Below are positions 1 through 64,000 of a DNA stretch of 64,000 bases, piece by piece. This DNA comes from Patescibacteria group bacterium. GTDB lineage: Bacteria; Patescibacteriota; Patescibacteriia; Patescibacteriales; WJLG01. Position 1 is the stretch's first letter; each line of letters begins with the position of its first letter. The notes beneath the pieces were generated by a model. That model had not been told where the DNA came from and did no database searches. It worked only from the letters and a program-made list of their open reading frames with translations. The DNA lies in contig JAQTUZ010000001.1 in assembly GCA_028707065.1 (NCBI GenBank), positions 98,737-162,736 of the forward strand. Direction: 5' to 3'. A program made the position numbers and the translations under genes.

Positions 1-59
1 ATTGAGTTAAAATAGCGGCAACCTAACAATGATCTTTAATTTAGCAAAGGAGCTGAGAT

Positions 60-347
60 ATGAGTGTCGGCAATCTTGACGATTTTGTGGCAGCCCTGTC
101 CTCGGGGGACCCGAATGAGCTTTATGAAGCCTGGTTGTTTTTCGAGAGAGTTGAAGCCAAAAGAAAGGAGGAGCCGGACATCGGAAAAAAATTGGCGGAA
201 AAAAGATTGAAGATTTTGACGGCGGCGCGCGCTGTTTGCCCGCCGGATAAAGAAATAGTTTTTTTTGGAAATTGGGGAAAAATCGATAAAATAATCAATC
301 TTTGCCAAAAGGAGATGTCTGATGTGCCTCCACCAGCCCAGGTTTAA
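60..347 (+). CDS. hypothetical small protein (95 aa)
   Basis: ORF with AAGGAG Shine-Dalgarno a few nt upstream of ATG and a hairpin terminator downstream; no family recognised. Confidence 0.5.
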   Translation: MSVGNLDDFVAALSSGDPNELYEAWLFFERVEAKRKEEPDIGKKLAEKRLKILTAARAVCPPDKEIVFFGNWGKIDKIINLCQKEMSDVPPPAQV

Positions 348-356
348 AAGAAAAAA

Positions 357-391
357 GCCGCCATCGGACGAAAAGTTGATGGCGGTTTTAA
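357..391 (+). terminator. stem-loop terminator
   Basis: GCCGCCATC ... GATGGCGGT stem followed by TTTTA. Confidence 0.55.
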
Positions 392-419
392 ATTCGCCGA
401 ATTTTGGTATAATTGACAT

Positions 420-3293
420 ATGGCAAAAGGAAAAGAAAAATTAATAATTATCGACGGGAACGCCTTGATCCATCGCAGTTTTCACGCCCTGCCGCCGACT
501 TTGCGCACCAAAGACGGGGAGCTGGTCAACGCGGTTTACGGTTTTTCGGCCGTTTTGCTCAAGGCCTGGCGCGAATTGAAACCGGATTATATCGCCCTGA
601 CTTTAGATATGAAGGGGCCGACTTTCCGGCACAAGCAATATAAGGAATATAAAGCCACGCGCATCAAGGCGCCGCAAGATTTGTATGATCAAATTCCTCG
701 CGTCAAAGAAGTGGCTACGGCTTTTAATATTCCGATTTTTGAGTTGCAAGGTTTTGAAGCCGATGATCTGATCGGCACGATCGACAAAAAAGTCGATGCG
801 AGCGTGGAAAAAATAATCGTGACCGGTGATCTGGACACTTTGCAATTGATCGACGATGACACCAAAATTTTTACCATGGGCCACGGGCTTTCGGAAAGCG
901 TGGTTTATGATGCGGCTAGAGTTAAGGAGCGCTATGGGCTTACGGTTGACCAGATGATCGATTACAAAGCTTTACGCGGCGATCCTTCGGATAATATTCC
1001 CGGCGTCAAAGGAATTGGCGAGAAAACCGCGACTAAGCTTTTGCAAGAATTTGGGACTCTAGAAAATTTATATAAAAAGCTCCAAATTTCAAATTTCAAA
1101 TTTCAAATTTCGCCGAGAGTTACAGATTTATTAATTAAACACAAGAAGGACGCTTTCTTGTCGAAAGAACTCGCTACGATCAGATTGGACGTGCCGATAA
1201 AATTTGATTTGGAAAAATGCCGGGCTTATGATTTTGACCGGGAAAAAGTGGCGGGAATTTTCAGCGAGCTGGGTTTTAAGTCGCTTTTGCCGCGAGTGCA
1301 GGATTTGGTTTCCGCCCATTTTAAAGTTTCGGATAAATCCGGCTACGCCAAGGCTACGGCGGATAAATTTGAACGCGATCGCACCGAATTTAAATATATT
1401 TTAGTTGATGACGATAAAAAATTCGCTAAATTTTTGGCCGCGTTAAGCAAACAGAAACAATTTACGATTGATACGGAAACGACCGGATTTGACCCGTTAT
1501 TGGAGAATCTGCTTGGCATCAGTTTTTCTTGGCGTGAAAGCGAGGCTTATTTTATTGTCGCAAATAAGTCCCCTCTTGAGAGGGGTGGACGGCCCCTGGC
1601 CGGACAGGGTGTGTTAAAGGTGGTGAGCCAAAGTAGTCTATTTAAGGATGATAAAAAGGAAAGTACGGAGAAAAATAATCATCCGTGGCTGGAAAAATTG
1701 AAATCAATCTTGGAAGATGAGAAAATAAAAAAATGCGGGCATAATATTAAATTCGATCTGCGGGTGCTGCGCCATGCCGGGATTGAGATGAAAGGGATCG
1801 AGTTTGATACGATGGTCGCCTCATATTTATTAAATCCAGGCACTAGAGCGCATAATTTGGACGCGGTGACTTTTGCCGAGCTGGGCTTGGAAAAGATCAG
1901 CACCGAAGATCTGCTCGGATCGGGCAAAGACAAAAAAACTTTTGCCGCGGTCGAAACGGAAAAATTGGCGATTTATTCCTGCGAGGACGCCGATTGCACC
2001 AACCGGCTGGTGGCAAAATTGGCCAAGCATTTGCGCGATAAGGAATTAAGCAAACTTTTCGAGGAGATTGAAATGCCGCTGGTTTCAGTTTTGGCCACCA
2101 TGGAAGATAATGGTGTTATGATCGATAAAGATTTTTTGGCGGCCATGGATAAAAAAATTGCCAAAAAAATATCAACGCTGGAAAAAAAGATCTGGGATTT
2201 GGGCGGCGGCGAGTTTAACATTAATTCCACCCAGCAGTTGAAAGAAGTCTTATTTGAGAAATTAAATATTTCCACCGCCGGGATCGGCCATACCAAGACC
2301 GGTTATTCCACGGCCGCCGATGAATTGGAAAAATTAAAGCACGAGCACGAAATAATTCCGCTGATCCAGGAATATCGCGAACTGGCCAAATTGCAATCTA
2401 CTTATATTTTAGCTTTGCCGACTTTGATCAATCCCGTAACCGGCCGCGTCCATACCAGCTTCAATCAAACCGTCACCGCCACCGGCAGGCTTTCTTCGTC
2501 TGATCCGAATTTGCAGAATATCCCGATCCGCACCGAGCTGGGCCAGGAAATCCGCCATGCTTTTATCGCCCAGCCGGGCTGGAAAATAGTTTCGCTCGAC
2601 TATTCCCAGATTGAATTGCGCCTGGCCGCTCATTTATCCGGCGACCAAAGAATGATCGATACTTTTGAGCGCAGTTTGGATATTCATACTTCCACGGCCG
2701 CTGCGATCAATAATGTAAAGATTGAAGACGTTACCAAAAAAATGCGCCAGGAAGCCAAGGCAATCAATTTTGGAATTTTATACGGCCAGGGCGCGTATGG
2801 CTTATCGCAAAATACCGATATGCCGCTAAATCGCGCCAAGGAATTTATTGAGCATTATTTTGATCTCTATAAAAATATTAAAACTTATACCGAAGATATG
2901 GTAGAGTTTGCCCGTAAGAACGGCTACGTGGAAACATTATTCGGCCGTCGCCGCTATCTGCCCGAAATCACTTCGCAAGTGGCGCCGGTTCGCGCCGCGG
3001 CCGAGCGCATGGCCGTCAACACGCCCCTGCAAGGCACGAATGCCGATATGATCAAAAAAGCAATGATCTCGGCGCAAAATTTAATTGATGAAAAATATTC
3101 TGATAGTGTGAAGATGATCATTCAAGTCCATGACGAATTGGTTTTTGAGATGCGTGAAGACAAAATGAAAGAAGCCGCCGGCCGGATTCAGGACATCATG
3201 CGCGACATTCTGAAATTAAAAGTCCCGGTAGTGGTGGATATTGAGATCGGGGAGAGTTGGGGAGAGATGAATCGGCTCGAAAACAAAAAGTAA
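420..3293 (+). CDS. polA: DNA polymerase I (5' nuclease, 3'-5' exonuclease-like, polymerase domains)
   Basis: 957 aa; N-terminal LIIIDGNALIHRSFHAL 5' nuclease, FTIDTETTG exo motif, polymerase motifs DYSQIELR, KAINFGILYG, QVHDELVFE. Confidence 0.95.
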   Translation: MAKGKEKLIIIDGNALIHRSFHALPPTLRTKDGELVNAVYGFSAVLLKAWRELKPDYIALTLDMKGPTFRHKQYKEYKATRIKAPQDLYDQIPRVKEVATAFNIPIFELQGFEADDLIGTIDKKVDASVEKIIVTGDLDTLQLIDDDTKIFTMGHGLSESVVYDAARVKERYGLTVDQMIDYKALRGDPSDNIPGVKGIGEKTATKLLQEFGTLENLYKKLQISNFKFQISPRVTDLLIKHKKDAFLSKELATIRLDVPIKFDLEKCRAYDFDREKVAGIFSELGFKSLLPRVQDLVSAHFKVSDKSGYAKATADKFERDRTEFKYILVDDDKKFAKFLAALSKQKQFTIDTETTGFDPLLENLLGISFSWRESEAYFIVANKSPLERGGRPLAGQGVLKVVSQSSLFKDDKKESTEKNNHPWLEKLKSILEDEKIKKCGHNIKFDLRVLRHAGIEMKGIEFDTMVASYLLNPGTRAHNLDAVTFAELGLEKISTEDLLGSGKDKKTFAAVETEKLAIYSCEDADCTNRLVAKLAKHLRDKELSKLFEEIEMPLVSVLATMEDNGVMIDKDFLAAMDKKIAKKISTLEKKIWDLGGGEFNINSTQQLKEVLFEKLNISTAGIGHTKTGYSTAADELEKLKHEHEIIPLIQEYRELAKLQSTYILALPTLINPVTGRVHTSFNQTVTATGRLSSSDPNLQNIPIRTELGQEIRHAFIAQPGWKIVSLDYSQIELRLAAHLSGDQRMIDTFERSLDIHTSTAAAINNVKIEDVTKKMRQEAKAINFGILYGQGAYGLSQNTDMPLNRAKEFIEHYFDLYKNIKTYTEDMVEFARKNGYVETLFGRRRYLPEITSQVAPVRAAAERMAVNTPLQGTNADMIKKAMISAQNLIDEKYSDSVKMIIQVHDELVFEMREDKMKEAAGRIQDIMRDILKLKVPVVVDIEIGESWGEMNRLENKK
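1083..1110 (+). repeat. (CAAATTT)x4 heptamer tract inside polA
   Basis: Four perfect tandem heptamers read in frame as QISNFKFQIS. Confidence 0.85.
1331..1368 (+). repeat. 22-nt GC-rich insert flanked by 8-nt direct repeat GGATAAAT inside polA
   Basis: GGATAAAT-CCGGCTACGCCAAGGCTACGGC-GGATAAAT; 30 nt extra in total, giving DK-SGYAKATA-DK in frame. Confidence 0.6.
1569..1618 (+). repeat. family A GC-rich hairpin element, in frame in polA
   Basis: TCCCCTCTTGAGAGGGGTG + GGCCCCTGGCC hairpin + GGGTGTGTTAAA; peptide SPLERGGRPLAGQGVLK. Confidence 0.8.
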
Positions 3294-3373
3294 TAAGTAA
3301 AAAGTAAAAAAAGTAAGAAGTCAGGAGATAGAAGCTAGAAATTTTTAAAGTTATAAAGTTGAAAGTGGAAAAT

Positions 3374-3440
3374 TCCCCTCTTGGGAGGGGTGCCGAGCCC
3401 GCTTGTCCGCCTCGGGCGCGGGCGAGGCGGGGTGGGTTTA
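3374..3440 (+). repeat. family A GC-rich hairpin element, intergenic
   Basis: TCCCCTCTTGGGAGGGGTG + CCGCCTCG...CGAGGCGG hairpin + GGGTGGGTTTA downstream of polA. Confidence 0.75.
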
Positions 3441-3533
3441 TTCCCGACATTATTATTGTTAAATTGCTAAATTGTTTTTTTAAAATAAAAAAGTCCTTGG
3501 AAAAAATTCCCAAGAGCTTTTATTTCGACGCGG

Positions 3534-3935
3534 TTAAACTTTACAAAATTTATGACAGATGACGGTAAAAATTATCAATGAAAGCAGTGAAAGAACGATG
3601 CCTGGCCAGGGCTTGAAGAATGAAAAAAACATCATTAGCACTATTGAACTGGAAGCCATTAGCAGCTCCATGACAAATAGCAATAACGCGAACATTAAGA
3701 TTGCTCCGCCTATCACTGCTTCTTGCCATGAATTAACGTATATTATTAGTTTAGGTAGAATTGCGCAAGCCGCAAGCAGCATTAACGTTATTATCACCAC
3801 GACAGGGGCGGAATTGACAGGAATTAGGATAATAGAGTTTGAAAAACGATCAAAAACATGAAAATAATCGACTGCTTGAGCAAGACCAAAAAAAATCGCC
3901 ACGGTCGTTAATGCCAGAATGACCACTTGTTTCAT
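3534..3935 (-). CDS. small integral membrane protein (about 4 TM segments)
   Basis: 133 aa, strongly hydrophobic segments; the opposite-strand ORF 3559-3861 looks like a shadow. Confidence 0.55.
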   Translation of the reverse strand: MKQVVILALTTVAIFFGLAQAVDYFHVFDRFSNSIILIPVNSAPVVVIITLMLLAACAILPKLIIYVNSWQEAVIGGAILMFALLLFVMELLMASSSIVLMMFFSFFKPWPGIVLSLLSLIIFTVICHKFCKV

Positions 3936-4024
3936 TATAAACCTCCAGGTTTAAATTTATTTCCGTTATTTTGTTTTAGAGAGCAACGTTAAAGATTAGC
4001 ATTTTTTATATTTTTTGTCAATAA

Positions 4025-5659
4025 TTGTCAATGAAAATCGTTAAAAATATCTTAAAATCGTTGAATAACAGGAAAATCGCCATGCTCGGGCTGGGGGTGG
4101 AAAATTTGGCGTTGGTGAAATATTTGTTACGCCGCAGTCCCGCGGCGGAGACTGCGGCGGGGCAAGGTTTGCACATTACCGTTTGTGATCCAAAGTCGGC
4201 GGCGGAATTGGGCGACAGATATTTGGAAATCAAGCAGCTGGCGAAGAAGAATAAATTGCCGGAAATAATTCTGATGACCGGCAAGAATTATGACGCGCAT
4301 CTGGCGGATTTTGACATTATTTTCCGTTCGCCCGGCTATCCGCTGTTCAATCCGAATTTGCTCAAAGCGAAAAAGGCCGGCGTGATAATTTCCAGCCCGA
4401 TGAAATTATTTTTTGAATTGTGTCCGACGAAAAATATCATCGGCGTCACCGGCTCGAAAGGTAAAGGCACGACTTCGTCGCTGATTTATGAAATTTTAAA
4501 AAAAGCCACAACCACCCCCGGAACCACCCCCAAACCCCTCCTTCGAAAGGAGGGGAGAGTTTGGCTGGGTGGAAATATCGGCAATGCGCCGTTTGAATTT
4601 ATCGAGAAAATAAAGCCGAAGGATTTCGTGGTTTTGGAATTATCCAGTTTTCAATTGGAAGATTTGGATGTGAGTCCGCATATTGCCGTGGTCACGAATT
4701 TATTCAAAGAACATTTGGCTCCGGCCGATCCGAACAATCCGAATTATCATCGGTCAATGAAAGATTATTGGGCGGCGAAAGCGAATATTTTCTCGCACCA
4801 GCAAAAAAATGATTATTTGGTTATAAATGAAAAATTGAAAAACAAAATTCCCCTCTCGAGAGGGGTGGCCGCGCCGCGCGGACGGGGTGTGTTAAATGGC
4901 GGCACAAAAGTAATCTTTTGTTCTAGCTCTGCTTTGCCAAGTAATTTGATTGGGGCGCATAACAAAGAAAACTTGGCGGCGGCCGAGGCGGTGGCGAAAA
5001 TTTTGAAGATCAAGCCGGAAATCGTGGCGCGGGCGGTGAAAAATTTCCAGGGCTTGCCGCATCGGCTCGAATTTGTGGCTGAAATTAACGGCGTCAGATA
5101 TTTTGATGATAGCTTTGCGACCGTGCCCGATGTTTCGGTAATCGCGCTTAAAGCGGTCGGCGGAAAGTCCCCTCTCGAGAGGCCCACCTACGCTAAAGCT
5201 CCGGTAGGGCAAGGGTGGCCAACCTTAAAAGAGATAGCTTGTCCAACGAAGCTCCGCCGCGGAGCGAAGTTGGAGGGTGTGTTAAAGTTGGGTGGTAGTA
5301 AAAGCGAGATTGCTTCGCGAGGCGCTCGCAATGACAAAAATATAATATTGTTGGCCGGCGGCGCGGACAAAGGTTCGGATTTTAAAAAATTCGCCCAAGA
5401 AATAACCAAGCGCGTAAAATATTTAATTTTATTCAAAGGCAAAGGGACGGATAGATTGAAGAAAGAATTACAAATTACAAATTACAAATTTCCGATCATT
5501 GCAGTTGACACTATGAAAAAAGCTGTGGAAATTGCCAGACGAGAGGCGGAGTTGGGCGACGTTATCCTGCTTTCCACCGGTTGCGCCAGCTTCGGCTGTT
5601 TTAAAAATTATAAAGAACGAGGTGACTTTTTCAAGGAGGAGACGCTAAAAAACAAATAA
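4025..5659 (+). CDS. murD: UDP-N-acetylmuramoylalanine--D-glutamate ligase with several repeat-derived insertions
   Basis: 544 aa; Mur ligase P-loop GVTGSKGKGTT, GGNIGNAPFEF, HRLEFV, LLAGGADKGSDF; extra segments match dispersed repeats. Confidence 0.9.
   Translation: MSMKIVKNILKSLNNRKIAMLGLGVENLALVKYLLRRSPAAETAAGQGLHITVCDPKSAAELGDRYLEIKQLAKKNKLPEIILMTGKNYDAHLADFDIIFRSPGYPLFNPNLLKAKKAGVIISSPMKLFFELCPTKNIIGVTGSKGKGTTSSLIYEILKKATTTPGTTPKPLLRKEGRVWLGGNIGNAPFEFIEKIKPKDFVVLELSSFQLEDLDVSPHIAVVTNLFKEHLAPADPNNPNYHRSMKDYWAAKANIFSHQQKNDYLVINEKLKNKIPLSRGVAAPRGRGVLNGGTKVIFCSSSALPSNLIGAHNKENLAAAEAVAKILKIKPEIVARAVKNFQGLPHRLEFVAEINGVRYFDDSFATVPDVSVIALKAVGGKSPLERPTYAKAPVGQGWPTLKEIACPTKLRRGAKLEGVLKLGGSKSEIASRGARNDKNIILLAGGADKGSDFKKFAQEITKRVKYLILFKGKGTDRLKKELQITNYKFPIIAVDTMKKAVEIARREAELGDVILLSTGCASFGCFKNYKERGDFFKEETLKNK
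4511..4555 (+). repeat. family B element (with a 9-nt partial duplication), in frame in murD
   Basis: ACCACCCCCgga-ACCACCCCCAAACCCCTCCTTCGAAAGGAGGGG; peptide TTPGTTPKPLLRKEG right after the P-loop. Confidence 0.85.
4849..4896 (+). repeat. family A element, in frame in murD
   Basis: TCCCCTCTCGAGAGGGGTG-GCCGCGCCGCGCGGAC-GGGGTGTGTTAAA; peptide IPLSRGVAAPRGRGVLN. Confidence 0.85.
5168..5285 (+). repeat. long-A element (about 118 nt), in frame in murD
   Basis: Collinear with the intergenic copy at 60891-61008, about 85 percent identical by eye; shared GCTCCGCCGCGGAGC hairpin. Confidence 0.85.
5307..5339 (-). repeat. family C hairpin (ATTGC/GCAAT variant), in frame in murD
   Basis: Reverse complement reads TTTTGTCATTGCGAGCGCCTCGCGAAGCAATCT, collinear with TTTTGTCATCCTGAGCGCCGCGCGAAGGATCT at 10466. 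Confidence 0.75.
5467..5491 (+). repeat. (ATTACAA)x3 heptamer tract inside murD
   Basis: Tandem heptamers read in frame as LQITNYKF. Confidence 0.8.
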
Positions 5660-5682
5660 GTTGGCGATTAAGTATTAAAAAA

Positions 5683-5711
5683 CGCCCGGCCGTTTGCGCG
5701 GCGGGCGATTT
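5683..5711. terminator. bidirectional GC hairpin between convergent genes
   Basis: CGCCCG...CGGGCG stem; A-run on the + side gives a T-run for the minus-strand gene. Confidence 0.55.
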
Positions 5712-5726
5712 GTTAAAGAGATTTTT

Positions 5727-6140
5727 TTAAATTTCAGATGAATCGCCGTAATACTTTTCCCGTTTAAAATAAAAAATTGCGTAAATGCCCGATAAAAGCA
5801 AGGGAACAATAAAGGCAATAAGCCAGCACCCCAAAATTTTTATAGGCATAGCTAATTTTATTGTTTCGTGAGGGAGAAAAAGTACGAGACCGATGACGAA
5901 GAAGGTTGGATATATTAGCAATGGACCTAAGGGATGGGTAAGGGTGGGGTAAGTATTTGCTAAACCAATCAATGAAATAATTCCTCCAATAACACCGCTT
6001 ATTGTCATTGCTAAAATTGTATGTTCCAGCCAAAGGCCTTTTAAAAAATAACCGGTTAAACAGCCGTAGAATAAGAGGCCAAAGGTTATAAGTACGAAGA
6101 AGAACCATTCTATGCCATAAAAGCTATTAAATTTTTTCAT
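5727..6140 (-). CDS. integral membrane protein
   Basis: 137 aa, 4 hydrophobic helices; GGAGG a few nt upstream of the ATG. Confidence 0.6.
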   Translation of the reverse strand: MKKFNSFYGIEWFFFVLITFGLLFYGCLTGYFLKGLWLEHTILAMTISGVIGGIISLIGLANTYPTLTHPLGPLLIYPTFFVIGLVLFLPHETIKLAMPIKILGCWLIAFIVPLLLSGIYAIFYFKREKYYGDSSEI

Positions 6141-6246
6141 AAATCCTCCTCTGCCGAATATTGATAAAATGGAAAAGAACCAGTTGTTTAGATAATGTTA
6201 GAATAAAAAGTTTTTTTAGTCAACTGCCAAAAATTTTCAGAAATGC

Positions 6247-6252
6247 TATAAT
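6247..6252 (+). promoter_or_regulatory. extended -10 box (TGCTATAAT) 6 nt upstream of the ATG; possible leaderless mRNA
   Basis: AAATGCTATAAT also occurs at 11520-11531; no Shine-Dalgarno fits between the box and ATG 6259. Confidence 0.45.
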
Positions 6253-6258
6253 GAAAAT

Positions 6259-7503
6259 ATGCTGGAAAATGAAAATCAGGAACAAAATAACTTAAATTTC
6301 CCCGAGGGGTTTCTTTGGGGAGTTTCGACTTCGGCTTATCAAATCGAAGGCGGGATCACTAATGATTGGAGCCAATGGGAAATGTCGGAAAAACGGCTGA
6401 AAGCTTTGCGCGATAAAAAATTGAATTACCGCGATTTTGTCGCCGGTCAGGCTTGCGATTCTTATCATCGTTACGAAGAGGATGCGGAGATGGTGAAAGC
6501 TTTGAATTGCGGCGCCTATCGCTTGAGTTTGGAATGGTCGCGGATTGAACCGAGAGAAGGCGAGTTCGATCGCGAGCAGATCGAACATTATCGGCAAGTG
6601 CTGATGGCTTTCAAAGAAAAAAATATCAAAATAGTTCTGACGCTCTGGCATTGGACCAATCCGCTTTGGCTCGTCAACGAGGGCGGTTGGAGCAATAAAA
6701 AAGCCGTGGTTTATTTCGCCCGCTATGCGGAATTCGTGGCGGCCGAATTAGGCGACTTGGTCGATTTCTGGGTGACGGTCAACGAGCCGACTATCCATGT
6801 TCATAAAGGATATTTCATCGGTCAGTTTCCGCCGAACAAAAAGAATTATTTTTTAGGAGCGAAAGCTTTTCTAAATCTGGCGGCGGCGCACAAAAAAGCG
6901 TATGAAATCATCCATCGAACAAACTTGCGCGCTAACGTCGGTTTTACCCATTTAGGCGATAATTTTTATCCGGCGCGCAGCTGGTTTTTGCCGGAAATTA
7001 TTTTGGCCTGGTTTTTGAATCTGGTCTGCAATAATCTGTTCATCAGCTTGGTCAAAAAAGAATGCGATTTTATCGGCCTGGATTATTATTTTTCCAACCG
7101 GATCGTCTGGCATCCGCCCTTCCTTAAAAATTTAAACAAAGAAATGAATGATTTCGGCTGGGAAATTTTTCCCCAGGGTATTTATGAAATATTGAAAAAA
7201 CTGCGCCGCTTTAAAAAGCCGATTTATATTATGGAGAACGGCATCGCCGACGCGGCTGATGCCAAGCGGGAAAAATTCATCGTCGACCATTTGTTTTATG
7301 TCCATAAAGCTATTGCCGAAGGCGAAGATATCCGCGGGTATTTTCATTGGTCGCTTTTGGATAATTTCGAATGGGCGGCCGGCTATACCATGAAATTCGG
7401 CCTTTATTCCGTCGACCGTCAGACTTTCCAGCGCACCCCCCGGCCCAGCGCGGCGGTCTATGCGGAAATCTGCCGGACGAATCAGATAACAGTTAAGAGA
7501 TGA
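6259..7503 (+). CDS. glycoside hydrolase family 1 beta-glucosidase
   Basis: 414 aa; GH1 signatures FLWGVSTSAYQIEG, acid/base TVNEP, nucleophile YIMENG, WSLLDNFEW. Confidence 0.9.
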   Translation: MLENENQEQNNLNFPEGFLWGVSTSAYQIEGGITNDWSQWEMSEKRLKALRDKKLNYRDFVAGQACDSYHRYEEDAEMVKALNCGAYRLSLEWSRIEPREGEFDREQIEHYRQVLMAFKEKNIKIVLTLWHWTNPLWLVNEGGWSNKKAVVYFARYAEFVAAELGDLVDFWVTVNEPTIHVHKGYFIGQFPPNKKNYFLGAKAFLNLAAAHKKAYEIIHRTNLRANVGFTHLGDNFYPARSWFLPEIILAWFLNLVCNNLFISLVKKECDFIGLDYYFSNRIVWHPPFLKNLNKEMNDFGWEIFPQGIYEILKKLRRFKKPIYIMENGIADAADAKREKFIVDHLFYVHKAIAEGEDIRGYFHWSLLDNFEWAAGYTMKFGLYSVDRQTFQRTPRPSAAVYAEICRTNQITVKR

Positions 7504-7519
7504 GAGTGAAGAGATTTTT

Positions 7520-7849
7520 ATGAAAACTTATAATAAATTAGTTAGAGACAGAATCCCCGAAATTATCAAGGCTGATGGCGAGAATCCTAAGACTAGGATT
7601 TTAGACGATACTGAATACAAGAAAGAACTCTTGAAAAAAGCGGTCGAGGAAGCCAACGAACTTTTGGCCGCCGGTGAAGATAAGAAAGAATTAATTAAAG
7701 AAATCGGCGATATTGAGGAAGTTTTAGAATATATAATAAAAAGTTTTAATCTTGATGGGGGTGAAATAGAAAAACTTAAATCAATGAGGAAAGAAAAACG
7801 AGGAGGTTTTGATAAAAGAATTTTTCTTGAATGCACGGAAAAGGTATGA
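7520..7849 (+). CDS. MazG-like nucleoside triphosphate pyrophosphohydrolase (house-cleaning type)
   Basis: 109 aa; N-terminal YNKLVRDRIPEII and acidic helices (EEANE, EIGDIEEVLE) typical of this family. Confidence 0.65.
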   Translation: MKTYNKLVRDRIPEIIKADGENPKTRILDDTEYKKELLKKAVEEANELLAAGEDKKELIKEIGDIEEVLEYIIKSFNLDGGEIEKLKSMRKEKRGGFDKRIFLECTEKV

Positions 7850-7888
7850 GAATTTATAATTTATAATTTTTAATTTGTAATTGAAAAA

Positions 7889-8866
7889 ATGTGGTTAGGT
7901 ATCGCTATTATTTCCTATCTGATGAACGCCGGCGTTTACGTCGGCGATAAATTTTTGCTGTCGAAAAAGATCCACTCTTCGATCGCTTATGCTTTTTATG
8001 TCGGCCTTTGGAGCTTTTTGAATATTTTTCTGCTTTTTCTCGACCCCTGGGTCCCTAACTGGGCGCAACTGGGCGTTGATCTTGCCGCCGGCTTGATTTT
8101 TTTGATGACCTTGATTTTTTGGTATAAAGCTTTGCACCAATCAGAAGCGACCAGGGTCGTGCCGATCGTCGGCGCCTTGATTCCAATTTTTAGTTTTGTT
8201 TTAGGACTTGTTTTTTTGCATGAGCAGCCTTCCGAGCGCGAGCTTCTGGCTTTTTTGATCTTGATCATCGGCGGCGTTATGATCTCGGTCAAGCATACCA
8301 GATTCTATGAATTGCACGCCGTGGCCAAGCGGGTCCGCCAGGTTTTTGGCAATACTTTGGGCGAAATACATGCCGAATATCGTCCGAATCAGCGCTTGAT
8401 CATGAATTCGATCGTCGCGGCTTTTTTCTTCGCGGCATTTTATGTCTTGATAAAATATGTTTATTCCACCCAGCCTTTTGTCGGCGGTTTTGTCTGGTCA
8501 AGAATGGGGACTTTTATCGGCGTCCATCTTTTACTGATCGTTCCTTCCTGGCGCAAGTTAATTCTTGAAAAGCATATCGGCGAAAGCTCCAAGCCGAAAA
8601 ATTTGTTTCTTTTTTTCTTGATCCGCGGCTTGGCCGCCTTCGCCTTCATTCTTTTGAACCGGGCGGTCAGCCTGGGCGATGTGGCGATCACCAATGCTTT
8701 GCAGGGAGTGCAATACATCTTCCTTTTTATTATCGTGATGTTCTTGTCAGCCAAGTATCCCCGGGTGCTCAAGGAAGAATTGGGCGGCGAGGTTCTATTT
8801 CAAAAGGTCATCGGCGCGATCTTGATCGGCATCGGGCTGTATATGCTGGCAGTGAATATCGCATAA
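7889..8866 (+). CDS. multi-pass membrane protein, EamA/DMT-like
   Basis: 325 aa, about 9-10 TM helices in two halves. Confidence 0.5.
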   Translation: MWLGIAIISYLMNAGVYVGDKFLLSKKIHSSIAYAFYVGLWSFLNIFLLFLDPWVPNWAQLGVDLAAGLIFLMTLIFWYKALHQSEATRVVPIVGALIPIFSFVLGLVFLHEQPSERELLAFLILIIGGVMISVKHTRFYELHAVAKRVRQVFGNTLGEIHAEYRPNQRLIMNSIVAAFFFAAFYVLIKYVYSTQPFVGGFVWSRMGTFIGVHLLLIVPSWRKLILEKHIGESSKPKNLFLFFLIRGLAAFAFILLNRAVSLGDVAITNALQGVQYIFLFIIVMFLSAKYPRVLKEELGGEVLFQKVIGAILIGIGLYMLAVNIA

Positions 8867-8912
8867 CACGCAGCACATAGCACGTAACAAAATTTTTTAA
8901 ATCGATTGTTAT

Positions 8913-10463
8913 GTGTTATGTGTTATGTGTTATATTATTTTTTTATCTATATTTTTAATTCTGTTTTCTGTTTTGGCCTGGCGTCGGCTTGATTGGGCGG
9001 TAATGCTGATTATCGCCGGATTGCCTTTATATTTGGTCAGATTTAAGGTATGGTCGATACCAATGACGCTTTTAGAAGCGATGATCTTGATCGCTTTTTT
9101 TTGTTGGATTATTTTTAAAACAAAATTTTGGGATTTTTTACGAGGGAAATATAAAATTAAAGATTTTTTAAAAAATAGTCCGTGGAATAAAAAGGGCAGC
9201 GCGGAGGGGCGAAGAAGATATCCTTTCGGCATCGAAATAATTTTACTTTTGATCATTTCGTTTGCCGCCGTGGGCGTGGCGCATTTTTCCGCAACATCTT
9301 TGGGGCTTTGGAAGGCCTATTTTTTTGAGCCGATCTTGCTGTACATTCTGATCTTGAATATATTTCAGGAGTCCCCCCTCCTTTCTAAGGAGGGGTTTGG
9401 GGGTGGTTATAGTGGCGTTAATAAAATCGGCTTGAGTCTGGCCGTTGGCGCCTTGATCGTTTCTTCTTATGCTATCTTCCAAAAGTTCACCGGTTTCGGC
9501 ATTGATAATCCGCTCTGGGCGGCCGAAACAACGCGCCGGGTGGTTTCATTTTTCGGCTATCCCAACGCGGTAGGTTTGTATCTTGGGCCGGTCATTCCGG
9601 TTTTAACCGCCTTTTTATTTTTGCCGCCCAAGAAAGATTTTTCTCCGCTCGAGAAAAAAATTCATTATCCTCTTCCCGAAGAAAAAATTTCCGCGATTAG
9701 TTTGTCAAAAGGTTTTTTAGGGTTTATTATCGTTTTGTCATTAGCGGCGGTTTATTTTGCCAAATCGGACGGAGCGCTGATTGGCTTGGCCGTTGCCGCT
9801 TTTATTTTTTGTTTGTTTATTAATAAAAAAGCGCGGATCGCGGTTCTGGCCGTTGTCGTGATCGCCGCGATCGGAATTTATTTTTATCCGCCGATTGCCA
9901 AGCCGCTCGAGAGAAAAATAACCATCGAAGATTTTTCCGGACAGGTGCGCCGCTTGCAATGGAAGGAAACCTTAATGATGCTTAACGGGGAGAAGAAGAT
10001 TTGGGGGATCGGCCTGGGGAATTTTCAGCAAGCGGTTGCGCCCTATCATCAGCCGGGATTTTTTTATGATGACGGCACTGATCCTTTATTCCACCAGCAC
10101 ACGGTTGAAAGCGCCGCCGTTCGCGCCCGCACCTGGCAGCCGGTGGAAATATATCTGTATCCGCACAATATCATTTTAAATTTTTGGGTAGAATTAGGCT
10201 TGGCTGGGCTATTTTTATTTGTTTGGATTTTCGGCAAAACAATTTATCTTTTATCATCTATCGTTTATCATTTTAAGGCGAAAAAAGATAAAACAAGTTT
10301 ATTTTTAGCCTTAGGCTTGCTATCCGCAATAATTGTTATTATCGTCCATGGTCTGGTCGATGTCCCTTATTTTAAGAACGATCTATCTTGTATTTTTTGG
10401 ATTTTAGTGGCAATATTGGTTTTGTTGGATTTGAGAAATAAAGATAAACGAATTGAATGTTGA
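8913..10463 (+). CDS. O-antigen ligase / Wzy-like polytopic membrane protein
   Basis: 516 aa, more than 10 TM helices with a large loop (YPHNIILNFWVELG type motif); contains a family B repeat. Confidence 0.55.
   Translation: MLCVMCYIIFLSIFLILFSVLAWRRLDWAVMLIIAGLPLYLVRFKVWSIPMTLLEAMILIAFFCWIIFKTKFWDFLRGKYKIKDFLKNSPWNKKGSAEGRRRYPFGIEIILLLIISFAAVGVAHFSATSLGLWKAYFFEPILLYILILNIFQESPLLSKEGFGGGYSGVNKIGLSLAVGALIVSSYAIFQKFTGFGIDNPLWAAETTRRVVSFFGYPNAVGLYLGPVIPVLTAFLFLPPKKDFSPLEKKIHYPLPEEKISAISLSKGFLGFIIVLSLAAVYFAKSDGALIGLAVAAFIFCLFINKKARIAVLAVVVIAAIGIYFYPPIAKPLERKITIEDFSGQVRRLQWKETLMMLNGEKKIWGIGLGNFQQAVAPYHQPGFFYDDGTDPLFHQHTVESAAVRARTWQPVEIYLYPHNIILNFWVELGLAGLFLFVWIFGKTIYLLSSIVYHFKAKKDKTSLFLALGLLSAIIVIIVHGLVDVPYFKNDLSCIFWILVAILVLLDLRNKDKRIEC
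9375..9407 (-). repeat. family B element (inverted orientation), in frame in the Wzy-like gene
   Basis: Reverse complement ACCACCCCCAAACCCCTCCTTAGAAAGGAGGGG differs at 1 nt from 4523-4555; peptide SPLLSKEGFGGG. Confidence 0.85.
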
Positions 10464-10465
10464 AT

Positions 10466-10623
10466 TTTTGTCATCCTGAGCGCCGCGCGAAGGATCTATT
10501 GTCCGAGAAAAATATCAAAATATCATTAAATATTAGAATCGATATGGCGATAAAAATTTTGGAAACGGAAATTTAACCTTCCTGCAATATAGATCCTTCG
10601 TCTCACGACTCAGGATGACAAAA
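10466..10623. mobile_element. MITE-like element with family C terminal inverted repeats
   Basis: TTTTGTCATCCTGAG..GAAGGATCTAT at the left, its reverse complement at the right, about 85 nt AT-rich core, no ORF. Confidence 0.65.
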
Positions 10624-10629
10624 TAATTT

Positions 10630-10723
10630 GGAGATGTGCCAGAGTGGTCGCCCGCTACGTCGGCCTTTGGCCGCGAGCGGGTCCGCGCACGCCGCCATCG
10701 GGCGGCGATGTCGCGGAAATGGG
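10630..10723 (+). pseudogene. duplicated 5' part of tRNA-Ser interrupted in the D-loop by a family E element
   Basis: GGAGATGTGCCAGAGTGGTCG [67 nt] AATGGG versus intact GGAGAGGTGCCAGAGTGGTCGAATGGG at 10980. Confidence 0.7.
10651..10717 (+). repeat. family E GC-rich double-hairpin element
   Basis: CCCGCTACGTCGGCC..GGCCGCGAGCGGGTCCGCGCA..ATGTCGCGGA; a reverse-complement copy lies at 15234-15297. Confidence 0.85.
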
Positions 10724-10729
10724 ATTATT

Positions 10730-10975
10730 ATGTATTATGTTTATTTTATAAAAAGTTTTAAAAATGGGAGTTTGTATATTGGATCAACGGAAGATTTAAG
10801 AAAAAGACTGGCGGAACATAACGCGGGAAGAACCCAATCAACCAAACCATTTTGTCCCTGGGGAGTTGTATATTATGAGGCTCATTTGAGTAAGGAATTA
10901 GCCAGACGAGCGGAAATATTTTATAAGACTGGGCAAGGGCGAAGACAAGTAAAGAAAAAATTAGGAATTGAATAA
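10730..10975 (+). CDS. GIY-YIG nuclease family protein
   Basis: MYYVYFIKS..GSLYIGSTEDLRKRLAEHN is a GIY-YIG core; start moved from 10628 to the in-frame ATG 10730 because upstream codons are tRNA fragment plus repeat. Confidence 0.8.
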   Translation: MYYVYFIKSFKNGSLYIGSTEDLRKRLAEHNAGRTQSTKPFCPWGVVYYEAHLSKELARRAEIFYKTGQGRRQVKKKLGIE

Positions 10976-10979
10976 TTTT

Positions 10980-11066
10980 GGAGAGGTGCCAGAGTGGTCG
11001 AATGGGCTTGACTCGAAATCAAGTGTGTTCGCAAGAATACCGAGGGTTCGAATCCCTCCCTCTCCG
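10980..11066 (+). tRNA. tRNA-Ser (anticodon CGA)
   Basis: Hand-folded cloverleaf: acceptor GGAGAGG/CCTCTCC, anticodon arm CTTGA-CTCGAAA-TCAAG, long variable arm, T-loop TTCGAAT. Confidence 0.9.
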
Positions 11067-11108
11067 CTAGAAAATTTAAATTACATTGCTAAAATGTAAA
11101 ATAACCTT

Positions 11109-11426
11109 ATGGGTTTATTAGATTTTTTATCAGAAATTTTTGATGGAAATTCCAGTAGAGAAAATAAAACATATATTGATGAAAACGGTTATAGAAGGTT
11201 TTCAGACTCCGATAAATTAGTAAGCCGTTGGATAGTTGAGAAAAAATTAGGCAGGAGACTTAATCAGGACGAAGAGGTTCACCACAGAGACAGAAACAAG
11301 TTAAATAATCGCCCAGGCAATCTCGAAGCCCTAACTCCTGAGGAGCATAACAGAGAACATGGACTTCCAGATGATTATAATTTAGATTATGATAATGATC
11401 TTGATGATTATGACGATGACTTTTAG
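11109..11426 (+). CDS. HNH endonuclease with acidic C-terminal tail
   Basis: EEVHHRDRNKLNNRPGNLEALTPEEHNREH is an HNH motif. Confidence 0.8.
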   Translation: MGLLDFLSEIFDGNSSRENKTYIDENGYRRFSDSDKLVSRWIVEKKLGRRLNQDEEVHHRDRNKLNNRPGNLEALTPEEHNREHGLPDDYNLDYDNDLDDYDDDF

Positions 11427-11484
11427 GGCGTGATATTCCTTACTAGGGTCCCAACTTCGTCCCGCGCACCCCGCTAACTAAAAT

Positions 11485-11509
11485 AACCCGACCGCCGGGT
11501 TGTTTTTTT
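11485..11509 (+). terminator. rho-independent terminator
   Basis: AACCCG-accgc-CGGGTT followed by a T7 run. Confidence 0.7.
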
Positions 11510-11549
11510 AAAGTCGGGGAAATGCTATAATTTGGGCATAATTATAATC

Positions 11550-12587
11550 ATGGACAAATTTATGAAAGACAAATTTTTAAACATTTGTTTGATCGTCGTT
11601 ATCCTGCTTATCGCCGCGGGCGGGACTCTGTATTTTAATCGCCAAAAAATTTCCTGGCTAGAAAACAAAAATAATCCCGCGCCGAGCACGTTGGTTGGGA
11701 ATGACCGCGACGCGCATGGTTGCATCGGTTCAGCCGGATATTCCTGGTGCGAAGTCAAACAAAAATGTTTGCGCTCCTGGGAAGAGCCTTGCGTAGCGGC
11801 TACCAGTTCGAACATCGTCAAATATTTTTGCCAGGAAGGAATCTTGCGGGCGAATTATGGCACCAGTTCGGTGGGCTTGATATTAAAAAATGGCAGCACC
11901 ATGACTTTGCCGCAAACCAGATCCGGCTCGGGGATTCGTTATGAAGAAGGATCGACGGTATTGGCGAGCAAAGGCGATAACGCTTTCTTGACGCAAAAAG
12001 ATATTACAACATATACTAACTGCGTTGCCGGCAATCAAACCGTTTCCGGCGATACCGCTACTTACACCGACGCGGAAAAGACTTTTTCTTTTTCTCGCCC
12101 CAATCAATTTGTTTTGTCTGGCGGAGAAATTGGTTTTTCGCAGAGCTGGAGTTATAATTCAAGCGGCCTGGGATCGCTTTTGGCCGTCGTGGATATTCCC
12201 CGCTCGTTTATGCCGGGGACAAATTTTGGCGAAGCAAAATTTACGGTGGGCGCCAGCGGCGATCCGGCTGAAGTGAAGAATTGTTTAAAATCAAACTACG
12301 GAGAGATGGGGTCGACTACCAAGGCGACTATCGGCGATCGCAATTTCACCAAAATAAATTTTACCGATGCGGGCGCGGGAAATTATTATGACATTACCAG
12401 CTATCGCACGCTTTATAACGGACAATGCTACGCCGTTGAGAGCTTGATCCATTCTACCAATATTGATAATTATCCGCCCGAACAAGGGATCAAGCAGTTT
12501 GACCGTTTGAAAATCGGTTTGGTCCTGCAGAATATGGCGCAAAGCTTTGAATTTTTGCCCCAGACCGCGACATCTTCCGCGCAATAA
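11550..12587 (+). CDS. membrane-anchored secreted protein with an MliC-like (lysozyme inhibitor) domain
   Basis: N-terminal TM; YFCQEG...LPQTRSGSGIRYEEGSTVLASKGDNAFLTQKD...NC fits the MliC pattern; start set at ATG 11550 because TTG 11532 abuts the TGCTATAAT box. Confidence 0.6.
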   Translation: MDKFMKDKFLNICLIVVILLIAAGGTLYFNRQKISWLENKNNPAPSTLVGNDRDAHGCIGSAGYSWCEVKQKCLRSWEEPCVAATSSNIVKYFCQEGILRANYGTSSVGLILKNGSTMTLPQTRSGSGIRYEEGSTVLASKGDNAFLTQKDITTYTNCVAGNQTVSGDTATYTDAEKTFSFSRPNQFVLSGGEIGFSQSWSYNSSGLGSLLAVVDIPRSFMPGTNFGEAKFTVGASGDPAEVKNCLKSNYGEMGSTTKATIGDRNFTKINFTDAGAGNYYDITSYRTLYNGQCYAVESLIHSTNIDNYPPEQGIKQFDRLKIGLVLQNMAQSFEFLPQTATSSAQ

Positions 12588-12618
12588 TAAATATTATTAA
12601 TTTTAAAAATTTAAAAAT

Positions 12619-12780
12619 ATGTCTCACGAGATCGAAGCCAATTTTGTCGCTGATTGGTCCAATCCTGACAACGAATGTTCTCGCTGCACCGCTTTTGATC
12701 CGGAAACCGGATTCTGTTCGGAAGCGAAATGCGAAGTGCCACCCAACGCTCACTGCGATTTTTTCCAGTCAAGAGATTAG
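12619..12780 (+). CDS. possible 53-aa cysteine-rich protein (HiPIP-like Cys spacing)
   Basis: Hand translation MSHEIEANFVADWSNPDNECSRCTAFDPETGFCSEAKCEVPPNAHCDFFQSRD; below the ORF-track size cutoff; no obvious SD. Confidence 0.3.
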   Translation: MSHEIEANFVADWSNPDNECSRCTAFDPETGFCSEAKCEVPPNAHCDFFQSRD

Positions 12781-12791
12781 AATCAGTTTTT

Positions 12792-13388
12792 ATGACGAAG
12801 TATATTCTAAATTCGGGAGGATTAAGGAACAAGCCGGAAAAAGCAGTTATATTTTTCCGCGAGATAGTTAAAGGCTTGAATAAAAATCCGCATATCTTGT
12901 TGTGTTTTTTTGCCAGAGAGCGTGAATGCTGGGAAGAGAAATTCAAAAGTTACCAGCAAAACTTTGTAGAGTTAGTTGGCGGCAATATCGAGCCGATGTT
13001 TGAATTAGCTCTTCCTGATATATTTACTGAGCAGGTAAAAAATAATGACGCCATCGTTATTTACGGCGGAGATGATGACATGTTGTATTATCGGCTGCAG
13101 CAATATGATTTACCGGAAATTTGGCAAAATAAAATTATTGCTGGTAGCTCGGCCGGTTCCGATGTGTTGACTAAACATTATTGGACTTGCGATTTGCGTC
13201 AATGTGCCGATGGTTTTGGAATTTTGCCGATAAAATTTATTCCTCATTATAAGTCTGAATATGGCAGCAATGATACGCGCGGTCCGATTGATTGGAAAAA
13301 AGCTTACGAAGAGCTCGCCGAATATGGAGATAAATCCTTGCCTATTTATGCGCTGGAAGAAGGAGATTTTATTATTTTTGAAAAATAA
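12792..13388 (+). CDS. peptidase S51 (dipeptidase E)-like / class I glutamine amidotransferase-like protein
   Basis: MTKYILNSGG...IYGGDD...IAGSSAGSDVL pattern; start moved to the in-frame ATG 12792. Confidence 0.6.
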   Translation: MTKYILNSGGLRNKPEKAVIFFREIVKGLNKNPHILLCFFARERECWEEKFKSYQQNFVELVGGNIEPMFELALPDIFTEQVKNNDAIVIYGGDDDMLYYRLQQYDLPEIWQNKIIAGSSAGSDVLTKHYWTCDLRQCADGFGILPIKFIPHYKSEYGSNDTRGPIDWKKAYEELAEYGDKSLPIYALEEGDFIIFEK

Positions 13389-13393
13389 TATTT

Positions 13394-13870
13394 ATGAAAA
13401 AAAGAATTTTAATTTTAGGCGGCTGCATCTTGGTCTGTTTGTTCGTCGGATTAATCGGGTCGATTTTTACGACGCCGGCTATCGGATCTTGGTATGTATT
13501 CCTCAATAAGCCGGCGTTTAATCCGCCGGCCTGGATTTTCGCGCCGGTTTGGACATTGCTCTATATATTGATGGGCATCGCCTTGTTTTTGGTTTTTCGA
13601 AAAGTTAGGGAGAATAAATTAGCTAAAACCGGTTCAATAATTTTTGTAATTCATCTGGCGCTTAACGCATCCTGGTCGATCATTTTTTTCGGCGCCAAAA
13701 TGATCCCGCTGGCTTTTGCTAATATTGTAATTCTCTGGCTGCTAATTGTTTATTTGATCATTGTTTTTTGGCGGATTGATAGGCGAGCATCGATCCTGCT
13801 TTGGCCTTATTTGGCTTGGGTTTCCTTCGCCTCGGTATTGAATTTTTCATTAATGCTGTTAAATCGCTAA
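13394..13870 (+). CDS. tspO: TspO/MBR family tryptophan-rich sensory protein
   Basis: 158 aa, 5 TM helices; FNPPAWIFAPVWTLLYILMG and WPYLAWVSFA motifs. Confidence 0.85.
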   Translation: MKKRILILGGCILVCLFVGLIGSIFTTPAIGSWYVFLNKPAFNPPAWIFAPVWTLLYILMGIALFLVFRKVRENKLAKTGSIIFVIHLALNASWSIIFFGAKMIPLAFANIVILWLLIVYLIIVFWRIDRRASILLWPYLAWVSFASVLNFSLMLLNR

Positions 13871-14034
13871 GGGGTCTGTTGCTGAATGCCGTATTTGTCC
13901 TAAATCTTCAAATTTCGGTAAATTTTTTCAAAAATATTTTCGCCGATATTGTTATATCGCCTCAAAAATTTTTGAAAAAATTTCCTCAAAATTTGAAAAT
14001 TTATGCCTAAAAGAGCATTCAGCAATAGACCCCC
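13871..14034. repeat. long imperfect hairpin / MITE-like element
   Basis: GGGGTCTGTTGCTGAATGC at the left versus GCATTCAGCAATAGACCCC at the right (18 of 19 complementary), AT-rich partly palindromic core. Confidence 0.6.
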
Positions 14035-14100
14035 TTTTTCTTGCTTTTTTTGTCAAAGTTTTATAGTATTAAAAACAGCCCAGATCGGGTTGTTTTTATT

Positions 14101-14124
14101 CGGGGTATAGTATAGCGGTAGTAT
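14101..14124 (+). pseudogene. tRNA-Pro-like 5' fragment (acceptor plus D-arm only)
   Basis: CGGGGTA-TA-GTAT-AGCGGTA-GTAT, then hairpin CCCGCCatccGGCGGG; no anticodon arm follows. Confidence 0.6.
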
Positions 14125-14158
14125 CCCGCCATCCGGCGGGACAAGCGCGCCTAAAAAA

Positions 14159-14229
14159 CGGGCTGTAGTATAATGGTAGTACGCGTGCATGGGGTGCATG
14201 TAGCCGCGGTTCGATTCCGCGCAGCCCGA
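14159..14229 (+). tRNA. tRNA-Pro (anticodon GGG)
   Basis: Acceptor CGGGCTG/CAGCCCG, anticodon arm CGTGC-ATGGGGT-GCATG, T-arm CGCGG-TTCGATT-CCGCG. Confidence 0.85.
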
Positions 14230-14241
14230 CAGAATTACGTT

Positions 14242-14297
14242 GAAATTCTCGGAGCGAAGCGGAGACCCCGCTGGATAGCGGGGCCAGTACCCCGACA
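14242..14297 (+). pseudogene. tRNA-Pro-like 3' fragment with the T-loop replaced by a GC hairpin
   Basis: TTCTCGG [31 nt incl. CCCCGCtggataGCGGGG] CCAGTACCCCGACA versus intact TTCTGGGTTCAAATCCCAGTACCCCGACCA. Confidence 0.55.
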
Positions 14298-14346
14298 GGA
14301 TCAATTAACAATTAAAAATTAAAAATGAGGAATTATTGTTTATTGA

Positions 14347-14411
14347 GGGTAATTAGCTCAGTTGGTTATCCGCCCCAGGCGGACCCGCCTTGGGCGGGGA
14401 GCGCTACACCC
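14347..14411 (+). pseudogene. tRNA-Val-like 5' fragment with a 31-nt double hairpin in the D-loop
   Basis: GGGTAATTAGCTCAGTTGGTTA [TCCGCCccaGGCGGA CCCGCCttgGGCGGGg] AGCGCTACA, then no 3' half. Confidence 0.6.
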
Positions 14412-14447
14412 TTAAGCAAATAAAAAGTTTTTAAAACTAGAACACAG

Positions 14448-14521
14448 GGACAATTAGCTCAGTTGGTTAGAGCGCTGCATTCACATTGCAGAGGTCACTG
14501 GTTCGAGCCCAGTATTGTCCA
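14448..14521 (+). tRNA. tRNA-Val (anticodon CAC)
   Basis: Acceptor GGACAAT/ATTGTCC, anticodon arm CTGCA-TTCACAT-TGCAG, T-arm ACTGG-TTCGAGC-CCAGT. Confidence 0.9.
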
Positions 14522-14525
14522 CCGA

Positions 14526-14596
14526 GGGCCTATAGTCTAGCGGTACGACGCTACATTCGCATTGTAGAGGCGGCAGTTCGACTCTGCCTAGGTCCA
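14526..14596 (+). tRNA. tRNA-Ala (anticodon CGC)
   Basis: Acceptor GGGCCTA/TAGGTCC with a G3:U70 pair, anticodon arm CTACA-TTCGCAT-TGTAG. Confidence 0.9.
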
Positions 14597-14630
14597 CAAG
14601 AAGATTTTTTAGTCGTGAATTAATGATGAA

Positions 14631-14688
14631 GTCCTCCTTCGCGGCATTGGCGGGCTTAGCCCGCCGAAGTCCGCTTCGGCGGACGAAG
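14631..14688 (+). repeat. GC-rich three-stem element abutting the 5' end of tRNA-Gly
   Basis: Outer CCTTCG/CGAAGG, inner GGCGGGCttaGCCCGCC and GTCCGCttcgGCGGAC. Confidence 0.6.
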
Positions 14689-14761
14689 GCGGGAGTAGCT
14701 CATCTGGTAGAGCGCGACCTTCCCAAGGTTGAGGCAGCGGGTTCAAGCCCCGTCTCCCGCT
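14689..14761 (+). tRNA. tRNA-Gly (anticodon CCC)
   Basis: Acceptor GCGGGAG/CTCCCGC, anticodon arm CGACC-TTCCCAA-GGTTG. Confidence 0.9.
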
Positions 14762-14926
14762 CATAAAATTAAAAATCAGTTTTTCTGATTTTTAATTTTA
14801 TCGGACGAAAGGGGGTTGAACTAGGCAGGAGCGAGGCAAATTTTCTGCTATTTCAGTAAGTAAATTGTAAATTTTGAAGCGCAAATTAATTTATAATTTG
14901 TAATTCATAATTTATAATTCCAGTAA

Positions 14927-15008
14927 GGGCATGTGGCGAAATTGGTAGACGCACACGCTTCAGGTGCGTGCGGAGCAATCCTTGAGAGTTCGAGTCTCTC
15001 CATGCCCA
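14927..15008 (+). tRNA. tRNA-Leu (anticodon CAG)
   Basis: Acceptor GGGCATG/CATGCCC, anticodon arm CACGC-TTCAGGT-GCGTG, long variable arm. Confidence 0.9.
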
Positions 15009-15134
15009 CTACATCAATTAAAAATTAAAAATGCAAAATTAAAAATATTTTAATTGACACGCAAATATTTATATTGTAAGGTAAATTCATTAATTGAATT
15101 TTTAACTTTTCACTTTTAATTTTTAATTGATTTT

Positions 15135-15211
15135 CGGGGTATGGCCTAACTGGCTATGGCGCACGCTTCGGGTGCGTGAGGTTCTGGGTTCAAATCCCAG
15201 TACCCCGACCA
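15135..15211 (+). tRNA. tRNA-Pro (anticodon CGG), CCA encoded
   Basis: Acceptor CGGGGTA/TACCCCG, anticodon arm CACGC-TTCGGGT-GCGTG, T-arm CTGGG-TTCAAAT-CCCAG, ACCA tail. Confidence 0.9.
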
Positions 15212-15218
15212 TTTTCAC

Positions 15219-15317
15219 GAGAGTTCTGGGGTTTCCGCGACATTCCGCCATGGGCGGATGCGCGGACCCGCTCGCGGCCCCTGGCCGACGTAGCGGGCAA
15301 GTCCCAGTACCCCGACA
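15219..15317 (+). pseudogene. duplicated 3' part of tRNA-Pro(CGG) with a family E element in the T-loop
   Basis: GAGAGTTCTGGGGTT [64 nt] AAGTCCCAGTACCCCGACA, starting 7 nt after the intact tRNA. Confidence 0.7.
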
Positions 15318-15321
15318 AATA

Positions 15322-15348
15322 AAAAAACGGCGAAAGCCGTTTTTTTTG
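15322..15348 (+). terminator. rho-independent terminator ending the tRNA cluster
   Basis: ACGGC-gaaa-GCCGT followed by a T8 run. Confidence 0.75.
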
Positions 15349-15484
15349 TTGGCATACAGCTTTTAAAAAAGTTGGAAAACAAATTCGCAGCCGTCTTATT
15401 TTTATGTTATAATAATCATATTCGTCGTGGCGCAAATTATACAGGGACTGCGGCTAAAAGCGGCTAGCGGTCATCCATTAATTT

Positions 15485-17230
15485 ATGCGAAGGAAAACGG
15501 CCAAGGAACCTGAAAAAAATATTTTCAGCAAATTAGGTTTGAAATTGATCATTCCTTTTTTTGCCATTTCTTTTATCGCCTTGCTTTTGATCGGCGGGCT
15601 TTTTTATTTTCAATATCAGGCGCAAATCAGCTTCGTGCAAAAGATCGAGCAGAATATTTCTTCCCCGGCCGCCGCTCGCGGGCTATTGGCGGAATTGCCG
15701 GCGCAGGAATTGGCGCGGGACAGGCAAATTTTTTATCTGGCCGGCGGCAGCGCGATTTTCATCCTTTTGCTTTTTATCGGTTTGATCATTTTTTTGATTT
15801 ATCGACAGTTGCTTAGGCCGTTGAGATCTTTCGAGCAAAAGATCGCCGAAATGAAAAAGGGCGGCCTTGATAATAAGATCAAGCTGGCGGCTACGGATGA
15901 ATTGGGCTATTTGGCGGATATTTTTAAGCAAATAAACGGTCATTTGCAAGAAACTTATGTCCGCGCGGAAGAGACGATCAAAAAAAGAACCAAAGACGCG
16001 GACAGGATGGTCGCGGTCTTGCAGAAGAAAAATTTAAAAATGAAGGATAAAGAAGCCACTCTGGCAAATCGGCTCGAAGACGCCTTTTTGCTGGAGAAAG
16101 AGCTGAAAGAAGGAAGGGATCGGGTGAGCGCGATCATCGCCTGCATGGGCGAAGGATTGATCGTCACCGACAAGGCGGGAAAAATTATTTCCCTTAATCC
16201 GGCCGCGGAATGGATGCTGAAAATAACCGCCAATAAGGTCGCCGGCCAGAATCTTGACGCCGTGGCGCCTCTTTTTATCGGCAAGGAGTGCGAGAAAAGG
16301 GTTCCGTTCGTGGATTATCCGACCATCAAGGCCATTCGCTTCAGAAAAATTTTGATTTTCAATCTGACCGATGACTATTATTTCTTATCGAAGTCGGGCG
16401 CGAAAATGGCGGTTATTTTATCATCTTCGCCGCTCTTGAAAGAAGGGAGGGTCTTCGGCGCCGTAACTATTTTCAGGAACATGAGCGCGGAGAAGCGGCT
16501 GGATGATGCCAAAAATAATTTTATTTCGATCGCTTCCCACCAATTGCGCACCCCGCTCACTTCAATGCGCTGGTTTTCCGAGATGCTTATTTCCGGAGAT
16601 GCCGGCGTCATCAATAAAAAGCAGACAAAATTCGTGGAGCGCATTTATCAGGGCACGGAGCGCATGATCAGGTTGGTGAATCTTCTCTTGCAGATCGCTC
16701 GCGTCGAGGCGGGCCGCGTCAAGATCGAGCCGATCCCCATTGATTTCAAAAATACCATCCAGGGAGTGGAGATCACGCTCAAGACTTTGCTGGAAGAGAA
16801 ATCGCAAAGATTGAAGATGATTTTCAAGCCCGATCCTTTTCCTTCCGTTTACATGGATCAGGAAGTGATTTGGCAGGTTTTTCAGAATTTGCTTTCCAAT
16901 GCCAGCCGTTACGCGTCCAGGAGAAGCACGATCACCGTAACCGCTGAAAAAAAAGGCGAGCTGGCGGAATTTTCCATCGCCGATAAAGGGATCGATATTC
17001 CCCACGACGCGCAAGACCGGATTTTCCATAAATTTTTCCGCGCGGAAAACGCCATCAAGATCGTCCCCGAGGGTTCGGGGCTGGGCTTGTCTTTGGTAAA
17101 ATCGCTGGTCGAGGGCTGGGGAGGGAAAATCTGGTTCAAATCCCAAAAAGGCAAGGGGACCACTTTTTATTTCACCGTTCCTCTCTCCGGCATGAAGCCG
17201 AAGCGCGGGGATGTGGGCTTGGCAATATAG
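15485..17230 (+). CDS. sensor histidine kinase (TM-HAMP-coiled coil-PAS-HisKA-HATPase)
   Basis: 581 aa; H-box SHQLRTPLTSM, N-box NLLSNASRY, G-boxes DKGIDI and GSGLGLSL. Confidence 0.9.
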   Translation: MRRKTAKEPEKNIFSKLGLKLIIPFFAISFIALLLIGGLFYFQYQAQISFVQKIEQNISSPAAARGLLAELPAQELARDRQIFYLAGGSAIFILLLFIGLIIFLIYRQLLRPLRSFEQKIAEMKKGGLDNKIKLAATDELGYLADIFKQINGHLQETYVRAEETIKKRTKDADRMVAVLQKKNLKMKDKEATLANRLEDAFLLEKELKEGRDRVSAIIACMGEGLIVTDKAGKIISLNPAAEWMLKITANKVAGQNLDAVAPLFIGKECEKRVPFVDYPTIKAIRFRKILIFNLTDDYYFLSKSGAKMAVILSSSPLLKEGRVFGAVTIFRNMSAEKRLDDAKNNFISIASHQLRTPLTSMRWFSEMLISGDAGVINKKQTKFVERIYQGTERMIRLVNLLLQIARVEAGRVKIEPIPIDFKNTIQGVEITLKTLLEEKSQRLKMIFKPDPFPSVYMDQEVIWQVFQNLLSNASRYASRRSTITVTAEKKGELAEFSIADKGIDIPHDAQDRIFHKFFRAENAIKIVPEGSGLGLSLVKSLVEGWGGKIWFKSQKGKGTTFYFTVPLSGMKPKRGDVGLAI

Positions 17231-17392
17231 CGAATAAAGCAAAAAACAAAAAGTAAAATTTTTTTCAAGGCAGGCTAACCATTAACCGGAAGAATCAATT
17301 GCTCGGGATTAAGCCGTAAAAAATTAGGGATTAATCCCGAACAGTTGAACGGTTCAGCTGTTTAAACACGCACCTTTTACAAGGGAGCTATC

Positions 17393-18559
17393 ATGGACAG
17401 AAGAGAAGCGCTGGAAAAATTTGTTCCTGGCGAAAGGCGGCCTTGGGCATTGGACGTTCTTCAATTGCCGGATAGAGAAATTATTCCCCTGAAAAATAAT
17501 TTTCATGACGCGGTCATCAGGGGGATTTACTCGAATTATTTTGAAGGGCAACAAATTCTTGCCGCCAGTGGAGATTATACGTTTAAGGGGGGAAATCTGG
17601 AAATTTCTCGCGGGTTTTTGATGAATAATTGCGCACCGTTCAGCTTGAGTGATTGGCATGCCCAGCAGCTGCAATGGCAGTTAGCGCGGATAAATAAAAA
17701 AATAGAGCGTTACGCGGTTGTCGGCACTGATGCCAGTCTGGCGCAAGCTTTAAATGTTTATTTTTTGCTGGAAGATGTTGTCATCCATGTTTTCGAGCAA
17801 AATCCGGAAAGCATAAAATGCGCCAAGCAGTTAGCGGAGAGTTTAGGGTTAGGCAGTGTTTTTAATTTTCATCAAGGCGATGCCGCCGCAATATTGCCGG
17901 AGGTGGCGGAAGAAATCGGCGGGTTTGACGTGATTGATCTGCAGTTGGTTCTGCAGCATCTGCGAGGCGATTCTTTCAATAAATTTTGGGAAGGAGCGGT
18001 GGGCGCTTTAAAAACCGGCGGTTTGATAAAGATCAATGAATTAATGATCGGCACGCTCGGTTTGGTAAAGACATATGACAGTAAAGATTCTGTTTTAGCC
18101 GCGAAAAAAATTATTGAAAGTTATTTTTTCGGCGATAATGGTCCAAAAGTTCCAAGTTTTCTCAATGTCGGCTGGCATTGGCCCAAAGGCCACGCCTGGG
18201 GAAACAAAGAAAGGCTGGTTGGCGATATTCTAGCGTGCACAGGAGAAAAATTAATTCTTCGCGAAGATTTCGGGCTCTCTTTGCCGGAGAAGGAAAGTTT
18301 TTCTGGCGATGTTCTTCGCTTGACCGGCTTAAGATACGTAGTGGCAAGTTTGGCGGCGGCCATGGCTGCCAAAGCCAATTCTTTAAAGGGTGTTCAAGGC
18401 CAAGAAGAGATGGCTGGAAAGTTTGCCGGTTTAGCCGCTTGGGCTTTTAAAGAAGGCCGACGAGTGGATGAAATTCTCACCGGCCAGGAATTCGAGAAAA
18501 GATTATTCAGCGTCAATTTTTCAGAAGTTGCCGGGATAGTCTTGGAAAAAGCAGTTTGA
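17393..18559 (+). CDS. hypothetical protein, possibly a degenerate class I methyltransferase fold
   Basis: 388 aa; YAVVGTDAS...VHVFEQNP...FDVIDLQLVLQHL resembles Rossmann MTase motifs I-IV but lacks a canonical GxGxG. Confidence 0.4.
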   Translation: MDRREALEKFVPGERRPWALDVLQLPDREIIPLKNNFHDAVIRGIYSNYFEGQQILAASGDYTFKGGNLEISRGFLMNNCAPFSLSDWHAQQLQWQLARINKKIERYAVVGTDASLAQALNVYFLLEDVVIHVFEQNPESIKCAKQLAESLGLGSVFNFHQGDAAAILPEVAEEIGGFDVIDLQLVLQHLRGDSFNKFWEGAVGALKTGGLIKINELMIGTLGLVKTYDSKDSVLAAKKIIESYFFGDNGPKVPSFLNVGWHWPKGHAWGNKERLVGDILACTGEKLILREDFGLSLPEKESFSGDVLRLTGLRYVVASLAAAMAAKANSLKGVQGQEEMAGKFAGLAAWAFKEGRRVDEILTGQEFEKRLFSVNFSEVAGIVLEKAV

Positions 18560-18672
18560 ACAAAAGTGTGGCGTGAAATTCTGTTTAACATAATTTCACG
18601 CCACACCGCTTAATTCCACTTTTGTTAAATTTTTAAAGCAGCGAGTTTTTCTTAATTAATAAATCACCAACG

Positions 18673-20763
18673 ATGTTGCATTATATTCAACTAGGGCTAA
18701 TTATTATTATTTCTTTGGTTAATTTTTTATTAGCGCTTATTGTTTTGCGAAATAATCCCCGAAATATTATTAATAAAGTTTTTTTTCTGATCAGTGTTTT
18801 TTTGGGCCTTTGGGGATTTTCCCTCCTCTTTTATCAATTTCCCCTTATTTTTTCCAGCCTGGCTTGGATTAAAATGACTTATCTGTCAGCTTCTTTTTAT
18901 TTAATCTTTGTTTTAGCTTTTTCTTTTATTTTCCCCACCGCTATTTATCGCCAATTTTGGCGCCCGGCGGCGTTTTTTAGCTTGATCTTTTTGGCCGTAA
19001 CGATTTGGCTGTTATTTTTTACAAAAATTTGGATAATTGACGTGGTGGTTGATCCGCAAAAGGGCTTGCAAACTATTTGGGGAAACGGTTATTATTTATG
19101 GCTGCTTATTATTTGGATCAGTATTATCTGGACCTTTATCAATCTTATTATTAAAAGCCGCCATTCTTCAGGATTGCGAAAACTGCAATTAAAATTTTTT
19201 TCTTATTCGTTTGTTTTGTTTTCTTTTTTAGTCACTGTTTCCGACGGAATAGTTCCGATTTTTTTTAATGATACCCGCCTTTTTTATACTAGCGCTATTT
19301 TTAGCATTATTTTCAGCGGCGTCACCGCTTACGCGATTTTGAAACACCGCTTTATGGATATTCATCTGGTGGTCGCCCGCTCGATCTCTTATTTTCTTTT
19401 GCTTTTTTCTTTCGGCGTTTTTTATTCGCTGACCTTATTCCTTTGCGCCACTTTTATTATCGCCGAGCCGATCGCCATCGGCACTTATGCCTTGTTTTCT
19501 TTGATCGCTTTGGCCGTTGCTTTTTCTTTTCAGCCGCTGCTGGCTTTTTTTCAAAGAATCACCGACAATATTTTTTACAAGCAAAATTATAACGAATCCC
19601 GCCTGCTCTATGACTTGGCGCTCTTGATGGCTTCGACTTTCAGCTTGGTGGAATTGACGGACAAATTGCTGGAAAAGATCATGGCCGCGATCCGCGTCAG
19701 CTTCGGCGCTTTCGTTTTGATCGACAATAAGAAAATTTTTCATCTGGTCCAGCGGGGCTATGCCGGGAAGATGAAAATTTCCGACGGCGATATTTCCCGG
19801 TTCGTCAAACAGACGCAGATAGTTTTATTCGATGAATTGCCGGAAAACGCGCTGAAAGAAACGATGCGGCGGTTGAATATCAATGTTATCATTCCTTTGC
19901 GCGTCAAAGGAGAAACCGAAGATGTTTTGATCTTCGGCGAAAAGCTTTCCGGCAACCCTTATACCGATAAAGATATCAGTTTTTTCCAGGTTTTTGCTTC
20001 AGCCGCGTCCGCGGCGATCAAAAATGTTTCCAACGTCGAGCAGATTATGCGGCTTGATGAGCTGAAGTCCGAGTTCGTCAATGTTGTTTCGCACCAATTG
20101 CGCACGCCGCTTTCCGTCGCCCGCTGGAATTTCGAGATGATCTTGGATAATGTTTTCGGCAAATTGCCGCCCAAAGTGGAACAGATCACCCGGGACACGT
20201 ATTTGCAATTCGTTACGCTCAATCGGGGCTTGAATAATCTGATGGCGGTTTTGGAGATTGAAAAAAATGAAGTGCTGATGAAGTATGATAAAATCGATAT
20301 TGATCAGGCGATTATCAAGGAAGTGATCAGCGATCTCGCTGAAGTGATCAAAGAAAAAAAGATCACGATCAAGCAAGAAAATCCGATTGCCAGAAAATTC
20401 AGCCTTGACCAAAAGAAAATAAAAGCGGTTTTTGAGATTATTCTGGATAATGCCATCCGCTATTCTCCGGACGGCTCAACCATTACTATTTCCCAGACCT
20501 TGCGGAAGGGCAAGAGAAAAAATGAAATTTTGATTTCCGTGGCTGATCGCGGGATCGGCATTTTGTCCGTTAACAAGGAAGCGATTTTTACCAAATTTTT
20601 TCGCGGCGAGGAGGCGAAAAAAATGTCGCCGGACGGTTTTGGCCTGGGGCTTTTTATGGCGAAAAAATATGTCAAATATCACGGCGGAGATCTTTGGTTT
20701 GAAAAAAACAAAGCCGGCGGCTCGACCTTTAGCTTTTTTATTCCCGAGAGAACGGGAAAATAA
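18673..20763 (+). CDS. sensor histidine kinase with a large polytopic N-terminal membrane domain
   Basis: 696 aa; about 8-9 TM helices, central GAF-like region, H-box SHQLRTPLSVA, ATPase motifs DRGIGI and GFGLGL. Confidence 0.85.
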   Translation: MLHYIQLGLIIIISLVNFLLALIVLRNNPRNIINKVFFLISVFLGLWGFSLLFYQFPLIFSSLAWIKMTYLSASFYLIFVLAFSFIFPTAIYRQFWRPAAFFSLIFLAVTIWLLFFTKIWIIDVVVDPQKGLQTIWGNGYYLWLLIIWISIIWTFINLIIKSRHSSGLRKLQLKFFSYSFVLFSFLVTVSDGIVPIFFNDTRLFYTSAIFSIIFSGVTAYAILKHRFMDIHLVVARSISYFLLLFSFGVFYSLTLFLCATFIIAEPIAIGTYALFSLIALAVAFSFQPLLAFFQRITDNIFYKQNYNESRLLYDLALLMASTFSLVELTDKLLEKIMAAIRVSFGAFVLIDNKKIFHLVQRGYAGKMKISDGDISRFVKQTQIVLFDELPENALKETMRRLNINVIIPLRVKGETEDVLIFGEKLSGNPYTDKDISFFQVFASAASAAIKNVSNVEQIMRLDELKSEFVNVVSHQLRTPLSVARWNFEMILDNVFGKLPPKVEQITRDTYLQFVTLNRGLNNLMAVLEIEKNEVLMKYDKIDIDQAIIKEVISDLAEVIKEKKITIKQENPIARKFSLDQKKIKAVFEIILDNAIRYSPDGSTITISQTLRKGKRKNEILISVADRGIGILSVNKEAIFTKFFRGEEAKKMSPDGFGLGLFMAKKYVKYHGGDLWFEKNKAGGSTFSFFIPERTGK

Positions 20764-20794
20764 TTTGCGAGCGTTGAATGATTATGAAACGCTC

Positions 20795-20830
20795 TCATCC
20801 CGATCCCGCCCTAGCGGGAGAGGGATCCCT
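20795..20830 (+). repeat. family C hairpin (ATCCC/GGGAT variant)
   Basis: TCATCCCGATCCCGCCCTAGCGGGAGAGGGATCC, collinear with the reverse complement of 38241-38280. Confidence 0.7.
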
Positions 20831-20945
20831 TTATCTTAAGTCACGAGCATGTCCCGACAAACAATGATGATGTTTTAAACTATTCAACAGCTTAATTTAA
20901 TCAGATAACTGCAAAATATTTTTTTGCGATTATCCCCATAATTAT

Positions 20946-21326
20946 ATGGCCATTAGCCAGACAAAAAAAATTCTGCTCATTGAAGACGACAAGCCCACCG
21001 TCAAGATCGTTAAGCTGATGCTGGAACAGGAGGGCTATGAAGTTTCCGTCGCCGGAGACGGCGAAAAAGCGATCGAGGCCTTGAAGAATCCGGCCGACTT
21101 GATCCTCTTGGATCTGCTGATCCCGAAAATAGACGGCTTCCAGGTTTTGAAGATCATCCGGCAAGAAAAAAAGCTCAAGCTGCCGGTGGTCGTCTTTTCG
21201 AATTTGAGCCGGCAAAGAGACATCGAACAGGCCGCCGAATTGGGTGCCAATGATTATTTGGTCAAAAGCGAATTTTCCGCCGGCAAGCTCAAACAGAAGA
21301 TCAATAATTTTTTTAACGCGAAATAA
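20946..21326 (+). CDS. stand-alone response regulator receiver protein (CheY-like) 1
   Basis: 126 aa; LLIEDD, phospho-acceptor LILLDLLIP, VVVFSN, YLVKS. Confidence 0.9.
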   Translation: MAISQTKKILLIEDDKPTVKIVKLMLEQEGYEVSVAGDGEKAIEALKNPADLILLDLLIPKIDGFQVLKIIRQEKKLKLPVVVFSNLSRQRDIEQAAELGANDYLVKSEFSAGKLKQKINNFFNAK

Positions 21327-21414
21327 TTCGGATCAGAAGGCGCCAGCTTCTTCGGGCTCGCCTTGATTGTTTTTTATAATTAAGAAAAGAATTTTTTAAT
21401 CACCCTAATCTATT

Positions 21415-21813
21415 ATGAGGAAGCAAAAAAAAGAAAATACCGGTTTAAAAACAATTTTAGTGATTGAAGATGAGCTGCCTTTGCGCGAGGCGATCAGCAT
21501 TAAATTGGCCAAAGAAGGATTTCTCTGCCTGCTGGCCGAGACTGCCGAGGCCGGGCTTAAAATTCTGGAGCAAGAAAAGCCGGATCTGATCTGGCTGGAT
21601 TTGCTCATGCCCGGGATGGGCGGATTCGCTTTCTTGGAAAAAATCCGCCAACAGCCGAAACTGCGCGATCTTCCCGTGGTAATCGTTTCCGTTTCCGCCA
21701 GCCCGGAAAAGATCCGCCTGGCTTTTGGGCTTAACGTCGTTGATTATCTGGTAAAAAGCCAGTTTCGGCTGGCCGATATTGTCGGGCGCATCGGGGGCTA
21801 TATTAAAAAATGA
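21415..21813 (+). CDS. stand-alone response regulator receiver protein 2
   Basis: 132 aa; LVIEDE, LIWLDLLMP, VVIVSVS, YLVKS. Confidence 0.9.
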   Translation: MRKQKKENTGLKTILVIEDELPLREAISIKLAKEGFLCLLAETAEAGLKILEQEKPDLIWLDLLMPGMGGFAFLEKIRQQPKLRDLPVVIVSVSASPEKIRLAFGLNVVDYLVKSQFRLADIVGRIGGYIKK

Positions 21814-22015
21814 GCCGTGGATTCCGAATTATTGATGTTCTATTGTTTTTTATGGTATGATATATCTATGATATGCCACAGATAGCGGCCGAGGGAAAAA
21901 GGATAAAATAAAGGAAAATCGGCCAAGGGCGTATTTATCAGCCGAAAAGAGCGGCGGCGATGACCCGCAAATTTTATGATAATCGTTAATAATTAATAGC
22001 CGGGGCTGATTTGCT

Positions 22016-22432
22016 ATGAGCATTAATCAAAAAAAGAAAATTATCCTGATTGTCGAAGATGAGCAGGCGTTGCAGGACGCTTTAAAGATGAAATTTGAAA
22101 AAGAGGGGGTCGAAGTGCTGACGGCCGGCACCGGCGAAGAGGCGCTTGAGGTTTTGAAAAAAAAGCGGCCCGTCCTGATATCGTTGGATATCCTTTTGCC
22201 GAAAATGAACGGCCTGGAAGTGCTCAAAAAGATCAGAGCAGACTCCAGGTTGCGCGATCTGCCGGTAGTGGTAGTGAGCGTTTCCGGCGGACAAGAAAAG
22301 ATCCGCCAGGCTTTTTCCCTGGGAATCGTTGATTATTTGGTTAAAAGCGAATATAAGATCGAAAATATCGTCAAAAAAATAATGGCGATCATGGAAAAAT
22401 TTTATGCCGAAAAAAATTACAGCCAAAAGTAA
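22016..22432 (+). CDS. stand-alone response regulator receiver protein 3
   Basis: 138 aa; LIVEDE, LISLDILLP, VVVVSVS, YLVKS. Confidence 0.9.
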   Translation: MSINQKKKIILIVEDEQALQDALKMKFEKEGVEVLTAGTGEEALEVLKKKRPVLISLDILLPKMNGLEVLKKIRADSRLRDLPVVVVSVSGGQEKIRQAFSLGIVDYLVKSEYKIENIVKKIMAIMEKFYAEKNYSQK

Positions 22433-22802
22433 AAAATGGGTTTTTATCATCGAAGACGATGTTTTTATCAACCGGGCCTATAAGGCGAAATTCGCCCACG
22501 AGGGCATTGAGGTAAAAATAGCGGAAGACGGAGAAAAAGCTTTGCAAATGCTGAAGAAGGGTGAAATGCCGGCGCTGATATTGCTTGATCTGATGCTGCC
22601 CAACAAAAGCGGATTTGAAGTGCTCGCGGAAATAAAACAAGATGACAGATTGAAAAATATTCCGGTGCTGATTTTGACGAATTTGGCCCAGGAATTGGAT
22701 ACTGATCGCGGTATCACCTTGGGCGCCGAGGAATATCTGGTGAAAGCCGATATGAAGATCGAAGATCTGGTCAAGAAAGTTCAGCGATATTTGGAAAAAT
22801 AA
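22404..22802 (+). CDS. stand-alone response regulator receiver protein 4
   Basis: 132 aa; FIIEDD, LILLDLMLP, VLILTN, YLVKA; overlaps the previous gene by 29 nt. Confidence 0.85.
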   Translation: MPKKITAKSKKWVFIIEDDVFINRAYKAKFAHEGIEVKIAEDGEKALQMLKKGEMPALILLDLMLPNKSGFEVLAEIKQDDRLKNIPVLILTNLAQELDTDRGITLGAEEYLVKADMKIEDLVKKVQRYLEK

Positions 22803-22837
22803 ACAGGTTCATATAATTAAAATTAATAAATAAACCC

Positions 22838-23545
22838 ATGTATTATCAACAAAACATGAGAAAAGCGCAGGAGGGATTCACTCTCTTGGAATTGCTGATC
22901 GTGATCACGATCATCGCGATTCTGTCCGTGGCTCTGGTCTTCATCCTGAACCCGGCGGAAACTTTGCAAAAGTCCCGCGACACCCAGCGCATGGCCGACT
23001 TGTCAACTTTGAAGACGGCGATCGGAATTTATCTGACCTCGACCTCCACTCCTCTGCTTGACAATGTCGCGAACAACCTTTGCCTGGGCGGAACCGGTAA
23101 CGCTACTGTTTGGTATAGCGCGGATCAGACTACGGCTGGCTCTATCACTGATACAGCTTATCCTACCGGCTTCGCGGCTTTTACGCAGCGCGCTACGGCT
23201 GCCGCGTCCGCTCCGGTTGACGGTACGGGCTGGGTGCCGGTTAAACTAACTTCAATTATCGGTGGTTCGCCGATCTCGTCAATGCCGGCCGATCCGGTAA
23301 ATAAATTGGTAGTTGCCGCCGCCACAAATCCCAGCACGCTTAATGCGTTAACCTATAACGCTTTAACTTATCGCTATGCTTGCCGGCTGTCTCCCTTGAC
23401 CTTTGAAATTAATGCCAAATTGGAAAGCGCGGCCTATGGCGTGGGCGGCTCCGATGATAAATCAACCAAAGACGGCGGAAATAATGCCAATCTTTATGAG
23501 GTCGGTACAGATTTGACGATCCTTCCGGGAACACCTGATTTTTAA
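22838..23545 (+). CDS. type IV pilin (prepilin-type N-terminal cleavage/methylation domain)
   Basis: Leader MYYQQNMRKAQEG then FTLLELLIVITIIAIL with Glu at +5. Confidence 0.85.
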   Translation: MYYQQNMRKAQEGFTLLELLIVITIIAILSVALVFILNPAETLQKSRDTQRMADLSTLKTAIGIYLTSTSTPLLDNVANNLCLGGTGNATVWYSADQTTAGSITDTAYPTGFAAFTQRATAAASAPVDGTGWVPVKLTSIIGGSPISSMPADPVNKLVVAAATNPSTLNALTYNALTYRYACRLSPLTFEINAKLESAAYGVGGSDDKSTKDGGNNANLYEVGTDLTILPGTPDF

Positions 23546-23740
23546 GCTAATAAGCCAGAATTGAAGGTAATAGATAATTATCCGGGGAGTCTGCAAAGAC
23601 TCCCCGGGTTGATATTATGGCAGTATTAGGCAAATATATTATATTAACGTTGTTGGGGAAATTATGATATAATTAGTGCAGATAAGAACGCGAATTTGTT
23701 TTTACGCCTTTGTTTTTGCGTAATCAATTTCTTTAAAGCG

Positions 23741-24376
23741 ATGATAAAAGTATTCAGCCAAATTTTAAATTATTTTCCGATTTTTGCCGTGGCGGCGGTT
23801 TTCCTTTGGGTGATAGCGGCGCATTGGAAAAAATGGAATCTTTGGATTCTGGTCTGGGTGATGATCGGTTTTCATCTTGGCCTGGCCCTGATCAAAAGCA
23901 TTTTGCAATATTGGGCGTGGGATCAAAGCCAGCTGACGCGGCTATTGCTCAATTTGCCGGTTGATAAAACGGTTCCGGGCTGGTTGGCGCGTTTGCCGAT
24001 CTTTGCCGATTTTTCCCATGGCTATTTCTGGTATTATATTTGGAATAATTTTTGGAAAGAGGCGCTGTTTTCCCTGATAGCGGCTTTTATTATTTATGGG
24101 ATTTTTCGGCTTTTACAGCGCTATAAACCGCGTTTTTTCCAGAGCCAGGACAGCGAATTGGGTTTGTTAATGGCTTTGCTCGTCGGCTGGCCGCAAATTA
24201 TTTTATTTTTACCCATAACTTTTTTGGTGGCGATGGTTTTTTCTCTGGCCAAATCCATTTTTCGTCAAGAAACTTATTGCCCGCTGGCCTGGCCGTTTTT
24301 GATTAGTACCGCCCTAATGCTGGTTTTTAACGCTCAACTGTCGGTCTGGCTTTATTTGCTATTGAAAATTATTTAG
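23741..24376 (+). CDS. polytopic membrane protein, possibly a divergent prepilin peptidase-like protein
   Basis: About 6 TM helices between pilin and pilB; DSELGLLMALLVGW loosely resembles the GDVKL motif region; start moved to ATG 23741. Confidence 0.35.
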   Translation: MIKVFSQILNYFPIFAVAAVFLWVIAAHWKKWNLWILVWVMIGFHLGLALIKSILQYWAWDQSQLTRLLLNLPVDKTVPGWLARLPIFADFSHGYFWYYIWNNFWKEALFSLIAAFIIYGIFRLLQRYKPRFFQSQDSELGLLMALLVGWPQIILFLPITFLVAMVFSLAKSIFRQETYCPLAWPFLISTALMLVFNAQLSVWLYLLLKII

Positions 24377-24445
24377 AATATCCGCAGTAACGTAAAACTT
24401 TGCGTTACTATTCAGCTTATCGCAGAACAATTTAGTGGTGTTGGA

Positions 24446-24480
24446 TATCCGACATCCGATATCTGATATCTGAAATCCGA
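24446..24480 (+). repeat. five tandem heptamers (NATCYGA) directly upstream of pilB
   Basis: TATCCGA CATCCGA TATCTGA TATCTGA AATCCGA, then TTT-ATG. Confidence 0.8.
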
Positions 24481-24483
24481 TTT

Positions 24484-26196
24484 ATGCATATCACTAAAGA
24501 AAAATTAAAAGAATTATTGCTTGATTCCGGCGTGGTGGAAGAAAAGGTCTTTCAGTCCGCTCTCGACGAGTCGATGCGCTTGGGCCAATCGCTCGCGGAC
24601 GTCTTGATCGGCCGGGGCGATCTGTCCGAGGAATATCTGCTGGAAGTGCTCGAGCCGTATTTTGGCGCGCCCGTGGCGGATTTGCGCAAAAAAACTTTGC
24701 CGAAAGAAGTTTTTGAGCTTATTCCGGAAACCTATGCCAAGTCCAAGAACGTCATGGCTTTTGAAATTGACGCGAAAAAAAATGTCTTGAAACTGGCCAT
24801 GGCCGATCCTTTTGATTATGATGCCATTGAATTTTTGCGGGCCAAGCTCGGCATGGAGATCGAGCCGTATTTTAGCAGTCGCGGCAGTTTGAAATTCGGC
24901 TTCAAGCAGTATAAGCAGCAGATCGGCCAGGAGTTTGATAAAGTGATCACGGAAAACGTCGACAAGATCTTAAGGGAGTCGAGCGGCGAGGTTGATATGG
25001 CCAAGCTGGCCGACGCTCTGCCGGTGGTGGCGATTTTGGATAGCATCGTCGAACATGCCATCGCCCTGAATGCTTCCGATATCCATTTTGAGCCTCTGCC
25101 GAAAACATTGCTGATCCGTTATCGCATTGACGGCGTTTTAGAAGAAATATTGACTTTGCAAAAAGTCATCGAGCCGATTTTGGTGGCCAGAGTGAAAATC
25201 TTGGCGAACCTGCAGATCGACGAGCATCGGGCGCCGCAGGATGGCCGGTTCCGCTTTGAAATGGAAGAAGGCGGCTATATCGATTCGCGCGTCAATATCA
25301 TGCCGGTGATGCACGGCGAAAAAGTGGAAATGCGCCTCTTAAAAAGTTCGGCCCGGGCCCTGACTTTGGAAGAATTGGGCTTGTCCGCCGCGGCGATCAA
25401 GATCGTCGGCGAAGAAGTGCATAAGGCGCATGGCATGGTGCTGGTGACCGGTCCGACCGGCCACGGCAAGACCACGACGCTGTACGCGATCTTGCATATT
25501 TTAAATACGTCGGAAGTAAATATCACGACGATCGAAGACCCGATCGAATATGAAGTCTCCCGGGTCAACCAAACTCAGGTGAACGTCAAGGCCGGGATCA
25601 CTTTCGCCAACGGCTTGCGCGCCCTGGTGCGGCAGAATCCGGACATCATCATGGTCGGCGAAATCAGAGACTCTGAGACCGCGGAAATTTCGGTCCATGC
25701 CGCGCTGACCGGGCACTTATTGTTATCTTCTTTGCATACCAATGACGCGGCTTCGGCCGTGCCGCGCTTGATCGATATGAAAGTTCAGCCGTTTCTTTTG
25801 GCTTCCACGCTGAATTTAGTGGTGGCCCAGCGCCTGGTCAGGAAGATCTGCGGCGGCTGCGTCACTTCTTATCCGATTCCTTCGGATGTGCGGGAGTTGA
25901 TCAAAAAACATTTGTCGCTGTCCAACGAGAAGGTCGAGAGTATTCCGAAAATGTTATTCCGCGGCAAGGGCTGCAATATGTGCAACCATACCGGATTTCT
26001 GGGGCAGATCGGAATTTTTGAATTATTGCAAGTATCGGAAAATATCAAAGGGCTGATCTTAAAAACGGCTCCGGCGGCCGAGATCAAAAAACAAGCCGTG
26101 AAAGAAGGAATGATCAGCTTGTTCCGGGACGGCTTGCAGAAAGTGGAGCGGGGCGTGACCACGATCGAAGAAATTTTGCGGGTCATTAGCGAATAG
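24484..26196 (+). CDS. pilB: type IV pilus assembly ATPase PilB / GspE family
   Basis: 570 aa; Walker A GPTGHGKTT, Asp box, Walker B IIMVGEIRD, tetracysteine CGGC...CNMC. Confidence 0.95.
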   Translation: MHITKEKLKELLLDSGVVEEKVFQSALDESMRLGQSLADVLIGRGDLSEEYLLEVLEPYFGAPVADLRKKTLPKEVFELIPETYAKSKNVMAFEIDAKKNVLKLAMADPFDYDAIEFLRAKLGMEIEPYFSSRGSLKFGFKQYKQQIGQEFDKVITENVDKILRESSGEVDMAKLADALPVVAILDSIVEHAIALNASDIHFEPLPKTLLIRYRIDGVLEEILTLQKVIEPILVARVKILANLQIDEHRAPQDGRFRFEMEEGGYIDSRVNIMPVMHGEKVEMRLLKSSARALTLEELGLSAAAIKIVGEEVHKAHGMVLVTGPTGHGKTTTLYAILHILNTSEVNITTIEDPIEYEVSRVNQTQVNVKAGITFANGLRALVRQNPDIIMVGEIRDSETAEISVHAALTGHLLLSSLHTNDAASAVPRLIDMKVQPFLLASTLNLVVAQRLVRKICGGCVTSYPIPSDVRELIKKHLSLSNEKVESIPKMLFRGKGCNMCNHTGFLGQIGIFELLQVSENIKGLILKTAPAAEIKKQAVKEGMISLFRDGLQKVERGVTTIEEILRVISE

Positions 26197-26227
26197 AGGT
26201 TCGAGATAAAATATTTTAGCTGGATGT

Positions 26228-26300
26228 AATACTAATTTAATACAAATACATACTAATCACACGAATTCGTTATATTAGTATGTATTCGTAAATTAGTATT
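26228..26300. repeat. three-tier perfect palindrome between pilB and pilC
   Basis: AATACTAATTTA/TAAATTAGTATT, AATACATACTAAT/ATTAGTATGTATT and central ACGAATTCGT. Confidence 0.8.
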
Positions 26301-26313
26301 GCATTTATAGGAT

Positions 26314-27522
26314 ATGCGTTATTATTTTGAAGCCATTGATCAGCAGGGGGTGCCGGTGATCGGCAAATACGAAGCCGAAACCGAAGCCGAAGTGTCGGAG
26401 CATCTCCAAAAACGCCAGCTGATACCCCTGATCATCAGGCCGGAAGGCGGCGTTTTTAATATTAAAAATATTTCATTTTTCGAAGGAATCACTGCCATGG
26501 ATCGGATCGCTTTGGTGAGAAATTTGGCCGCTACTACCAAGGCCGGCTTGAGCATCATCGAAGCGCTGGATATCTTGGCGCAGGACGCGGAAAAGCCGTT
26601 ATTGAAAAAGATCCTCCTGGAGATGAAAAGCAATATGCAGAACGGCCAGCCGCTCTGGCAGTCGTTCCAATATTATCGGCGTTATTTTCCGCCTTTTTTT
26701 GTGGGTATGATCAGGGCGGCGGAATCTTCCGGCAAGCTGGATACGACTCTGGATGAACTGACGCAATATTTGACGCGCGAATACAGCCTGGTAAAAAAAG
26801 TAAAAAACTCCCTGGCTTATCCGATCCTGCTGCTCTTCGCGTCCGGCGGGGTGATAATTTTGCTGCTGGGCTTTGTTTTGCCGAGCCTGGAAAAAACTTT
26901 TCAGCGCAGCCAGATGGTTTTGCCGGCCTACACTCGGGCGCTGATGTCGTTTAGCCATGGCATTCGTTATAATATTTGGGGCGACGCGATATTTGTTTTG
27001 GTCATCATTGCCATTATCGTTTTTTTCCGGCGCAATGCCTGGCTGAAGAAGCTTGTTTCCCGCTGGTCGTTCAGTGTTCCGCTTTTGCGCGATGTTTTGA
27101 AAAAGATCGTTTTGGTAAGATTTACGCGCACCTTGGGCAGCTTGCTCGGGAGCGGCGCGCTGATCACGGAGTCTTTGCAATTGGCGGCTGATTCCGTCGG
27201 CAACGAATATTACCGGCAAGCTATTTTGAAAGTAAATGCCGAGGTGATCCGCGGCTTGCCTTTGTCCAAGGCTTTATCCGGCAGCGATAAATTATTTCCC
27301 CGTTTTTTGATCAGCCTGGTGATGGTCGGAGAAAAGACCGGCACTCTGGAACATATCCTTAAGACCTTTGCCAATTTTTACGATGAAGAAGTTGAGAATA
27401 GCTTAAGGACTATGACCACTTTTCTGGAACCGGCAATGCTCCTGGTCATGGGTTTGGTCATCGGTTTTATCGCCCTCTCTGTTTTATTGCCGATCTACCA
27501 ATTCGTGGGAAAATTCATTTAA
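26314..27522 (+). CDS. pilC: type IV pilus platform protein PilC / GspF family
   Basis: 402 aa; two GspF-like repeats, 3 TM helices, conserved LEPAMLLVMG. Confidence 0.9.
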   Translation: MRYYFEAIDQQGVPVIGKYEAETEAEVSEHLQKRQLIPLIIRPEGGVFNIKNISFFEGITAMDRIALVRNLAATTKAGLSIIEALDILAQDAEKPLLKKILLEMKSNMQNGQPLWQSFQYYRRYFPPFFVGMIRAAESSGKLDTTLDELTQYLTREYSLVKKVKNSLAYPILLLFASGGVIILLLGFVLPSLEKTFQRSQMVLPAYTRALMSFSHGIRYNIWGDAIFVLVIIAIIVFFRRNAWLKKLVSRWSFSVPLLRDVLKKIVLVRFTRTLGSLLGSGALITESLQLAADSVGNEYYRQAILKVNAEVIRGLPLSKALSGSDKLFPRFLISLVMVGEKTGTLEHILKTFANFYDEEVENSLRTMTTFLEPAMLLVMGLVIGFIALSVLLPIYQFVGKFI

Positions 27523-27564
27523 TCAATCCGTAGGAACGCAATATTTTGCGTTCTGTTTGCAAAT

Positions 27565-28020
27565 ATGTTTTCTCGCCAGGGCTTTACGCTTATCGAAGTT
27601 TTGCTGGTCGCCACGATACTCGCGATGATCGCCGGTTTCAGTATCGGGATTTATGATAATTACAGCCGGAACATGGAATTGGAGTCAACGGGCAAAAATA
27701 TCATTTATGATCTGCGGCAGATGCGCGCCTACGCGGCAGCCGGCGTTGATCAACGCAAGTGGGGAATTCATCTGTCAAATGGCACGCAGGATTATTATGA
27801 ATTATTTTCCACGCCGACTGACTACGCGGATGCCGGCAAGACGAGAGTCAGCGCTAATTATTTGCCGGCTACCTTGCACTTCGTTAAGCCGGCCGAAGGC
27901 GTTAATTTGGATATTATTTTTTCCAGTATCTCCGGCAATACCACGGCCGATTTTTTTACCGTCGGCGCGCCGGGCGGCAGCATGACGATCAATGTCACCG
28001 CTTCCGGCGCGGTATATTAA
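27565..28020 (+). CDS. pilin-like / pseudopilin protein
   Basis: Leader MFSRQG then FTLIEVLLVATILAMI. Confidence 0.8.
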   Translation: MFSRQGFTLIEVLLVATILAMIAGFSIGIYDNYSRNMELESTGKNIIYDLRQMRAYAAAGVDQRKWGIHLSNGTQDYYELFSTPTDYADAGKTRVSANYLPATLHFVKPAEGVNLDIIFSSISGNTTADFFTVGAPGGSMTINVTASGAVY

Positions 28021-28021
28021 T

Positions 28022-28687
28022 ATGAAGCTTGATAACTCCGGGCAAATTCTTTTGGAAGTGCTGGTCGCCATGGCCATTGCCGCCGTGGTGGTGGTTTTGG
28101 GTTCGCAATTGATCTACGTCAGCCTTGCCGGCAATAAAATTTCCGAAGATATTGATGTCGCTTTTGGCTTGGGCGAAGAAACCTTTGTCGCCGCGCAAGC
28201 GGCGGCCACGGAAAATTGGAACAATCTTTATTCTCTGGCTCATGATGGCACTAAATATTATCCGCAACAATCGGCCGAGAAATGGTCGCTCGCTTTGGGA
28301 ACGGAAAATATTCCGCTTAATTTTGCCGTTTACAGCCGTTATTTTACCGTCCAGAATGTCTGCCGGGATATTTACAGCCGAGCTATTGTCGGGATCAGCG
28401 ATAGCGGCGGCAGCGCCGTTACCTGCGATAATTTTCCCGGCAGCAGAATGGACCCTTCGACGCAGAGAATCAATGTTTCCGTAAACTGGGCGAACGCTCC
28501 GGTAGTGAGCGTCAGCGATTACCTGACCCGCTGGCGGAATAAAGTCTGCGCCAGCACCAACTGGTCAGGCGGAAAAACAGCGCCGGCCGATAACGCTGTT
28601 CTCTGTTCCGATTCGCTCAACACTTATTATGACGACGATGAAAATATTGACGCGAGCACGCTGGGCAAGATAAAAATAAAATCCTAA
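28022..28687 (+). CDS. minor pilin-like protein
   Basis: MKLDNSG then QILLEVLVAMAIAAVVV (Glu +5); start moved from 27992 to ATG 28022, just after the upstream stop. Confidence 0.65.
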   Translation: MKLDNSGQILLEVLVAMAIAAVVVVLGSQLIYVSLAGNKISEDIDVAFGLGEETFVAAQAAATENWNNLYSLAHDGTKYYPQQSAEKWSLALGTENIPLNFAVYSRYFTVQNVCRDIYSRAIVGISDSGGSAVTCDNFPGSRMDPSTQRINVSVNWANAPVVSVSDYLTRWRNKVCASTNWSGGKTAPADNAVLCSDSLNTYYDDDENIDASTLGKIKIKS

Positions 28688-28694
28688 CAGTTTT

Positions 28695-29636
28695 ATGAGT
28701 AAAAAAAAGTTTTGGCTGATCATTATCGGAGTTATCGCTTTTTTATCATTAGGTTTTAATCTTTGGGCGATATTTTTTTACGCGCCTAAATTCTGTTTCA
28801 CTGATAATGAAATAAAGAAATCGCAATTCAGCCTTTTAAATCCGGCGCGGTCGATTTACGAGCAGAAAGACTTGATCGTCAATGTCCAGCCGCTGCGCGA
28901 TGAGCTGGATAAGATCGGCGCTGATCCCGATATTTCCATTTATTTTGAATATTTGCCGACCGGCGCCAACATCGCCGTTAATAAGGAGGCGGAATTTTTT
29001 CCAGCCAGTTTGGTTAAATTGCCGGTAGTGATGGCGGCGGCCAAAAAAGTGGCCAGCGGCCAATGGCGCTGGCAGAACGAGCTGGTTCTGATGAGCAATG
29101 ATAAAGACGATAAATTCGGCGAGTTGTATCAATCGCCGATCGGCACCACCTTTACTATCGACGATCTGTCAGTTAAAGCTTTGGCCGAATCCGATAATAC
29201 GGCCTATCACATGCTCTTAAGAAATCTTGAGCCGGCCGAACTGGAAGAAATGCATCAGCATTTGGGGCTGGAAGATTTTTTTACTGCTGACGGCAAGATC
29301 AGCGCCAAAAAATATTCAGTCATCTTGCGCGCCCTTTATGGCAGTTCCTATCTCCCCGAAGAGTATTCGCAAAAACTATTAAAGATAATGACGCAAAGCA
29401 GTTTTAATCAATATTTGGCCAGCGGCCTGCCAAAAGATATTTTATTCGCCCATAAGATCGGGGTGAGCGACGAGCAGGATGTGGTTTTGGACGCGGGGAT
29501 AGTTTATTTGCCCGGGCGGCCGTACTTGCTGGCAGTGATGATCAAGACGAAAGATATGGCGGCGGCGGAAATACAGATGAAAAATATTTCCGAAAAAGTT
29601 TATAGTTATATCGCCAATTATTCCGAAGAAAAATAA
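28695..29636 (+). CDS. membrane-anchored class A beta-lactamase-like serine hydrolase
   Basis: SxxK (ASLVK), SDN (ESDNTA) and a KTG-like HKIG motif in the right order. Confidence 0.65.
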   Translation: MSKKKFWLIIIGVIAFLSLGFNLWAIFFYAPKFCFTDNEIKKSQFSLLNPARSIYEQKDLIVNVQPLRDELDKIGADPDISIYFEYLPTGANIAVNKEAEFFPASLVKLPVVMAAAKKVASGQWRWQNELVLMSNDKDDKFGELYQSPIGTTFTIDDLSVKALAESDNTAYHMLLRNLEPAELEEMHQHLGLEDFFTADGKISAKKYSVILRALYGSSYLPEEYSQKLLKIMTQSSFNQYLASGLPKDILFAHKIGVSDEQDVVLDAGIVYLPGRPYLLAVMIKTKDMAAAEIQMKNISEKVYSYIANYSEEK

Positions 29637-29642
29637 AACAGA

Positions 29643-32600
29643 ATGATTAAAAAAGCTTTAAAAAATATTTGTATTTTCACGATGGTTTTGGGTTTGGTTT
29701 TTTCCAGCCTGCCTTATGATTTTTTGACCAACGCTATCTCTGCCTATGAAAAATCCGCCAATATCGTGGATAAATTCTGGCATTTGCAGCGCGATCCGAA
29801 TGTGGTCGATAATTTCCGGGAAAATAATATTTTTTCCGGCCTGATGATCCATTATGCCAATGCCGCGGTGGGAGATGCGAGAATCCAATATGGCTTTTCC
29901 AACAACTCTACTCCCAGAACTCAATTTTATAACGATACGACAAATTCTTACGGGGGAGAAACCACCACTGTTGCTGGTACGGCCACTATCGGCTGGGTCG
30001 TTTCCAAAGAATCCACGACTGAAGATCTGACCGTTATGGTAACCCAGTCTACAACCGGAGTAATGGATATTTTTTGCCGCAATAGCGCCGGCACCTGGTC
30101 AAAAGATATTTCCGGAGTTTCCGTAAGCGCTAACGCCGCTACTCGGCGTTTTGACGTGGAATTTGAAAAGACTTCCGGCATCCCCATGGTTTTATTTTCC
30201 CGCAATGTCGCGACGACCAACGAGCTGGGGTATTATCGCAAAACCGGCGCGGGCTGCGGAGCCGGTTCCTGGACCGGGCCGACCATGCTTAATCCGACCA
30301 GAGTGACCGCGGCCGTGCTTTGGGTGGAATTGGCAGCCAGACAAACCAGCGGGACAAATGTATTGGCGGCGGCCTTTTCCGATGCCACGGCTACGCAGGG
30401 CGGAAAATTGGAAGCGATGATCTGGACGGGCAGCGCCTGGGGCAGCGAATCCCCGGCTGGCGCGGCCAACGGCTGGTCCGATCTCTCGATCGAATTGCAG
30501 GGAACTGCCGGCGCTAACGCGGCTAAAGTTTTTGACTTAGCCTTTGAAACTAATACTGGTGATTTACTGGTAGCTTGGGGAACTTCTTTGGGCGCCAATG
30601 GCACGAACGGCTGGCGCTACGCGACTTGCGCGGCAGCTTTGCCTTGTACTTGGTCGGCCGTGCAAACTCCGGCCGGGCCGACCGATGATGCGACTAATGT
30701 GGCCTGCGCTCCTGACCCCGGTTCTGACGCGATTGCTTGCGCGGCACAAGGAAATGCCGGCAACGATCTTACTGCCTGGCGCTGGTCAGGCACGGCAGTC
30801 AGCGGAACTGTGGCCAATGCCGATACGACTTTATTGGCGACTGCGGCCGGCGATATGCATGTGGATATCGATTGGGTGGTGAGCGGCAGCCAGAGAATGG
30901 CCGTGGCAGCCTATGCTAATGGTAATACTGGTTATCGATATATTTATTATGATACGGTTGGCGCGGCTTGGCGGACAAATACAAACACCGGTTTTGCTAT
31001 TACCGGCGCTCCGGCAACGGCCGGGCAAAGCATCCAGGTCAAAAGAAACCCCGCCAACGCGGCGCAGTTGATGGTTAGTTTTACTGACGCGAATTCTGAT
31101 CTCTGGGCGAAAAGATTGGCTTACAACGGCGCGGCCGGCGGCGCAACCACTCCCTTGTCCACCTGGTCCAATTCTGATGGCGGAGTGACTTTACAAGGGA
31201 CGGTGAGCAGTATCACTTCGATGCCGTTTATGCTGGATTGGATTAATGTCTCAATCCAAAACTTGACGATCAACGCCACGGCCGGCTCCCAAGTTGCTAA
31301 TTTAAATTCGGGGGCGACTTCGCAATACGCTCAAGACGTTTCTTGCAATAGCGCGGCTTCTTGTGCCGCCTTTACCTTGGCGATTGACAGCGGCTCGGAA
31401 ACATTGACCTCGATAAAAATTACTGAAACCGGGACGGCAAACGCGACCAATGACTTGGCCAACGCGGCTTTATTCTATGATACTGACGGAAATTTTGCCA
31501 ACGGCGTAACCGGGCAATTCGGCTCGACCGTTTCTGCTTTCACTTCCGAAGCCGCGACTTTTTCCGGATCTTTGGCCATGGTCGCCGGCACCACTTATTA
31601 TTTTTATGTCCGTTATGATCTGGCCAAGTCAGGCGCTTATCCTGATGGCGGACAGACGGTTAATTTCCAAATCGCGGCCAATGGCGATGTCACAACCAGT
31701 GGCAGTTCCATAAAAACCGGCGCGCCGGCATCTTTGGCTGGAGCCACAACCGTGCGGCCGGATATCACGAATATAACTTATCCGATAACTTCGCCCTTGT
31801 CAGGCGGCCGGATCGGGCAAGGCGTCACGATCAACGGCTATGGCTTTGGAACTGTTTGCGATGGCGCTAATAATAAAGTTGAGATCGGCACGGCTGTTGT
31901 TTCCTGCACCGGCACGACTTTCACTGATACTTCCATTACTGTTTCCAATTTTCAATATTCTTCCGGCGATAGTTATGGCGGAACCGGCGCCAACGGCCTG
32001 TTAGCGACAGTCGGCGGGACAGCCAATGACGCGCGCCAGGATTTTTATGTTTACCCGGATATTATCAGCACCACCAATCCGGTTTCCCCTTATACTAACG
32101 CCGCCCGCGAATATGACGCGGGCGATACTGATGGCGTCGTGACTTTGAACGGCAATCATTTCGGTTCGGCCCAAGGCACTGGAGTAGTTACTGTTTTGGG
32201 CCAGACGGCTGCGACCAATTCTTGGAATGACACAGCCGTGCAAATCCAAATTCCAGACTCGATCCCTGACGATTCTTACACGGGAAATATTATCATCAAT
32301 CAGGGTGCTGGCGGTAATGATGCCACCACTGATTCTTATGGCGGTGGCACCTATAGAATTTTACCTCGCATCACCAGTTTTGATCCTGTTTCCAATCCGG
32401 TTGGTGATTCCGTAGTTGTTACTGGCAATCATTTTTGCCAAAGCGGCACTTGCCCTACAGGTACGACCGGTGTTGATTCGGATCTGGTTAATTCTCCGGC
32501 GTTTACCGCCAACGATCGGGTTATTTTCACTTCCGGCATCGTGGCGAATTACTGGGGGGCAGGCGGATGGACTGACACTACCATGGACACCCAAGTTCCT

Positions 32601-33833
32601 ACGGGAGCGGCCGTTGGCAACAACAGTGTTTATCTGAAATCGAATAATTACGATTCCAATGCGAAGAATTTTACCGTGCAAACTCTTGAGCCTGATATGC
32701 CGAGCAATCTGCTGCAATCCCGCAATTCCGGCTTTACTAATTTAATTCCTACCGGCGGCTATGCTTCTTCCACGCCGGTTTATTTCAGGTTTGACACCAG
32801 CGCGGCTGCCGGCGGAGGCAAGATGTATCCGCAAATTGAAATTCGGCCGGTACTAAATAATTTTGGTTCCACTTGCCCCGGGGCTTATTGTGAAGAAGGA
32901 ACCGGTGTTGACTATGATAGCGGTATAATAGCGCTGACCATTTCAACTTCATCGCCGGATGACTCGTATCATTGGCAGGTCCGTGCGCATTATGTTAAAA
33001 ATGGTGATTATTATAGTGCTTGGAAATCTTATCCTGATGTGGAAAATTATGAAACAGATGCCGATTTGATTATTGATACAACCGCGCCGGTCATCTCTTT
33101 TTCGTCGTCCTTTTCCCCGCCGGATACTGTTTGCGCTGACGGGCAGAAAGAGCTTAGTGCTAATAATATTAAGATTTTTTGGTATCTGAATGAATCAGGT
33201 GACGGACAAATTGAATATTCTAAAAATTCTGATTTATCTTCCAGTATTAAATTTCCGATTATCTGGCAAGTTGGCGATTTTTATCACGAAGTTGGTCTTA
33301 CCAATCTTGATTCCGGGACCACTTATTATTATAAGGTTAAGTCGCGCGATGCCGCCCATAATTTAGGCCAAAGGCCGCAGTCAACGCCTTATTGTTCTTT
33401 TAGGACGAGTAGCGTCACGCAACCGGCCAAGACAACATTTTTTTATATTATGGGCGCGACCAGCGGAATAACGGCCCTGGCAACTTCCTCTTTTTCCGTT
33501 ATCGCTCCGGAAGATTCGCCATCGGTCAAAAGCGCCTTTATTGAAGTTACCGGCTTGGTCAGCGGCGGGAGCAACTCAATAACTATTCAAGCGAATGGCG
33601 TTAGTCCTCGCGAGTATATGGTTAATTCTGCTGATCGCACCTTCTTCAGATTTGTTTATCAGATTACCGGGCCAGACGAGGAAACAAATTTAAATTTAAA
33701 CGATTCAGGCGCCTGCACTTATGGACATTTAAATAATCCGCCCTGCAATATGATCTCGATTGCGCCGGGCGCCGGGATGAGCGTTGATATTTACTCGGCT
33801 AAAATTATTGTTACTTACAGCTATGCGCCCTAA
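29643..33833 (+). CDS. giant secreted surface protein (1396 aa) with IPT/TIG-like and FN3-like repeats
   Basis: Signal peptide; three IPT/TIG-like units (ITNITYP.., PDIISTTNP.., PRITSFDP..), an FN3-like unit (TTYYYKVKSRD), C-terminal module shared with 34558-35823. Confidence 0.8.
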   Translation: MIKKALKNICIFTMVLGLVFSSLPYDFLTNAISAYEKSANIVDKFWHLQRDPNVVDNFRENNIFSGLMIHYANAAVGDARIQYGFSNNSTPRTQFYNDTTNSYGGETTTVAGTATIGWVVSKESTTEDLTVMVTQSTTGVMDIFCRNSAGTWSKDISGVSVSANAATRRFDVEFEKTSGIPMVLFSRNVATTNELGYYRKTGAGCGAGSWTGPTMLNPTRVTAAVLWVELAARQTSGTNVLAAAFSDATATQGGKLEAMIWTGSAWGSESPAGAANGWSDLSIELQGTAGANAAKVFDLAFETNTGDLLVAWGTSLGANGTNGWRYATCAAALPCTWSAVQTPAGPTDDATNVACAPDPGSDAIACAAQGNAGNDLTAWRWSGTAVSGTVANADTTLLATAAGDMHVDIDWVVSGSQRMAVAAYANGNTGYRYIYYDTVGAAWRTNTNTGFAITGAPATAGQSIQVKRNPANAAQLMVSFTDANSDLWAKRLAYNGAAGGATTPLSTWSNSDGGVTLQGTVSSITSMPFMLDWINVSIQNLTINATAGSQVANLNSGATSQYAQDVSCNSAASCAAFTLAIDSGSETLTSIKITETGTANATNDLANAALFYDTDGNFANGVTGQFGSTVSAFTSEAATFSGSLAMVAGTTYYFYVRYDLAKSGAYPDGGQTVNFQIAANGDVTTSGSSIKTGAPASLAGATTVRPDITNITYPITSPLSGGRIGQGVTINGYGFGTVCDGANNKVEIGTAVVSCTGTTFTDTSITVSNFQYSSGDSYGGTGANGLLATVGGTANDARQDFYVYPDIISTTNPVSPYTNAAREYDAGDTDGVVTLNGNHFGSAQGTGVVTVLGQTAATNSWNDTAVQIQIPDSIPDDSYTGNIIINQGAGGNDATTDSYGGGTYRILPRITSFDPVSNPVGDSVVVTGNHFCQSGTCPTGTTGVDSDLVNSPAFTANDRVIFTSGIVANYWGAGGWTDTTMDTQVPTGAAVGNNSVYLKSNNYDSNAKNFTVQTLEPDMPSNLLQSRNSGFTNLIPTGGYASSTPVYFRFDTSAAAGGGKMYPQIEIRPVLNNFGSTCPGAYCEEGTGVDYDSGIIALTISTSSPDDSYHWQVRAHYVKNGDYYSAWKSYPDVENYETDADLIIDTTAPVISFSSSFSPPDTVCADGQKELSANNIKIFWYLNESGDGQIEYSKNSDLSSSIKFPIIWQVGDFYHEVGLTNLDSGTTYYYKVKSRDAAHNLGQRPQSTPYCSFRTSSVTQPAKTTFFYIMGATSGITALATSSFSVIAPEDSPSVKSAFIEVTGLVSGGSNSITIQANGVSPREYMVNSADRTFFRFVYQITGPDEETNLNLNDSGACTYGHLNNPPCNMISIAPGAGMSVDIYSAKIIVTYSYAP

Positions 33834-33840
33834 GATTTTT

Positions 33841-34527
33841 ATGAAAAAAAATAAATTATTAATTATCGGCGGAGCAGTAATTTTGCTGATAGTTTTGGCG
33901 ATTATTATTATTTTGGTCAGCAAGACGCCGAAAACTAATTTGCCGCCGCCGGTGGTTGTGCCGCAAGAGCGGTTATTCGAAGAAGCCTACACTATTCCAA
34001 GTACGCAGGAAATTTTTAAGACCGATGCCAACTCAGTCGCCAGCGGACCGGTTAACGTGCCGCTTAGCGCCGCTATCGGCGGGGAGAAGACAGCAGTCCC
34101 CGGCGCGATTTTAACAATCAAGGGCGCGTATGATCTGGCCGCCGGCGAAGCGAAAAAATGGGACAGCGCCGCGAAATTGTCTTTTATCAAATCTTTCGGG
34201 GCGATAACGCTGGAGGGCAGATCAAGCCAGTGGCAGGCGGTTTTTTCCGCTGAAGAAAAAGCCGGGAAAGCTTACGAGATAATTATTCAGAAAGATAAAA
34301 TCGTTTCGCAAAAAGAAATTGTTTCGTCATCAGACGCGGCCGGAATTGATTTGCCTGCCGGATGGCCGGATTCGGGGGAATTTATCAGGCAGCTGCAAAA
34401 TAATCCGAATTTTTCCCAGGCGACGATCAACAGTTTCCTTTTAGCCAGCACGCCCGAATCTGATGACGCCAAGTGGTGGTTTTCTTTGGGCACATCTCAG
34501 GGCGTGGTGACTTTTGAAGTGAAATAA
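33841..34527 (+). CDS. membrane-anchored hypothetical protein
   Basis: MKKNKLLIIGGAVILLIVLAIIIILV anchor; start moved to ATG 33841, after the giant gene's stop. Confidence 0.6.
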   Translation: MKKNKLLIIGGAVILLIVLAIIIILVSKTPKTNLPPPVVVPQERLFEEAYTIPSTQEIFKTDANSVASGPVNVPLSAAIGGEKTAVPGAILTIKGAYDLAAGEAKKWDSAAKLSFIKSFGAITLEGRSSQWQAVFSAEEKAGKAYEIIIQKDKIVSQKEIVSSSDAAGIDLPAGWPDSGEFIRQLQNNPNFSQATINSFLLASTPESDDAKWWFSLGTSQGVVTFEVK

Positions 34528-34557
34528 AAAGTTAAATAAAGACGGGCAAATTTTTAT

Positions 34558-35823
34558 ATGGCTCTGGTAAATAAAACTATTTTTGTCTTAGCATTTTTAG
34601 CGTTGTTTTTTTCGGCACGGCAAGTTTTGGCGGCCGATAATATCAAGACAACGGAATTTTATATTTATGATTCGGCTCTGCCGGTCAGTTCGGCGGTCAG
34701 CCAGGATTTTTCCGTCTATATCGGCGATAATATCGGCGCGGTAACCGATCCGATCAAATCCGCTTACTTCAAGATTTCCGGAACTTATACCGGCGGCGGC
34801 ACGCTTGATTTGAAGATTAATTCCGGGAATTCCAAAATTTATAACTTGCCAACGGTCGGCAGCCCGACTTATTTCGAATTGCTTTATGCCGATACTTCCT
34901 CGGTCATTGATCCTTCCAGCGCGGGAAATTATAGTTATAATTTCAGCCTGACTCCTGATAGCGTCACTATTTACGGCCTGGGAGTGAAACTGGATCTGAC
35001 TTACCAATATCAGCCGGCCTTTTGTCCGGACGGCTCGAGCCAAAAAGTTAAGACCACGGAATTTTACGTTTACGACTCTGATTCAGTTATCAATCCCGAC
35101 TCTAACATAAGCCAGGATTTCCCCGTTTATATCGGCGATAATATCGGCGCGGTAACCGATCCGATCAAGTCCGCTTACTTCAAAGTTTCCGGAACTTATA
35201 CCGGCGGCGGAAGCATAAATTTCACTCTTAATTCGGGCAATTCCCAGATTTACAATTTGCCGTCAGCGGTCAGCCCGACGTATTTTGAATTGCTTTACGC
35301 TGACACTTCGGCGATGATCGCTCCTGGCTCGGCGGGAACTTATTATTTTAATCTGGGCATCAACCCGACCGGCGTGACGATCTATGGCGCGGGAGCGGCG
35401 CTGGACCTGACTTATCAATATGCTCCGCCTTCTTGCGCTGGCTTGCCGCCGACCGGAGAATTGACTTCAGCTATTTTCGATACGATTCAAACCGCGGCGT
35501 ATAATTCGATTATGTGGCAAGGGACGTTCAACGGCGGCAATGGCCGGGTGCGCTTCAAGTTGGCGACTTCCAACAGTTCGAGCGGGCCGTGGAATCCGGA
35601 GAATTTTTTCGGCAGTTCAGACAATGGCGTAACCTGCGACAATGTCTCTTGGTATGATCCGGGCGCGCCAGAAACGCCGATCGAAATAACTTGCGCTCCG
35701 GCCAATCATAATAATCAGCGTTATTTCCGCTATAAAGTCCAGCTTTGTTCCTATAGTAATTGCACGGATTCGGGGAGTGCCAGCCCGGAAGTAAATAAAG
35801 TTATCGTTAATTGGAGCCCATGA
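34558..35823 (+). CDS. secreted protein with a tandem 135-aa repeat
   Basis: Signal peptide; two repeats starting TTEFY(I/V)YDS and ending LDLTYQY.P. Confidence 0.7.
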   Translation: MALVNKTIFVLAFLALFFSARQVLAADNIKTTEFYIYDSALPVSSAVSQDFSVYIGDNIGAVTDPIKSAYFKISGTYTGGGTLDLKINSGNSKIYNLPTVGSPTYFELLYADTSSVIDPSSAGNYSYNFSLTPDSVTIYGLGVKLDLTYQYQPAFCPDGSSQKVKTTEFYVYDSDSVINPDSNISQDFPVYIGDNIGAVTDPIKSAYFKVSGTYTGGGSINFTLNSGNSQIYNLPSAVSPTYFELLYADTSAMIAPGSAGTYYFNLGINPTGVTIYGAGAALDLTYQYAPPSCAGLPPTGELTSAIFDTIQTAAYNSIMWQGTFNGGNGRVRFKLATSNSSSGPWNPENFFGSSDNGVTCDNVSWYDPGAPETPIEITCAPANHNNQRYFRYKVQLCSYSNCTDSGSASPEVNKVIVNWSP

Positions 35824-35888
35824 CCTATGATCAAAATGAATGGTATCAACCGCAGGGCAAGCCCTGCACCCATCTTTTCCAAAAGGTG

Positions 35889-35917
35889 TCCCCGCCGCAA
35901 GCGGACGGGGTATTTTT
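35889..35917 (+). terminator. rho-independent terminator (first of two tandem hairpin units)
   Basis: CCCCGCCGCaaGCGGaCGGGG followed by TATTTTTT; second unit ATCTCCCCCGCaaaatGCGGGGGGAT at 35938-35963. Confidence 0.6.
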
Positions 35918-35979
35918 TCTGCGCTCGCTCGGAAATAATCTCCCCCGCAAAATGCGGGGGGATTATTTCTCTCGCTCGC

Positions 35980-36480
35980 TTGAAAATAAATAGCAAAGGC
36001 TTTTCGCTAATGGAAATTTTAATTTATATCACCGTGATCGCGATCGTGACCGCGGCGATCGGCGGAGTTTTTTTGTCAGTCGCCGGCGGGCAGGCCCGGG
36101 CTGACGCGGCCGCCGAGGTAAACTCCAACGTCAGTTTTGCGCTGGACATGATTAATCAGGATATTTTAGCGGCTAGCGCGGTTACGACGCCGGCGGCGGC
36201 TACTTTGGCGGTAACCGTTGGCGCCACTTCAATTACCTATTGCGTGGTTAGCGGTCAAATATTCCGCTCGGCCGGCGGAATCTGCAATGGCAGCGCTGAG
36301 CCGATTACCGCTGCCGCGGTGGCGGTAAAAAATCTGACTTTCACGAGGCTGGAAAATACCAATACTGTTCTGCCCAAAACGATCGTCAGCATCCAAACCG
36401 TTCTGACCATCGGCTATAACGGCGCTAATCCGGATTACCAATATTCTTTAACTAAGCAAACGAGTTCTTCATTGCGATGA
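35980..36480 (+). CDS. pilin-like protein, proposed TTG start
   Basis: The TTG start gives leader MKINSKG then FSLMEILIYITVIAIV (Glu +5); the ATG at 35827 would read through two terminator hairpins. Confidence 0.6.
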   Translation: MKINSKGFSLMEILIYITVIAIVTAAIGGVFLSVAGGQARADAAAEVNSNVSFALDMINQDILAASAVTTPAAATLAVTVGATSITYCVVSGQIFRSAGGICNGSAEPITAAAVAVKNLTFTRLENTNTVLPKTIVSIQTVLTIGYNGANPDYQYSLTKQTSSSLR

Positions 36481-36926
36481 AATTTTTTCAAACAACCGGC
36501 GGTTTCGCGACCATCCCGACGATTCTGGCGCTAAGCGCGCTGATCCTTGTCGCGGCAGTCGGGATCGCCGCCGCCACTTATACGCAAACCACGACTAACG
36601 CGGCAGTAGAGCAATCTGCCGCGGCGTTAAGTTATGCCGAAGCGGGCGCCAAGGATGCTTTAATGCGGATTGCCCGCGATAAAAATTATGCTTGCGCGTC
36701 TGTTGATTGCTACACGCTGGATATGGCGCCTAACGGCTGTCTGACAGGCGCAGGTTGCGCGAAGATTTCCGTGAGCGCTGATGCGGGAACAACGGAATAT
36801 CCTAAGATCATTGCGGCCAAGGGAATCGTGCAAAATAAAACCCGAACGCTTGAGGTTCAGGTAACTTATGACTTGGCAGGCTATGGCGAAATAAATAGCG
36901 CCACCTGGTCGGAATTGACTAACTAA
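36477..36926 (+). CDS. PilX-like minor pilin / hypothetical secreted protein
   Basis: N-terminal GGFATIPTILALSALILVAAV hydrophobic helix; 4-nt overlap with the upstream pilin gene. Confidence 0.5.
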   Translation: MKFFQTTGGFATIPTILALSALILVAAVGIAAATYTQTTTNAAVEQSAAALSYAEAGAKDALMRIARDKNYACASVDCYTLDMAPNGCLTGAGCAKISVSADAGTTEYPKIIAAKGIVQNKTRTLEVQVTYDLAGYGEINSATWSELTN

Positions 36927-37045
36927 ATTTGAACCAAATAAAAAAGCCCCGCACCATTTTTTACGAAATGATCAAGAATTTTTTTTAAAACAAATTCCAG
37001 TTGTTTTAAATTAACTCTTAAAAATTCATGAAAAATGGTGCGGGG

Positions 37046-37687
37046 TTATTTTTTTCCGATCAGGATCGAAACGTCATAGTCGGTATTATCCGGTAAATCG
37101 CTTCCCATTTGCACAGTGTATTTTTCCGAAATAATTTTTTTGATCAGAGCGATATAATTTTGAAGTTGGGCGCCGGTTGTTTTAAATTGAACGATTGTTT
37201 CTTTTAAGACAAGCTGGTGGCTGTCGATTTTCGTGCTGGTAAAACCCGCTTGGTTCAAACTATCTTGCAAGGTTTCTCCGGATTGGTTTTTCCCCGGGCC
37301 ATTGAATATTTTAATAGTAATGGCGGCTTTGGCAGCGGCTATTTGCGGGGTATCATTGTTTTTGGCCGGAGAACTTGTCGCGGCAGTTGAGCTGGAAATA
37401 TTCACGGCGCTTGGCACGGCGGGCGTTTCCAGGGAGTTCGGCGCGGGAAGCTCGGGCCAGCCGAATCTTTTTCTGATCAATTCGTAATTGGCCGCGTCAA
37501 AGCGGGGAACTTCATTTTTCAAGGAGGCGGTATTTTCGGAAAAAACTTTATTGATGCTGGTGGATAAAAAGACTAAAGTTTTAACGAATAAGATCAGAAC
37601 GATGGCGGCAAAAATCAAGGTGATCGCGGGATAGATCATCTTGGTCAGCGGTAATCTCTTTAAAGAATTATTGGGTTTGGCGGGCAT
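37046..37687 (-). CDS. membrane-anchored LytR_C domain protein
   Basis: C-terminal ITIKIFNGPGKNQSGETL...DVSILIGKK fits the LytR C-terminal domain; start uncertain (37687 or 37639). Confidence 0.55.
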   Translation of the reverse strand: MPAKPNNSLKRLPLTKMIYPAITLIFAAIVLILFVKTLVFLSTSINKVFSENTASLKNEVPRFDAANYELIRKRFGWPELPAPNSLETPAVPSAVNISSSTAATSSPAKNNDTPQIAAAKAAITIKIFNGPGKNQSGETLQDSLNQAGFTSTKIDSHQLVLKETIVQFKTTGAQLQNYIALIKKIISEKYTVQMGSDLPDNTDYDVSILIGKK

Positions 37688-38234
37688 AAAGCGTGCCGTT
37701 AATAGTAATGGAAGAATTGCCATTCCAGCCGTTGGGAGGAGGGGCGAGCAGATTGATCGAACCGATCGCGGTCGCGAAAGGAAGTTTTTCTATTTGTTTA
37801 AGATAGGCCGACAGCGTATTTATCGTTCCATTTAAATTTATCGTGTAATCGGTTTTGACCACCGAGATCCCGCCGGCGTCCGTCGTCGGCGTAAAATTGC
37901 CGAATCTTAAATTCTGTTGCAGGGAATTCTGCTTGGCGATGCTTTCCAGAGCGCTGACAAAAGCGAGGATATTATCAGCGGGGGGATAAACATCGCGTAT
38001 TTTCTGATCATTGTCCCCGAGCAAAGTGAGAGAATTTTTCAATTGCTGGATATTTTCGATCCTCAGGGTCAATGTCCGGGATAATTTCTCTTTTTGGGAT
38101 AAGGAATCGCTTATTTTATTGATCGCTTTGCCGGTGAAAAAGTTGATGGTAACAGCTAAAATTATCGCCAATAAAGCGATGGTTGAATAGCGGGCAAGGA
38201 TCATTAAGACTTGTTTTCTGTTATTGAACCACAT
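37668..38234 (-). CDS. PilO-like pilus assembly protein
   Basis: 188 aa; N-terminal TM, then coiled coil, then beta-rich domain, immediately downstream of pilM/N. Confidence 0.45.
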   Translation of the reverse strand: MWFNNRKQVLMILARYSTIALLAIILAVTINFFTGKAINKISDSLSQKEKLSRTLTLRIENIQQLKNSLTLLGDNDQKIRDVYPPADNILAFVSALESIAKQNSLQQNLRFGNFTPTTDAGGISVVKTDYTINLNGTINTLSAYLKQIEKLPFATAIGSINLLAPPPNGWNGNSSITINGTLYARQTQ

Positions 38235-38240
38235 AACTTG

Positions 38241-38280
38241 GATAGATCCCTCACCCGCCGGGGCGGGCTCGGGATGAAAA
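38241..38280 (-). repeat. family C hairpin (ATCCC/GGGAT variant)
   Basis: Reverse complement TTTTCATCCCGAGCCCGCCCCGGCGGGTGAGGGATCTATC. Confidence 0.7.
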
Positions 38281-38305
38281 TATCGGGTAATTACCCGATA
38301 TTTTC
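38276..38305. repeat. perfect 30-nt palindrome overlapping the pilM/N stop codon
   Basis: GAAAATATCGGGTAA|TTACCCGATATTTTC. Confidence 0.85.
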
Positions 38306-39722
38306 ATTTAAAATAGACCGTTTGAGGATCTTTCAGCTTGAAAGAAATGCTGAAAGGAATATCTTCTCGCTGCTCTAAGTTGGTCAGCGGTAAATTTATT
38401 TCGGCTAGCAAGGAGGAAGATTTTGATTTGTCCCGAAGTTGGTTAAGGGTGGTGCGGTTTTCGGCTATGCCGCTTAAGGTGATCGTTCCTTCGGCGGAAG
38501 GCAAGCTTAAGCCGCTGACAATGATGCCGCCCGTGACTAATCTTTGCAATTCCGCGATGACGATCGACCATTGCGGCGAGTTGGACATGATTTTCGCCGT
38601 GTCGGCGATGAGCGTGTTGGCGGTTTGCACTTTCTGTTCAACTTTGGCCAAATCGGGGACGGAAGGCAGACTGCTTAGATCATCGGTTTTTTCGGCGGTC
38701 TGCTGCTGCAGAGTGACCATTAACAGCCATACCCCCAGAAAAGAGGCGATAAAAAAAATAGCTAAGCCGACGATCAGCTTGGTGATGATCGAAGAGAAAT
38801 TCACCGCCTTGTGGTATTTATAAGCCTTTTGCGCGCTGATCGGGGATAAGCTGACAAAATCATCCTCGGCGCGCGGAATGATCCCGCGGACCGCCGCTCC
38901 CAAAGCGACCAGCCAAGCGCCGGTATTTAATTCGGGGAAATCTATTTTTCTATCGATTGCCGGCATGTCTTCGCTAAGGTTGATGATCCGGGAAATTTTT
39001 TCATTAGCGGCGGATTCATAAAAATTGCTGATCTTTTCCGCTTCTTTCTTCAGCTTTTTTTCCGGGAAATCCGGCCCCAGGGTGCGGGAGAAGCGGATGA
39101 CATTATTTTTGATGATGAAAAAATTATGGCTGCTTTGATTGGCGATCTTTAATAAGATCGCTTGGTCTTTTTCCTCGGCCGCGGCTCGCGTGAAGCTCTC
39201 GGCCGGAAATTCCAGGGCGATCAGATGGAAGGTCTGGCGGAGGCATTCCAGATAAGGATCGATGATTTTTTTGGGAGCCTCGGCGATGAATACTTCCCGC
39301 GACCCGTTTCCGGGAAATATTTCCCAAGAGCAATAAGCGTCGTCCGGTTTGAGCGGCAGCTGGAAATTAACGGCCAGCTTGATGGCCTCTTCTAATTTTG
39401 GCCCTTCGATATTTTTAGGGAAAGACAGGACCTTCACGTAGATCTTGTCGGCCGGAATGCTGGCGACCGCGTAATCGACCGGTATCCTAAGTTCTTTTTT
39501 GAATTCCAAAAGCGCTTGGCAAAGATCAGCCGGGTTTTTTATTTCCCCATTGATGATGATGCCGGCGGCCAAAGGGTGTTCGGAATATTCCCGGGCGGCG
39601 ATCAAGCCGGTTTTTTTGTTCAAGCTTAATAAAACCAGCCGGAGGCAAGAATCAGAGATCTCCAGGCCGGCAATCGGCTCTTCAGGAACCAGGATTTTTT
39701 TAAAAAATGATAGAATCCTCAT
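38304..39722 (-). CDS. fused PilM-like (actin-like ATPase fold) and PilN-like pilus assembly protein
   Basis: 472 aa; N-terminal PilM-like region, TM helix near residue 320, then PilN-like periplasmic part. Confidence 0.6.
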   Translation of the reverse strand: MRILSFFKKILVPEEPIAGLEISDSCLRLVLLSLNKKTGLIAAREYSEHPLAAGIIINGEIKNPADLCQALLEFKKELRIPVDYAVASIPADKIYVKVLSFPKNIEGPKLEEAIKLAVNFQLPLKPDDAYCSWEIFPGNGSREVFIAEAPKKIIDPYLECLRQTFHLIALEFPAESFTRAAAEEKDQAILLKIANQSSHNFFIIKNNVIRFSRTLGPDFPEKKLKKEAEKISNFYESAANEKISRIINLSEDMPAIDRKIDFPELNTGAWLVALGAAVRGIIPRAEDDFVSLSPISAQKAYKYHKAVNFSSIITKLIVGLAIFFIASFLGVWLLMVTLQQQTAEKTDDLSSLPSVPDLAKVEQKVQTANTLIADTAKIMSNSPQWSIVIAELQRLVTGGIIVSGLSLPSAEGTITLSGIAENRTTLNQLRDKSKSSSLLAEINLPLTNLEQREDIPFSISFKLKDPQTVYFK

Positions 39723-39852
39723 TTGTTTCGGTAAAATTTTCTCCGCCGTAAAATAGCATCCGTAACCGCGGATTATTATCCATTATAACATAATAAGTGC
39801 AAAAGTTCTAACTCGTTTTTTTATTGCCGCAACTGGTGTATAATTTAAAAAT

Positions 39853-40668
39853 ATGAATAATAAAGTTAAAATAGCGTGGTTTGGTTTGCATCTTGGCGAA
39901 GAGCCGCCGCTGGTTGGGGCCAAGGGTGCCGGTACCGTATTTTTTTCCGGCTGTAATTTGCATTGCGTTTTTTGCCAGAATTGGCAGATTAGTCAGGAGA
40001 ATTTAGGCAAGGAATATTCGGTGGCAGAGTTGGCGCGAATAATGCTGGATTTGCAAAAGCAAGGCGCGGCGAATATTGACCTGGTAACGCCAACGCCCTG
40101 GCGGAGAGAAATAAAGCAGGCGATCATTTTGGCTAAAAAGGATGGTTTGCGAATTCCGATCGCCTGGAATTCCAACGCCTATGAATCAGCCGCGGCAATT
40201 AAAGATTTGGCCGGCTTGATCGATATCTATCTGCCGGATTTTAAATATGGCGACGACTTCGCGGCCGCGAAATATTCGCGTGCCTTAAGCTATGCGGAAG
40301 TGGCGGAAAAAGCGATCCGCGAAATGTATCGCCAAGTCGGTTTATTAAAAGTTGATAAAAACGGCTTGGCTGAAAAAGGTTTGATCATCCGCCATCTGAT
40401 CCTGCCGGATAATCTGCCCAACACTTTTTCCGTTTTGGAAAAGATTGCTCTGATCGACAAGAATATCCATTTAAGCCTGATGAGCCAGTTTTATCCGGTT
40501 TATCGCGCGAAAGATTTTCCCGAATTGAATCGGCAAGTCTCGCGAGAAGAAATTGAGGCGGCGGAAAAGAAAAAATTCGAGCTTGGTTTGGAGAACGGCT
40601 GGACGCAAGAACCGGATTCGAGTGAAATATTTTTACCGGATTTTACCAAGCTAAATCCTTTTGTTTAA
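39853..40668 (+). CDS. radical SAM protein, PflX / pyruvate formate-lyase activating enzyme-like
   Basis: CNLHCVFCQNWQIS is a CxxxCxxC cluster motif of this family. Confidence 0.8.
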   Translation: MNNKVKIAWFGLHLGEEPPLVGAKGAGTVFFSGCNLHCVFCQNWQISQENLGKEYSVAELARIMLDLQKQGAANIDLVTPTPWRREIKQAIILAKKDGLRIPIAWNSNAYESAAAIKDLAGLIDIYLPDFKYGDDFAAAKYSRALSYAEVAEKAIREMYRQVGLLKVDKNGLAEKGLIIRHLILPDNLPNTFSVLEKIALIDKNIHLSLMSQFYPVYRAKDFPELNRQVSREEIEAAEKKKFELGLENGWTQEPDSSEIFLPDFTKLNPFV

Positions 40669-40802
40669 TTTCTTTCTGGCCATGGCAGAGTCTCCCTCCG
40701 CCAGTCGGTGTATCGGGGACTCTGCCTGAATTGGCCGGATTCAGCCTCGCCGCAGTCTTCCCTCGGCAAACTCGGGACAAGCCGCCGCGGGACTGCGGCG
40801 TA
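40669..40802 (+). other. GC-rich structured intergenic block (two homologous long hairpins plus a small one)
   Basis: GGCAGAGTC...GACTCTGCC, TGAATtggccggATTCA, GCCGCAGTC...GACTGCGGC. Confidence 0.5.
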
Positions 40803-40813
40803 ATTGTGTCAAT

Positions 40814-41281
40814 ATGAAAAATATAAACAGAATTTTGATTATTCTTTTAAACCTGATGATTATTTCCGGCGGCCTGGCTTATTTGTTTTTATATTTTCAT
40901 CAAATCGGCACGGCGGATGTTTTTTTCGCCGATCACCCGAATTTTATCATTCACGCCGAATTGGCCCAGGCTCCGGCCGAATTGGAGCGCGGCTTAATGT
41001 TCAGAAAATCATTGCCGGCCGATTCGGGCATGCTGTTTATTTTTCCCCAAGAAGCGCCTCAATCTTTTTGGATGAAAAATACTCTGATTCCGCTTGATAT
41101 GATTTTCATCTCCGCCGACGACAAGATCGTCGATATTAAAAATGATTTTTCACCCTGCACCGCCGACCCTTGCCCGGTTTATCAATCGGTTGCTCCAGCC
41201 AAATATGTTTTGGAAGTTAATGCCGGGATTGTTCAAAAAGGAAGAATCATTATTGGCGAAAAGATTGTGATTGAAAAATGA
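40814..41281 (+). CDS. DUF192 family protein
   Basis: GLMFRKSLPADSGMLFIF...FWMKNTLIPLDMIFI is typical of DUF192. Confidence 0.8.
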   Translation: MKNINRILIILLNLMIISGGLAYLFLYFHQIGTADVFFADHPNFIIHAELAQAPAELERGLMFRKSLPADSGMLFIFPQEAPQSFWMKNTLIPLDMIFISADDKIVDIKNDFSPCTADPCPVYQSVAPAKYVLEVNAGIVQKGRIIIGEKIVIEK

Positions 41282-41395
41282 GCCAAATTTTTGTCCGGTT
41301 GACTTTGATGGGGCAATAAGCTAAATTAGTATGATTGGATTTGTACATTTTTTAACGTCAGATAAGGCTACAATCACTTTAACGAAAGGGGCGAT

Positions 41396-42718
41396 ATGTT
41401 CAGAGTAAATGGTTCTCATTGGCTGGTGCCGAATGAACAGACAGAGGCGATTATTGCCATGGTGGAAAACGGCATTATCAAGTGGGACAACAAGCGGAGC
41501 TTGCCGCTCAAAAAAGGCGGTACGACTGATGTTTACATCAATTTGCGCGATATGCGCAGTCATCCGGAGTTGGTCGATTACCTGGCCAAATTGTACGCTA
41601 ATCCCGTACAACGGCTGCGGGTTGATCGTCTGGTTGAAGTTCCGGACGCGGTAAGTCCTCTGGCCGGCCATCTTTCCGTCATCACCGGCAAGCCGCTGGT
41701 GACGATCAGGGAAGAAGCCAAACCCGGACGAGTGACCAAAGGAAAATTGATCGGCGAGATAAAACGCGGCGATCGGGTGGTGATCATTGACGACGTCGTA
41801 ACCGACGGGGCTTCGAAGATCGCTCCGCTCGTTGAACTTCGTTCGGTCGGAGCAGTCGTTGTCGCAATTATAGTCATGGTCGACCGCCAGCAGGGTTGGC
41901 AGAAGAAATTGGCTGAAGCCGGTTTCGGCGATGTCGAAGTCTGGTCCGGAATGACCCTGCATCATGTGCGGCGCCATCTGGTCGAGACCAAACTGATGGA
42001 GCGCTGCGATCCGGAAATCGAAAAAAACAATCCGCTGATCGTCGCTTATGACGGCAAGCCGCCGGAAGAAGTTTTTTCTTATCTGGATCTGTTGCGTCCA
42101 GCCGGCTGCATTGCCAAAGTCAACGACATGTCTCTTACCGGGAATATAAATGAAGTCATCGCGGATCTTTCTGTTTATGCGCGGGTGATGTATGACCCGA
42201 AGTGGCACGATATTCCCAAGACCGTGACCAACGATTGCAAGCGGCTGCGGAAGACTCCGCCTTGGGCAGTTACCGTGCATGCTTCCGGTGGAAGTGAAAT
42301 GGTCAAAGCCGCGGTCGAAGGAATGGCTGGAACACCGACTATCGTCTTGGCGGTAACGCTTCTGACTTCTATCGGTAGCGAGTGCGATAAAATATTCTGT
42401 CGCCAGCCGATCGATCAGGTGATGAAACTCGCCGAACTTGCTTATGACGCCGGGGCGCGCGGGTTTGTCTGCTCGGCCGAGGAAGCGGCAATACTGCGGA
42501 AGAAATATTCCGATGCGGTAATTGTCATTCCCGGGCTTCGTTCGCCAGGCAAAGATGCGCACGAACAAAAGCGGATTGGCACATTTATCGGCGCGAAAGA
42601 AGTGGGAGGAAATTTCTTCGTCGGCGGCCGGCAGTTTCTTGAGTCGGCTGATCCGGTGGCGGAGATTTTCCGGGTGCTGAAGGAAGAGTTGGGCGTTGAG
42701 CTGCCGACTGGTAAGTAA
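41396..42718 (+). CDS. pyrE-pyrF: fused orotate phosphoribosyltransferase / orotidine-5'-phosphate decarboxylase
   Basis: PRTase motif VVIIDDVVTDGASK in the N-half; ODCase motifs IAKVNDM and DPKWHDIPKTV in the C-half. Confidence 0.85.
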   Translation: MFRVNGSHWLVPNEQTEAIIAMVENGIIKWDNKRSLPLKKGGTTDVYINLRDMRSHPELVDYLAKLYANPVQRLRVDRLVEVPDAVSPLAGHLSVITGKPLVTIREEAKPGRVTKGKLIGEIKRGDRVVIIDDVVTDGASKIAPLVELRSVGAVVVAIIVMVDRQQGWQKKLAEAGFGDVEVWSGMTLHHVRRHLVETKLMERCDPEIEKNNPLIVAYDGKPPEEVFSYLDLLRPAGCIAKVNDMSLTGNINEVIADLSVYARVMYDPKWHDIPKTVTNDCKRLRKTPPWAVTVHASGGSEMVKAAVEGMAGTPTIVLAVTLLTSIGSECDKIFCRQPIDQVMKLAELAYDAGARGFVCSAEEAAILRKKYSDAVIVIPGLRSPGKDAHEQKRIGTFIGAKEVGGNFFVGGRQFLESADPVAEIFRVLKEELGVELPTGK

Positions 42719-42861
42719 TCAAAGCAAGGCAGTCAAAGTGAAGATAGATAGCGGTCACGACACGAGTCGGGACCGCTTTTTAAGTGTAACGATTGTCGTT
42801 ATTTTACGTATATATTAATATAACCGGCCGGGCAAGAAATTTCTTGAGGCCGTGATTTTTT

Positions 42862-44622
42862 ATGAAAAGCAAGGCTTTGGCGACAATTAAGATCTATTGG
42901 GCCAATATCCGCAAGCGGAAAATGGTATTTTTTGGCTTGGCAGGCTTGGCAATCGCGGCGGCTTCGATCGAAACCATCATTCCTATCTATTTTAAAAGAA
43001 TTATCGACGTCATTGCCGCGCCCGGGGTGAAAGGAATAATGTATCAGGCCGCTTTCGGGTTGTTGCTGACCGCCGCGGCCTTGTCGTTTATCCGCTGGGC
43101 GCTATGGCGCGTCGCCGTCATTTTGGATATCAGGCTGGTTTCCCGGTCGATCGCCGAAATGAACAATGACAGCTTCCGGCATCTGCATCGCCAATCTTTT
43201 TCTTTTTTCAGCAACAATTTTTCCGGCACCTTGGTCAAGAGAGTCAATTATTTCACCCGAGCCTTTGAAAACATCACGGATAATTTTTTCTGGAATCTTT
43301 TGCCGATGATCGTCAACATGGTGATCATCATCACTGTTTTATGTTTTCGCAACGTGGCCATGGGGCTGGCCACCTTGGTTTGGCTGATCATCTTTTTCAC
43401 CCTCAATTTCTTCTTCGCCAATTGGAAATATAAATATGACATCATGGAAACCGAGGCCATTTCCAAAACGACCGGATTTTTGTCCGACACCATCACCAAT
43501 TTTTCCAGCATCAAATTATTCAACGGCAATAAAAGGGAAAACAAATCTTATTCCGATCTTACCGAAGATACGCGGAAAAAAATGCAGTACGCCTGGAGCA
43601 CGGAAGAGATCTTCAACGGCACCTCTTCATTTCTGATGATCGTTTTGGAATTCGGCTTATTGATCTTTGCCATCCGGCTTTGGCGGCAAGGCTTGTTCAC
43701 GCCGGGCGATTTTGTTTTGGTGCAAGCTTATGTGATTCTGATCATCGATCAATCCTGGCAATTCGGCAGGATGGTGCGTAATTTTTATCGTTCTTTTTCC
43801 GATGCCGAAGAAATGACCACGCTCTTGCAAACCACGCCGGAGATCGTTGATCGCCCCGGAGCCAAGGAATTGAAGGTAAGCGAAGGGAAAATCGAATTCA
43901 GCAAAGTTGTTTTTTGCTATCATGAAACCAGAAAGATTTTAGCTAACTTCAATTTGACGATCAAGGCCGGCGAAAAGATCGCTTTGATCGGCCCGTCCGG
44001 CGCCGGTAAAACCACGGTGATCAAATTGCTTTTGCGGAATTTTGATCTTACCGGCGGGCATATTTTGATCGACGGCCAGGATATCGCCGGAGTTACGCAG
44101 GAAAGTCTTTGGAAAAACATCAGTTTGGTGCCGCAAGACCCGGTTTTGTTCCACCGCAATTTGAAAGAAAATATCCGCTATGGCCGTCCTGGCGCTTCTG
44201 ATGCCGAAGTCATCAAAGCTTCCAAGCTGGCTCATTGCCATGAATTTATCGCGGATCTGCCCAAGGGCTATGATACTTTTGTCGGCGAGCGCGGCATCAA
44301 GTTGTCCGGCGGCGAACGCCAGCGCGTCGCGATCGCCCGGGCGATCTTGCGCAACGCGCCGATCTTGGTTTTGGACGAAGCGACCTCTTCGCTTGATTCC
44401 GAATCGGAAGGTTTGATCCAGGATGCGTTGGAAAAATTGATGAAAGATAAGACCGTGATCGTCATCGCTCATCGCCTTTCGACCATCCGCAAGATGGACC
44501 GGATAATTTTCATTGATGAAGGAAAAATAAAAGAAGAAGGCACGCATCAAGAATTGGAAAACAAGCCGAACGGTTTATATCGCCATCTTTGGGAATTGCA
44601 GGCCGGCGGATTTATGGAATAA
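42862..44622 (+). CDS. ABC transporter, fused permease/ATPase (MsbA-like exporter)
   Basis: 6 TM helices then Walker A GPSGAGKTT, signature LSGGERQR, Walker B ILVLDEATS. Confidence 0.9.
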   Translation: MKSKALATIKIYWANIRKRKMVFFGLAGLAIAAASIETIIPIYFKRIIDVIAAPGVKGIMYQAAFGLLLTAAALSFIRWALWRVAVILDIRLVSRSIAEMNNDSFRHLHRQSFSFFSNNFSGTLVKRVNYFTRAFENITDNFFWNLLPMIVNMVIIITVLCFRNVAMGLATLVWLIIFFTLNFFFANWKYKYDIMETEAISKTTGFLSDTITNFSSIKLFNGNKRENKSYSDLTEDTRKKMQYAWSTEEIFNGTSSFLMIVLEFGLLIFAIRLWRQGLFTPGDFVLVQAYVILIIDQSWQFGRMVRNFYRSFSDAEEMTTLLQTTPEIVDRPGAKELKVSEGKIEFSKVVFCYHETRKILANFNLTIKAGEKIALIGPSGAGKTTVIKLLLRNFDLTGGHILIDGQDIAGVTQESLWKNISLVPQDPVLFHRNLKENIRYGRPGASDAEVIKASKLAHCHEFIADLPKGYDTFVGERGIKLSGGERQRVAIARAILRNAPILVLDEATSSLDSESEGLIQDALEKLMKDKTVIVIAHRLSTIRKMDRIIFIDEGKIKEEGTHQELENKPNGLYRHLWELQAGGFME

Positions 44623-44669
44623 ATTATTAAAATCTTTGCCACTTTTTTTAGAAAAAGTGGCGCATACAA

Positions 44670-44702
44670 ACCACCCCCAGACCCCTCCTTGGAAAGGAGG
44701 GG
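44670..44702 (+). repeat. family B element, intergenic
   Basis: ACCACCCCCAGACCCCTCCTTGGAAAGGAGGGG. Confidence 0.8.
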
Positions 44703-44783
44703 AGGCGCGCAGGCCTTATTTCCTATCACTCCGCTAGTCCCGCTGCGGATTTGAATTACGCAAACAGCAGTAAAAATAAATAG

Positions 44784-44816
44784 CCCGGAAATCCGCGCAG
44801 ATTTCCGGGCTTTTTT
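44784..44816 (+). terminator. rho-independent terminator
   Basis: CCCGGAAATC-cgcgca-GATTTCCGGG followed by a T6 run. Confidence 0.7.
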
Positions 44817-44834
44817 GATAGAAATAATTATCGG

Positions 44835-45107
44835 TCAACGAGGGCGCGGAGTTTCTCCGTGGCCCATGTTCAGGCATTCGCCGCCTATTTGTACGACAGG
44901 GGGAGCTTTCTGATAGTAGGCGGGTGGAATCGTATTGTGCGTTTCGACTTTTGGCGCCGCAAATTTTTTCAGAACGTGCGGCAAGACTGCATCACGTATG
45001 GAGTCGCGGACGGCCTTATTGACCCCCACTGGTCCGGTTATCAATGAATCGGTAGCTTTGAAGCCTCCAGGGAATTCTACCGGCTGTCTGAGCAACTTCT
45101 TTTTCAT
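44835..45107 (-). CDS. hypothetical small protein
   Basis: Start moved to the in-frame ATG (MKKKLLRQ), which has AAGGAG upstream; no family recognised. Confidence 0.4.
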   Translation of the reverse strand: MKKKLLRQPVEFPGGFKATDSLITGPVGVNKAVRDSIRDAVLPHVLKKFAAPKVETHNTIPPAYYQKAPPVVQIGGECLNMGHGETPRPR

Positions 45108-45183
45108 TTTGATCTCCTTGGGCAAAGGTAAAAGCGTTTTTTATTTGATATAACAATAACAAAGATTACCTTTTTTGTCAAGG

Positions 45184-45221
45184 TAAAAAAAGAGCCCGGG
45201 GACTTGAAGAAGTTCCCGGGC
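45184..45221 (-). terminator. rho-independent terminator for the 45227-46012 gene
   Basis: GCCCGGGAACT...AGTCCCCGGGC on the minus strand, followed by a T-run. Confidence 0.65.
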
Positions 45222-45226
45222 CTTGG

Positions 45227-46012
45227 TTAACGCTGATAAGATTTTCGCAGCATCAGCCGGCTTTTTAATGCTATTACATAGATCGGCAGGATTTGCTGGG
45301 CCAGATCGCGGCCAATCATTTTGACTCCGATTTTGGCGTCGATGCCGGACAGATCGCCGGCGCTGATCTTGGCCAGGGAATTTTCTCCTGGCTGGTTGGC
45401 CAAAAATCCATCAAGATAATTGAAAAAATTTCCCTTGCTAGCCGCATTGAGTATGTTGGCGGCGGTCATCGCGCTCTCGCGGTCTTCACCGAAGTTTTTT
45501 TCCGGCGCATCGGCCGCGGCCGATTGCAAGCCGTAAAAAAGCAGCGCGGCAAAAAGCGATTTGGGGCAATCAATACCCCAGATCAGCAGTCTTTTTTCCT
45601 TAGCCTGGTAAGTGATAAAAGGCCGGTAGTCTTTTAGGCTAAGGGGAATAAAACAGATCGACAGGCTGATCTTTTGTTTCGGATTATTTTTCAGCTTTGG
45701 ATAATAGGCCGAATCGCCGAAAAAATATCCGAAGCGAAAAACCGGTTTGGCCGCCAAATAATCGGCGAGCAAAGTGGTGGGCGGGATCCTGTCCTGGTAA
45801 GCATTGACGAGATCGTTTACTTCCACCATCTTTTTTTCCAGCATGCTTTCTGATCCGCTTCCAATAAGCCACCAAGCGGCAGAATCAAGAGGATGCAGAT
45901 CCAAATAACCATTAACGGCTTGCGCGTTCAGCTCATCAGACGTCTGTGCCGAAACAGAAACCGCCAAGATGGCGATGAAAAAAGAAAGGAACAACAACGT
46001 CATTTGTTTCAT
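45227..46012 (-). CDS. secreted hypothetical protein
   Basis: Start moved to MKQMTLLFLSFFIAILAVSVSA (signal peptide) with GGAGG upstream. Confidence 0.5.
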   Translation of the reverse strand: MKQMTLLFLSFFIAILAVSVSAQTSDELNAQAVNGYLDLHPLDSAAWWLIGSGSESMLEKKMVEVNDLVNAYQDRIPPTTLLADYLAAKPVFRFGYFFGDSAYYPKLKNNPKQKISLSICFIPLSLKDYRPFITYQAKEKRLLIWGIDCPKSLFAALLFYGLQSAAADAPEKNFGEDRESAMTAANILNAASKGNFFNYLDGFLANQPGENSLAKISAGDLSGIDAKIGVKMIGRDLAQQILPIYVIALKSRLMLRKSYQR

Positions 46013-46154
46013 GATTGCCTCCGGTTTGAATGAAAAAGAGCTTTTCATCATCTTAATCTTTACCGGTTTTTTTGTCAAAATTATTTGTTTTCGCGGTAAA
46101 ATTGGAATATAATTAGTTTAGCAATCGAGAACTAATAATTAATCAACTAATTTT

Positions 46155-46712
46155 ATGACCAACACGCAAGCCAATCTTTTAAAAGCCATTGCCGGCGAAT
46201 CAATGGCGCGGAACAAATATACTTATTATGCCGAGATCGCGATGAAGGAAAATTTGGTTTGGGCGGCCAAAGTTTTTGAGGAAACGGCCGATAATGAAAA
46301 AGCCCACGCTAAGGAAGAATTGGAGCAGATTGCCGGCCACACCGAGATGACCAATACTTATGATATTCACCCCTTAGGCAATACGCTGGATAATTTGCGC
46401 CACGCCGCCGAAGGGGAAAAATTCGAATTCGGCGTGATGTATCCGAATTTCGAGCGGGAAGCCCGCGAAGAAGGCGACGAGAAAGCCGCCAAACTTTTTC
46501 ACGAGATCGCTGAAGTGGAAGCCAAGCACGCCGAGCGCTACACAATTATGGCTGACCGGCTGGAATCAGGAATGATGTTTACCAGTGAAAAAGAAGTCGA
46601 ATGGAAATGCTTGAATTGCGGCTATGTCCACAAGGGCAAGACCGCCCCGGGAAAATGCCCGCTTTGCCAGAAGCCGCAAGGCTGGTATATGCAAATCGGA
46701 GTCGTCAGATAA
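46155..46712 (+). CDS. rubrerythrin
   Basis: Diiron ExxH motifs (EKAHAKEE, EAKHAERY) plus a C-terminal rubredoxin-like CLNCG...CPLC. Confidence 0.9.
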   Translation: MTNTQANLLKAIAGESMARNKYTYYAEIAMKENLVWAAKVFEETADNEKAHAKEELEQIAGHTEMTNTYDIHPLGNTLDNLRHAAEGEKFEFGVMYPNFEREAREEGDEKAAKLFHEIAEVEAKHAERYTIMADRLESGMMFTSEKEVEWKCLNCGYVHKGKTAPGKCPLCQKPQGWYMQIGVVR

Positions 46713-46777
46713 TTTTTAATCGAATTTTTTAAATAAATAATCCCGCGAGCATGACTTCGCGGGATTTTAGATCTAGT

Positions 46778-47215
46778 TCATTTTTTTCTGGTGGTGAAGC
46801 ACCAGCCGATTTTGCCTGGAAATATTGTTTTATTCTTGTCGGCGAGATTGGCGGCGATGACGTGATAAGTGGTTGCCAGATAAAGCGGATGCTCAGGGAT
46901 CAAGTAAAAAATTCCCCGGCGGCTTTTGATCGCACATTTCACTTCTTCGCCGTATTCGGTATAAAGGCAGCAAAAGGTGCCGGACATCTTTTGAATCACG
47001 AGACTGGTATCATAGAAGATGATCTTGATGAGGGATAGCGGGGGCACCTCGGTAGCGCTATCTGGCGGGCTAACGCTGTCGATAACGTCCATGAGGCTGA
47101 GAGGGGGCGGAGTATCGACAACAAAATTAGGGGGTTTGACGGCGTGAAAAACCGGCGCGCAACCAAAAAATAACAAGCAGTAAAGAAAGGGCAAGTAAAC
47201 GATTCCTTTGATCAT
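46778..47215 (-). CDS. lipoprotein with an SbsA-type Ig-like domain
   Basis: Lipobox-like LFFGC; PPDSATEVP...YHVIAANLADKNKTIFPGKIGWCFTT resembles Big_5/SbsA_Ig. Confidence 0.5.
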   Translation of the reverse strand: MIKGIVYLPFLYCLLFFGCAPVFHAVKPPNFVVDTPPPLSLMDVIDSVSPPDSATEVPPLSLIKIIFYDTSLVIQKMSGTFCCLYTEYGEEVKCAIKSRRGIFYLIPEHPLYLATTYHVIAANLADKNKTIFPGKIGWCFTTRKK

Positions 47216-47352
47216 ATTAGCTCCTTTAGCTAAGGTTCACTTTTCAATATGAGCAATATAAATCTTTTTTTCTCATTTGTCAAAGATAATGCCCATATCC
47301 TAGATACGTGATATAATTTAGTTATAATTAGGGATTTTACAGCAATATTTTT

Positions 47353-48261
47353 ATGAATTGGTTTTGGCTAGCCTTATTAAGCACTACCTTGTGGAGCTTG
47401 ACCACTTTTTTGGATAAATATTTGGTCAACCGATTTTTCCAGAAGCGTGGGATGACCGTTTTAATTTTTTTCGGCGCGGTGATCGGGCTATTGCTTTTGC
47501 CCGTAATTTTGTTGATCCGCCGGAATGTTTTAGAAATTCCGCTCCACGATATTTTTATTCTGATCGCTTCCGGAATCGTCTATGTTTTCGCGATTCTGCC
47601 GTATTTCATCGTTTTGCGCAAAGAGGATCCATCGACAGCTGCGCCTTTTTTTCAGGCTATTCCGGTCTTTTCGTTTTTTCTCGGTTTGATCTTCCTTCAC
47701 GAAGTTTTGACTTTTAACCAAATTGCCGGCGGGCTGCTGATAATTTTTGGGACAGTTGGCATAGCGGTGGAATTTAAACGCGCGCGCCAGCGGATCCGCT
47801 GGCGGTCATTTTTGCTCTTGATGCTGTCAGTTTTTCTTTATGCCCTGAATATTTTTTTATTTAAATTCATCGAGACAGCAAGCGATTTTTGGACGACCAG
47901 TTTTTGGGAATATTCTGGGTTTGGCTTGGTGGCCTTAGCAATGCTGGCGATCAAAAAATATCGCTCCGATATCTGGGCGTTTTTAAAAGCTAATGGCCGC
48001 CGGATCGTAGGCGTCAGCGCTTTGAATGAGGCGATGAATATCGCGGCCAAGATCATTTTTAATTATGCCTCCTTATTCGCTCCGCTAGCTTTGGTTTGGG
48101 TGGTAGGTAGCGCCCAGCCTTTTGTCGTCTTGGTCTTGGGTGCGGTCTTAACTTTGTTTTTGCCGAAAATATTCAAGGAGGATATTTCTCAGAAAACTCT
48201 GGCGCAAAAATTCGTTTTCATCGCGGTTATTTTGATCGGCGCCTTTATCATTAATCGTTAA
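47353..48261 (+). CDS. EamA/DMT family transporter
   Basis: 302 aa, 10 TM helices in two EamA-like halves. Confidence 0.7.
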   Translation: MNWFWLALLSTTLWSLTTFLDKYLVNRFFQKRGMTVLIFFGAVIGLLLLPVILLIRRNVLEIPLHDIFILIASGIVYVFAILPYFIVLRKEDPSTAAPFFQAIPVFSFFLGLIFLHEVLTFNQIAGGLLIIFGTVGIAVEFKRARQRIRWRSFLLLMLSVFLYALNIFLFKFIETASDFWTTSFWEYSGFGLVALAMLAIKKYRSDIWAFLKANGRRIVGVSALNEAMNIAAKIIFNYASLFAPLALVWVVGSAQPFVVLVLGAVLTLFLPKIFKEDISQKTLAQKFVFIAVILIGAFIINR

Positions 48262-48265
48262 TCAA

Positions 48266-48946
48266 GTGGCAGAATTAAAAAAAGAGGGTTTTATTTTGAT
48301 CGACAAGCCGGCCGGCCCGACTTCTTTCGGGGTGATCGCCCGCTTGCGGCGGATTACCGGGATAAAAAAAATCGGCCATGCCGGCACGCTTGATCCGGCC
48401 GCGTCTGGGCTGCTGCTTTGCGCTATCGGCCGCTCGGCCACCAGAGAGATCGGGCGTTTTGTTAAAAAAGACAAAAAATATGAGGCATTGATCCGTTTGG
48501 GCATCACGACTGATACTTATGACCGCGAAGGAAAAATTTTAACCGAATATCATGGCGAGCCGGTTGATAAAAAAGAAATTAAAAAAATCGTGGCGACGCT
48601 ATCAGGCAAACAAGAGCAGATTCCGCCGATGTTTTCAGCTAAGAAAGTCGGCGGCCGGAAATTATATGAGCTGGCCAGAAAGGGGATTGAAATTATCCGC
48701 CAACCCAATCAAATTGAAATTTATCAGGCGAAAATTTTAAAATATCATTGGCCGGACTTGCGTCTGCTGATTCATTGCTCATCCGGAACTTTTATCCGCT
48801 CGATTGCCGATGACCTTGGCCGTAAGCTTGGTTGCGGCGCGTATTTGTCCGGGCTTGTCAGAATTGCTTCGGGGAGCTATAAATTAAAGCAAGCGGTTCC
48901 TTTAGAAAAAATAAATAGCCAAAATTGGCGAAAACAATTGTTTTAG
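48266..48946 (+). CDS. truB: tRNA pseudouridine(55) synthase
   Basis: GTG start; FILIDKPAGPTSF and catalytic HAGTLDPAASGLL motif. Confidence 0.9.
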   Translation: MAELKKEGFILIDKPAGPTSFGVIARLRRITGIKKIGHAGTLDPAASGLLLCAIGRSATREIGRFVKKDKKYEALIRLGITTDTYDREGKILTEYHGEPVDKKEIKKIVATLSGKQEQIPPMFSAKKVGGRKLYELARKGIEIIRQPNQIEIYQAKILKYHWPDLRLLIHCSSGTFIRSIADDLGRKLGCGAYLSGLVRIASGSYKLKQAVPLEKINSQNWRKQLF

Positions 48947-48988
48947 ATCTTTTAAACAAGGACATTATGGTCTTTAAGGAGGTGCTCT

Positions 48989-49228
48989 ATGGGTATTTTT
49001 TCCGCTTTGTTTGGAATGCCGACAAAGGTCAATAAGGAAGGCGGCCTTGGCTGTCAGGCGGAATTAGATGAATATTGGCGGGCAATCGCTCCGGACAGCA
49101 GCCAAGATCAAAATCCGCCTTCGTATCAGCATATCGAAAAAGCAATTTGCGCTCATTGCCACCATCCGAGTTCTTTTTGCGTCGGGGGAAACTGTAATAG
49201 ATGTGGCCAACCGTGGCGAGCCGCCTGA
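48989..49228 (+). CDS. small cysteine/histidine-rich protein
   Basis: AAGGAGG Shine-Dalgarno; CAHCHH...CVGGNCNRCG; terminator hairpin downstream. Confidence 0.5.
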   Translation: MGIFSALFGMPTKVNKEGGLGCQAELDEYWRAIAPDSSQDQNPPSYQHIEKAICAHCHHPSSFCVGGNCNRCGQPWRAA

Positions 49229-49336
49229 AAAATTTCTTCATTAAGCGCCAACTGAATTTGGCGCTTTTCATTTAATCCTCACCTTGTATAATAATGAAGA
49301 TGTGTTAAGATTAGGCATTAATTGAGACTGATAATT

Positions 49337-50824
49337 ATGAAAAAATATTCTTTGGAAATAACTGTTTTTCTTTGCGGCGCGGCGCTGATGATTTTGGAGC
49401 TGGTCGGCTCGCGGGTTTTGGCGCCTTATATTGGCACTTCCACGATTGTTTGGACTTCGCTGATCGGCATCATCCTTGGCGCCTTGAGCTTAGGCTACTA
49501 TGTCGGCGGGAAAATGGCTGATAAGGAAGCTGACCGGCGCAAGCTTGCCATTATCATTTTAGGCGCGGCTTTTTTTGTTTTGGCGATAGTTTTGGTCAAT
49601 GAGGAAGTCCTGATTTTTGTCAGGGAAGTGACGCGCAATATTTATGTCACGGCGGTGGCCGCGACCATATTTTTATTTGCCGTGCCCAGTTTTCTCTTGG
49701 GGATCGTCTCGCCTTACGCGGTAAAGCTGAAAGTCAAAGATCTGCAGTATACCGGCAGGATGGTCGGCGATCTTTATGCCATTTCCACCATCGGCAGCAT
49801 CGTCGGCACTTTTGCCGCCGGATTTTTGCTGATCCCTTTTCTCGGCACGATCAATATCCTGTATTTTCTCGTCGCCCTGCTGATTTTTGCTTCGTTAATG
49901 ATTGTCCCGGGAAAGCTGCTTGGCGCAAGATGGGCCTTGATTATTATTTTGTTCGGGCTGATAATTTTTTTTCTGGCTAAAAGCGCTCATGCCGACGCGA
50001 GCCGGTTGATCGACGTCGACAGCCAATATAATCGGATCTGGATTGTTCCGGCTTCGGACGCGGAAACCAAACGGCCGGTTTTGCGCCTTTCTACTGATCC
50101 CTACGGCATCCAGTCGGGAATGTTCTTGGACGGCGATAATGACCTGGTTTACCGCTATTCCAAATATTATCGCCTCGCCGATGCGATCAATCCGGCGATC
50201 AGGACAGGGCTGATGATCGGCGGCGCGGCTTATTCCTATCCTAAGGATTTTTTGAAAAATCATCCGGGAGCGAGCATGGACGTGGTGGAGATCGATCCGG
50301 CGATGACCGAGCTTGCCAAAAAGTATTTTAATCTCAAAGACGACCCGCGTTTGCGTATTTACCATGAGGATGCGCGGGTTTTTTTGAATAATAATCAAAA
50401 AAAATACGACGCGGTCTATGTCGATGCTTTTACTTCCCATTTATCAATCCCTTATCAGCTCACTACCCGCGAGGCGGCGCAGGAAATTTATAACGGGATG
50501 AATGATAATGGCGTGGTGATCGTAAATATCATTTCGGCCTTGCAGGGTGGTAAGAGCAAATTCTTGCGGGCCGAGCTGGCGACCTACCAGGCGGTTTTTC
50601 CGCAAGTTTATCTGTTCCGCGTTTATAATACTGACGCTTACAAAGTGCAGAACGTGATGCTGATGGCGGTGAAAAGCCCGGTGCCGGCGAAATTGCAGAG
50701 CGACAATGCCGAGCTTTACAGCTATTTCGAGATGCTCTATCAGCAGCCGAACAAGAATGATTTGCCGGTTTTGACCGATGATTACGCGCCGGTTGACTAT
50801 TACACGATGAACATGATTAAATAG
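49337..50824 (+). CDS. fused membrane domain / spermidine synthase-like protein
   Basis: About 7 TM helices, then an aminopropyltransferase-like fold (GLMIGGAAYS...VEIDP...VDAF). Confidence 0.75.
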   Translation: MKKYSLEITVFLCGAALMILELVGSRVLAPYIGTSTIVWTSLIGIILGALSLGYYVGGKMADKEADRRKLAIIILGAAFFVLAIVLVNEEVLIFVREVTRNIYVTAVAATIFLFAVPSFLLGIVSPYAVKLKVKDLQYTGRMVGDLYAISTIGSIVGTFAAGFLLIPFLGTINILYFLVALLIFASLMIVPGKLLGARWALIIILFGLIIFFLAKSAHADASRLIDVDSQYNRIWIVPASDAETKRPVLRLSTDPYGIQSGMFLDGDNDLVYRYSKYYRLADAINPAIRTGLMIGGAAYSYPKDFLKNHPGASMDVVEIDPAMTELAKKYFNLKDDPRLRIYHEDARVFLNNNQKKYDAVYVDAFTSHLSIPYQLTTREAAQEIYNGMNDNGVVIVNIISALQGGKSKFLRAELATYQAVFPQVYLFRVYNTDAYKVQNVMLMAVKSPVPAKLQSDNAELYSYFEMLYQQPNKNDLPVLTDDYAPVDYYTMNMIK

Positions 50825-50857
50825 GAGATTATTGAACTTTTAGCAAGGGAGGTAAAA

Positions 50858-51172
50858 ATGGATCAAAACGCTTATTCGGAAGTGAGCGCGAATTATTTTT
50901 GCTGCGGCACAGCTGTTTGCTGCTTGGTTGCCGGGGCGCTAGTCGGAAGCATCATTGGCGTTATTTACGCTGTCAATAGTTTGTCTTTTTGGATGAGCGG
51001 CGCCTATGTCTTGCTGGCTTCCGGCGCCACTGCCGTAGTTTTGTCAATCTATATCGGCAGGAGTGAGTGCCATAAAATAGGGGAGATTATCACCAGTTCT
51101 TTCTTGGGATATACTGTCGGTTACTGCGTATTTTACGCCATTCTATTCCATTTGTTTCAGTTAGTATTTTAA
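50858..51172 (+). CDS. small membrane protein
   Basis: GGGAGG upstream; 3 hydrophobic helices. Confidence 0.5.
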   Translation: MDQNAYSEVSANYFCCGTAVCCLVAGALVGSIIGVIYAVNSLSFWMSGAYVLLASGATAVVLSIYIGRSECHKIGEIITSSFLGYTVGYCVFYAILFHLFQLVF

Positions 51173-51188
51173 GGATTCCCTTGATAGC

Positions 51189-51213
51189 GGCCATTGAATA
51201 AATGGCCTTTTTT
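51189..51213 (+). terminator. rho-independent terminator
   Basis: GGCCATT-gaata-AATGGCC followed by a T6 run. Confidence 0.7.
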
Positions 51214-51220
51214 ATTGGTA

Positions 51221-51272
51221 TTGACAATTTTAGCCGGTATGATATTATTTAGATAGTTGTCTAAACATCTAA
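51221..51272 (+). promoter_or_regulatory. sigma70-like promoter plus an imperfect palindrome (candidate ArsR operator)
   Basis: TTGACA, 16 nt, TATTAT, then TTAGATAGTTGTCTAAACATCTAA. Confidence 0.45.
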
Positions 51273-51293
51273 TAATCAGCTTTATTTGAATAT

Positions 51294-51557
51294 ATGGTAT
51301 TAAGCAAGACATTTAATGCTTTGTCCGATCCGAGCCGGCAAAAAATATTGGAATTATTGAAGAAGGGCGATCTGGCGGCCGGAGCGATCGGCGAATATTT
51401 TAAATTCACGGCCCCGACCTTGTCGCATCACCTGGGCGTGCTTAAGGATGCCGACTTGATTTCGGTGCGCCGCGACGGGCAGATGCAGATCTATTCGCTG
51501 AACTTGTCGGTCTTTGAAGAGGTAGCCGAGAAGGTTATAAAATTTTTTAAGAAATAA
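51294..51557 (+). CDS. ArsR/SmtB family transcriptional regulator (SdpR-like)
   Basis: 87 aa; LSDPSRQKILELL...TLSHHLGVLKDADLI winged helix. Confidence 0.85.
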   Translation: MVLSKTFNALSDPSRQKILELLKKGDLAAGAIGEYFKFTAPTLSHHLGVLKDADLISVRRDGQMQIYSLNLSVFEEVAEKVIKFFKK

Positions 51558-51565
51558 ATTAGCGT

Positions 51566-51661
51566 ATTAGTTGATTAGTTAATTGGTTAATTAGTTTACG
51601 ATTTAATAGGCAAAAATCATTAACCCATTCAACCAATTAACTAATTAACCAATTAACTAAT
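51566..51661. repeat. family F AT-rich hairpin ending at a start codon
   Basis: 31-nt arms of TTAGTTAATTGGTTAA-type sequence, 27 of 31 complementary, 34-nt loop; the right arm ends 1 nt before ATG 51662. Confidence 0.75.
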
Positions 51662-52321
51662 ATGAATCCCATCAAACTAACAATCAAATCCGAACTATTT
51701 TCCATCCTGCTGATCGCGATCTCTATCGCCGCCTCGTTTTATTTTTACGCGCATTTTCCCGACCGGGTGATAACTCATTGGGATTTCGCCGGCGAGCCGA
51801 ACGGCTGGAGCGGCCGCGCTTTTGCCGCTTTTTTCTTTCCCGCGCTGTTTATCGCCATGTATCTGTTATTTATTTTTTTACCGATGCTTGATCCCAAAAA
51901 GGACCGTTATGCCGAATTCGCCAAAATTTATAATGTTTTTCGAAATCTGATTCTGGCGGTTTTGGTGGTTGTTTATTTTGTCGCCTCATTCAATAATTTA
52001 GGCGTAAATTCCAACGTCGGGCTTTGGGTTCCCGGAGTGATCGGCCTGTTGTTCATTGTTTTAGGCAACTATCTGGGAAAGATCAAGCGGAATTGGTTCG
52101 TCGGCATCCGCACTCCCTGGACCATGTCCTCCGAGACAGTCTGGAATAAAACTCACCGTTTCGGCGGCAAGGTTTTTATTTTCGGCGGCGTTTTAATGAT
52201 CATCACCGGTTTCGCGCCGCTCTCCTGGCGCTTGCCAATATTCATCGCCGATATTATCATATTATTATTCGGAACCATCATATATTCGTACTTGGTTTAT
52301 CGCAAGGAAAAGAAAAAATAA
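51662..52321 (+). CDS. SdpI/YhfL family membrane protein (DUF1648 plus SdpI domains)
   Basis: FPDRVITHWDFAGEPNGW and WFVGIRTPWTMSSETVWNKTHRFGG motifs. Confidence 0.7.
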   Translation: MNPIKLTIKSELFSILLIAISIAASFYFYAHFPDRVITHWDFAGEPNGWSGRAFAAFFFPALFIAMYLLFIFLPMLDPKKDRYAEFAKIYNVFRNLILAVLVVVYFVASFNNLGVNSNVGLWVPGVIGLLFIVLGNYLGKIKRNWFVGIRTPWTMSSETVWNKTHRFGGKVFIFGGVLMIITGFAPLSWRLPIFIADIIILLFGTIIYSYLVYRKEKKK

Positions 52322-52381
52322 CGGATAACAAAGAGCAAAGATCAAAGAGCATTAAGGAAATTGTTCCATGCTCTATGATCC

Positions 52382-53197
52382 ATGCTCGATGATTTTATGT
52401 CTTTCTTCATCGATAGCGCCGACAATCCGAAAATAAAAAATATCCTCAAATTGCAAAGGCCCCACGAGCGCAAAAAGCAGGGGGTAGTTTTGGTTGAGGG
52501 CTATAAAGAAATTCTGGCCGCACTCAAGGCCGGTTTGAATTTGGTGGAAATTTTTTATTGCGCGACTTATGGCGGAGAAAATCCTTCTTTTTTCGGCGTG
52601 GACAAAGACAAAAAATTAATCGCCAATGTTTCGCGGGAAGTTTTTGAAAAAATCACTTATCGCGAAAAGCCCGATGGCTACATCGCGATTTTTTTGGCTC
52701 GAAATTTAAAACTCTCTGATGTAAAATTAAGCGCGGCGCCGCTGGTTCTGGTGATCGAGGGCGCGGAAAAGCCCGGCAATTTCGGAGCGATCCTGCGCAC
52801 CGCTGATGCGGCCGGAGTCGATGTGGTCATAGCCAATGATCCGCAATTGGATATCTATCATCCCAACGCCATCCGCGCGAGCATTGGCGCGGCTTTTGAC
52901 AAGCAGATCGCCATCGCCACCCGCGAAGAAACGATCGCCTGGTTAGCTGAAAATAATATTACGACTTACGCCACTTCTAAGCGCGCCACCAAAGTCTATG
53001 TTGATTTTGATTATACTCAAGGCACGGCTTTTATTTTGGGCGCCGAACATGCCGGCTTAAGCGAAGAATGGAAAGATTCGGCTGACGAATTCATCACCAT
53101 CCCGATGACCGGTATCGTCGATTCGCTCAATCTTTCCGTCAGCGCCGGCATCTTGCTTTTCGAAGCTGTCCGGCAACGGAAAAAAATCCCCTCTTGA
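52382..53197 (+). CDS. SpoU/TrmH family RNA 2'-O-methyltransferase
   Basis: PGNFGAILRTADAAG, ILGAEHAGLS, IPMTGIVDSLNLSVSAGILLFE. Confidence 0.85.
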   Translation: MLDDFMSFFIDSADNPKIKNILKLQRPHERKKQGVVLVEGYKEILAALKAGLNLVEIFYCATYGGENPSFFGVDKDKKLIANVSREVFEKITYREKPDGYIAIFLARNLKLSDVKLSAAPLVLVIEGAEKPGNFGAILRTADAAGVDVVIANDPQLDIYHPNAIRASIGAAFDKQIAIATREETIAWLAENNITTYATSKRATKVYVDFDYTQGTAFILGAEHAGLSEEWKDSADEFITIPMTGIVDSLNLSVSAGILLFEAVRQRKKIPS

Positions 53198-53235
53198 GAG
53201 GGGTGGCTCGCGCCTCGCGGGACGGGGTGTGTAAA
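53187..53235 (+). repeat. family A element supplying the last codons and the stop of the TrmH-like gene
   Basis: TCCCCTCTTGAGAGGGGTG-GCTCGCGCCTCGCGGGAC-GGGGTGTGTAAA; the TGA within CTCTTGAGAGG is the stop. Confidence 0.8.
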
Positions 53236-53356
53236 TTTGACTTTTCCAGCAGTTTTTGTTAGATTAATCATAGATTATAATGGTTGCCGCGAGGCAATTT
53301 TTATTTAGATTTATCATTCAGTTTAATTTGTAATTATAAATTTGTAATTTGAACGG

Positions 53357-53431
53357 GCGCCCATAGTTCATCGGATAGAACACGACCCTTCTAAGGTTGT
53401 GAGGTAGGTTCGACTCCTACTGGGCGCACCA
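53357..53431 (+). tRNA. tRNA-Arg (anticodon TCT), CCA encoded
   Basis: Acceptor GCGCCCA/TGGGCGC, anticodon arm CGACC-CTTCTAA-GGTTG, T-arm GTAGG-TTCGACT-CCTAC. Confidence 0.9.
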
Positions 53432-53512
53432 AGAACATTATCAGAGTGTATTAAGTGACAATTAAAGGTGGTTGAGCTTGCTATTTAGTCCACAAAAAGA
53501 TATAATGATCTT

Positions 53513-53980
53513 ATGACATGGAATTATATAGCAGGATTTTTTGACGGTGAAGGATCTTTGGTCCATCACGGGAAAGGATTTAGGGTTACTATTTCCCAGA
53601 CGAATTTTGAAGTTTTGGAATCAATTAGGACATTTTCCGGAGTTGGTTATGTTATTAAGCCAAGAAAAAGAAAAGCTCACTGGAAAGATAACTGGGTGTA
53701 TTATGTGGCCCGGCAAAAGGATGTTTATTTTTTTATGATGAAGATGAAGCCATTTTTAGTTGTTAAAAGAGATCTTTTTCTTTCGGTTGAAAATAAAATT
53801 TTAAATTTTGTAAAAAGACAGAAAGAAAAAAATATTTTTCGAGAAAGAAAGGCGAACTTGGCCGTTAGATTAAGAAATGAAGGATATAGTTATCGAGAAA
53901 TAGGAAAAAGAACGAATACTGATTTTGGACAAATAAGAAGAGTTATTTTAAAGCATGGTGGTCGTAGCTCAATTGGTTAG
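53513..53980 (+). CDS. LAGLIDADG homing endonuclease (single-motif type)
   Basis: IAGFFDGEGS motif; TATAAT box 6 nt upstream of the ATG; the last 24 nt overlap tRNA-His. Confidence 0.85.
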   Translation: MTWNYIAGFFDGEGSLVHHGKGFRVTISQTNFEVLESIRTFSGVGYVIKPRKRKAHWKDNWVYYVARQKDVYFFMMKMKPFLVVKRDLFLSVENKILNFVKRQKEKNIFRERKANLAVRLRNEGYSYREIGKRTNTDFGQIRRVILKHGGRSSIG

Positions 53981-54031
53981 AGCACTCGGTTGTGGTCCGA
54001 GTGGTTGAGAGTTCAAGTCTCTTCGACCACC
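53957..54031 (+). tRNA. tRNA-His (anticodon GTG) with encoded G-1
   Basis: G-1 plus acceptor GTGGTCG/CGACCAC, discriminator C, anticodon arm CTCGG-TTGTGGT-CCGAG. Confidence 0.9.
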
Positions 54032-54052
54032 CTTTTTACCTAATATTAAACA

Positions 54053-54092
54053 AAAATACAGGATTTTAAAAGTCCTGTATTTTTGTTTTTTT
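54053..54092 (+). terminator. rho-independent terminator
   Basis: AAAAATACAGGA...GTCCTGTATTTTT followed by a T-run. Confidence 0.6.
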
Positions 54093-54186
54093 ATGTCTCC
54101 ACAACCGGGTGCTCCACCCTTTTTATAGCTTTGGAAAAATAAAAAAACCTCGTTAAGCCAAATGACTTAACGAGGTGACGAATATT

Positions 54187-54642
54187 TCAGTACGCCGGTT
54201 TTTCAGCGCGAACTTCAATATGTTGGTAGTATCCATCGTGACTCGGATTATCCTTTGTCGGTTTTCCTTTCCAGGGATACGCCGATGTAACATCCAGGAG
54301 AAAAGGAGGGCGGCCTTTAATCGGTTGATTGAACATTACATATACTCCGCCGTCCTTTTCAATGTGTCTACTATAATAGACCGGATCTTTTGTCAGCGCT
54401 CTAATATGAACATCAGGCACGCTGTGGGCATGTGCTCCCGGCAGAAATATGCCGGTTATAACCGTATCTCCGATAGCAAGCATGTATTTACTGAAATCTA
54501 TCGGTATATAGCCGCCATCTTCTTTTACCAGCATAACTCCGCCGCTCCAAGGGATAATCCGTGCTTTAAGGATATTGTAGGCGATACAGAATATGACAGC
54601 ACCGATACAGAGAACAGAAAATGCTAACCACCCTTCATGCAT
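54187..54642 (-). CDS. membrane-anchored hypothetical protein
   Basis: Start moved to MHEGWLAF, with AAGGAG upstream; N-terminal TM helix; no family recognised. Confidence 0.5.
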   Translation of the reverse strand: MHEGWLAFSVLCIGAVIFCIAYNILKARIIPWSGGVMLVKEDGGYIPIDFSKYMLAIGDTVITGIFLPGAHAHSVPDVHIRALTKDPVYYSRHIEKDGGVYVMFNQPIKGRPPFLLDVTSAYPWKGKPTKDNPSHDGYYQHIEVRAEKPAY

Positions 54643-54668
54643 ACAACACTCCTTTTTTAAAGTGGATT

Positions 54669-55058
54669 TCAGTTTAGGTGTTTTTTGATGTTTTCTACGG
54701 CTATCGGCATCAGTCTGATCACGATCCAGATACAGATAATCAAAATTACCAAAAGAATAGGGTGATACAATATTCCTCTGACTAAAATGGTTAAAACGGT
54801 TATTAACGCCGATAAAGAAGCGATGATTGCAAAAAAGTCCATCATCAAGCTGTCGCCGTATCCGTGAATTCTGTAGTCCGCATAGGAGCCGTTTATCCAA
54901 TCAAAGAATTCTTTCCATGATTTGGCCTCGGTTCGCAAGTTTATAATTTCAACCATTCGAATATATAACACTAACGGAATTGGTAAGAACAGCGCGGCAT
55001 AGGTGATAACACCGCATACCGGCGAAACATTTTGGAAGAACCAATTTAATGTTGTCAT
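54669..55058 (-). CDS. small polytopic membrane protein
   Basis: 129 aa, 3-4 TM helices; GGAGAG upstream. Confidence 0.5.
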   Translation of the reverse strand: MTTLNWFFQNVSPVCGVITYAALFLPIPLVLYIRMVEIINLRTEAKSWKEFFDWINGSYADYRIHGYGDSLMMDFFAIIASLSALITVLTILVRGILYHPILLVILIICIWIVIRLMPIAVENIKKHLN

Positions 55059-55246
55059 GTCTGTCTCTCCTTCTTTTGAGTTTGTGCCTTTTCGGCTGTT
55101 TATGGGGGTTTCAGATATGTCATTAATTTACGACATTTTATTTAGTTGTCAACGAACTTTTAGTGCATGACTTGATTATAATAGAAAAGTGTGATATAGT
55201 AAATACTGTCGGCGAGTTCCGACAAATAACTATTTATTATCAATCT

Positions 55247-56074
55247 ATGCTTGATACTGTTTTTGAGAAATTAGGCTTAAAATCGGAACATTCCGATGTT
55301 TATTTGGCTTTGTTGGAAGGCGGTTCAATGCCGGCCGGTAATCTGGCCAAGCGCTTGAATGTTCCCCGATCAACGCTTTACGGCTTGCTGGACGAATTGG
55401 CTCGCGGTGGTTTGGTTTTGCAGAACGAGAAAGGAAATGTTAAATTATGGCAGGCGGTCGATCCGGACAAAATAAAAAATATCATCAATGACAAAATCAA
55501 CGCCCTGGAAAATACGCGCGGCAGTTTTGAAGCGATTCTGGAAAAATTAAAGAGTTCGCAGAAAACGGATTTTGTCAGCCCAAAGTTCAATTATTTCGAA
55601 GGCGCGGAAGAAATGAAAATAATGCTGAAAGATGTTTTGCTCTACGATGATCTGGATACGGAACTATGCTGGCCGGTAAGGGACGTGATAAAAGTCGTGG
55701 GCGAGGATTTTCTTTTTGAATTGAATAAAAAAAGAGTGCGCAATAATATTTATATCAAAGTTATCTGGCCGCGGGATAAGACCAGCGACGTGGAAAAAAA
55801 TATTTTTCTCGCGCCAGGCAAGGAAGTTTTGCGCGAAGTGCGGCTCGCGCCGGCCGGCATGGAATTTTCCATGGGTTATTGGGCTTACGGCAACAAAGTG
55901 ATGTTCATGTCGTCGAAAGCGGAAAATTTCGGTTTTATCGTGGAGAGCAAAGAATTGCGCCAGCTTTTGAAAACGCAATTTGAAATATTGTGGAAAATTT
56001 CTGAACCGTTAAAGGCGGCGCCGGAACTTTCAAGAAAGTTTATGGATGAAATCGTTAAGCCGCCTAAAATTTGA
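55247..56074 (+). CDS. TrmB family transcriptional regulator
   Basis: LGLKSEHSDVYLALLEGGSMPAGNLAKRLNVPRSTLYGLLDELARGGLV winged helix; start moved to ATG 55247. Confidence 0.7.
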   Translation: MLDTVFEKLGLKSEHSDVYLALLEGGSMPAGNLAKRLNVPRSTLYGLLDELARGGLVLQNEKGNVKLWQAVDPDKIKNIINDKINALENTRGSFEAILEKLKSSQKTDFVSPKFNYFEGAEEMKIMLKDVLLYDDLDTELCWPVRDVIKVVGEDFLFELNKKRVRNNIYIKVIWPRDKTSDVEKNIFLAPGKEVLREVRLAPAGMEFSMGYWAYGNKVMFMSSKAENFGFIVESKELRQLLKTQFEILWKISEPLKAAPELSRKFMDEIVKPPKI

Positions 56075-56138
56075 GTATTTGTCGCCGGATGGCCTTAATC
56101 AATTTTTTATAGTATAATCAATAATTAATCATTAAAGT

Positions 56139-57146
56139 ATGAAAAAAATTTTAATCATGGTTTTGGCGCTTGCTCTGATTTCGCTGGGCGTTTTTGGGGT
56201 GATGGGAAAAATGCTGGCGGCCACGGCCGAAACGCGGGTGATCACTTTTCCGACCGACCCGACTGTAACTTTTACCGACGATTTCGGCGATGCCCGCTCC
56301 GGGCATTTGCATGAAGCCAACGATTTGATGGGCAAAAAAATGACGCCGCTTTATGCCGCAGTTGACGGAAGAGTTCATGATGTGGAAATTCCGGAAGCTT
56401 CTTGGGGCTACGCGATCACTTTGGAAGATGCGGATGGCTATACCTATCATTATTTGCATGTTAATAATGACACGCCGGGCACCGACGATGGTTTGGGCGG
56501 AGTTAAAAATGCTTACGCGCCAGGCATTGTTCGCGGTGCCACAGTAACCAAAGGCCAGTTAATCGGTTGGATGGGCGATTCGGGCAACGCCGAAAATGTC
56601 GGCTCTCATTTGCATTTTGAAATTCGCCGGCCGGATGGCACGGCGATCGATCCCTATTTAAGCCTGGTTGCCGCGCGCGATCTGGGCAGTTATAATGTTG
56701 CGGCCGCGCTGGCCGGAAGTCCGAATATTAACACTGACAAAGGGTTGGCAGCCGGCGGCGGCATCGCGCCTTGCGTTTCCGGCTCATTGATAAAGATTCC
56801 GATCGTCTCCGCCGTTTATTATTGCGGCGCCGACGGCAAGCGCCACGTGTTCACCCATGCCAATGCTTTTTTCACTTGGTACAAAGATTTTAACGGAATC
56901 TTGACGATAACGCCGGAACAGCTGGCCGCCATTCCCTTGGGCAGCAATGTGACTTATCGCCCGGGAGTGAAATTGATAAAGTCGCCGAGCGGCTCGCAGA
57001 TTTATGCCGTGGGAAAAGGCGGCGTCTTGCGCTGGATCAGATCGGAAGCAACGGCCGCGTCCCTTTATGGGGCGGATTGGAAGAAAAAGATTGATATCGT
57101 CCCCGACGCTTTTATCACGAATTATACTGAAGGTGATCCGATTTAA
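56139..57146 (+). CDS. M23 family metallopeptidase
   Basis: Signal peptide; HLHEANDL and GDSGNAENVGSHLHFEIR motifs. Confidence 0.85.
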   Translation: MKKILIMVLALALISLGVFGVMGKMLAATAETRVITFPTDPTVTFTDDFGDARSGHLHEANDLMGKKMTPLYAAVDGRVHDVEIPEASWGYAITLEDADGYTYHYLHVNNDTPGTDDGLGGVKNAYAPGIVRGATVTKGQLIGWMGDSGNAENVGSHLHFEIRRPDGTAIDPYLSLVAARDLGSYNVAAALAGSPNINTDKGLAAGGGIAPCVSGSLIKIPIVSAVYYCGADGKRHVFTHANAFFTWYKDFNGILTITPEQLAAIPLGSNVTYRPGVKLIKSPSGSQIYAVGKGGVLRWIRSEATAASLYGADWKKKIDIVPDAFITNYTEGDPI

Positions 57147-57338
57147 CGGTTGTAACGCCATTGTGGTGGCTAAGAAATTTATTTGTCTGGCGTGACATTG
57201 GGCTTTTTGAACAAAAAAGCCTTTTTTGATCGTGCCCGGGAAATTGAGCGATCGATAGCGCTTGAATGTTTTATTAAATTATAGTAGTCTGAATTGAAAG
57301 ATAAATCATTAACCGTACTTTAAAAAAGGAAAATAACC

Positions 57339-58457
57339 ATGGATAAATTATCCTTTATGCTGCCCAAGCGCATTATCGACGGCCACGTCCATGGCCGGGA
57401 TATGGACCAGGCAAAAAAGTCGACCGTGCTTCAGATTGTTTATGAAGCTGTGCTTTCCGGTTTGGGCATTATTTGTCTGATGCCGAACACGGATCCGCCG
57501 ATCAATAATCTGCTGGTTTTGAAGCGCTATTTGAATCTGATTGATCACGCCCAGGAATGTTTTGGCTATTCTGTTCTCTGCTACGTTTTGTTCGGCGTGA
57601 CCGATAATAATCTCACGGAATGCGAAAAAGCCCTGGAAGATCCCAAAGTGGTCGGTTTGAAGATTTATCCTTGGGGTAACGGCAAACCCGTAACTACCGG
57701 AACGTGCGGCGTGGCAAATCCGGCGACGATCATCGCGGCCATGCGCTTGGCCAAAGCCAAGGACAAAGTGGTCGAGGTTCACTGCGATGATCCGGAAATA
57801 ATCGCCGCCGAAGGCTACACGATCAGGGCGGAAGTAGAATATGATCGAATGGTCATTGAATGCATGCGGCAAGTGCCGGGAGCCAGAGTAAAGATCTGCC
57901 ATGTTTCTTGCTGGGCCGGCGCCGAACTTATTTTGGCGGCCCAGGCCGAGGGCTTGCGGATCGCCTTGGAAATATGCGCTCAATATCTCTGGTTCGATGA
58001 CCAGGGCGCCAATTGGCGGCCAGGGCTGTCGCCCAATTATTATCAGTGTTTGAATCGTTTGCGCGGTCCGGATCAGCGGGAAAAACTGGTCGGGTTGCTT
58101 TCTCAAGACAGCAATTTGATCATTGTTTCTTCCGATCACGCGCCGCATACGAAGCTGGAAAAGCTGGCCAAAGATTTTCCCAGCGGCATTGTTTCATTGC
58201 ACGAAAGAGTTCCGGTCGCGGTGACTTTTGCCAAGCGCCTTAATATTTCGGAGGCGCAAGTGGCCCGGCTGATCTCTTTCAATGAAGCTGATTTTTTGGG
58301 ACTCACCATTGATCGCGAGCTGGTTCCGGTGGAAATCGTCGAAAGAGAAGACGATTTTGTTTACAATAACGGAGCCGTGGAAAATCCTTGGTTAGGAAGC
58401 AAAATGTTTTTTCCGGACTGGAAGGATTTGCCATTCAGGCCCGAAGTTATTTTCTAG
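57339..58457 (+). CDS. pyrC: dihydroorotase-like amidohydrolase
   Basis: IDGHVHGRD, CLMPNTDPP, SSDHAPH motifs. Confidence 0.75.
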   Translation: MDKLSFMLPKRIIDGHVHGRDMDQAKKSTVLQIVYEAVLSGLGIICLMPNTDPPINNLLVLKRYLNLIDHAQECFGYSVLCYVLFGVTDNNLTECEKALEDPKVVGLKIYPWGNGKPVTTGTCGVANPATIIAAMRLAKAKDKVVEVHCDDPEIIAAEGYTIRAEVEYDRMVIECMRQVPGARVKICHVSCWAGAELILAAQAEGLRIALEICAQYLWFDDQGANWRPGLSPNYYQCLNRLRGPDQREKLVGLLSQDSNLIIVSSDHAPHTKLEKLAKDFPSGIVSLHERVPVAVTFAKRLNISEAQVARLISFNEADFLGLTIDRELVPVEIVEREDDFVYNNGAVENPWLGSKMFFPDWKDLPFRPEVIF

Positions 58458-58462
58458 TATTT

Positions 58463-58505
58463 AAAAGCCTCGGTTTGGATCGATCCAAACCGAGGCGTTT
58501 TTTTG
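58463..58505. terminator. bidirectional terminator between convergent pyrC and pyrK-pyrD
   Basis: GCCTCGGTTTGGATC|GATCCAAACCGAGGC perfect stem followed by a T-run. Confidence 0.75.
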
Positions 58506-58511
58506 TAGAAA

Positions 58512-60302
58512 TTACTGGAACATTTTTACCTTTCCCGTCAGTTGGCTGACGTGAGACAGGCCATGGCGCTCGAGAAATTTCGGCAAGCCGTTTCTGATGT
58601 CTTGAAAAACGTGCTTATTGGGAAAAGTCTCGGTGCCGACGAAAACTGCCGCCGCCCCCACCAGCAAGAATTGCGCCGCATCGTCGACACAGGTGATTCC
58701 GCCGCCGCCGATGATCGGAATTTTCAGTTTCGACTGAAAGAGCTTGCTCACCTCGGCGACCGCCACCGGCATTATCGGATGGCCGGAATAGCCGCCATAA
58801 TTCGTGCCGATCTTGGGCCGGAAAGTTTGAGTATCAATCACCATTCCTTTCAAGGTGTTGATGGCTGAAACAGCATCAGCTCCGGCGTCATCTACCGCGT
58901 GACCGATCTCCGCGATATTGGTAACGTTCGGCGTCAGCTTGATGATAAGATATTTGTCCGTAGCTTTACGGATTTCCGTGACCAGGCGATAGACAACACC
59001 CGATTCGACGCCGAAAGTCATTCCGCCTACTTTAACATTAGGGCAAGAGACATTTACCTCGTAGGCGGCGAAATCCAGCGGATTAAGCAGTTCTACCAAC
59101 TCGACAAATTTCGGGGTCGAATCTTCGGCAATATTGACTATTATCTGCTTGCCCAATGCCTGCCAGAGCGGCCATTTTTCTTTGATAAACCGCTTGACGC
59201 CGACGTTGGCCAAGCCGATCGAGTTGATCATCCCGCCGCAATCAGTTTCACAGATTCGCGGACCGCGATTTCCCGGACGTTCTTCAAGCGTTACCGTTTT
59301 AGTAACGACAATATCCAAATCGCCGCCGAATTCCCGGGCGGTTTTTTCATCAAAACAGCCCGAGCCGTTGGTAATCGGCAAACCGAACTTAAGGGTCCGG
59401 CCGCTTTTCCCGCGGAGGATAGTCAGCAAGGGATCGTCCGCCGGATCTTTTTTCGATTTGACGGTTACTTCCGATTCCTCGCTTTTTTCCTTTTCCAGGA
59501 CGAATTCTGACCAATCGATTTTGTCCGCCGGAAAGATCGGTCCGTGCTTGCAAGCCTGCCGAAAAGTTTTGTCAGTCATTTTGATGGCGCAACCTTGGCA
59601 AGCGCCGGTACTGCAAGCCATCAATACTTCGACTGAAACAAAACAGGGCGCGCCGTACTCGACGCATAGCTCGTTGACCTTGCGCAGCATCGGCCGCGGG
59701 CCGCAGGCGATCACCGCCGTATCCGGTTTTTTTTCGGCCAGGGCTTCGCGCAAAAGATCCGTAACTTTCCCGCCGTTAACCGGATCGTCTTCGCAGATGC
59801 TTTGGATGTCGGTCGGAAAAATTCCGAAATCGATCAAGATCTTATTGCCGAGCAGCTTCTTCTCCGTCCGGGCGCCTTTAAGGAATTGCACATTTTTTCC
59901 GGCTCGAATCGAATCCTTTACCAGAGAATACAATCCCACTTCGCCGGTTCCGCCGCTGACGAAAAGCAGATTCTTTTCGGGCGGCAGTTCAAAGCCCTGG
60001 CCGCACGGGCCGCAAATTTCTAATTCAGCTCCGGGCTGAAGCTTGGCATATAATCTCGTGTTGGACGATTCGCCGCCGACCGCTTCGATGATCAGATAAA
60101 GCACGTCGCCGTTGATCATGGCGATGGAAAATGGCCGCCTCATCCGCTTGCTGTTCAACGGCCGCAAAGTAACGAATTGCCCGGGTTTGATTTTTGATTT
60201 TTCAATTCCCGGAACCCGCAGTCGGAAGAGAAAGATTTCCGATCCGTCCTTGGTTTCTTTGATACTGAGAACTTCCGCATTGGCCGACATTTGTTCCTCC
60301 AT
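58512..60302 (-). CDS. pyrK-pyrD: fused dihydroorotate dehydrogenase electron-transfer subunit and catalytic subunit (class 1B type)
   Basis: N-half has RPFSI and GGTGEVG motifs plus a CSTGACQGC 2Fe-2S motif; C-half is a PyrD TIM barrel (VNVSCPN, GGYSGHPI, IIGGGGI). Confidence 0.85.
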   Translation of the reverse strand: MEEQMSANAEVLSIKETKDGSEIFLFRLRVPGIEKSKIKPGQFVTLRPLNSKRMRRPFSIAMINGDVLYLIIEAVGGESSNTRLYAKLQPGAELEICGPCGQGFELPPEKNLLFVSGGTGEVGLYSLVKDSIRAGKNVQFLKGARTEKKLLGNKILIDFGIFPTDIQSICEDDPVNGGKVTDLLREALAEKKPDTAVIACGPRPMLRKVNELCVEYGAPCFVSVEVLMACSTGACQGCAIKMTDKTFRQACKHGPIFPADKIDWSEFVLEKEKSEESEVTVKSKKDPADDPLLTILRGKSGRTLKFGLPITNGSGCFDEKTAREFGGDLDIVVTKTVTLEERPGNRGPRICETDCGGMINSIGLANVGVKRFIKEKWPLWQALGKQIIVNIAEDSTPKFVELVELLNPLDFAAYEVNVSCPNVKVGGMTFGVESGVVYRLVTEIRKATDKYLIIKLTPNVTNIAEIGHAVDDAGADAVSAINTLKGMVIDTQTFRPKIGTNYGGYSGHPIMPVAVAEVSKLFQSKLKIPIIGGGGITCVDDAAQFLLVGAAAVFVGTETFPNKHVFQDIRNGLPKFLERHGLSHVSQLTGKVKMFQ

Positions 60303-60480
60303 GATTTCCGCCTTTCTGACTTAATTTATAGTTTATTGTGAATGTGCAAAAATTTGGAATATCGCCGGTACGAGTAGCGATATCTTCGGCTAATCTTATA
60401 ATAAATTAGTGGCGCGGTCAAATCGGGAATACATCGCATTTCCCGCGGTTGACAGACGCGATGAAAGCGGTAAAATCTAT

Positions 60481-60590
60481 ATTAGTTACTTAGTTAATTA
60501 GTCAATTAGTTGAATGGTTGATAAACGGATGACTTAATTTGCTAATAAACTAAAAATTTATCAACCAATTGACTAATTAACCAATCAACT
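60481..60590. repeat. family F AT-rich hairpin ending at a start codon
   Basis: TTAATTAGTCAATT..GGTTGATAAA pairs with TTTATCAACC-AATTGACTAATTAA; the right arm ends at ATG 60591. Confidence 0.7.
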
Positions 60591-60887
60591 ATGTCTTATC
60601 AAGAACATATCGAAGTAGTGGAGGGGAAGCAGCCGAAGAGCAAAATCATGCTTTACGGCTTAAGCACTTGCATGTGGTGCGAAAAAGCCAAAGAACTTTT
60701 GGACGAACTGGGAATTGCTTACAGCCATCTGACGGTTGATCAACTGGAGGGCGCCGATCAGGATGAAGCTTATGAATTGGTTTCCAAATATAATCCTGAC
60801 CAATCTTTCCCGACAATTGTTTTGGACGACGGCAAAAGAGTGATCATCGGTTTTAGCGAAGACGAATTGCGAGCTTTGGCCGCATAA
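60591..60887 (+). CDS. glutaredoxin-like (thioredoxin-fold) protein
   Basis: 98 aa; CMWC active site, then FPTIVLDDGKRVIIGF. Confidence 0.75.
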   Translation: MSYQEHIEVVEGKQPKSKIMLYGLSTCMWCEKAKELLDELGIAYSHLTVDQLEGADQDEAYELVSKYNPDQSFPTIVLDDGKRVIIGFSEDELRALAA

Positions 60888-60890
60888 TAT

Positions 60891-61008
60891 TCCCCTCCCC
60901 AGGAGGCCCGCCTCCGCTAAAGCTGCGGCAGGGCAAGGGTGGCTCATCTTGAAAAAGATAGCTTGCCCAGCGAAGCTCCGCCGCGGAGCGAAGTTGGGGG
61001 GTGGGTTT
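60891..61008 (+). repeat. long-A element, intergenic copy
   Basis: Collinear with 5168-5285 in murD. Confidence 0.85.
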
Positions 61009-61023
61009 CATTAAATAATTATC

Positions 61024-61548
61024 ATGGAAAAAATAGTCATTCCGCCAAATGAAACCGAAGACCTGTTTAACAAACTGACTCTGCAAGGAGCCGGCCGTGG
61101 TTATTTTTTGAATCACAACGAAAAAATGGCGAAGAGCCTGTGCGAAGCCTTGTTGAAAAATGAAAAGCGCTACGGCCATCAGGTTTGTCCTTGCCGCCTT
61201 TCGGCCGGCAGCCGCGAAGCTGACCTGGACGTAATTTGTCCGTGCGATTATCGCGATCCTGATCTCCTTCAATATGGCGTCTGTTACTGCGGCCTCTACG
61301 TCACTAAAAAAATCTTTAACGATAAAACGCCGACCAAACCGATTCCCGAGCGGCGCCCTAATAAAGAAATAAGATTACAAAATAAACAAAAATACATGGA
61401 AGAACAAAACCAACCCAAAAATATCAACAAATTGCCTTATCCCGTGATGCGTTGCTCAGTCTGCGGTTACATCTGCGCCCGCGACGAAGCCCCCGAAGTC
61501 TGCCCGATCTGCGGCGCTTCTCACGACCGGTTCCAAAGATTCATTTAA
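61024..61548 (+). CDS. ferredoxin-thioredoxin reductase catalytic subunit-like protein fused to a rubredoxin-like domain
   Basis: CPCR...CPCDY...CYCGLY matches the FTR catalytic Cys pattern; C-terminal CSVCGY...CPICG. Confidence 0.75.
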   Translation: MEKIVIPPNETEDLFNKLTLQGAGRGYFLNHNEKMAKSLCEALLKNEKRYGHQVCPCRLSAGSREADLDVICPCDYRDPDLLQYGVCYCGLYVTKKIFNDKTPTKPIPERRPNKEIRLQNKQKYMEEQNQPKNINKLPYPVMRCSVCGYICARDEAPEVCPICGASHDRFQRFI

Positions 61549-61551
61549 CAA

Positions 61552-61574
61552 AACAGGCCGCGAGGCCTGTTTTC
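61552..61574 (+). terminator. stem-loop terminator
   Basis: AACAGGCC-gcga-GGCCTGTT followed by TTCGTTT. Confidence 0.6.
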
Positions 61575-61687
61575 GTTTGCTTTTATAGAAAATCAGTGCT
61601 ATAGATAATTGATGTTCTTTCCCAAGCGTCTAGCCGTGGCATAGCAATCCGCAAACCCCGGTCAAAGCGCAAAACAAAGGAGAGGTT

Positions 61688-62398
61688 ATGGCTACTAAAG
61701 CTCTTTCAGCAGGCCAGCAGCGGGAAATCATTTCCCGTATTGTCGGTCAGGTCGATTGGGATTCTCTTGATGGTGAATACTTACAAAAAAAGGTAATTAG
61801 TCTGCCACCAAAAGAATTCGGCAGGCAATTCACTGATTTTTTGCGTTACGGCTGCCAGTTTATCTTCAACAATCCCCGCCCCAAAGAACTTGCCCTCGTT
61901 GATTCTTATATTTTTCAGGATAAAAACTGGAAGGTTTGGAAGGGCCCGGTTGATGGCGATGGCTTATCCGGCGAAGAAGATATCGATTGGCGCTCGTTGG
62001 CGATCGATAAGATTGAGGCGCATAAACTAATTATCGCCGATTGTCTTTTGGAAGGCGAGAAAGTTATCGCCGCGGAAGAAATACGGCTGCGCCTAAGGAA
62101 GAGTAAAATTTTGATTCCGCTCGGCTTCAAAGCCTTTCAATATCTCTGGCTTGATTACCAGGCCGACCGTGGCGGTTCGATTCTTGAGTGGCTTTACCGG
62201 ACAAAAGGGATTAGGCACCTTAATTTTATGGGAACGATTTTCTACACTAATCACTCCGGTGGAATCGGTTCCGGTTCGCGGATAATGCCTTATTTTCTGC
62301 GGCAGCCCGATTATTACTCGGGTCTTTGGGAAGTTAGCGATGAGTGGATGGGTTGTGATTTCGGCAGCGATCGCCCGACCGCTTGTTACCAAGCTTAA
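61688..62398 (+). CDS. hypothetical protein
   Basis: 236 aa; AAGGAGAG Shine-Dalgarno; no family recognised. Confidence 0.5.
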   Translation: MATKALSAGQQREIISRIVGQVDWDSLDGEYLQKKVISLPPKEFGRQFTDFLRYGCQFIFNNPRPKELALVDSYIFQDKNWKVWKGPVDGDGLSGEEDIDWRSLAIDKIEAHKLIIADCLLEGEKVIAAEEIRLRLRKSKILIPLGFKAFQYLWLDYQADRGGSILEWLYRTKGIRHLNFMGTIFYTNHSGGIGSGSRIMPYFLRQPDYYSGLWEVSDEWMGCDFGSDRPTACYQA

Positions 62399-62407
62399 GT
62401 ATGATAG

Positions 62408-62442
62408 CCGCGGTTTCCATTTCGGAAACCGCGGATTTTTTT
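62408..62442 (+). terminator. rho-independent terminator
   Basis: CCGCGGTTTCC...GGAAACCGCGG followed by a T7 run. Confidence 0.75.
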
Positions 62443-62525
62443 GACTTTTGCCGGAATTATGATATTCTATTTTGAAACATTAAATTGGTTAGTACATTAT
62501 ATAACTTTAATGGAAAGGACCTTTT

Positions 62526-64000
62526 ATGAGCGACAGTCCGGAAATTCTGGTAGTTGATTTGGGATCGCAATACACGCAAGTTCTAGGAAGAACTTTGCGC
62601 GAAATACGCTATCGTTCGGTCATTTCTTCCCCGGTCAAGGCTGCCAAACAGCTGGAAAAATGGAAACCCAAGGGAATAATCCTCTCTGGCGGCCCGGCCA
62701 GTGTTGATGATAAAGATGCGCCGCAACCCCCCGAAGGAATTTTAAACCTGGGGATACCCGTACTGGGAATCTGCTACGGCATGCAATGGACAACGCGCGA
62801 ACTGGGCGGAATTATTACGAGAGAGGTTGAAAAAAAAGAATATAGCCAGGCGAACGTTCTTCTTTCCCGACACGACCCGCTCTTCGCCAATCTGCCTCGG
62901 TTGAACGGAAACGACGAAGTAATCGTCTGGGCAAGCCATGGCGACAGCGTCAAGGAATTGCCCAAGGGATTCAACCAGATCGGTGTTTCTTCGGATGGAA
63001 AAACTATCGCCGCCATGAGTTGCCCAGAAAAAAGGATCTGGGGGCTGCAATTCCATCCTGAAGTGACGCAATCAGCGCCCGGCAAAGAAATTTTAAGAAC
63101 ATTTCTTGCCGACATTTGCGGCTGCCAGCCGAACTGGGAACCTGAAGACGCAATCAAAGTAAAAAGGGAGGAAGCGCTCCGGATCATCGGTGATAAAAAA
63201 GCCATCATCGGTTTTAGCGGCGGCGTCGATTCTTCCACAGCAGCAGCGCTGCTGTCTCCGGTCTTGGGCGAAAGGCTGCTGGGAATTTGCATTGATACCG
63301 GATTCTTGCGGGAAGGCGAGCTGGAAGAAATAAGGAAAAATGCCAGCTTAGCCGGAGTAAAGTTGAAAATCGTACATGCGGCTCGCCGTTTCCGCCGAGC
63401 CATTGGCAATACCAATGACGCGGAAACAAAACGCCGGCGCTTCAAGAAGCTTTACGCCTTAATCTTGAAAGAGGAAGCCAAAAAATTCGGAGCCTCTTTC
63501 ATTATTCAAGGTACGCTGGCAACCGACATCATTGAATCGGGCAAGGCCGGGGAATCAGCCCTGATCAAGTCTCATCACAATGTCGGCCTGAATTTCGGGC
63601 TCGAAGAAATCCGGCCGTTCAGCGATTTATTCAAGTACGAGGTGCGCGATCTGGCCAGAAAAATGGGATTGCCGGAAAGTATTTCCGAGCGTCAGCCTTT
63701 TCCCGGCCCGGCTCTGCTTGTGAGAATTATCGGTAAATCAGCAACGCCCAAACGGATTAAGATCGTCCGTTGGGCCGATGCCAGAGTTACCGAGATTTTG
63801 AGGAAACACAATCTCTATGACGAAATTTCCCAGCTGATCGTGGCACTGGACTGCACGAAGACCGTCGGAATCAAGGGCGATGGCCGAGTCTATAGTTATG
63901 CAGTTATAGTCCGCGGCGTAAGCACGGTGGACTTCATGACTTTGCATGGCTATCAAATTCCGGCCGAGGTCAGGCGGGAAATCACCGCCACGGTTACCAA
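62526..64000 (+). CDS. guaA: GMP synthase (glutamine-hydrolysing), 3' end beyond the window
   Basis: Hand translation is open from ATG 62526 to the window edge; GATase GICYGMQ, PP-loop SGGVDSS, KSHHNVG, QPFPGP; absent from the ORF track because no stop lies in the window. Confidence 0.9.
   Translation, partial: MSDSPEILVVDLGSQYTQVLGRTLREIRYRSVISSPVKAAKQLEKWKPKGIILSGGPASVDDKDAPQPPEGILNLGIPVLGICYGMQWTTRELGGIITREVEKKEYSQANVLLSRHDPLFANLPRLNGNDEVIVWASHGDSVKELPKGFNQIGVSSDGKTIAAMSCPEKRIWGLQFHPEVTQSAPGKEILRTFLADICGCQPNWEPEDAIKVKREEALRIIGDKKAIIGFSGGVDSSTAAALLSPVLGERLLGICIDTGFLREGELEEIRKNASLAGVKLKIVHAARRFRRAIGNTNDAETKRRRFKKLYALILKEEAKKFGASFIIQGTLATDIIESGKAGESALIKSHHNVGLNFGLEEIRPFSDLFKYEVRDLARKMGLPESISERQPFPGPALLVRIIGKSATPKRIKIVRWADARVTEILRKHNLYDEISQLIVALDCTKTVGIKGDGRVYSYAVIVRGVSTVDFMTLHGYQIPAEVRREITATVT

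Follow-up and report, generated by a model that had tools for sequence, protein, structure and literature searches.

Small palindromic repeats such as REP, NTS/SRM, DHE and RPE sequences are widespread, and for most of them both the choice of target and the agent that moves them are unknown. Three described systems come closest to the element considered here, namely the Ssn GIY-YIG nucleases acting on ssDNA together with their hairpin repeats, the REP/RAYT system and the double-hairpin elements (DHEs) of mitochondria. The Ssn enzymes consist of a single GIY-YIG domain, bind a hairpin repeat in ssDNA and cut beside it (PMC11893778, Chenal et al. 2025). Their genes are flanked by NTS/SRM repeats in an IS-like layout, and the paper makes no mention of tRNA, of Patescibacteria or of spread of the repeat (PMC11893778). 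DHEs are found in the mitochondrial genomes of chytrids and fission yeasts (Paquin et al. 2000, as described in PMC10085805).

The locus examined here lies in the window, the whole stretch of 64,000 nucleotides from a member of the ultra-small Patescibacteria that was analysed. It contains two copies of a GC-rich double hairpin, element E, each within a partial tRNA gene. The target is unusually readable, comprising loops of tRNA genes of several types, an oriented 5-nt step and an empty site in a relative, and such a target points to recognition of folded single-stranded DNA. No description of a selfish repeat of this kind aimed at tRNA loops or at the position before a nuclease gene was found in the literature. 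The linkage to a gene for a bare GIY-YIG domain offers a testable candidate role for the newly described nucleases of the Ssn type outside Neisseria.

Element E and smaller hairpins in the window

The pattern CCCGCTACGTCGGCC-NNN-GGCCGCGAGCGGGTCCGCGCA matched the window exactly twice, at 10651-10689 (+) and 15259-15297 (-), and never matched in 100 shuffles. This 39-nt core is identical in the two copies of E (Table 1). The copies differ only in the 3-nt loop of hairpin 1 and in the inner hairpin of hairpin 2, which remains paired in both despite the differences. The preliminary description had reported two copies sharing identical blocks of 15, 21 and 10 nt with differences limited to one loop and a still-paired inner hairpin, and this was borne out. 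Each copy consists of two abutting hairpins with calculated DNA folding energies of -33.5 and -29.0 kcal/mol; the corresponding z values were -6.4 and -5.7, and none of 200 shuffles folded equally well. The hairpins begin at the first base of the element and finish at its last, and the halves are inverted copies of one bulged-hairpin unit, hairpin 1 corresponding to the reverse complement of hairpin 2. This explains the imperfect inverted repeat that had been remarked at the ends, which amounts to 7/10 positions by count. E measures 61-69 nt over the known copies, and its GC content is 77-82% against a background of 41-54%.

The two strands of E fold equally well and contain almost no G.T pairs; a strand bias in G.T pairs, sought in E as a sign of RNA-level structure, was not found. 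The equal folding of the strands and the scarcity of G.T pairs fit a palindrome at the DNA level. Rfam gave no match to E or to the tRNA fragments, whether with the gathering thresholds or with E<=1, the phage and plasmid collections searched gave no match to E, and promoter and terminator scans around both window copies gave nothing useful.

Table 1. Positions in the window of element E, the smaller hairpins and the associated tRNA and nuclease genes.
Feature	Position	Strand	Remarks
tRNA-Ser(CGA) 5' fragment, nt 1-21, resident allele (ggagaTg)	10630-10650	+	Same as intact resident tRNA-Ser of L037
E copy 1	10651-10717	+	D-loop of tRNA-Ser 5' fragment, 12 nt 5' of GIY-YIG start codon; covariance model (CM) 82.1 bits
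tRNA-Ser nt 22-27 (aatggg), resuming 3' of E	10718-10723	+	tRNA homology stops here
Predicted 81-aa single-domain GIY-YIG nuclease gene	10730-10975	+	Pfam GIY-YIG 7.6e-14, residues 1-67
Intact tRNA-Ser(CGA), imported allele	10980-11067	+	100% identical to L016; differs from resident allele of L037/L038
Single GC hairpin	14125-14140		Abuts tRNA-Pro 5' fragment 14100-14124; loop changed in L037 orthologue
Single GC hairpin	14266-14283		Abuts tRNA-Pro 3' fragment 14284-14297
Minimal double hairpin (TCCGCCccaGGCGGA CCCGCCttgGGCGGG)	14369-14398	+	D-loop of tRNA-Val 5' fragment (14347-14368 + 14399-14405)
Intact tRNA-Pro(CGG)	15135-15211	+	7 nt 5' of tRNA-Pro 3' fragment
tRNA-Pro(CGG) 3' fragment, left part, with the variable region and the 5' strand of the T-stem (gagagttctggggtt)	15219-15233	+	ttttcac-gag junction as in L038
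E copy 2, solo double hairpin	15234-15297	-	T-loop of tRNA-Pro 3' fragment; CM 85.8 bits
tRNA-Pro(CGG) 3' fragment, right part, with the remaining T-loop and the 3' strands of T-stem and acceptor	15298-15317	+

When the sequence on either side of copy 1 is joined, it gives nt 1-27 of tRNA-Ser(CGA), with 96% identity to the intact gene at 10980 and 27/27 identity to the resident tRNA-Ser of L037 (L numbers denote loci compared with the window). The flanks of copy 2 together form the T arm of tRNA-Pro(CGG) and the 3' strand of its acceptor; identity is 95% in the fragment alignment, and the right part matches nt 61-75 at 15/15 positions. The insertion points proposed earlier were confirmed: GGTCG^AATGGG in the D-loop of Ser and TTG^AACC, read on the complement, in the T-loop of Pro. 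None of the fragments in the window is recognised as a tRNA by ARAGORN or Rfam, even at E<=1. ORFs of the HNH and LAGLIDADG types also lie close against tRNA genes in the window. A reading as tRNA halves, split or trans-spliced and bearing complementary GC leaders, was considered, since the two copies are reverse complements of each other, and was rejected because the fragments come from different tRNAs (Ser and Pro), have intact partners alongside and are absent in relatives.

Three smaller GC hairpins that had been pointed out between the two copies are present as described. The tRNA-Val fragment containing the minimal double hairpin is the 5' part of the tRNA-Val(CAC) that is intact and uninterrupted in L038, and L037 has neither the fragment nor its hairpin. 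The hairpin at 14266-14283 differs from its L037 orthologue by a compensatory change in the stem (CCCCGCC/GGCGGGG versus CCCCGCT/AGCGGGG). Hairpins of the form YCCGC..GCGGR are enriched within 150 nt of tRNAs: 7/15 in the window against a background of 3.9% (p=6.6e-7) and 7/10 against 9% (p=4.5e-6) in loci chosen through PolA. Outside tRNA sequence, the double hairpin (DH) of L039 and a 15-mer in L037, TCCGCCCAAGGCGGA, were seen, both more distant members of the family.

Copies in other genomes and displaced tRNA genes

The genome_contigs and metagenome_contigs collections were scanned with patterns of 21-22 nt free of tRNA sequence, so that the search was blind to context. Four true copies of E were recovered (L006, L010, L012 and L013). 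Their sites are the D-loops of tRNA-Arg, tRNA-Asp and tRNA-Val and the anticodon loop of tRNA-Ser, and all four lie in truncated tRNAs adjoining an intact tRNA of the same type. Seven of the eight matches in genome_contigs and two of the five in metagenome_contigs were due to chance, falling in sequence of 69-70% GC or in visibly GC-rich coding sequence, and the only match in the viral collection (L014) was likewise a chance match to GC-rich coding DNA. Loci carrying homologues of the GIY-YIG gene added two copies, one in L016, whose cassette is that of the Ser copy in the window, and one in L028, a variant (E') in the anticodon loop of tRNA-Ser(TGA). The preliminary description had named copies lacking any association with tRNA or a common target motif as the outcome that would speak against it; all six further E or E' copies were found in loops (D, anticodon or T) of truncated tRNAs, each beside an intact tRNA for the same amino acid.

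This gives eight occurrences in seven genomes (two in the window, and L006, L010, L012, L013, L016 and L028/29) with CM scores of 53-86 bits; this small sample represents seven independent sites, recovered by matching exact core patterns in loci 2-23 kb long, and copies outside tRNA may exist. L029 carries a 126-nt array. The covariance model detected no further copies in the window, L035, L037, L038 or L032. About 46 nt of E are nearly invariant across the copies, even between genomes whose neighbouring genes differ by 16-28%, and the inner hairpin is different in every copy. One 64-nt element is found in five tRNA types, and the fragment in L012 bears two elements, in two loops. Solo copies turn either end toward the intact tRNA (4 vs 4). 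The tRNA stems that would close around the element are not kept in L016 and L032.

When the sites are read in the CCCGC->CGCGGA orientation, all nine E/DH sites have YYS at -3 to -1 and W at +1. The occurrence of G/C at -1 and A/T at +1 at 9/9 sites has p ~0.004 under random orientation by a hand calculation. The window has 1674 YYSWA sites, and therefore the short motif alone cannot explain the restriction to tRNA. No flanking target duplication was found at any copy of E; the tRNA sequence resumes exactly across the insertion. The L038 orthologue of the Pro 3' fragment shares the ttttcac-gag junction and has an uninterrupted T-loop (gggtt^cgagtccc). E is therefore a discrete insertion made without target duplication. 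The empty site and the shared YYS^WA step agree with the earlier suggestion of an element that targets tRNA loops or survives in dead tRNA copies.

The description of the Ser copy as an insertion holds in that it sits in the D-loop, but it is more than an insertion: it forms the 5' end module of a replacement cassette consisting of E, the 81-aa GIY-YIG gene and a new tRNA-Ser, and L016 has a homologous copy in the corresponding position. At the syntenic site L037 and L038 each have one intact tRNA-Ser, with neither GIY-YIG gene nor fragment. In L037 the first 27 nt of this resident gene match the window fragment throughout, in L038 at all but one position, and the intact tRNA-Ser of the window is the L016 allele. 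Comparison of these alleles demonstrates that the cassette displaced the resident tRNA-Ser. The neighbouring HK gene did not serve as an anchor for comparison, its closest homologue (63%, L035/L036) being without a tRNA array.

The nearest solved relatives of the predicted nuclease in profile searches with its family are UPF0213 (1zg2, 3e-14) and SLX1. There are 75 homologues in Patescibacteria, with lengths of 67-133 aa. A DH lies 7-28 nt 5' of the start codon in the window/L016, L018, L032 and L039, and a truncated remnant consisting of hairpin 2 only lies 20 nt 5' of the start in L026. The DH-GIY-YIG unit of L039 has no tRNA nearby, and in L028 the E' copies are downstream of the gene. Related DHs precede GIY-YIG homologues in 5/6 other gene families, one of these being the truncated remnant and one being unrelated in sequence. 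It is possible, and we put it forward only tentatively, that the tRNA loops and the DH are both cut by the GIY-YIG protein. To our knowledge, GIY-YIG enzymes form no covalent DNA intermediates, and rejoining would therefore need another activity.

Nearly every tRNA fragment examined bears at least one GC hairpin, and on one side tRNA homology always ends 4-15 nt away from the hairpin. L038 has an intact tRNA-Pro(CGG) nested within a resident copy split at 35/36; the hairpin is exactly at 35/36, and nt 36-43 are found on both sides. L010 and L037 have 3' duplications beginning in the T-loop with inserts of ~110-150 nt. The incoming gene is always of the same isoacceptor as the remnant. The regular spacing between hairpin and breakpoint is not predicted by random insertion into pre-existing dead copies; together with the presence of a hairpin on nearly every fragment, it hints that insertion of the hairpin and the breakpoint of duplication or replacement are linked.

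Origin and spread of the element

The structure of E, the set of copies, their sites in tRNA loops, the oriented step, the empty site, the displacement of alleles and the linkage of DHs to GIY-YIG genes are matters of observation. The reading that we prefer, and which as a whole we hold with about even confidence, is that E is a small DNA palindrome, mobile but not autonomous, that inserts into loops of tRNA genes and is seen in dead copies. E, with its two bulged GC-rich hairpins in inverted symmetry, would be a member of a DH superfamily of Patescibacteria, the 'autonomous' form of which would be a DH followed directly by an 80-aa single-domain GIY-YIG gene, usually 7-25 nt before a tRNA gene. 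Entry is precise, without target duplication and with orientation fixed on 5'-YYS^WA-3' in the loop of a D, anticodon or T arm of a tRNA gene, and it probably takes place when replication, transcription or transformation exposes single-stranded DNA. Copies would be seen only in dead partial tRNAs because selection removes insertions into working genes, and not because dead copies are targeted. Resident genes repeatedly give way to an incoming tRNA of the same kind, whether or not a GIY-YIG gene comes with it, and persist as 5' or 3' remnants beside the new gene, which explains why partial tRNA copies are common here. This repeated overwriting of tRNA genes in reduced Patescibacteria genomes bears on tRNA annotation, on pseudogene calls, on assembly breaks in CPR MAGs and on gene flow in organisms believed to rely on natural uptake of DNA.

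The fragments may instead exist because of the hairpin. A hairpin inactivating a working resident tRNA would make survival depend on an adjacent intact copy, supplied by a [GIY-YIG-tRNA] cassette or by a partial duplication or recombination started at the hairpin. The hairpins on nearly every fragment, their constant distance from the breakpoint, the nested tRNA-Pro of L038 and the matching isoacceptors would all follow. However, the Pro copy of the window entered a fragment that already existed, as the intact T-loop of its L038 orthologue indicates, the two elements of L012 imply that some insertions postdate the death of the gene, and for single-copy tRNAs insertion and rescue would have to be nearly simultaneous. 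We regard this explanation as rather unlikely. Somewhat less probable still is a selfish 'break-and-replace' system in which the DH and the 80-aa GIY-YIG nuclease are aimed together at tRNA genes. An Ssn-like ssDNA nuclease would cut the hairpin loops of tRNA genes and the bases of its own DH, a hairpin landing in a loop would kill the resident gene, and the linked cassette with an intact copy of the same tRNA would become indispensable and so be fixed. The cassette would spread by transformation and by recombination anchored on conserved tRNA sequence. The 4-15-nt distance would then be the stagger between two cuts, and the 8-nt duplication around the nested tRNA-Pro of L038 would have the same origin. 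If this were true, the turnover of tRNA genes in Patescibacteria would be an addiction-type drive, and the single-domain GIY-YIG family would have its first biological role and a transposition-like activity.

E could also be the terminal module of a GIY-YIG homing cassette, with the solo copies being cassettes that have lost their ORF. The position of DHs directly 5' of the ORF agrees with this, as do L012, where fragment, E, short spacer and tRNA follow in the order and orientation of the ORF-bearing loci, and L013, where the spacer agttgaattaaaa resembles by eye the 3' end of the ORF, ggaattgaataa. Against it, solo copies face the intact tRNA equally often with either end, their orientation tracks the local YYS^WA step, the spacers are as short as 7-14 nt, and the empty site of L038 records the arrival of E in a fragment with no ORF nearby; we regard decayed cassettes as distinctly unlikely. 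That selection rather than mobility maintains E, as a signal for processing, stability or termination or as a regulatory RNA resembling tRNA, is very unlikely. Its strong conserved structure, its location inside or beside tRNA transcription units, the 46 nt kept despite divergence of the neighbouring genes and its position 12 nt before the GIY-YIG start codon could be read in this way, but it occurs in both orientations relative to tRNA genes, its strands fold equally with almost no G.U-type pairs, the closing tRNA stems are lost in two loci, E is absent at orthologous sites of relatives and nothing in Rfam matches it. Integration scars were the last explanation weighed, the fragments being attL/attR scars and E the residue of an integrated element or an att site. 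Anticodon loops and T-loops of tRNAs are classical crossover sites of integrases, a large serine recombinase adjoins tRNA-Ser in L016, and the duplications of L010 and L037 start in the T-loop. Yet there is no core direct repeat flanking E, no integrase was seen in the L006 lists or among the window genes scanned around 8-18 kb, D-loop and 5' fragments are unlike the leftovers of 3'-end integration, and a single 64-nt element occurs in five tRNA types. An origin in integration is thus most improbable. A group I intron in tRNA was rejected, there being no Intron_gpI match even at E<=1 and a complete tRNA instead of a 3' half after the insert; position 35/36 is the only feature common to the group I introns of Patescibacteria tRNAs and these inserts.

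Comparison with known systems

The preliminary description could not place E in a described family. This stands as far as matches in Rfam and in the phage and plasmid collections are concerned, but the Ssn/SRM, REP/RAYT and mitochondrial DHE systems are close analogues. The likeness to Ssn lies in a nuclease of ~80-94 aa that is a GIY-YIG domain alone (81 aa here, the defining size being about 90-100 aa), in GC-rich hairpin repeats that directly flank the gene and also occur as dispersed solo copies, and in a directional repeat with an IS-like layout. Ssn-like recognition of hairpins in ssDNA would explain why the loops of tRNA-gene hairpins are hit. The differences are that E, with its two hairpins and 61-69 nt, falls outside the SRM motif, that the best solved relatives of the window protein are UPF0213 and SLX1, and that the copy number of E is low, in contrast to the hundreds of copies of NTS. 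The SRM motif HGTCWYN(0-2)YYVSBRHN(0-5)WNVSBRGN(0-2)RNCYNB matched neither the window nor 11 of the 12 loci, and it did match the NTS positive control; the single match among the loci, in L032, is unrelated to E.

Like REPs and REPINs, E is a short GC-rich imperfect palindrome with bulges and two inverted units (PMC3733652, PMC3116915). REPs, too, have been proposed to move non-autonomously by means of a nuclease gene that is present once and has repeats on its flanks, and some REPs lie inside genes. The candidate enzyme here, however, is GIY-YIG and not HUH/Y1, and no Y1/RAYT transposase was present among the ORFs scanned near the elements in part of the window. Each unit of E forms its own hairpin, whereas the two REPs of a REPIN pair with each other, and REPs are extragenic, abundant and not confined to tRNA loops. 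Tagged REPs carry an unpaired GTAG or CGTC at one end of a palindrome of 20-40 nt; in E, CGTC and, on the other strand, GTAG occur within hairpin 1 (CTACGTCGGCC), where they belong to an internal bulge and form no terminal tag.

E resembles the IS200/IS605 family in the absence of target duplication, in a fixed orientation 3' of a short target, in hairpin ends and in a probable ssDNA substrate. It differs in that its hairpins are terminal and not subterminal, with no room for guide or cleavage-site spacers, and in its two-fold inverted symmetry, the ends of IS200/IS605 being asymmetric; no TnpA was seen. E does not fit a DDE-type MITE: the terminal inverted repeat reaches 7/10, but no copy has a target-site duplication.

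With DHEs, as far as the description in PMC10085805 goes, the likeness is one of form only: GC-rich sequence with two stem-loops in an AT-rich genome, presence or absence between relatives, identical copies across species with differences confined to a loop, and inner hairpins that look nested (PMC10085805). DHEs differ in being mitochondrial and eukaryotic and in lying between genes and in variable regions of rRNA, and the DHE passages of that source report no specificity for tRNA loops (PMC10085805). Paquin et al. reportedly linked DHEs to mobile GIY-YIG ORFs.

Free-standing homing endonuclease genes can bring with them a replacement for part of their target, as do T4 segB in a tRNA cluster and the GIY-YIG ORF of Allomyces atp6. 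The window resembles these in having a GIY-YIG ORF beside or inside an essential gene, with an incoming working copy and the displaced part left as a pseudogene fragment. It differs from them in that the predicted nuclease is a bare 80-aa catalytic domain with no DNA-binding domain, that a whole tRNA gene and not a part appears to travel with the ORF, and that a conserved double hairpin stands at the junction.

E and the tRNA remnants in the window

The window comes from the chromosome of a Patescibacteria MAG and has a GC content of 41-54%; its PolA matches, at 100% identity, a protein that NCBI lists under 'Patescibacteria group bacterium' and that is encoded on a 167.8-kb contig. Nine tRNA genes were found in it (ARAGORN, Rfam). 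The 39-nt core of E, a GC-rich double-hairpin element, has exactly two matches in the window, at 10651 (+) and 15259 (-), where none is expected by chance.

Each copy forms two abutting hairpins and folds far better than shuffled sequence (z about -6). Hairpin 1 is CCCGCT-A-CG-T-CGGCC..GGCCG-CG-AGCGGG and the reverse complement of hairpin 2 (TCCGCG-A-CA-T-..) is the same bulged unit, thus E has two-fold inverted symmetry. The imperfect terminal inverted repeats reported in the preliminary description are real and reflect this symmetry. The two copies differ in the 3-nt loop of hairpin 1 and, within hairpin 2, in the inner hairpin, and nowhere else. Across the copies of E the inner hairpin is hypervariable yet always paired, as against 46 nearly invariant nucleotides. 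Given that both strands fold equally and that G.T pairs are nearly absent, E fits a DNA-level palindrome better than a one-strand RNA.

The flanks of E, described earlier as a tRNA-Ser D-loop and a tRNA-Pro T-loop, were confirmed to be tRNA remnants; neither gave a tRNA call, even at permissive thresholds. The Pro remnant begins 7 nt after the intact gene. Smaller hairpins of E's make (TCCGCC..GGCGGA, CCCGCC..GGCGGG) were likewise found where the preliminary description had them, interrupting a tRNA-Val 5' fragment in its D-loop and adjoining two tRNA-Pro fragments.

Positions of E, the interrupted tRNAs and other repeats and genes
Feature	Position	Strand	Remarks
E copy 1	window 10651-10717	+	
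E copy 2	window 15234-15297	-	
tRNA-Ser(CGA) remnant, nt 1-27	window 10630-10650 plus 10718-10723		D-loop interrupted by E
tRNA-Pro(CGG) remnant, T arm + 3' acceptor strand	window 15219-15233 plus 15298-15317		T-loop interrupted by E
E in L006	Candidatus Falkowbacteria MAG (genome_contigs)		D-loop of tRNA-Arg 5' fragment, about 45 nt from intact tRNA-Arg(CCG)
E in L010	metagenome contig		D-loop of tRNA-Asp 5' fragment
E in L013	metagenome contig		D-loop of tRNA-Val 5' fragment
E in L012	metagenome contig		anticodon loop of tRNA-Ser 5' fragment
GIY-YIG gene	window 10730-10975	+	81 aa
E' array	L029 2320-2873		also in L028, L030, L031
15-mer hairpin TCCGCCCAAGGCGGA	L012 2881-2895		tRNA D-loop
15-mer hairpin TCCGCCCAAGGCGGA	L037 14273-14287, 22804-22818		non-tRNA
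Split tRNA-Pro(CGG) with nested intact gene	L038 20282-20545		
tRNA cluster	window 10980-15211		
Homing-endonuclease-type ORFs	window 11109-11426, 53513-53980		adjoin tRNA genes
158-nt inverted-repeat element	window 10466-10623		between Wzy_C and Ser fragment
Second hairpin family	window 1572-1615, 4850-4893, 53187-53232		
cttcg..cgaag family	window 14636-14688; L038 18486-18530, 20119-20180		
GC-rich insert, about 110-150 nt	L037 21820-21945; L010 2180-2350, 5990-6153		

Further copies and the insertion step

Two large scans, of genome_contigs and of metagenome contigs, used patterns of the E sequence only and were thus blind to tRNA context. Copies were found in L006, L010, L012 and L013, each with an intact tRNA of the same amino-acid type 14-45 nt from E; the other matches were chance, in GC-rich DNA. 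No E copy was found in the phage and plasmid collections searched. GIY-YIG homologues led to further loci: L016, with E placed as in the window, and L028-L031, where a variant, E', lies in the anticodon loop of tRNA-Ser(TGA) 3' fragments within a perfect 126-nt tandem array of 2 to 4.4 units. With searches relying on exact cores and loci that are short, the E-type occurrences number eight at seven independent sites. The covariance model of E scored more distant double hairpins at 43.6 bits (L018), 32.7 (L026) and 24 (L039). The array unit is tRNA-Ser(TGA) 3' half, 14-nt trailer, ggtcttg, E'; the array of L029 begins inside the intact tRNA and has 4.4 copies, and in L028 the E' units detected number only two.

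With the element in the CCCGC->CGCGGA orientation, the E junctions are GGTCG^AATGG, ACTTG^AACCC, CGTTG^AACGA, CGTTC^TAACC, TCTTG^AAAAC, CGCTC^TAACC and TCTTG^AAAAC, and those of two related elements GGTCG^AGTGG and TTTCG^AAAAG. The step is YYS^WA, with S at -1 and W at +1 at all nine sites; nine of nine on the same side has p about 0.004 under random orientation (hand calculation). YYSWA occurs 1674 times in the window, so the motif alone cannot explain the restriction to tRNA loops. Common to all sites is a location in the loop of a stem-loop, on one or the other strand of the tRNA gene; with the small Val hairpin of the window included, the tally is six D-loops, three anticodon loops and one T-loop. 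Given this shared stem-loop location and the insufficiency of the motif, we infer that folded single-stranded DNA is recognized at insertion. No target duplication was found at the insertions, the tRNA sequence resuming exactly across each.

Well-folded YCCGC..GCGGR hairpins are far commoner than expected within 150 nt of intact tRNAs. The window has 7 of 15 so placed against a background of 3.9% (p=6.6e-7), and in L037 plus L038, two relatives picked through PolA and thus unbiased for hairpins, 7 of 10 against 9% (p=4.5e-6). Single small hairpins turn up at a few sites outside tRNA sequence too and are therefore not restricted to it; TCCGCCCAAGGCGGA, identical in a tRNA D-loop of L012, is found in L037 at the 3' end of MurD and downstream of a dehydrogenase gene.

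Empty sites, the GIY-YIG cassette and tRNA replacement

The comparison covered four syntenic genomes (the window, L016, L037 and L038), which are roughly equidistant from one another and whose shared genes are 72-84% identical. The 81-aa ORF of the window consists of the GIY-YIG domain alone; it lies 12 nt after the end of E and stops 4 nt before an intact tRNA-Ser. L016 has the same arrangement of homologous E, spacer and ORF (85% amino acid identity), with a tRNA-Ser 100% identical to that of the window. At the same place, after Wzy_C, L037 and L038 have a single intact tRNA-Ser of a different allele (ggagaTg...caTctcc), with no ORF, fragment or E at this site. The first 27 nt of this allele are the window's Ser fragment in L037, with one mismatch in L038. 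The fragment is thus the leftover of the resident gene, and E, GIY-YIG gene and tRNA-Ser' are the incoming DNA. L038 also shares the window's tRNA array and the ttttcac-gag junction after tRNA-Pro(CGG), and its orthologous Pro 3' fragment has an uninterrupted T-loop (gggtt^cgagtccc), so that in the window lineage E must have entered a fragment that was already dead. The window's Val fragment (GGGTAAT allele) is the 5' part of the intact tRNA-Val(CAC) of L038, the window's own intact Val is the GGACAAT allele, which L037 also has, and neither the Val fragment nor its hairpin is present in L037.

The cassette architecture recurs in L018 and L032 with other hairpin sequences and tRNAs: the 5' part of a tRNA runs as far as a loop, and the double hairpin, a further 4-13 nt of that tRNA, the GIY-YIG gene and an intact tRNA follow. 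In L018 the tRNA is Ser and the site is 35/36 in the anticodon loop; in L032 it is Glu, again at 35/36, and the hairpin pair is unrelated. In L026 the hairpin in front of the ORF is truncated, and the D-loop of a second tRNA-Ser(GCT) copy holds a double hairpin. In L039 a double hairpin stands before the ORF and tRNA is lacking altogether. This makes the hairpin pair a module of the GIY-YIG unit and not of the tRNA. That solo E copies are merely cassettes which lost the ORF was rejected as a full account: either end may face the intact tRNA (four against four), orientation tracks the local target step, and the window's Pro copy can be shown to have entered a fragment that had no ORF.

In all of about twelve cases tRNA homology ends 4-15 nt from the hairpin on one side and reaches the natural gene end on the other, and almost every tRNA fragment has a hairpin. 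Together with a nested tRNA-Pro in L038, this suggests that hairpin insertion and the replacement breakpoint are mechanistically coupled. Such coupling is the basis both of a break-and-replace reading and of the 'killer and rescue' rival explanation, in which the hairpin would kill the resident gene and an intact copy placed alongside would rescue the lineage. In the L038 nest an intact tRNA-Pro(CGG) lies within a resident copy split at 35/36, in the order 5' part (nt 1-35), hairpin, nt 36-43, spacer, intact gene, ttttcacga and 3' part from nt 35/36, so that nt 36-43 stand on both sides; the inverted repeat GAAAATGGT / ACCATTTTC brackets the intact gene.

All seven tRNAs of the window cluster have C34 or G34 anticodons (CGA, GGG, CAC, CGC, CCC, CAG, CGG) and are dispensable isoacceptors. 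Alleles of Ser, Val and Gly vary between close relatives, suggesting that these genes are often replaced by recombination.

Other repeats and comparison with known systems

Three tRNA-adjacent nuclease families occur in 64 kb: GIY-YIG, an HNH_3 ORF directly after tRNA-Ser and a LAGLIDADG_3 ORF (Pfam 6.8e-5, above the cut-off) whose 3' end overlaps the start of tRNA-His. The 15-nt arms of the 158-nt element, TTTTGTCATCCTGAG / CTCAGGATGACAAAA, are perfect, and a 12-nt pair is nested inside; the element is absent at this place in L016, L037 and L038. The cttcg..cgaag family (e.g. ccttcgcggcattGGCGGGcttaGCCCGCCgaagTCCGCttcgGCGGAcgaagg) is multi-hairpin and abuts the tRNA-Gly 5' end in the window and the tRNA-Ser and tRNA-Leu 3' ends in L038. 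The 110-150-nt insert begins with an inverted T-arm piece followed by a duplicate of the tRNA 3' end from the T-loop, including the terminator for Ala in L010; it is not at the window's orthologous Val-Ala junction. The second hairpin family, likewise GC-rich (tcccctcttgagagggg tgg..hairpin..ggacggggtgtg), has one copy in frame inside PolA, a 12-aa insert SPLERGGRPLAG missing from 85-87% identical orthologues, and another within the MurD ORF, which is reminiscent of the palindromic elements of Rickettsia and of REPs reported from within replication and repair genes. L015, a 2951-bp contig identical to window about 11040-13990 from an independent assembly of the same strain, stops at each of the two tRNA-linked repeat regions, shortly past tRNA-Ser at one end and shortly short of the tRNA array at the other; such elements probably fragment short-read CPR assemblies.

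The presence of E in tRNA loops was thus confirmed and extended to further loci, and its earlier reading as an insertion element of tRNA loops or dead tRNA copies is supported by the context-blind copies, the empty site and the oriented step. The most fitting description of E is a double-hairpin repeat that is linked to an Ssn-like GIY-YIG gene and has the loops of tRNA genes for its insertion niche; it is of clear interest for mobile-element and CPR-genome research.

The closest known system to the unit is the Ssn family. Its nucleases, about 94 aa long, consist of a single GIY-YIG domain, bind a hairpin repeat (NTS/SRM) exclusively in ssDNA and cleave next to it. Copies of the repeat flank the nuclease gene in an arrangement like that of an IS, and copies are also scattered through the genome; the paper mentions neither tRNA, Patescibacteria nor a spreading mechanism (PMC11893778). 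Since E does not fit the SRM motif of that paper and the GIY-YIG family profile matches UPF0213 and SLX1 structures, the system may be said to 'work like' Ssn rather than to be a member of it. Patescibacteria tRNA group I introns use position 35/36 (bioRxiv 10.1101/2025.07.03.662931), which is shared by three of the hairpin insertions; no intron core was found with Rfam, permissive thresholds included. In form, E is analogous to REP/RAYT and CGTC/GTAG REPs (PMC3733652) and to mitochondrial double-hairpin elements, which, as E does, have identical copies across species with differences limited to a loop (PMC10085805).
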